From a virus (taxonomy: Duplodnaviria; Caudoviricetes), in the IMG/VR virus record IMGVR_UViG_3300020727_000729, positions 1 through 24,673 of that record: a stretch of 24,673 bases of DNA. The stretch is one strand, 5' to 3'. Under the pieces are notes generated by a model, which saw only the letters and a program-made list of their open reading frames with translations, made no database searches and was not told where the DNA came from. Below are positions 1 to 24,673 of this stretch, piece by piece; the first letter of the stretch is position 1, and every line of letters begins with the position of its first letter. The position numbers were made by a program, and so were the translations under genes.

Positions 1-19
1 GTCTAGAGGAAACAAAGTA

Positions 20-919
20 ATGTGTATTGTGATGGGCAAGTATTTTGAAGGCACAGGTTGGGTCGGTCTTAAAAATCGCGATCGCAACTATATTCCGGAA
101 ATTTCCTTCAAAAAGAAAATCACAGGAGGCGTAGAAATACTTTACTTCTGGGATAACATTACTCAATACTGTGAAGGTTTAAATTCTGCAGGCGTAGGTG
201 TGCTTAGTGCTAGTCTTATGGTATTTGATGACGAAAAAGAAATTGAAGTCCGTACCAAAGAACCCAGCAAGGACGGCAAGAAGATCAAAAAAGCCCTTAC
301 TAACACAAGTGTTAAGGAAGTTGTTCAAAGTCTAGTCGATCAGAAACTTCCAGGAAATACTTTGGTATTTGATCGAGAAACAATGGTGCTAATTGAAGGC
401 TGTTGGAAACCAGGCGGATATGCTGACAGAGATTATGCCTGCAAGGTTCGTGAAATTCCCAAAGATCAAACTGTAGTAAGAACTAATCATGGTGTTTGGC
501 TAGAATGGTCAGGATATCAGCGCGGCAAGAGCGACGGTGAAGACCTAAGTCGTATCAGTTCTGAAAGTCGTAAAAAGATCGCAGAATTTGTTGTGGCAAA
601 AGCCAAAGATCCGGAAGATATTCTAGACGGTTTGACTTTAAATTTCACAGGCGACGGGCAGCTAAATGCACTGCGAACTTCTACTAAAACAAAGAAGATG
701 CGTACTACCAGCCAGATCATGATTGTCCCCAAAGAAAAGACCATGTATGTTCGCCCTGTGCAAAGTCATATGAGTTTTAATTTCTGGGAATTAAATCATC
801 CTAAACAACAAACTTGGGTCGAAGTTTTGAGCAATCGTGTGCTATATATGAATCTCAAAGACACTGAACTGAATAATGATCCACCGTTTGATCACAAATT
901 ACATCACGAAACTAGTTGA
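20..919 (+). CDS. Putative N-terminal-nucleophile (Ntn) hydrolase, NRDE/peptidase C45-like
   Basis: Starts M-C-I-V (Cys at position 2, typical Ntn nucleophile) followed by KNRD and a later RTNH motif; AGGA RBS upstream; TGA stop. Confidence 0.55.
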   Translation: MCIVMGKYFEGTGWVGLKNRDRNYIPEISFKKKITGGVEILYFWDNITQYCEGLNSAGVGVLSASLMVFDDEKEIEVRTKEPSKDGKKIKKALTNTSVKEVVQSLVDQKLPGNTLVFDRETMVLIEGCWKPGGYADRDYACKVREIPKDQTVVRTNHGVWLEWSGYQRGKSDGEDLSRISSESRKKIAEFVVAKAKDPEDILDGLTLNFTGDGQLNALRTSTKTKKMRTTSQIMIVPKEKTMYVRPVQSHMSFNFWELNHPKQQTWVEVLSNRVLYMNLKDTELNNDPPFDHKLHHETS

Positions 920-944
920 CACGCCCTGCGTAATCAGTTATAAT
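916..944 (+). promoter_or_regulatory. Perfect-consensus sigma70 promoter upstream of the first tRNA
   Basis: TTGACA (916-921), 17-nt spacer, TATAAT (939-944), 15 nt before the tRNA 5' end. Confidence 0.85.
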
Positions 945-959
945 ATCTGTATATTAAAC

Positions 960-1034
960 GCGCTCGAGGCTGAGTGGTTTCACAAGAGTCTCTAAAGCTC
1001 ATGATTGCGGGTTCGAATCCTGCCGAGCGCGCCA
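960..1034 (+). tRNA. tRNA with CUA anticodon (amber suppressor-type), atypical D arm
   Basis: Acceptor GCGCTCG/CGAGCGC, discriminator G, encoded CCA; T arm GCGGG-TTCGAAT-CCTGC; anticodon arm GAGT-CTCTAAA-GCTC (CTA at 992-994); D stem pairs poorly (GCTG vs CACA) and position 8 is A. Confidence 0.75.
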
Positions 1035-1052
1035 TTTTTTGGATAATTAACG

Positions 1053-1352
1053 GTGAATACTGACGGATTGACACTTATAAGAGTTTGGCGAATAATCGGC
1101 GAGCTTACAATGGACGAAGTTGGTTGGTTGTTCAATAATCAGTATGATGTTCACGTTGAAAGAAATGAAATACATTTTACCACATTAACTGGTTCGCATT
1201 CGCAGGTTACTATGCCCGACGTAACAAAAATTATCGTACGCACATACGGTGATGCTGCTGAAACTATGTTTTGTATGAAATTTAATGACAGAATTCATCT
1301 GTTCAATCAAATTTGGGAATCTAAATTTTACGGTGGTGAAATTGCATTTTAA
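1053..1352 (+). CDS. Hypothetical phage protein between the two tRNAs
   Basis: 99-aa ORF with GTG start (ATG at 1110 is an alternative); contains MFCMKF, similar to the FxL(K/R)(W/F/Y) motif of other small ORFs here. Confidence 0.6.
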   Translation: MNTDGLTLIRVWRIIGELTMDEVGWLFNNQYDVHVERNEIHFTTLTGSHSQVTMPDVTKIIVRTYGDAAETMFCMKFNDRIHLFNQIWESKFYGGEIAF

Positions 1353-1356
1353 GTGT

Positions 1357-1433
1357 GTGCCCGTAGCTCAGCTGGTTAGAGCAGGGGCCTCTAAAACTCC
1401 GGGTCGCGGGTTCAAGTCCCGCCGGGCACACCA
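1357..1433 (+). tRNA. tRNA with CUA anticodon (amber suppressor-type)
   Basis: Canonical cloverleaf: acceptor GTGCCCG/CGGGCAC, discriminator A, CCA; D arm GCTC-AGCTGGTTA-GAGC; anticodon arm GGGGC-CTCTAAA-ACTCC (C.A mismatch at the loop-closing pair); T arm GCGGG-TTCAAGT-CCCGC. Confidence 0.9.
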
Positions 1434-1448
1434 ATTTCGGAGATAAGT

Positions 1449-1541
1449 ATGATTACCGCAGAACAGGCATTTTGGATCACAACGGTATCTTCAATCGTGT
1501 GGTTCCTCTTCGGGATAATTATCGGTAGTGGTAGAAAATAA
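1449..1541 (+). CDS. Small single-pass membrane peptide (30 aa), not in ORF track
   Basis: GGAG RBS at 1439-1442; MITAEQAFWITTVSSIVWFLFGIIIGSGRK, a hydrophobic helix with basic tail; TAA stop. Confidence 0.6.
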   Translation: MITAEQAFWITTVSSIVWFLFGIIIGSGRK

Positions 1542-1543
1542 GA

Positions 1544-1723
1544 ATGTGGATTTATCTAGGATTAGCACTTTATAATTTGGCCCTAGGTGCCGGCGCTGTC
1601 CATCTTCATCATAAGCTGTCAGCCAAGGGTAAGACAGGCTGGGCAAGATTTTGGTTGGCATTTTTGCCACTTAACATTGTAATGATCATCTATAATTTAT
1701 ACAAGGCATTTTTGTTGTTATAA
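1544..1723 (+). CDS. Small two-helix membrane protein (59 aa), not in ORF track
   Basis: MWIYLGLALYNLALGAGAVHLHHKLSAKGKTGWARFWLAFLPLNIVMIIYNLYKAFLLL; fills the gap with 2-nt spacing to both neighbours. Confidence 0.65.
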   Translation: MWIYLGLALYNLALGAGAVHLHHKLSAKGKTGWARFWLAFLPLNIVMIIYNLYKAFLLL

Positions 1724-1725
1724 TT

Positions 1726-2310
1726 ATGGCAGGTTATGTATACTTTATTGGATCTCCTACTTTTAGATGGTATAAAATAGGAAAATCTAAAACTCCCGAA
1801 ATACGAGTCACTGACTTAGGGATACTTCTTCCATTCAAAATATCGGTACAAGCTGTATGGAAAGCTGCCGATCATCATACTATGGAAAAATTACTACATT
1901 CAAAATTTGAATCTAATCGAATTAATGGAGAATGGTTTGAATTTACTAGAGATGAAGCTAGATCTTTGATAGAAACAATTCCGATAGAAGCTAATGTCTT
2001 CTTATCTGAAGAACACAAATTGAGAAAATTTTCTAACGTAGAAGCTGATACTATAAATGGAAAGAGAGTATTAGGCCCGCGAATACAAAAAATGAGAGGA
2101 GACTTCACACCCGAAGAAAGGGACGCAATCAGAAAAGAACGAATGGATCAAAAAAGAGAATTTAAAAGACTCGGGTTAACAGGCACAGGAAATAAAAAAA
2201 CTAACTTAATTTGTAGTTCCTGTCAACGAAAAAACATCGACCCCTCCAATTTTTGTTCTAATTGTGGAACTTCTTTACAAGAGTCAGATAATAACAATTC
2301 AGTAATATGA
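1726..2310 (+). CDS. GIY-YIG superfamily nuclease (T5orf172/MUG113-like) with C-terminal zinc ribbon
   Basis: GYVYFI...YKIGKS...R...EKLLH...RINGEWF signature; C-terminal CxxC...FCxxCGT. Confidence 0.8.
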   Translation: MAGYVYFIGSPTFRWYKIGKSKTPEIRVTDLGILLPFKISVQAVWKAADHHTMEKLLHSKFESNRINGEWFEFTRDEARSLIETIPIEANVFLSEEHKLRKFSNVEADTINGKRVLGPRIQKMRGDFTPEERDAIRKERMDQKREFKRLGLTGTGNKKTNLICSSCQRKNIDPSNFCSNCGTSLQESDNNNSVI

Positions 2311-2399
2311 TTAATAAATAATTTTGTGAAACATTCGGTTTCACCCTACCGTGCATTGTAAATTGGGGCCTAGCATGGAGCCCGTTTAAAGGAAATAAC

Positions 2400-3239
2400 A
2401 TGATGTATAGCAATAGAGCCGCCATCGCGGTAAAAGTCAACGGCAAGGTCCTCCGTGAATTCAAGGACACAGTCTATATTCCATTCGGTAGCGAATATAG
2501 CATTCTAATCAAAAATCTAAACACCAAGCGTGGTATCTTCCATGTATTTCTCGACGGCGATGACGTTGTGCCTAATGGCCTTGTTCTTAACGCAGGTCAG
2601 GAAGTTGATCTCGAGCGTTGGATCAAAAATGGTAACCTAAGCGAAGGCAACCGTTTCAAGTTTATTGAGAGAACTGGCGCTATTGAAGATCACCGTGGCA
2701 TTAAGCTAGAAGATGGATTAATCCGCGTTGAATTCCAATTTGAACGAGATTACCCGAAACCCTACTATCCGAATTATCACTACAATAACGGTCTTACTTG
2801 GACTGATCCGACCTATTGGGATCACAACACACTCTTGCGTTCAGTTGCATCTGGTCAAGTTGCTAAAGGTATGGCTACATCTGCAATGAATGCTGCAACT
2901 CATCAACATCCTGGTGTTGCATGTTCTTCGATGAGTGCAGGTGCATCACTTAACAATATGGTTGTTGGTTCTGCACAGAGTTTTGCTCAGAATGATGTAG
3001 GCATTACTGTTCCAGGCAGCAAGAGCGAACAGAAGTTCACAACTGTAAGCAATTTTGCTGTTGAGTCTGAAAAGCACAGTATGATACTCAAACTACTGGG
3101 CGAAACTGAAGACAACAAGCCGGTTATTGCTCCGGTAACAGTTCATACCAAGGTGCAATGCACTACATGTAATCGAAAGAACAAAACATCTGCTAGGTTT
3201 TGTTCATCGTGTGGTACATCATTGACTATCTATGCGTGA
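2400..3239 (+). CDS. Hypothetical phage protein with C-terminal zinc ribbon
   Basis: 279-aa ORF, AAAGGA RBS, beta-rich N-terminus, low-complexity Ala/Ser linker, C-terminal CTTC...FCSSCGTSL; ATAAATA box at 2314-2320. Confidence 0.8.
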
Positions 3240-3890
3240 TTTGCATTTATCACCGTGACTTCTAGCATAGTTTGCTGGATCACGAACCGCATTACAGTGA
3301 GGGCAAGTTTTGGTACTTGCCCTCCATTTTTTTAGATTTTCTAGATGTTCATCTGTAAAATGTCGGCCTTTTAATTTTTCAGATCGTTTTAGATTAGATT
3401 CTTCTGATTGTGTTTTTCCAAGCCTATTTTTATTTCCAACGCTCCATTTGTTGCCCATTGCCGCTTGTCTCATTTTTTCTTTAGATTCTTCGGATCTGGG
3501 TTTCATTACTTGTGATTTACGAGCTTCTCGTATTTTTTGTTTGGTTTCTTCAGTTAACGGAGCGCGTTTTTTGCCAGTTTGTCGCATTTTTTGTTTCTGA
3601 ATAGTTTCTTCTGTATGTCTATAACCACTAACTCCGTCACCACCATCAGTTTTGTTAATCAAAATTCCAGTTTTATTGTCTTTTCTTCCATACCATCGAA
3701 TCATTCTTCTTTCTAGAGACAACGCACCAACTTCGGTTAAATTGGTTTCGAGAAACACTATTCTTTTTTTGTCTTTTGGTGGTTTATGATAATAATGATC
3801 CTGAAAGGCACGATCTTCTTTACCCTTACCGATATAATAAGGTGAGCCGTCAGTTCTTAGATAAGCGTAAACATAAAATTGTAAATACAT
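3219..3890 (-). CDS. Free-standing homing endonuclease, GIY-YIG-like with NUMOD3 repeats
   Basis: FYVYAYLR...PYYIGKG...R; [10 protein letters not shown] linker; repeated [31 protein letters not shown]3-like motifs; C-terminal CPHC...HGDKCK. Confidence 0.8.
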
Positions 3891-3960
3891 TTGCTGGTAC
3901 TCCTCGATAGCATTAGAGTAGTTGGATATTGCTAGTATCGCGAACTACACTATTATTTAT
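3891..3960 (-). promoter_or_regulatory. Conserved structured leader, copy 1 (late-promoter box, hairpin, RBS hairpin)
   Basis: Sense: ATAAATA-atagt-GTAGTT-CGC-GATA-ctagcaa-TATC-C-AACTAC-TCTAA-TGCT-atcgagg-AGTA-ccagcaa-ATG; same layout as copies at 12647-12718 and 14135-14205. Confidence 0.7.
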
Positions 3961-4018
3961 CCAAAATGTAATACTTGTGGTAAAACAATGCACTGATAGT
4001 TCATCGCATAAATACTCG

Positions 4019-4231
4019 ATGCGAATTAGTGAAATACTTAACGAATTGAGTTTTAAGGGCAGTCAATGCACCAAGGATTGCAGTGGTCACCTTGCAGGAT
4101 ATGCATGGACCATGCGAAACAAAGGTAAGAAGCAGGCTAATGCTCGTAGTGCTAGTTTTAACAAAGGCAGTAAAATTGCCAATGACGAACTAAAAACACA
4201 CACTATCACGGCTCCGACTGTTGAGAAATAA
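4019..4231 (+). CDS. Small hypothetical phage protein (CTKDCSGHxAGYxW motif), likely leaderless late gene
   Basis: Likely start is MRISEI at 4019, 4 nt after an ATAAATA box (4008-4014); the track start at 3929 runs through the neighbouring leader element. Confidence 0.65.
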   Translation: MRISEILNELSFKGSQCTKDCSGHLAGYAWTMRNKGKKQANARSASFNKGSKIANDELKTHTITAPTVEK

Positions 4232-4236
4232 TTCAC

Positions 4237-4265
4237 TTGTAATCATCAAAAATTAAAAGTATAAT
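4237..4265 (+). promoter_or_regulatory. sigma70-type promoter
   Basis: TTGTAA, 17 nt, TATAAT upstream of the AAAGGA RBS of ORF 4299. Confidence 0.6.
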
Positions 4266-4298
4266 ACGCTCATAGTAACACTATCAAAGGAAGTTATC

Positions 4299-4769
4299 AT
4301 GAGCGTATTAGAAACCTTGACAAAAACCAGCCTCGAACTGCGTAAGAATCGTGACGAACTTGCAAAGTCACTGAGTGTGGTTGTAAGCTCAGCCAATCAG
4401 ATCGCCAAAGATCGCGCAGAGGACAAGGGTAACTTTACTGTTACCGACGACGATGCCATTCAGGCGATTCGCCGTGCTGTAAAGCAGACCGAAGATACAA
4501 TTTCAATTCTGTCTGCAAACAATGGCGAAGACGGTGAGCTGTATGTGCGCTCTTGTCGTGAACTTACTGTTCTAAAGAACATGCTGCCACAGAGTCCCGA
4601 TGCTAGGACAATTAGCCGTTTCGTGCAGGATTACCTTGTGTATTCTAACACTGAACGCAACATCAAGGCAATGGGTCCGATCATGAAGTCGCTGGGCGAA
4701 CAGTACGGTTCTGCGCTGGATCGCAGCATGGCCTCGCAGATTGTTCGTATTGAACTGGTGGAAGGTTGA
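4299..4769 (+). CDS. GatB/YqeY-domain protein (putative tRNA binding)
   Basis: All-helical 156 aa; TDDDAIQAIRRAVKQ, ELTVLKNMLPQ and KAMGPIMKSL...DRSMASQIVR match the YqeY pattern. Confidence 0.7.
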   Translation: MSVLETLTKTSLELRKNRDELAKSLSVVVSSANQIAKDRAEDKGNFTVTDDDAIQAIRRAVKQTEDTISILSANNGEDGELYVRSCRELTVLKNMLPQSPDARTISRFVQDYLVYSNTERNIKAMGPIMKSLGEQYGSALDRSMASQIVRIELVEG

Positions 4770-4771
4770 TC

Positions 4772-5011
4772 GTGGCATACTGGGACCGTACTAAGAACAA
4801 CCGGCTTAAGAAGCCAAATGGCGTAAAGCTCAATTACATGATGTTTGCTGATGATGACAGTAATCCGAACAAGATTACTATGTATGGTCAGCCGTTCCCT
4901 AAAATGGGAGACTACGTGTTTGTAGGCAATACGCCCAGTGGCGGAACTGTTGGCAAGGTGCTGAGTTACAAGTATGGATATGATTGTCAAGCAGTGCTTG
5001 CAGATTCTTGA
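4772..5011 (+). CDS. Hypothetical protein, possibly 3'-truncated
   Basis: Phage-like codon usage from GTG at 4772 up to about 4982; the last codons run out of frame over the NAMPT remnant. Confidence 0.5.
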   Translation: MAYWDRTKNNRLKKPNGVKLNYMMFADDDSNPNKITMYGQPFPKMGDYVFVGNTPSGGTVGKVLSYKYGYDCQAVLADS

Positions 5012-5456
5012 CAAGTACTTTGGTCACACCGTCAATGACAAGGGCTTCAAGGTCCTGAACAATGTTCGTGTGTTGCAGGGTGATGGTATCAATCACGCAA
5101 GCATTCGCAGCATTCTCTACACTATCACGCTTACTGGCTACAGTGCTGACAACGTGGTGTTTGGTCAGGGCGGTGCATTGCTCCAGATTGTGAACAGGGA
5201 TGATCAGAAGTTTGCTATGAAGTGCAGTGCTGCACTTGTTAATGGTGAATGGATTGATGTCTTCAAGGACCCGATCACTGACAAAGGCAAGCAGAGCAAG
5301 AAGGGTCGTGTCACGCTATATAACGATGGCAATGGCAATTTCTTTAGCGATGTTATCAACAAAGACTATGCCGATGAACTGGTCACGGTGTTTGAAAACG
5401 GCAAGCTCGTTAAGGAATACACCTTTGACGAAGTTCGTGCAAACGCTAAGATTTAA
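4974..5456 (+). pseudogene. nadV: C-terminal fragment of nicotinamide phosphoribosyltransferase (NAMPT/NadV)
   Basis: FGHTVNDKGFKVL-NNVRVLQGDGI, FGQGGALLQ.VNRD..KFAMKCSA, VFKDPITDKGKQSKKGR and LVTVFENGKL..EYTFDEVR are NAMPT C-terminal motifs; roughly the first two-thirds, including RPDSG, is absent. Confidence 0.8.
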
Positions 5457-5468
5457 GGGGAAAACACT

Positions 5469-5666
5469 ATGAGTGAATTTAAGAGAGAGTGGAGATATAT
5501 TGTCGTAAAACGCAAGCATATTACCGCAGAACAAGAGATTCAGCTTATGGCGTTGATCAATAGCTTTAATCTCCCTGAGTTTGAAGCAGCGGTAGTGGAA
5601 TCAGATTGGCCCGAATATGAAATTGTTTGGGATATGATTGAGAAACGAGTTAACGAAAAGATTTAA
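5469..5666 (+). CDS. Hypothetical phage protein
   Basis: 65-aa ORF with AGGGG RBS; RYIVVK...VVESDWPEYE.VW.MIE pattern. Confidence 0.7.
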   Translation: MSEFKREWRYIVVKRKHITAEQEIQLMALINSFNLPEFEAAVVESDWPEYEIVWDMIEKRVNEKI

Positions 5667-5688
5667 TTTTTGCAGTGCAGCATTTTTG

Positions 5689-5717
5689 TTGACTAAATAG
5701 TCGCGTGATTGTATAAT
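5689..5717 (+). promoter_or_regulatory. sigma70-type promoter
   Basis: TTGACT, 17 nt, TATAAT. Confidence 0.75.
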
Positions 5718-5748
5718 TCAATCACTTACACACAGAAGGAGATAAAAA

Positions 5749-5862
5749 ATGTACAACAGCCGATCCGATCAGACTGATCGCCTAGTGTTAGTATCGCGCT
5801 CACTAGCTACAGTAGTTACTGCACTTTGCGTATTCATGTTTTACGCAGTGCTTGCACTCTAA
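5749..5862 (+). CDS. Small membrane peptide (37 aa), not in ORF track
   Basis: Strong AAGGAG RBS; MYNSRSDQTDRLVLVSRSLATVVTALCVFMFYAVLAL; has its own promoter and a downstream hairpin. Confidence 0.65.
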   Translation: MYNSRSDQTDRLVLVSRSLATVVTALCVFMFYAVLAL

Positions 5863-5881
5863 ATTACTGAAAATTCCAACC

Positions 5882-5918
5882 AGCCACTGTGTTAATTTAA
5901 TAGTTTAACACAGTGGCT
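5882..5918 (+). terminator. 14-bp perfect inverted repeat, probable terminator
   Basis: AGCCACTGTGTTAA, 9-nt loop, TTAACACAGTGGCT, followed by only a weak T-rich tail (TAACTTT). Confidence 0.55.
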
Positions 5919-5937
5919 TAACTTTAAAAAATTCCAA

Positions 5938-5966
5938 TTGACTTAATTCTACAATCTCTATATACT
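5938..5966 (+). promoter_or_regulatory. sigma70-type promoter for the AAA ATPase
   Basis: TTGACT, 17 nt, TATACT. Confidence 0.7.
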
Positions 5967-6000
5967 ACACACATTAGCAACACACAGTAAGGATTAAACA

Positions 6001-7074
6001 ATGACGTACTATATGAAGTCGGGCAATACCTTTCGCGTTTCTTCCAAGGAAGCAATGGATCTTCACGAAACGCTGCCTGCGGGCAACTACGTGATCAAGG
6101 AAGATATGTTCAAGAATCTTTTCCTTGAGAAGATTGAAGATTTTGAAATTTCTACCAAGCTCTACGGTGACACTACTCGTCACACTGATCGTATCTATTC
6201 CACTTTCATGTCGCGTGATGCTAGCACCGGTGTGTTGCTCAACGGCGAAAAGGGTTCGGGCAAATCGCTGCTTGCAAAGAATCTTGTAGTTGAAGCTGCT
6301 AAGAACGGTGTTCCTACCATTGTTATCAATCAGCCTTGGGTCGGCGACAGCTTTAACAGCTTGATTCAGAGCATTGAACAGCCTTGTGTTGTGCTTTTTG
6401 ACGAATTCGAAAAGGTCTATGACAAGGACGATCAGGAACAGATGCTGACGCTGCTTGACGGTGTTTTTCCTTCCAAGAAGCTGTTCATCCTTACCTGCAA
6501 TGACAAGTGGCGTATTGATAGTCACATGCGTAACCGTCCGGGCCGTATCTTTTACATGATCGACTTCAAGGGACTTGATGCAGACTTCATTCGTGAATAC
6601 TGCGAAGACCGCCTTAACAACAAGTCGCACATTGAGCGAATCATTCAGATTACTGGTACGTTTTCGGCCTTCAACTTTGACATGCTTAAGGCACTTGTTG
6701 AAGAAATGAATCGTTACGATGAATCGCCGCAGGATGCTATGAAGCTGCTGAATGCCAAGCCTGAGTACAGCGAAGAATGCAAGTACAAGGTTCATCTCAG
6801 CCTCAACAACGAGGTTGTTGAATCCGACGATATTAATGATCAGGAATGGCGTGGTAACCCGCTTAACGGCAAGGTTCACATCAACTACAAGGTTTGGGAA
6901 AAGGACGACGAAGGCGACGAAGATTACGAGTGGCGCCAGGCTCGTTTCGACACCACTGACCTTAAGAAGATCGAAGGTGATGGTACGCGATTCATGTTTG
7001 AAAATGAAAGCGGCACCAAGGCCATGCTGGTCAAGATCAAGGAAAAGAGCTACAGTGTTTGGGATGCTCTTTGA
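6001..7074 (+). CDS. AAA+ ATPase
   Basis: Walker A GEKGSGKS, Walker B VVLFDEFEK, sensor LTCN, arginine finger RNRPGR; AAGGA RBS. Confidence 0.9.
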   Translation: MTYYMKSGNTFRVSSKEAMDLHETLPAGNYVIKEDMFKNLFLEKIEDFEISTKLYGDTTRHTDRIYSTFMSRDASTGVLLNGEKGSGKSLLAKNLVVEAAKNGVPTIVINQPWVGDSFNSLIQSIEQPCVVLFDEFEKVYDKDDQEQMLTLLDGVFPSKKLFILTCNDKWRIDSHMRNRPGRIFYMIDFKGLDADFIREYCEDRLNNKSHIERIIQITGTFSAFNFDMLKALVEEMNRYDESPQDAMKLLNAKPEYSEECKYKVHLSLNNEVVESDDINDQEWRGNPLNGKVHINYKVWEKDDEGDEDYEWRQARFDTTDLKKIEGDGTRFMFENESGTKAMLVKIKEKSYSVWDAL

Positions 7075-7101
7075 GCATCCCATCCTTGAAAGGTTAGAAT
7101 T

Positions 7102-8274
7102 ATGACAATGCAACTTACGTCACACCAGCTTATAACTAAACCTAGAACAGTGACCTGTTATGCTGATGTAGTAAATAATCAGTTTCACAAAAGTCAAAGT
7201 CATTATGTCGATCTTACAACAAGATTGTCGGAACATTTGGCAGATGAAAATAAGAAATATCTGCTAGAGGATTCTATCAAAAATTTTAAACTGATGAATC
7301 CTACAGTGCATAATTGGTCTAATATTTCTCTTTGTAGGGCGCAATCGACCTCATTAGATAAAATTATGATCGATGTTACATTGCAAAGAATGTTAGATTT
7401 TAAGCATGCCATTAACATTTTAGATCATTTTTGGCAAATTCTAGTAATGCCTATTTGTGTCTATGAAGAACCGGCGTGTCCTGGAAAATATGTTTGCTGG
7501 GATGGGCAGCATACTGCCATCGTTTTGTTGATGATTGCAAAGCACGTTCTAGGCGAATCTAATCTAAATAATATTCGAATTCCTGTTGTAGTTTATCCAA
7601 GTACTATGAAGAGTGATATGCGTCAATGCTTCATTACTCTTAACGGCGAGGGGAAGAAACCCTTAGATGACATCGATAAGTTTCATCAAAAAGTTTTTGG
7701 TGTTCGCACTGACGGGAGTACTAATCCAGATTGGATACTGAATGAGAAAAAACAACAAGCATTAGAAAATGCAAAGATGTTTGCTACAAACGAAAAATTT
7801 GGAGATATTAAAGAACCCGGTGCACTTACTCGTTTGAAGGAGTTGACAAATCTTACTTATGATTTGTCTGTAACTGAAAATTTTTGTAAATATTTTAAAT
7901 CTATGTGCAATAGCAGTCGGCCAGTTCAACCTAAAGAAAGTTGGTTGCTTTATGACTTTTTCAACCTTTGCAATAATGCAAAAATTACAGTAGACGATCA
8001 GTATATTAAAGGAATCACCGATAGTATTAGGAAAGCCTTTAACGGTCAAGACATTGATGTAATTTACCTTTCACATAAGGCTAAGTTAAGCTATCAAGAA
8101 TGGTGGAGACTAAACAAGCCCAATCCGGACGGTACCCTTTGGGGGATTAACTACCCTACTGAAGAGAAAAGGACTCAGGTTTTCTTCTTAGCACAGCTTC
8201 GAAAAAACTTTACAGGCGCTCTTCCTAATTTTAGGAATCCTCCCTGGATTGTTCCTTCAGCAGATCTTCTATAA
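7102..8274 (+). CDS. ParB/Srx-superfamily (DGQH-motif) protein
   Basis: QR motif (TLQRML), PICVYE, YVCWDGQHT, IPVVVY and FITLN resemble the ParB-like/DGQHR core. Confidence 0.6.
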   Translation: MTMQLTSHQLITKPRTVTCYADVVNNQFHKSQSHYVDLTTRLSEHLADENKKYLLEDSIKNFKLMNPTVHNWSNISLCRAQSTSLDKIMIDVTLQRMLDFKHAINILDHFWQILVMPICVYEEPACPGKYVCWDGQHTAIVLLMIAKHVLGESNLNNIRIPVVVYPSTMKSDMRQCFITLNGEGKKPLDDIDKFHQKVFGVRTDGSTNPDWILNEKKQQALENAKMFATNEKFGDIKEPGALTRLKELTNLTYDLSVTENFCKYFKSMCNSSRPVQPKESWLLYDFFNLCNNAKITVDDQYIKGITDSIRKAFNGQDIDVIYLSHKAKLSYQEWWRLNKPNPDGTLWGINYPTEEKRTQVFFLAQLRKNFTGALPNFRNPPWIVPSADLL

Positions 8275-8747
8275 TGAAGGGGTCGATTCGAAAACCCGAA
8301 GATGATTTGAGAAAGTCTTTATCTCAAATCAAAGAACAACGCACAAATGAGAAAGTATGTATCCTAGAAGGATGTGACAATCCGATCACAACATTTAAAG
8401 GTCCGGGCGATAAACATCTTTGTAGAGAACACCAAATACAACAAAGAGAATACGGGGGAATGGGCAGAGTCGATAGACCGCATTCCTTTGCTAGAGAATG
8501 GTGCTGTAATTGGTGTGGTTATACTCCGAAAGATGATCCTTGGTTTGATGAGCAAGTTTGGGATGACGAACTACATAAAATCAGAGCAATGAGATCTACT
8601 TTAATCGGTGATCATACTGAACGAAAAGTTGAAGGCGGTAGTGATAGCAAAGATAACGTTCAAACTCTTTGCAGGGTGTGCGATGCTAAAAAGACCGTGT
8701 TAAATAAAGATTATCAAAAAATGTCAGTGACAATTAGTACTGAATAA
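8274..8747 (+). CDS. HNH endonuclease with zinc-binding motifs
   Basis: CILEGC...LCREH N-terminal finger; CNWCG...DH.ERKVEGGSD..DNVQTLCRVCDAKKT HNH core; TAATG overlap with the upstream gene. Confidence 0.8.
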   Translation: MKGSIRKPEDDLRKSLSQIKEQRTNEKVCILEGCDNPITTFKGPGDKHLCREHQIQQREYGGMGRVDRPHSFAREWCCNWCGYTPKDDPWFDEQVWDDELHKIRAMRSTLIGDHTERKVEGGSDSKDNVQTLCRVCDAKKTVLNKDYQKMSVTISTE

Positions 8748-8879
8748 ATATTACTACAGTCCGGCAACACTGAATTTCAGTGCAACAGGTATAGCTAGGA
8801 TTTACTAGTGAACCCATTAGACGTATTAGGGTACGGGCATCACGGTGTGAAAAGCACCAACTTTTGAAAGGAAATGAAA

Positions 8880-9257
8880 ATGGCATAGATTACTGAACAA
8901 ACTGAAGATAAGAATTATTGTTACTGTTTTATTCGAACAGATCTCCCTATTGAACAGCAAATTGTTCAAGCTGCGCATTCTGCACTAGAAGCAGGGCGCG
9001 ATTTAGGCAAGCCTGAATCCACAAGTCACCTTATTCTAATAGGTGTCAAATCAGAACACTCACTGAACAAAGTTTCAGCAGAGTTATCCCAACTAAACAT
9101 CCGCTATCATAAATTTTATGAACCAGACGATGATCGGGGATACACTAGCTTGACCACTGAGCCGCTAGCGCACAGGCATCCATACTTTTTCAAGCATAGC
9201 CTGTACACTTACAAGCCACAAAAATCATACAGCATTCTAGACGAACAGTTCATTTAA
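8880..9257 (+). CDS. PTH2-family (peptidyl-tRNA hydrolase 2/PTRHD1-like) protein with in-frame TAG at codon 3; not in ORF track
   Basis: AAAGGA RBS 7 nt before ATG 8880; ATG GCA TAG then 122 open codons: ITEQTEDKNYCYCFIRTDLPIEQQIVQAAHSALEAG...HLILIGVKSEHSL..VSAELSQLNIRYHKFYEPDDDRGYTSLTTEP..., matching the RxDL...QxxHA, hydrophobic strand and T-x-x-x-x-x-P pattern of the PTH2 fold. Confidence 0.75.
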
Positions 9258-9268
9258 GGAGATACATC

Positions 9269-9532
9269 ATGAACGAATTTAATTTTACCAATCGCGAAAC
9301 TTACCTTGCCTTCCGTGCAGAATGGAAGAAGGAATACAACAACCTCTCAAATAACATTAGAGAACTTAAAGCAAAACACACTGCAGAAGTTAAAAGCAAT
9401 CTAGGCGGACACACTGTTTATAAGCTGATTACAGCACGGAAACAAGCTACTGCTATGCTACTGCTACTTGCAGATGCTAAAGTGCTGTCTGCGCAGCAAT
9501 GGTCTGCTGCTCGCCAAGGAGAAGCAGCATGA
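9269..9532 (+). CDS. Hypothetical helical phage protein
   Basis: AAGGAG RBS overlapping the stop of the PTH2-like gene; 87 aa, coiled-coil-like. Confidence 0.8.
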   Translation: MNEFNFTNRETYLAFRAEWKKEYNNLSNNIRELKAKHTAEVKSNLGGHTVYKLITARKQATAMLLLLADAKVLSAQQWSAARQGEAA

Positions 9533-10107
9533 TCGAATTAGCATGTAAAGATGTAGTGTTTCATTTCAACAAAGGACATTTAACTGATCCGACTATTCCT
9601 ATGTGGGTTGTTAAAACACAGGGGAAAACCTACTATGTGGAACACGTTGAATGTACAGTTCCGTGGTCCACTAAAGAAACTCCGGACAATCCTAGCACTA
9701 AAGGCAGTATCAAAGTTAAAGATTGTTTGCTTGTCATTGATAAAGATAACTGTGCTAATATCACCAAACTTACTGAACATGATAAAATCCGACTCAATAA
9801 CGAAGCTAAGGGTATTACTCGCATAATTTATGGGGCTAACACAAAAACTGATGTCGAATCGTCTATTAAACAAACCAATGTTAAACATGGACCATTTAAG
9901 AAAATCGGTGGTAGATGCGGTAGTACATTTTATGTAACTGACATTATGAATAAACCGTCGCTCACAATGCTATCGTTGACTGCGGGAGATAAATTTCGTA
10001 TACTAATGCCTAACGAGCAGTATTATCAAGATTACGACGATCCTAATCATGATCCTGATTGGTATTGGAAGGATGAAGAAAATGACGGTAACGAAGACGA
10101 AGATTAA
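9529..10107 (+). CDS. Hypothetical phage protein
   Basis: Likely start MIELACK at 9529 (ATGA overlap, AAGGAG RBS); acidic C-terminal tail. Confidence 0.75.
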   Translation: MIELACKDVVFHFNKGHLTDPTIPMWVVKTQGKTYYVEHVECTVPWSTKETPDNPSTKGSIKVKDCLLVIDKDNCANITKLTEHDKIRLNNEAKGITRIIYGANTKTDVESSIKQTNVKHGPFKKIGGRCGSTFYVTDIMNKPSLTMLSLTAGDKFRILMPNEQYYQDYDDPNHDPDWYWKDEENDGNEDED

Positions 10108-10279
10108 AGTTCCGTGGGAACACTTACGTGAGGTGAACAAGGCATTAAAAGCATCCGGTGTAAAATTTTATCCATTTAAAAGCTATGGATCAGTGCATCA
10201 CATAGAATTTGAGCCCGCAGATCATCCGCTGGTAACATTTTTGCTTTTGAAGTTCGATGGAGTTGAAGTATTAAGTTGA
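10082..10279 (+). CDS. Small hypothetical protein (FLLLKF motif family)
   Basis: Fills the gap before the next promoter; start uncertain (10073 or 10082). Confidence 0.6.
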   Translation: MTVTKTKIKVPWEHLREVNKALKASGVKFYPFKSYGSVHHIEFEPADHPLVTFLLLKFDGVEVLS

Positions 10280-10304
10280 CTTCAACACCGTTAACTGCTA
10301 TAAT
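10276..10304 (+). promoter_or_regulatory. sigma70-type promoter with extended -10
   Basis: TTGACT, 17 nt, TG-C-TATAAT. Confidence 0.75.
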
Positions 10305-10326
10305 AGTGAATAAAGGAAATTAATTT

Positions 10327-10854
10327 ATGGCAAAGCATTTAATGTTCGACCTTGAAACTATGGCTACTAGTCCTCGGGCTGTGATCCTTACGCTAGGTGC
10401 AGTTACGTTTGATCCGTTCACTGACGAGATCTTTGATGAAATGTATTTTAGAATTGATATCGATGCACAGTCCGAACTAGGACGCGAAATCAATGAGGAT
10501 ACTTTGGACTGGTGGGGAAAGCAAGATCCTGAGATTATGTTAGAAGCATTCAGTGATGATGATCGACTTCCTCTAGACCAAGCAATGGACAAGTTCCATA
10601 AGTTTGCCTGGGGATGCGACAAGGTTTGGTCACACGGTGCAGTTTTTGATATTATCATTATCGAAGATTTGCTTGCTCAAATGAAGCGAACTGTTCCTTG
10701 GAAGTTTTGGGATTGTCGAGATACACGAACGTTGTTCGATCTTGCTGATGCTGACATGCCGCAGTCTGCAAAGCACAACGCACTAGAGGACGCAAAGCGC
10801 CAGGCTATTGGTGTGCAGAATGTAATGCGTAAGTTAGGACGTTCTAGAATCTAA
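10327..10854 (+). CDS. DEDDh 3'-5' exonuclease/exoribonuclease (Rv2179c/RNase AS-like)
   Basis: HLMFDLET (ExoI), VWSHGAVFD (ExoII), RDTRT, HNALEDA..QA (ExoIII). Confidence 0.85.
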   Translation: MAKHLMFDLETMATSPRAVILTLGAVTFDPFTDEIFDEMYFRIDIDAQSELGREINEDTLDWWGKQDPEIMLEAFSDDDRLPLDQAMDKFHKFAWGCDKVWSHGAVFDIIIIEDLLAQMKRTVPWKFWDCRDTRTLFDLADADMPQSAKHNALEDAKRQAIGVQNVMRKLGRSRI

Positions 10855-11111
10855 TGGATAAGTCTTGGAAAGCCATTAAAATGCCCATGCATAAATGGTA
10901 TCTTTTGTATGCACAGCTTGACAAAGACTACCCTAAAACTCTTAAGTTCAGGGAGCGTACAAAAAATGTACTAGGGTTTACTACACGCGAGCAACATTAT
11001 AGAGATTCTAACGGAAATAACTATGAACATCGCATGTGTTTAGATTTTGTTAATGAACCCAAGCGCACAATGTTTTTGCTGAAATACGGCGATTATTTAG
11101 ATAGGAAATAA
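10854..11111 (+). CDS. Hypothetical protein (TMFLLKY motif family)
   Basis: TAATG coupling to the upstream gene; 85 aa. Confidence 0.7.
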   Translation: MDKSWKAIKMPMHKWYLLYAQLDKDYPKTLKFRERTKNVLGFTTREQHYRDSNGNNYEHRMCLDFVNEPKRTMFLLKYGDYLDRK

Positions 11112-11112
11112 A

Positions 11113-11979
11113 ATGAAAGTTGGATTGGTTTCGGATCTGCATATCAATGTTCAGGATATTGAACTTCCTGGAGGCGATGTGCTAATTGTAGCAGGCGATA
11201 CCCTAGAAATTGGACATCTGCGACTTGCTGAAAACACTGGTCGCAATGTATTTCTTGCTGATCGATATCGCCGCTTTATTAATGAAGAATTTGCCAAATA
11301 CAATCGAGTTATCTACATCTGCGGCAATCATGAATACTATCATGGATACTATGATACTAGTCGCAATGCGTTGAAAGCAGAACTTCCGAGCAATGTGCAT
11401 TTTCTTGAAAATGAATCTGTTGAACTTGATGGGGTTCATTTCTGGGGCGCTACTATGTGGACCAACATGCACGGTGGTAATCCCTTAACCATGGAAACCG
11501 TACAGAATGGGTTGAACGACTTTCGTTTGATTAAATTTGAACATAGCCATCAAAAGAATGGATACTGGACTAGTAGGTTTACCGTACATGATGCTATTCG
11601 AGAGTACAACTATTCTGTGCAGCAATTGAAGAGCTTTCTTGCAGATCATCAGGATGATAAAGTTGTGGTTGTAACACACCACGCTCCTTCTGCATTGAGT
11701 GTCAATCCTAAGTACAAAGAGGATTATCATTTGAATGGTGGATACCATAATCATCTTGAAGAGTTGATCATGGACAATACGCAGATTAAGTTGTTTGTTC
11801 ATGGCCATATGCACGATCCAGTCAGATATTATTTAGGGGATACCTTGGTAGCATGTAATCCTCGGGGTTATTATGGATATGAACTTCAGGCAGAAAATTA
11901 CACTCCAAAAGAAATTGACCTTAATAATCTACCAAGTAAGGATGAAGTTGAGAATGATAGGGACTGGCTTAACCCTTAG
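11113..11979 (+). CDS. Calcineurin-like metallophosphoesterase
   Basis: SDLH, AGD, GNHE, THHAP, HGHMH and NPRGY motifs; the only called gene in the window that ends in TAG. Confidence 0.9.
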   Translation: MKVGLVSDLHINVQDIELPGGDVLIVAGDTLEIGHLRLAENTGRNVFLADRYRRFINEEFAKYNRVIYICGNHEYYHGYYDTSRNALKAELPSNVHFLENESVELDGVHFWGATMWTNMHGGNPLTMETVQNGLNDFRLIKFEHSHQKNGYWTSRFTVHDAIREYNYSVQQLKSFLADHQDDKVVVVTHHAPSALSVNPKYKEDYHLNGGYHNHLEELIMDNTQIKLFVHGHMHDPVRYYLGDTLVACNPRGYYGYELQAENYTPKEIDLNNLPSKDEVENDRDWLNP

Positions 11980-12646
11980 GTAACCTGCCCCTAATAAAAC
12001 TTTGATCAGGCGGAGAGATTGACATTGTTTCGGCCTCCCCGTTATTCCACCAGCAGAACCCTTTAGAATGACCAGTTTTATTAATACCATTGAACGGATT
12101 AAGACGGCCTTTTGAAAATGCTTCTGGAATTGGATCTGATTTAAAAATCATCATTTCAACAACACCATTATTAACCCAATGTTTGGATTTATTAACTTGG
12201 GCACCGAGTTTTGCACCAATGTTGTTAAATTTTAATCGACCCGGTTTATAATCATCGGATGGTGGAATTTCACAATGCAATTGATCATATCCATTATTCC
12301 ACCATCGAGCTTTTTTCTTTTGTTTGGCAACTTCTAGCATTGCAATTTGAAAATTTTCACACATACTAGTGTCACCCCCATCACCGGTTTCTTCTTTTAA
12401 GTTAGCCCACTCGTTGCTTTTCACCACATTCCATAATTTGCTATAATACGAACCCCATTCTTTTAATTCTTCTTTGGAAGAACATTCTTTAATGATTTCG
12501 GTAGTAACATCATATCCGTGCTTTTTTATATGGTTTGTCCAGTAAGACCCCGAACCTTGGTACAAATAAGGGTCTAACGATTGAGTTTTTCCGAGATATT
12601 TCAAACCGGTTTTGTTGTGAGTTTTGACGTACAAATAAATAGTCAT
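11969..12646 (-). CDS. Free-standing homing endonuclease-like protein, GIY-YIG/Seg-like with W(W/V)NNG repeats
   Basis: YLYVKTH..TGLKYLGKT...YQGSG.YW..H; WANLKEETGDGG; three W(W/V)NNG...GRL repeats. Confidence 0.75.
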   Translation of the reverse strand: MTIYLYVKTHNKTGLKYLGKTQSLDPYLYQGSGSYWTNHIKKHGYDVTTEIIKECSSKEELKEWGSYYSKLWNVVKSNEWANLKEETGDGGDTSMCENFQIAMLEVAKQKKKARWWNNGYDQLHCEIPPSDDYKPGRLKFNNIGAKLGAQVNKSKHWVNNGVVEMMIFKSDPIPEAFSKGRLNPFNGINKTGHSKGFCWWNNGEAETMSISPPDQSFIRGRLPKG

Positions 12647-12718
12647 GCTGATAGTTCCTTTACAACTGTTAGAGCAAGCGGATGATCCCCACCATCGCGG
12701 CTTGCATTTTTATTTATA
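12647..12718 (-). promoter_or_regulatory. Conserved structured leader, copy 2
   Basis: Sense: TATAAATA-aaaat-GCAAGC-CGC-GATGGT-gggg-ATCATC-C-GCTTGC-TCTAA-CAGTT-gtaaagg-AACTA-tcagc-ATG. Confidence 0.75.
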
Positions 12719-12719
12719 C

Positions 12720-12748
12720 TTGACTATTCTCGCATCTTGCTTTATACT
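12720..12748 (+). promoter_or_regulatory. sigma70-type promoter
   Basis: TTGACT, 17 nt, TATACT, back-to-back with the minus-strand late box. Confidence 0.65.
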
Positions 12749-12775
12749 AATGAAATTAAACTAGATGAGAGCTTT

Positions 12776-12934
12776 ATGACTAGTCTTAAAATCAGTCACG
12801 ACAGATATTTTCAACTGAAAGATAGCATAGAACAAGAGAACCTTTTGTGGATGGCAGATCGTGAGACCGGAGACGTTACATTGTTTTTCACTAATTTAGG
12901 TGACGACTTACTTTTTCTATTGAGGTGGTCATAA
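12776..12934 (+). CDS. Small hypothetical protein (FLLRW motif family)
   Basis: Likely ATG at 12776 because the track start lies inside the promoter; ends LLFLLRWS. Confidence 0.6.
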   Translation: MTSLKISHDRYFQLKDSIEQENLLWMADRETGDVTLFFTNLGDDLLFLLRWS

Positions 12935-12935
12935 C

Positions 12936-13235
12936 ATGAAATACAAATTTATCGGATGGTGTCGAGAAGGTACTAGTGATAAAGTATGGGGTGTCATACC
13001 TCTCAACACAGAAACATACTTGAACGATGCAAGCTATGTGGTATTTTGGGGACGTAGAGGCAAAAAACTACAAACTAAAATACTCAAAGATTCTGTATGG
13101 GGAATAGTGAACAAAATCGATTCTAAAAAAGAGCGCGGCTATATTGAGGTTGACACAGATAAACTCGATGAGTTATATCCCGAGTTTGAAAGTGATTTAA
13201 GTAAAACTGCAATGTGGGCAATGCTAAAATTATGA
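12936..13235 (+). CDS. WGR-domain-like protein
   Basis: EGTSDKVWG...VVFWGRRGKKLQ...KKERGY pattern. Confidence 0.55.
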   Translation: MKYKFIGWCREGTSDKVWGVIPLNTETYLNDASYVVFWGRRGKKLQTKILKDSVWGIVNKIDSKKERGYIEVDTDKLDELYPEFESDLSKTAMWAMLKL

Positions 13236-13441
13236 CGAGACTGCAATTGAATGTTGAATATCATGTTGTCGAATTTAATACCGGAGTACCATTTCCTAAT
13301 GAAGTGTTTACATGGTTAAATGATACATTAGGTGATGGTAAGGACGGTCGTTGGATGTTGCATTATCCAACTTTATATTTTAAAAACGCCGTCGATCATT
13401 TGATGTTTACTATAAGATGGTCAAGTCATGAAGATAACTAA
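13232..13441 (+). CDS. Small hypothetical protein (MFTIRW motif family)
   Basis: ATGA overlap at 13232; WL...RW...YF....D.LMFTIRWS. Confidence 0.65.
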   Translation: MTRLQLNVEYHVVEFNTGVPFPNEVFTWLNDTLGDGKDGRWMLHYPTLYFKNAVDHLMFTIRWSSHEDN

Positions 13442-13652
13442 AATGCCTTTTGAAAATCATGTGTATCTAATATCGGATGTATATGAAAATGTAGAAATTA
13501 ACAAAGGTCACCTGCTGCGATTAACTGACGAAGGGCGCGAGTTTCAAACTTGGTTAGAAACTTGTATTCGTGGAAAATACCATAATGTAGGTGTAGGGAT
13601 GATTAAAATTAATCCTGAAGTTGAATCTTTATTTGTACTGAAATGGATTTAA
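13428..13652 (+). CDS. Small hypothetical protein (FVLKW motif family)
   Basis: Overlaps the previous ORF by 14 nt; ends SLFVLKWI. Confidence 0.65.
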   Translation: MKITKMPFENHVYLISDVYENVEINKGHLLRLTDEGREFQTWLETCIRGKYHNVGVGMIKINPEVESLFVLKWI

Positions 13653-14134
13653 ATCTTTTTGCATTTATCTCCGTGATATCGATAAAAATTTACATTATCG
13701 ATATCCTTGAAACAATGAGGACACATTGATCTAGGTCGTTTCCTGCCTTTTAATTTACTACTAGATCCAGCAATACCTTGTTTCCTAGGAGAGTGCGTTT
13801 TATGTGCTTGTTTCTTTCCTTTATTGTGTGCAGGTGTTCCGGGAGGAGTCCCGTCTAATCCATTTTCTTCTTTAAGATTTGCCCAGTTCTTAGATTCGAC
13901 TATCATGTTCTTTTTAGAAAAATTAAGAGCATATTCTATTAATTCCTGTTGATCTGTAAACAATTGGCTCCATATAGTTGAAACATTATTTCCATGTTTT
14001 TTTAGATGACGTAGCCAATAAATTCCCGATCCTTTATATTTTATAGGATCACTAACAGTAGTTTTACCAAAATATTTTAAACCGGTGATATTATGTTGTT
14101 TTATGTAAAGCCAAGTTGGCTTATAAATATTCAT
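13649..14134 (-). CDS. Free-standing homing endonuclease-like protein, GIY-YIG/Seg-like
   Basis: Likely start MNIYKPTWLYIKQH at 14134 (AAGGA RBS); TGLKYFGKT...YKGSG.YW..H; WANLKEENGLDG; C-terminal CPHC...HGDKCK. Confidence 0.75.
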   Translation of the reverse strand: MNIYKPTWLYIKQHNITGLKYFGKTTVSDPIKYKGSGIYWLRHLKKHGNNVSTIWSQLFTDQQELIEYALNFSKKNMIVESKNWANLKEENGLDGTPPGTPAHNKGKKQAHKTHSPRKQGIAGSSSKLKGRKRPRSMCPHCFKDIDNVNFYRYHGDKCKKI

Positions 14135-14205
14135 ACTGATAGTTCCTTCTAAACTGTTAGAGCGAATGGACAATCCCCACTGTCGCGATTCGCAACAATA
14201 TTTAT
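14135..14205 (-). promoter_or_regulatory. Conserved structured leader, copy 3
   Basis: Sense: ATAAATA-ttgtt-GCGAAT-CGC-GACAGT-gggg-ATTGTC-C-ATTCGC-TCTAA-CAGTT-tagaagg-AACTA-tcagt-ATG. Confidence 0.75.
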
Positions 14206-14212
14206 TATTCTC

Positions 14213-14246
14213 TTTACTTTCGATAATTTATCTAGTATAATAAATA
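14213..14246 (+). promoter_or_regulatory. Overlapping sigma70-type promoter and late-like box upstream of hsp20
   Basis: TTTACT, 17 nt, TATAAT (14236-14241) overlapping ATAAATA (14240-14246). Confidence 0.5.
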
Positions 14247-14248
14247 AA

Positions 14249-14299
14249 ATTAGAGAATGCCTATTATAGGGTCCTCTAATTCACTTGCTTATAAAGGAG
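14249..14299 (+). promoter_or_regulatory. ROSE-like RNA thermometer candidate in the hsp20 leader
   Basis: Hairpin ATTAGAG..CCTA-TTA-TAGG..CTCTAAT, then CTTGCTT-ATA-AAGGAG in which UUGCU pairs with the SD with a bulged G. Confidence 0.5.
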
Positions 14300-14306
14300 A
14301 AACACA

Positions 14307-14732
14307 ATGAATCAACTAACTCGTTTTGACACCAATGCCCTCGCTAGAACACTTGTAGGGTTCGACTCAATTTTTAACGATTTTGAACATCGTTTTGCTA
14401 ATCAGCTTGCAACTAACTATCCACCGTACAACGTACTAAAGCACAGTGAAGATCTTTACGAAGTTCAAATTGCTGTAGCCGGATTTAGTCGCGACGAAAT
14501 TGAAGTCACCCTCGAAAATAATCAACTTCAGATCAAAGGAACAAAGATTGAAGAAGTAGATGCTCCAGAGTATCTGCATCGAGGTCTTGCTGCTCGTAAC
14601 TTTGAACGTAGCTTTACTCTAGGACAGTACCTTGAGGTTGATCGTGTCGAACTAAAGGACGGGTTGTTAATTGTTAAGTTGGAACGTAATATTCCAGATA
14701 CAATGAAACCGCGTAAAATCGCAATTAGATAA
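14307..14732 (+). CDS. hsp20: Small heat-shock protein, Hsp20/IbpA-like
   Basis: NYPPYNV, IAVAGF, YLHRGLAARNFERSF, LKDGLL and C-terminal PRKIAI motifs. Confidence 0.95.
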   Translation: MNQLTRFDTNALARTLVGFDSIFNDFEHRFANQLATNYPPYNVLKHSEDLYEVQIAVAGFSRDEIEVTLENNQLQIKGTKIEEVDAPEYLHRGLAARNFERSFTLGQYLEVDRVELKDGLLIVKLERNIPDTMKPRKIAIR

Positions 14733-14740
14733 TTAATCTC

Positions 14741-14767
14741 GGTAGTGCGGGAAAGTCCCGCACTACC
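14741..14767 (+). other. 12-bp GC-rich intergenic hairpin without U-tract
   Basis: GGTAGTGCGGGA-AAG-TCCCGCACTACC between hsp20 and clpS; could be a stabiliser, processing site or weak terminator. Confidence 0.6.
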
Positions 14768-14791
14768 ATCCACTAACATATAGGACATTAC

Positions 14792-15094
14792 ATGGCTGAC
14801 ACTATCACTGAAATTAAAGAAACTCTCGATAACGTAACTCTTGAACCAGGTAAGTACAAAGTTGTATTTTACAACGACGATTCTACACCTATGCAGTTTG
14901 TTGTTGCGGTACTGATGCAAATTTTCAAACATTCCGAAGAGGTTGCTACAGACCTTACAATGAAAGTTCATAATGATGGTAGTGCAGTAGCCGGAGTTTA
15001 TAACTTCGAAATTGCAGAACAAAAATGTGGCGAAACTACTAGCCTTGCTCGTCACAATGGCTTTCCGTTAATTTCTAAAGTCGAAGCAGAATGA
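14792..15094 (+). CDS. clpS: ATP-dependent Clp protease adaptor ClpS
   Basis: YKVVFYNDDSTPMQFVV..L..IF, VHNDGSAVAGVY..EIAEQK, GFPL. Confidence 0.93.
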   Translation: MADTITEIKETLDNVTLEPGKYKVVFYNDDSTPMQFVVAVLMQIFKHSEEVATDLTMKVHNDGSAVAGVYNFEIAEQKCGETTSLARHNGFPLISKVEAE

Positions 15095-15609
15095 GCCTTC
15101 GCGACTTAACCAAAGATAAGCATACTGAAGCGGAATCGACAGCTTTTATGAAGGCTGTCTTTGATAATAAAATGCCTCTACACTTATGGGCAGACTTCAC
15201 TTACAACAAAATGATTTTTTATGGAGCCATTGAGGCTAAAGCCCGAGCAGAAGGGTTCATGGATGACCTCAATGGCATCGACCGTGCTTATTGGTTATAT
15301 GAAGATTTCAAGGCAATGAGATGTCAAGGATCTATTAAAACATCAGTTGCAGAATACCGTCAATACATTTTAGATCTCGAACTAGGAAAGGTTCTTGCTC
15401 ATTTGTACACTTGGCACATGGGCGACTTGCACGGCGGCCAAATGATCAAGAAAATGATCGATGCTCCTCACCGTAGTTTAGAGTTTGAAGATCGTGTAGA
15501 GCTTATCAATAAGATGCGAGCAAAGTTAGACGCCAGCCTTGGTGAGGAAGCAAATAACGCCTTTGACTGGGCTATCAGAATTATGAAAGAGTATGATGGC
15601 GATATTTGA
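15091..15609 (+). CDS. hemO: Heme oxygenase (biliverdin-producing)
   Basis: LRDLTKDKHTEAE (proximal His), LAHLYTWHMGDLHGGQMI (distal helix), EEANNAF; ATGA-coupled to clpS. Confidence 0.88.
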   Translation: MSLRDLTKDKHTEAESTAFMKAVFDNKMPLHLWADFTYNKMIFYGAIEAKARAEGFMDDLNGIDRAYWLYEDFKAMRCQGSIKTSVAEYRQYILDLELGKVLAHLYTWHMGDLHGGQMIKKMIDAPHRSLEFEDRVELINKMRAKLDASLGEEANNAFDWAIRIMKEYDGDI

Positions 15610-16246
15610 GCAATGCGATTCAGTTAAAAATGCGATATTCAATCGGTTTGATATAACAGGTAAATTAGATCAAGCAGAAATCAGAGATAATGTACGTGAC
15701 TGGGTCTTTACTTCTAACATTTATCGCAGAGCACACATCAGTGTAGTTGATGCTAGAGAAACTCACAAGTTATGGTTGTTGCATGTAACTGTGTTTCCGC
15801 ATCTTGAAAATGGCAGTCCAATTTATGGATTTGATATTGTTGCCGGACCAAACAAAGTTAGTGGTGCGTTTCATGACTTCAGTCCTGTCTATAGAAATGG
15901 ACCGCTGTGCAAATGGTTTCACGAACGAACCGCTGATCTAGAGTGGAACAAACGACGGGAATTGCCGGAATGGGCAAAGCCTATCTTTAGTGAAGACATT
16001 GTTGCTATTGGCGCTGTAGGAATTGAAGAACTAGAAAAGTTCTGTACATTAGGTTTAGAAACACTAGACTATTATCTAGCAGATTTACGTCCTGAAACTA
16101 CTGCTGTAGATTTTGAGTATGAACAAAATTTCTATTGCACACAGCAACGAAAAAATCCACATACGCCGAGAGTTTTACAAACATTGGGATTTACCGAAGA
16201 AGAAGCCCGAAACTTTGTAGAAAATAATTTATTTCCACTAACATAA
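15593..16246 (+). CDS. pcyX: Ferredoxin-dependent bilin reductase, PcyA/PcyX-like
   Basis: YRRAHISVVDARE..KLWLLHVTVFP, PIYGFDIVAG..KVSGAFHDFSP, RELPEWA..IFS, Q..YC.QQRKNPHT; directly after heme oxygenase. PcyX versus PcyA is inferred. Confidence 0.8.
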   Translation: MMAIFEQCDSVKNAIFNRFDITGKLDQAEIRDNVRDWVFTSNIYRRAHISVVDARETHKLWLLHVTVFPHLENGSPIYGFDIVAGPNKVSGAFHDFSPVYRNGPLCKWFHERTADLEWNKRRELPEWAKPIFSEDIVAIGAVGIEELEKFCTLGLETLDYYLADLRPETTAVDFEYEQNFYCTQQRKNPHTPRVLQTLGFTEEEARNFVENNLFPLT

Positions 16247-16271
16247 AAAACGGAGCAATTGCTCCGTTTTT
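16246..16271. terminator. Bidirectional intrinsic terminator between convergent operons
   Basis: Perfect palindrome AAAAACGGAGC-AATT-GCTCCGTTTTT with A/T tracts on both sides. Confidence 0.9.
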
Positions 16272-16273
16272 CA

Positions 16274-17227
16274 TTACCAAACAAAATTATTTTTATAGTA
16301 ATCTACTATATTTGCAAGCTCTACATCAAAGTCTGCTTGCGGCTGCCATCCCAACGCCTTTAGTTTGCTATCATCAATTGCATAACGAACATCCTGACCA
16401 GGACGAGTTAACATATGGGTATATTCGTCGAGATTGTTGGTATCAATTCCGTACTGTTCTAACAGCTTACGGACTACGGTCAAGTTATCTGTTTCATAGT
16501 TGCCTGAGATGTTAAAAATCTCATTTACAACTCCACTGTTAATAATCGTAGTTACCGCATTTGCAGTGTCGTCTGCATGTAACCAAGTTCGACGTGGCTT
16601 ACCGTTATCGTGTAAATCAATCTTGCGGCCAATGCTGAGGTACTTAACTGACTTGGGAATTAGCTTTTCAACATACTGTCCAATTCCGTAATTGTTAGTA
16701 GGACGTACAATTACATAAGGTAAGTTGTATGTTCTAGCCCAGGCCAAGATAAGCATGTCTGCTGCTGCTTTTGTTGCACTGTAAGGGTTGCTTGGTTTTA
16801 GAAGATCTGTTTCTGTATGTGCGCCTTCGACAATATCACCATAGACTTCGTCTGTGCTAAAATGAAGCAACACGGGCATCTTAAATCGATTCTTCTCATT
16901 GATCAACTTTAACAAGTGATGTACACCGTTAATATTGCTCTTTACAAAAACATCACTGCTGGCAATGCTGTTGTCGACGTGTGTTTCTGCTGCGGTGTTA
17001 ATGATATAATCACAATCGTGCAATCTATCTAGATCGTTGATATCCGAATTAATGAATTTGAAATTTGGATTCTTTTCAAATTCCTCAAGGAAATTCTCGT
17101 TACTGGCGTACGTCATTTTGTCTACGCCGATCACATACCAACCTAGGTCTAAGCATTTGCGAGTTACGTGGAGGCCAATAAATCCTAGGCATCCGGTTAC
17201 ATAAACAATTTTCTTCATATTAGTCAT
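16274..17227 (-). CDS. rmlB: dTDP-glucose 4,6-dehydratase-like (RmlB/RffG family)
   Basis: VTGCLGFIG, DKMTYA, AAETHVDNSI, STDEVYG, PYSATKA, NNYG, RPGQDVRYAID; start at 17227 or 17218. Confidence 0.88.
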   Translation of the reverse strand: MTNMKKIVYVTGCLGFIGLHVTRKCLDLGWYVIGVDKMTYASNENFLEEFEKNPNFKFINSDINDLDRLHDCDYIINTAAETHVDNSIASSDVFVKSNINGVHHLLKLINEKNRFKMPVLLHFSTDEVYGDIVEGAHTETDLLKPSNPYSATKAAADMLILAWARTYNLPYVIVRPTNNYGIGQYVEKLIPKSVKYLSIGRKIDLHDNGKPRRTWLHADDTANAVTTIINSGVVNEIFNISGNYETDNLTVVRKLLEQYGIDTNNLDEYTHMLTRPGQDVRYAIDDSKLKALGWQPQADFDVELANIVDYYKNNFVW

Positions 17228-18104
17228 TTCTATAGATAAAATTTTGTAGACGATCTAAATTGTCTACAATATACTTGGGATGAGTTTCTTCTGTGATCTC
17301 TACCATTTCTACACGGTAGTCGTGAAAAAATCTTTCTAGTGCCTCTTCAGTCGTGGTATGATTGAACTTTACCTTCTGACCGTCATAGACATCTTTGGAG
17401 TGAGCCCAACTGCGTTGCTTCTCTAGTACCATTTCACCCTCGGTGCTGTCCAAAAATGTAAAATGCCAACCTGCATCCGGTACATTTGTATGTGTAGCAA
17501 TACTATGTTCACGAATTGTAGCAGGTAGAATTTTTTTGAAATTTCCTACTTCGGTAATTAATCCTGCATAATGTTCTGCCCAGTGCTTGTGAAGAAGATT
17601 AAATTTGTAGGCATACAAATAATAATGAAATCCAAAAGCCGGACGAAGCCCGTGAATAAATGTTGCGGTCTTATCTTCAAAAACCGTTAATGCAGTAGCA
17701 AATGCTGCGGGTTTAATTAATTCGTCTAGGCAACTAACATACGCAATGTCGTCGTCCTGCGCGCCTAGGTCTTGTAAAACTTTGAAGATGTAATTGAACT
17801 GAAAATGATCTCTAGTCCAATCTTCCGATACCATTCTTGGTCCTTTATCTGCAAGAGCTGTTTGATCTAGCAGTTCGGGATATTTGGCCATTTCTTCCTC
17901 AAAGCTGTCAAATGATCTATATTCAATTTTAGAAGCATAAGGCTTGAAACGTTCGTGATCGAACTTTAGTGTTTTCTTTAAACCTGTATGTGTTTCACCG
18001 GCTTCGATGACAATAAACTTGTCTACGAAATCCCAATGAGTATTCAAACGAATTTCAAATAAATCGTTTTCATTTAAAAACATACAGCAATCATATACTG
18101 TCAT
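17220..18104 (-). CDS. Glycosyltransferase family 17-like protein
   Basis: VYDCCMFLNE.DL.EIRL......VDKFIVIEA..THTG..K, S.LDE, AGWHFTF. Confidence 0.75.
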   Translation of the reverse strand: MTVYDCCMFLNENDLFEIRLNTHWDFVDKFIVIEAGETHTGLKKTLKFDHERFKPYASKIEYRSFDSFEEEMAKYPELLDQTALADKGPRMVSEDWTRDHFQFNYIFKVLQDLGAQDDDIAYVSCLDELIKPAAFATALTVFEDKTATFIHGLRPAFGFHYYLYAYKFNLLHKHWAEHYAGLITEVGNFKKILPATIREHSIATHTNVPDAGWHFTFLDSTEGEMVLEKQRSWAHSKDVYDGQKVKFNHTTTEEALERFFHDYRVEMVEITEETHPKYIVDNLDRLQNFIYRND

Positions 18105-18880
18105 TGATAGTCCCTAATTGATTTGTCTAAGCCGTCAAGATCTAAATTAAAACCAGACAGCAAAGTACCGTCGCCGGTATAATTGCGTTCATTAATCGAA
18201 GTAATCGTCACAGGCTTAAACTTTCCAAGTATTTCACTAAGATACAGTTTATCCCTGTAGACACAATTAACATCTCGATAAAGTACATGGTTATTTAAGT
18301 AGTATTCAATTACGGTACACAAATCACGAGCACTAAAATAGTCAAATTGTCTGTCTGCTATTTCCGTAATCTCACCGTTTAAGAATTTCTTAAACAATCT
18401 AAAATCTGGATCAGTTTTATCAAAACAACCAAATAGTCGAAGTGTGTAGAATTTTAGATGAGTCAATGACATACGTGCAATTACATTTTTACTGTAACCG
18501 TAACTGTCTTTGGGAAACGCAGTTAATAATGCAGTCTCGCTGGCCCGATCGATATTTGTAGCAATGTCAAATTCAGAGCCCGAACCTATGTTTATAAACT
18601 TTACAAAGTATTCACTATTATTAAAGAAATTCAAAAAGACATTTATGTTATTTTGAACATCATCTAATACTGCATCACCCATGCGTTGTTTGCCACCAGC
18701 TGTGGCACAATTTATCACAGCGTAGGGTTCATTATCTTTTAACCATTGAGTAACAGTTGCGTAGTCGGATAGATCCATTACTGATCGAGTAACCGGCAAT
18801 ACTGTATATCCACCGGTTACTAGATGTTGTGTAATATAGCGACCTAAGAACCCGTTTGCACCTAGGACTGCTATTTTCAT
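18101..18880 (-). CDS. NAD-dependent epimerase/dehydratase or reductase (extended SDR)
   Basis: VLGANGFLG Rossmann motif, IGSGSEF, YGYSK catalytic motif, LRLFGCF. Confidence 0.85.
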   Translation of the reverse strand: MKIAVLGANGFLGRYITQHLVTGGYTVLPVTRSVMDLSDYATVTQWLKDNEPYAVINCATAGGKQRMGDAVLDDVQNNINVFLNFFNNSEYFVKFINIGSGSEFDIATNIDRASETALLTAFPKDSYGYSKNVIARMSLTHLKFYTLRLFGCFDKTDPDFRLFKKFLNGEITEIADRQFDYFSARDLCTVIEYYLNNHVLYRDVNCVYRDKLYLSEILGKFKPVTITSINERNYTGDGTLLSGFNLDLDGLDKSIRDYQ

Positions 18881-19620
18881 TTAATGTCTACGATCATTTC
18901 GCTAGCAAGTACTTCATCACTTAGAAACGGAGTCATGTCATGTAGTCCGCACTGCTTACCATCTTTCAATGCCTGTGCAGGAAGTATTTCTTGGTCAGGA
19001 GTACAAATGACTTCTATTACTGCCGGACTTTGAATTGACAGTATTGCGGGCAATTGTTTATGTAGATCATTAATGTTAGAAATACGAACATGAGGTAAGC
19101 CGAATGATTCAACAAGCAACTTAAAGTCTGGAAATGTAAGACCAGTTTCTGATCCTGTTCCAAACACACGCCCTTCAAAATATTTCGACTGAGTGTTCTT
19201 GATGCTTAGATAACCATCATTGTTTAGAATCACCAACTTGATGTTAAGATTGTGTTGTTTAATCACTGCTAGTTCTTGCATATTACACATAAAACTACCG
19301 TCGCCTGTGATTGCAATAACCTGCTTGGCGCCTGCAAGAGCAACACCGATACTAGCGGGCAACGACCAACCCATGTCTGCCTGTGCAGGACTAAACACAA
19401 ATCTCTGTCCTTCTTTGGCATTGAGTGCAACCGGTCCTGCGTAGCTAATGCTACCTGCATCACCCATTAGAACATCTGTTGATTCGCTATATTGATTAAT
19501 GGCATCTAACACAGAATAGATATTAATAGAACTTGTTTCGTCTGTTAATGGCTGTTCGTTCTTAACTGGCCAAAGTTCTTTCCAGTGATTACATTTATCA
19601 ATCCATTCTTGTCTAGTCAT
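18877..19620 (-). CDS. TPP-dependent enzyme, C-terminal TPP-binding domain (AHAS/YerE-like)
   Basis: MGWSLPASIG, TGDGSF...LNNDGY TPP motif, PDFK. Confidence 0.88.
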   Translation of the reverse strand: MTRQEWIDKCNHWKELWPVKNEQPLTDETSSINIYSVLDAINQYSESTDVLMGDAGSISYAGPVALNAKEGQRFVFSPAQADMGWSLPASIGVALAGAKQVIAITGDGSFMCNMQELAVIKQHNLNIKLVILNNDGYLSIKNTQSKYFEGRVFGTGSETGLTFPDFKLLVESFGLPHVRISNINDLHKQLPAILSIQSPAVIEVICTPDQEILPAQALKDGKQCGLHDMTPFLSDEVLASEMIVDIK

Positions 19621-20624
19621 CGTAGCATACCTCTAAAAAATTCATCTAAGCTAATATTGTATTCGAGGTCGATATCAACGATTCGCTTTCTGAGCTCATT
19701 TTCGTCTAAATCAACTAAAATCTTAAAACTTTTGGGACTAAATTGATCCGGATCGTAACCGATTACGCTGGCATTTAAACTACTGCCCAGTATTAGCAGT
19801 AAATCTGCATTTTGCAGTGCAAAATTACCTGCTCTGGATCCTTTAATTCCCACAGCGCCGATACTCAAAGGATGGCTGTCTGCGGTATAGTCTCTTGCAC
19901 CATATGTACTAACATACGGAATTTGATACTTTTCAACAAACTTGACAAAACTATCAACAGTTCCGCTTTGACGGATTCCGTAGCCCGCTAGCACAACTGG
20001 CCGAGTTGATTTCTCAATGTTTTCTTTAATTCTTGAAAGTTGAAAAGCACGATAAGTCTCGACCTTTTCATAATGTCGAAATTCTTTGGGCATCGGCGCT
20101 GTCTGAATATCGCCCGGAATATCAATCCATACAGGGCCAGGACGGCCACTTGTTGCAACATGCACTGCTTCTTCTATGGTAGCAGCAACATCGCGAGGAT
20201 CAGTGATAAACTTGGCCATTTTTGTCATAGAACTATACGTACTAACAACATCATGTTCTTGAATACCATACTTGCGAATGTTAATACCCCTGGTTTCGTT
20301 GATCCAAGAGCTACAGGTGTTAAGTCTAACATTTCCGCTTAAGAAAAGTACAGGAACTCCGTCTTGCCAAGCATTCAAAACGCTGGTAGCACAGTTGGTT
20401 CCTGCACAACCTGTTGTAGGATTTACTACCGCAAGTTTTCCAGTGTATTTGCTTTCAGCAGTAGCAGCATGACCTGCACCTTGTTCATGATGATAGCAGA
20501 TGTAAGGCATGCCTTGCTTAATGAATCCGTCATTAAGCCCGCTTGCTCCTCCGCCCATAAGACCATGAACACGTTCCACTCCAATTGATTTTAGATAATT
20601 GGCGATCCAATCACATACTCTCAT
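19617..20624 (-). CDS. TPP-dependent enzyme, N-terminal and central domains (AHAS/YerE-like)
   Basis: HHEQGAGHAA (catalytic Glu), SGRPGPVWIDIP.D, RPVVLAGYG, ALQNADLLLILGS. Confidence 0.88.
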   Translation of the reverse strand: MRVCDWIANYLKSIGVERVHGLMGGGASGLNDGFIKQGMPYICYHHEQGAGHAATAESKYTGKLAVVNPTTGCAGTNCATSVLNAWQDGVPVLFLSGNVRLNTCSSWINETRGINIRKYGIQEHDVVSTYSSMTKMAKFITDPRDVAATIEEAVHVATSGRPGPVWIDIPGDIQTAPMPKEFRHYEKVETYRAFQLSRIKENIEKSTRPVVLAGYGIRQSGTVDSFVKFVEKYQIPYVSTYGARDYTADSHPLSIGAVGIKGSRAGNFALQNADLLLILGSSLNASVIGYDPDQFSPKSFKILVDLDENELRKRIVDIDLEYNISLDEFFRGMLR

Positions 20625-21786
20625 TTGTACCTAACGCTTTCTGCATTCTGTCTAACGCTGTTTGAATATTTTCGCGGCTATTTGCATAGACCATACGTAG
20701 ATATCCTTCGCCGTGCTCACCGAAACAATGCCCTGGCAAAGTAACAACGCCTGCATCTAGAAGAATTTCTACAATCTGGTCACTGGTCTTGCCAGTTCCT
20801 TTAATATTAGGAAACACGTAGAATGCGCCACCAGGTTTTACACAAGTAACACCTTTGATTCGATTCAGTCCGTCGACAAGTAAATCTCGACGCTGCTGAT
20901 ATTCTGCCATCATATTGTTTACAGCTTCCTGACTTCCTGTAATTGCTTCGATGCCTGCACGTTGCAGGAACGGGCTTACACAACTAGAAGTTGTTTGCAG
21001 AAGTGCAGCCATTCGTTCAATAACTGCGGCTGGAGCAATTACAGTTCCTAAACGCCAACCAGTCATTGCAAATGCTTTACTAAATCCGTTACTGAGAATT
21101 ACGTGCTCCTTACAATGATCGTAGATGCTAGGACTACTAAATCCAACTGGATCATAATTCATTCTAGCATAGATTTCATCACTGTAGATGTAGATGTCGT
21201 GCTTTTTAGCAATCTCATAGATACGTTTAATTTCATCTGTGGTAAGAACACTCCCAGTAGGATTCTGCGGACTGTTGATAATAATCAATCGAGTCTTTGA
21301 AGTGATCGCTGCTTCGATATCGTCCGGATTCATACGGAATTGATTTTCTTCTTTCAAAGGAACTCTTACTGGCACAGCACCACACATTTTGATGTTGCTG
21401 TAATACGTAGGAAATCCTGGATCAGGAACAATTACTTCGCAGCCCGGATCAACCAAACAGAAAATTGCGTAATAGATAGCAATGTTTGCCCCGGGTGTTA
21501 CTAAGACTTGATTTAGGTCTGGCTTAAATCCGCGACTACGTTCAGTTGCGTTGCGTATTGCTTCCCTAAAATCAAGCATACCGAAGCTGCTTTCGTAGTG
21601 TGTATCACCTGCGGCCAATGCCTTGATTGCAGCAAATGTAACATTCTTAGGAGTATCAAAGTCGGGTTCGCCAAGTTCCATATGGATTAAATGACGACCC
21701 TGTGCTTCAAGTGCTCGGGCCTTGTCCAAATACTTAAACATCGGTTGCCCGTCGATTTTTGACGATACCTTACTTAGACTTTTCAT
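20611..21786 (-). CDS. PLP-dependent aminotransferase class I/II
   Basis: GEPDFDTP, NSPQNPTG, SDEIY, GFSKAFAMTGWRLG, PGGAFYVFP. Confidence 0.92.
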   Translation of the reverse strand: MKSLSKVSSKIDGQPMFKYLDKARALEAQGRHLIHMELGEPDFDTPKNVTFAAIKALAAGDTHYESSFGMLDFREAIRNATERSRGFKPDLNQVLVTPGANIAIYYAIFCLVDPGCEVIVPDPGFPTYYSNIKMCGAVPVRVPLKEENQFRMNPDDIEAAITSKTRLIIINSPQNPTGSVLTTDEIKRIYEIAKKHDIYIYSDEIYARMNYDPVGFSSPSIYDHCKEHVILSNGFSKAFAMTGWRLGTVIAPAAVIERMAALLQTTSSCVSPFLQRAGIEAITGSQEAVNNMMAEYQQRRDLLVDGLNRIKGVTCVKPGGAFYVFPNIKGTGKTSDQIVEILLDAGVVTLPGHCFGEHGEGYLRMVYANSRENIQTALDRMQKALGTNESM

Positions 21787-23104
21787 TTAGAGTTCCTATA
21801 AAATTATCAACCTGTTCGCCAATGTAAGCAATCTGCTCAGGAGTGATAACAGGACTAGTTCCATGAAAGAATGTATTAGTCATTGTCAATGTTGCATTAG
21901 GAAAATTGTCCCTTGCATCCTTAGGATCCATTAAATGGCTGTAAGCAGGTTGAAGCATGATATTGCCCGCAAAATACGGACGAGTTTGGATTAAATTATC
22001 TTCTAGATAATTCACGATATCTGTGCGTGTAAAAGGAGCATCCTCTCGGATGGTTAACGGAAATGCGAACCAACTTGGATCACTCTTATCTCTTGCTCGC
22101 GGCAAGTAGAAATAATTCTCGTACTTTTCGTAGATGTTGAATAATAGTTGATAATTTCGACGACGCAGTGCATGAATCTCATCTAGCTTTTCTAACTGCT
22201 TAAGACCCATCGCACTTTGAATTTCAATTGGTTTCAAATTGTAGCCGATTTCATCATACACATATTTGTGATCAAAAATCTCATCGGGCATTGTAGGAAT
22301 CCAATTTGAGAAACGAACTTTACAAGTTCCGCACTTCAGCTTATTAGCTTCCGGACCGACGCAATAACATCCGCGACCCCATTCGCGGAAACTGCGAACA
22401 ATTACTTCTTGCTCATCTGAGTTACAAGAAACAAATCCGCCTTCTCCCATTGTCATATGGTGCGCTGGATAAAAACTGCAACTTGCCATTTCGCCGAAGC
22501 TGCCTAATGGCTTGCCGTCATATGTGCTGCCCAAGGCATCGCAGCAATCTTCCAACAATACAAGATTATATTTGTTGACTAATTCCATTAGACGATCCAT
22601 ATCAGGACAATTGCCTAATACATGAGCAAACGTAATAATCTTAATGTCTGGGTCTGCTTCCAGTACCTTCTCAACATGATCTAGATCCAAGTTAAGGGTT
22701 TCTAGTTCGATGTCAACAAACACTGGCTCAAAACCAACCTGCAATGTTGGATTCAACGTGGTTGGAAATCCTGCAATTGGCATCAATACCTTAGTGCCTT
22801 TAGGAAAATTATATCCTCTTTTGCTGGTCATTGCTGCCATCATAAGCAAGTTAGCTGAACTGCCCGAGTTTGTTAAAACTCCGTGCTTCTTTCCAAAGTA
22901 TCTAGGAAACTTACGTTCAAATTGTAGACTCTTATTGCCCATTACTAGCCAACCGTTGAGCAATGTTTCTGCTGCGGCTACATATTCGTCTGAGCTAAAA
23001 TAAGGACCGGCGTAATTTACAAAATCCTTGCCTGCTACCCAATTTTTATTTTCTTGTTGTTCTTCGATATAATTTTTAATATCTTCTAAAATCTTTTTCA
23101 TCAC
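21770..23104 (-). CDS. rfbH: CDP-4-keto-6-deoxyglucose 3-dehydrase (E1, RfbH/DdhC family)
   Basis: NSGSSANL, EDCCDALG, SFYPAHHMTMGEGG (His in place of the PLP Lys), WGRGCYC...C Fe-S region, DHKYVYDEIGYNLK. Confidence 0.9.
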   Translation of the reverse strand: MMKKILEDIKNYIEEQQENKNWVAGKDFVNYAGPYFSSDEYVAAAETLLNGWLVMGNKSLQFERKFPRYFGKKHGVLTNSGSSANLLMMAAMTSKRGYNFPKGTKVLMPIAGFPTTLNPTLQVGFEPVFVDIELETLNLDLDHVEKVLEADPDIKIITFAHVLGNCPDMDRLMELVNKYNLVLLEDCCDALGSTYDGKPLGSFGEMASCSFYPAHHMTMGEGGFVSCNSDEQEVIVRSFREWGRGCYCVGPEANKLKCGTCKVRFSNWIPTMPDEIFDHKYVYDEIGYNLKPIEIQSAMGLKQLEKLDEIHALRRRNYQLLFNIYEKYENYFYLPRARDKSDPSWFAFPLTIREDAPFTRTDIVNYLEDNLIQTRPYFAGNIMLQPAYSHLMDPKDARDNFPNATLTMTNTFFHGTSPVITPEQIAYIGEQVDNFIGTLNEKSK

Positions 23105-23808
23105 TTGATTATATACTCTTTATAATAATTTGCCAACTGAATTCTGTAGTCTAACGGGGTTGCAGGCCAGTGGATTAACCAATCTCCTAGTTGCCAGTTA
23201 CCGTCAAAGTCCAATTTATCGCGGGTCACTGTGTACTGGGGATATAGCATGTAATTGAAACTATTCATGTAACGCTGGGGCATTAGCTTAACAATATCTT
23301 TGTATTTGTTAGTAATTTTTAGTTCATCACCATAAGGCCAGCCGGGCAACGAAGTTCCAGGAAATCCTAGTAGATTAGCCATTGCCCATTGTTCTGTATC
23401 CCAATGCTGCATTGCTTGATCTTGAATTGCAAGGACGTCGTCTAAAAACCCGCGTCCTTCGGGAGTGTTGCGAACTAGAAAACTATCTGCGTTAATTCCA
23501 TTAATATCTACGCATACGATAAAATGGTAAGCGTTGTTAATGCGATCTTCAATACGAGTTGAGAAGTTGGTGATCATGGTATCTGTGCCAGTCCACCAAA
23601 TCCATTCGTATTCCGGATGCTCCTCAAGAATCTGCTTGGCAAAATGAATCTTTTCAAATCCAATTGCTTTGATATCTCCAATAAAATTATCTGTCTTTAA
23701 ATGCGCAGCATATCCATGCTGCTGTGCATAAACCAACTTGTTTTGATCCCAAGTTAGATCGCCTAGTGGTTGGTATTTTTCATCATGAAGTGATATTAGT
23801 GCGTACAT
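23101..23808 (-). CDS. Glycosyltransferase, GT34/Mnn10-like (GT-A fold)
   Basis: YAQQHGY, EKI, YEWIWWTGTD, GINADSFLVRN, EQWAM, GDWLIHWPA; the DxD motif is degenerate (GTD). Confidence 0.65.
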   Translation of the reverse strand: MYALISLHDEKYQPLGDLTWDQNKLVYAQQHGYAAHLKTDNFIGDIKAIGFEKIHFAKQILEEHPEYEWIWWTGTDTMITNFSTRIEDRINNAYHFIVCVDINGINADSFLVRNTPEGRGFLDDVLAIQDQAMQHWDTEQWAMANLLGFPGTSLPGWPYGDELKITNKYKDIVKLMPQRYMNSFNYMLYPQYTVTRDKLDFDGNWQLGDWLIHWPATPLDYRIQLANYYKEYIIK

Positions 23809-23817
23809 GCTATGTCC

Positions 23818-24615
23818 TTAAAAATATGAGCCATTAATGCGCGGAAACCACGTATCACCATAGCCGTGCGGTGTTTTAGTATTTTCGTAATCCTTACGAA
23901 CTTCGCATTGATACGATTTACCTAGTCCGATTGCAATGCTTAGTGCAACGCTTTGGTTTCCGATAAATTGCTCGCATCCTTGAATGACCTGAGCTAATTC
24001 TAGCAGATCTTTTGTTTCATAATATTCAATCTTAACGCCGAACAGTTGTTCAAAGTCTGCGTGTTCTTCTTTGGATCCTACAAACACTGCATATTCACCT
24101 AGGCCATTTGAAGTCCAATTAGTCCATTCGTCACTAGGTGCACCGTATAGATATCTAACTGTGCGATTGACCACTATTGGCTTACCTGGAATTTTGATAG
24201 GTTCAACCGGAGTTAGCCAAGGTTCAAGCAGCAATTTATTGCGGATTGCAGAATCATGAATGTCTAAACCCTGTGTCATTGCATAACATTCAGTTTGATT
24301 TCCCTGCCATCCTTTGATAAGATGGAATTTCCAATGATCATGCATTGACTCAAATTTTACAGATTCACCTTCCCAAACTTTTACAGTTTGCAGATAATCT
24401 TGTGCTTGAAGCAATGGCTCAATAGCATCATAATCTTTTTGAGTGTAACGACCTTTTGCAGGTCCGGCATCGCGCCATCCGAAATTTTCTTGAGCAAACT
24501 TGTCTAACGCATTAAGTTTTACGTACAAGTCTCCTCCGCCTAGCAATTTAACCAAGCATAGGCTGTAAATGGTATCACCAAAAGTGCCCATTGTTGAGAA
24601 ACTATGTGTTGTCAT
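23818..24615 (-). CDS. Glycosyltransferase, GT9/heptosyltransferase-like (GT-B fold)
   Basis: Likely start MTTHSF at 24615 (AAGGA RBS); GTFGDTIYSL, FVGSKEE, DLLELAQVIQGCEQFIGNQS..LSIAIGLGK. Confidence 0.65.
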   Translation of the reverse strand: MTTHSFSTMGTFGDTIYSLCLVKLLGGGDLYVKLNALDKFAQENFGWRDAGPAKGRYTQKDYDAIEPLLQAQDYLQTVKVWEGESVKFESMHDHWKFHLIKGWQGNQTECYAMTQGLDIHDSAIRNKLLLEPWLTPVEPIKIPGKPIVVNRTVRYLYGAPSDEWTNWTSNGLGEYAVFVGSKEEHADFEQLFGVKIEYYETKDLLELAQVIQGCEQFIGNQSVALSIAIGLGKSYQCEVRKDYENTKTPHGYGDTWFPRINGSYF

Positions 24616-24636
24616 TATTATCCTTATTGATCCTGT

Positions 24637-24665
24637 ATTATACAATGTTTAAGAGACGTTTGCAA
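24637..24665 (-). promoter_or_regulatory. sigma70-type promoter for the sugar operon
   Basis: Minus strand TTGCAA, 17 nt, TATAAT, 21 nt upstream of ATG 24615. Confidence 0.65.
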
Positions 24666-24673
24666 TCGGAGAT

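Follow-up and report, generated by a model that had tools for sequence, protein, structure and literature searches.

A stop codon paired with phage suppressor tRNAs interrupts a PTH2-fold gene in standard-code phages

The stretch of DNA analysed here, referred to as the window, is a 24.7-kb phage fragment (24,673 nucleotides) from freshwater metagenomes; no RNA sample was listed as carrying it, a result with no bearing on expression. Its listed open reading frames leave a gap at 8748–9268, in which a sequence-only reading had placed a hidden gene interrupted by an amber stop; the ribosome binding site (RBS), the ATG-GCA-TAG start, the open codons behind it and the two CUA-anticodon tRNAs elsewhere in the window are all present (Table 1). 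The amber codon is followed by 122 sense codons up to the TAA at 9255–9257, which is itself part of the RBS (TAAGGAG) of the next gene (ATG 9269). Since the first in-frame ATG, GTG or TTG behind the stop is TTG 9150, at codon 91, a full-length product needs readthrough, as had been claimed. An alternative ATG at 8874 lies only 1 nt from the Shine–Dalgarno (SD) site and is absent in L027 and L028 (L numbers designate loci of the family). The 87-aa gene downstream has weak PHROG matches only, and similar genes lie 3′ of the family gene in L001, L011 and L012. Upstream, the structured leader element has variable hairpins and no match in an Rfam search, and part of it was also found in another context in run X2. 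The motif AATAAATA at 8743–8750 resembles the T4-type late promoter consensus, and similar motifs occur upstream in L001, L011, L027, L032 and L038; a promoter and terminator scan of window positions 8600–9400 gave nothing above shuffled sequences. Elsewhere in the window, adjacent genes for heme oxygenase and ferredoxin-dependent bilin reductase (15091–16246) follow Hsp20 and ClpS genes, and at 4766–5456 a NAPRTase-like ORF (4974–5456) matches only the C-terminal half of the family model.

Table 1. Features of the window that bear on the gated gene and its suppressor tRNAs
Feature	Position	Strand	Remarks
CUA-anticodon tRNA, second	960..1034	+	Rfam match at 960–1031 with 40.9 bits; unusual D arm; G73; CCA encoded; not called by ARAGORN
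CUA-anticodon tRNA	1357..1433	+	Called by ARAGORN; Rfam 61 bits; G1-C72, A73, encoded CCA
Structured leader element	8757..8843	+	Kept in L001, L028, L030
Shine–Dalgarno-like site AAAGGA	8867..8872	+	Core AGGA 8869–8872; 7 nt 5′ of ATG 8880; kept in L026–L032
Start, codon 2 and amber gate (ATG GCA TAG)	8880..8888	+	TAG at 8886–8888
PTH2-fold gene	8880..9257	+	125 codons with TAG decoded; ends with TAA
87-aa gene	9269..9532	+	Conserved; RBS overlaps TAA of gated gene; no stop gate
Second conserved neighbour in the window's clade	9499..10107	+	No family match

When one contig shows a lone in-frame stop, the usual cause is a sequencing error or a decayed gene, and translation might also begin at ATT 8889, just behind the stop. 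These explanations are exceedingly unlikely here. Independent assemblies agree, the TAG being present in contigs (not raw reads) from four of four other runs, with no other letter and no sense codon at that place, and being bridged by at least 31 nt on either side in the contigs of three of the four. The arrangement ATG-NNN-TAG-ATT is retained by L027–L032, whose proteins are 70–97% identical to that of the window, and a stop gate persists in the family at 30–40% identity. For the 78 domain codons after the TAG, dN/dS of relatives against the window was 0.07–0.18 in six of six gapless comparisons, two of which are the same sequence; purifying selection acts on the frame 3′ of the TAG. As for the ATT, it lies 16 nt from the SD site, and of the 92 early-stop clusters only 24 have it directly behind the stop. 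Because the stop is kept across assemblies and relatives and dN/dS is low, the PTH2-fold protein of the window is very likely made and selected.

The readthrough product was modelled with AlphaFold (AF2) on a 149-row alignment at a pLDDT of 91.5. The best Foldseek and VIA matches of the model are PTH2 proteins, and it superposes on PTH2 structures with Z of 13–14 and an rmsd of about 2 Å over about 100 residues, which bears out the fold that had been proposed for the hidden gene. At the sequence level the relationship is more distant: the window protein scores 15.8 bits against Pfam PF01981 (cut-off 23) and the homolog in phage XacN1 25.3 bits, and in an NCBIfam search the window protein had no match and 4 of 53 family members a weak match to Pth2. 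The family comprises 1227 representatives at E ≤ 1e-10; its look-alike clusters in the Atlas are 75–94% viral, with PTH2 annotated in 21–55% of members. The catalytic triad of PTH2 is Lys/Asp/Thr. Across 151 rows the conserved positions, numbered from ATT 8889, are R16, D18, Q27, H30, E34, F76, E78, P79, D80 and T/S86, with the conservation values of R, D, Q and H forced by their use as alignment anchors. By sequence alignment only, the lysine of the canonical GK motif is replaced by Gln (Q in 77–79% of the 151 rows at residues 23–24), and the DAG of PTH2 aligns to EPD, so that the Asp-aligned site is Glu (99%), a further Asp stands two residues on (91%) and the Thr/Ser is kept. The text on PTH2 available from PMC3488237 and PMC11202043 makes no mention of a Lys/Asp/Thr triad. 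The gated product is thus modelled as a PTH2-fold protein with putative hydrolase activity; given the changes of the GK lysine to Gln and of Asp to Glu, it may bind rather than cut. The sequence-only reading had likened it to the PTRHD1-like branch and had cautioned about its hydrolase activity; a literature search on PTRHD1 gave clinical and proteomic entries only. In L018, L067, L347, L353 and L366 the domain is fused behind an N-terminal domain of ~130 aa, and L070 and L272 have comparable unfused genes upstream.

The early stop is a feature of the family and is not due to chance, since among 156 clusters, obtained at 90% identity from 281 loci (three further loci with no anchor or no match were dropped), a stop at most 7 codons after the start and just 5′ of the domain is TAG in 89, TGA in 3 and TAA in none; it is codon 3 in 60 of these 92. 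After 11 hand corrections, an in-frame stop anywhere in the PTH2-fold gene was found in 107 of the 156 clusters (103 TAG, 4 TGA), none in 47 and an ambiguous case in 2. In 9 more clusters the stop lies in an adjacent or fused HD-domain gene, which brings gated modules to 116 of 156, and 28 of 156 have no gate of any type. The stop ranges from codon 2 to codon 17 or lies inside the domain, where some clusters have additional or sole TAGs, and codon 2 is variable. Cultured examples include RsoM2USA, GAP32, BF, ME3, Arash, fHe-Yen9-03 and pT24, in which the gene is unannotated or truncated. A scan of bacterial genomes gave three clear homologs, all in MAGs and possibly phage contigs, two of them TAG-gated with a CUA tRNA. 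In the protein databases (P0004, P0021, P0078), gene callers have taken the gate TAG for Gln or placed the start behind it, and the feature is therefore hidden in protein collections.

Two observations could be taken to mean that these phages recode amber throughout the genome or insert an unusual residue, pyrrolysine for example: the tRNAs are called Pyl by ARAGORN, and 27 of 45 database homologs with a full N-terminus have Gln at the gate position. The Gln was rejected as evidence of a sense codon, since in all three Gln proteins for which a locus was identified the codon is TAG, the Gln coming from code-15 gene calls. Recoding of either kind is very improbable, given that the genes are open in code 11, that TAG serves as a terminal stop, and that the gate sits in variable segments, moves and swaps to TGA rather than holding a fixed Pyl position. 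As the terminal codon, TAG is used by 1 of 18 long genes in the window, by 3 of 232 in GAP32 and by 11 of 117 in ME3, and in record G006 TGA ends 42 of 134 long genes although a UCA tRNA is present. Among the marks of code 15, a suppressor tRNA is present; many in-frame TAGs, or a TAG unused as stop, are not. The gate-carrying phages otherwise use the standard code, and since they still end genes with the same stop, suppression should need restraint. A crude scan for early stops, run on the window and six fetched phage records, found the gene in 5 of these 7 (GAP32 and ME3 were missed, probably through the SD filter) and gave no other convincing target in them, the other candidates looking like chance frames.

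The gate had been tied to phage suppressor tRNAs, and this link is upheld by co-variation of stop and anticodon. With the partner gene counted, 110 clusters are TAG-gated, and a CUA tRNA occurs in the fetched locus of 87 of them, as the proposed co-occurrence of a conserved early TAG with such tRNAs would have it; six clusters are TGA-gated, five with a UCA tRNA in the locus and the sixth (L117) with one elsewhere in its record. No crossed pair of stop and anticodon is left after hand removal of three doubtful UUA and one doubtful UCA tRNA calls. TGA gates appear in at least five separate places among the TAG rows of a quick tree, which is poorly resolved (63 of 149 inner branches open). The suppressor lies less than 1 kb from the gene in 68 of the 110 TAG-gated clusters, and in tRNA-rich loci it is the nearest tRNA in 28 of 51 cases, compared with 5.2 expected. 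Both CUA tRNA types of the window recur in its relative L030. Eleven TAG-gated clusters with long flanks had no tRNA called; eight of them have a CUA-type match elsewhere or nearby. As for the remainder, L351 is a 17-kb fragment, L345 has an ATG directly after the TAG and no CUA match, and L320 is a real exception, TAG-gated although its record, 89% complete, gave no CUA match; a nearly identical search pattern had recovered 68 of 74 known CUA tRNAs. RaK2 and Hallingskeid have neither gate nor CUA match. The dependence of gate on suppressor runs one way, because 11 of the 28 ungated clusters have a suppressor tRNA nearby, and for L014 and L023, likewise ungated, CUA matches lie in other parts of their records. 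Taken together, it is highly probable that the phage's own tRNA decodes the stop of the gate. Other tRNA genes were seen as well: in L272 a UUA (ochre) tRNA (8761–8836) lies 1.3 kb upstream of an ungated family gene, with no TAA gate found; in L294 (G026:30802–30894), a 572-kb phage in which both module genes are TAG-gated, a CUA tRNA has a long insertion in the variable region; and in L191 (G001:54520–58460) several degenerate tRNA-like sequences called UCA or UUA lie in the large tRNA array of a close relative.

The tRNAs linked to the family gene share mainly A73 (69 of 97) and G1-C72 (76 of 97); their acceptor stems vary, and four anticodon types occur on similar bodies. In eight clusters (L019, L074, L076, L265, L266, L328, L335, L339) tRNA-like RNAs with CCA ends, in which a GCAA or GAAA tetraloop replaces the anticodon, sit 0.4–2.5 kb downstream of the gene. 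Such observations would suit a sentinel for mischarging, that is, a tRNA that is normally uncharged and becomes charged when a host defence or toxin disturbs aminoacylation, the gated products being trans-editing or anti-defence enzymes. The available part of PMC12636597 speaks on both sides: in E. coli extract, 73 of the 213 phage suppressor tRNAs stayed close to background, yet 90 of 162 UAG suppressors were active with host synthetases, many phage suppressors being charged by the host GlnRS or TrpRS and some being silent. Moreover, a PADLOC search gave no match and no inducing defence system was identified, which leaves a sentinel of this kind quite improbable.

A second gated gene, absent from the sequence-only reading as were the leaders and quadruplet-type variants described below, is a partner of approximately 185 aa (phrog_14850) that lies within 1.6 kb in 34 of the 156 clusters and carries an in-frame stop in 20. 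It is fused to the PTH2-fold domain in both orders, first in XacN1 and last in pT24, and was not found beside the gene in the window's clade, the window genome being a fragment. Its HDxGK motif is conserved, it matches Pfam HD weakly (E 0.016) as well as the HD region of PDB 3wfo (E 0.022), an entry labelled poly A polymerase that is presumably a CC-adding enzyme, and its single-sequence structure model (pLDDT 44) is too poor for a fold search. HD domains of the CC-/CCA-adding-enzyme type heal tRNA 3′ ends. Both gated genes thus have predicted tRNA-end folds, that of the partner through weak matches. In XacN1 the HD–PTH2 fusion is ORF364 and is preceded in frame by RBS-ATG-AAG-TAG; the accessible text of the XacN1 paper (PMC5852040) reports no target for the CUA tRNAs of this phage. 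Judged from these comparisons, the phage tRNA gates one or two putative tRNA-handling genes, among them the missing target of the XacN1 suppressors.

The gate also takes other forms. Seven genes without a stop of their own are preceded, 77–91 nt upstream, by an SD-led leader that has TAG at codon 3–4 and ends in Pro-stop. Four members of the window's clade (L011, L034, L039 and L040) have a second ATG-NNN-TAG, with a promoter-like box on its 5′ side and a terminator-like, T-run hairpin on its 3′ side, which suggests attenuator-like leaders. In L156/L157 the frame opened by a strong SD and an ATG runs into TGA at codon 6, while the domain is encoded in the +1 frame (shift word TGAA), and directly upstream of the L156 gene (from 9949) the tRNA at 9862–9935 folds with an 8-nt anticodon loop holding UUCA. 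Likewise, the L243 gene (from 9961) needs a +1 shift at TAGG, and 0.6 kb upstream a tRNA called Arg(CCU) (9404–9481) has an extended anticodon arm holding CCUA; L243 is one contig, a complete record with no CUA match. Few contigs underlie these +1-shift loci, a search for close relatives gave none, and the two tRNAs are candidate natural quadruplet decoders. Since amber leaders precede seven stop-free genes and also terminator-like hairpins, what is kept is apparently the regulation and not the inserted residue. Of the translational switch first proposed, the suppressor-tRNA link stands, while two parts of it find no support: the RF1-specific signal, as UAG (RF1) and UGA (RF2) replace each other at the gate in step with the tRNA, and a Met-Ala minigene of the bar type as the off state, as codon 2 and the stop position vary and leader and +1 versions exist.

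The double gates of L011, L039 and L040 would make expression steeply dependent on readthrough, as expected of a timer or AND gate without feedback, in which the genes come on once the phage tRNAs are transcribed, matured and charged and the products recycle tRNA 3′ ends generally (peptidyl-tRNA hydrolysis, end healing). The stop–anticodon co-variation fits a timer equally, and the available text of bioRxiv 2021.08.26.457843 proposes that recoding times the late genes of recoded phages. A timer leaves unexplained why only tRNA-handling genes are gated and not lytic genes, given that late promoters exist, and it is considered rather unlikely. All gate types, including both +1 gates, show a stop in the zero frame, and the leader peptides end in Pro-stop, a slow-termination context. 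Such traits would suit a sensor of termination stress, the other arm of the switch proposed from the sequence alone, in which the tRNA would be a constant competitor, scarce or trapped release factors would raise readthrough and the product would recycle peptidyl-tRNA, in keeping with its peptidyl-tRNA hydrolase fold. On the other hand, RF1 and RF2 codons replace one another at the gates, the nucleotide 3′ of the stop is a purine in 88 of 92 cases and no signal specific to either release factor was seen, and the protein lacks the canonical catalytic lysine, all of which makes such a sensor unlikely.

The preferred reading, to which a probability of about 0.4 is given and which is ranked above the timer, the termination-stress sensor and the mischarging sentinel, is negative feedback, in which the tRNA-gated protein deacylates or otherwise inactivates the suppressor. 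Host synthetases would charge the phage suppressor tRNA, and the charged suppressor would compete with the release factor at codon 3, so that more charged tRNA would give more PTH2-fold protein where the stop is in the gene. The protein would then remove the amino acid or peptide from the suppressor, or inactivate it in another way, acting on tRNA 3′ ends together with the HD phosphohydrolase-like partner in some phages, and the charged pool would become smaller. The tRNA would thereby serve as an internal reporter, through which the amount of a tRNA-end enzyme is adjusted and suppression at real stops is held down, and the identity of the residue inserted at the gate is probably irrelevant. 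Negative feedback is favoured because the sign would be wrong for a repair enzyme that tRNA damage induces. The early stop of prfB controls a product that lowers its own recoding, an analogy that would also count for feedback. Counted against it are the replaced GK lysine, the ungated clusters, the exception L320 and the presence of the HD partner beside only 34 of 156 clusters; furthermore, negative feedback alone leaves the phage's gain from the tRNA unexplained. A bolder proposal, which we hold to be doubtful, is that a private codon–tRNA channel (amber, opal or four-base) would serve solely to report charging of a sentinel tRNA and to dose PTH2-fold/HD editing against a host tRNA-targeting defence, with L156 and L243 as natural quadruplet pairs.

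Several known systems resemble the gate in part. In prfB (RF2) an early in-frame stop (UGA) likewise ties the production of a translation factor to competition at that codon, and in both cases the early internal stop is conserved across homologs; here, by contrast, a dedicated phage tRNA apparently decodes the stop, one stop codon can stand in for another and the gene encodes a PTH2-fold protein, a putative enzyme. Leader-peptide attenuation and Pro-stop stalling are known regulatory systems, and the gate shares with them a short leader ORF that lies before a terminator-like hairpin or ends in Pro-stop, the difference being that an amber stop, decoded by a phage tRNA, here does the sensing. 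With the PTH2 family (archaeal Pth2, human Bit1; PDB 3erj, 2zv3, 1wn2, 1q7s, 1xty) the gated protein shares a common fold and the RxDL and QxxH motifs, and it differs in its 12–21% identity, besides the motif changes described and the sub-threshold Pfam score. Stop-recoded phages (code 15 or 4), as far as the consulted sections of bioRxiv 2021.08.26.457843 describe them, also express stop-containing genes through a suppressor tRNA, but here the code is standard, and gates were found in one or two tRNA-handling genes only and in no structural or lysis gene. XacN1 is likewise a standard-code jumbo phage with CUA tRNAs, for which the part of PMC5852040 at hand gives no target where ORF364 is proposed here. 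The +1 frameshift suppressor (quadruplet) tRNAs such as SufB2 have a similarly extended anticodon loop with predicted restoration of the frame, whereas L156 and L243 would be natural pairs, each tRNA beside its matching target gene. Lambda bar minigenes, in the excerpt of PMC8012679 available, also consist of a start, one codon and a stop, and unlike them the gate is followed by a conserved, selected ORF. Among the papers open to a full-text literature search, neither the gate nor the module was described, and an earlier report may exist; the available portions of bioRxiv 2021.08.26.457843 and PMC7162821 make no mention of either.

The feature is real and widespread, and it appears to be undescribed. 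It offers a testable answer to the question of why many standard-code jumbo phages carry suppressor tRNAs, with a target now found for those of XacN1, and it brings to light a gene pair that is unannotated or split in the cultured phages RsoM2USA, BF, GAP32, Arash and fHe-Yen9. The regulatory logic suggested is that of a dedicated tRNA as sensor, kept by five architectures: early stop, internal stop, stop in the partner gene, amber leader and +1 shift. For genetic code expansion, the two tRNAs proposed as natural quadruplet decoders and the possibly orthogonal tRNAs are of relevance, and such a module could be a step from which phage recoding begins.
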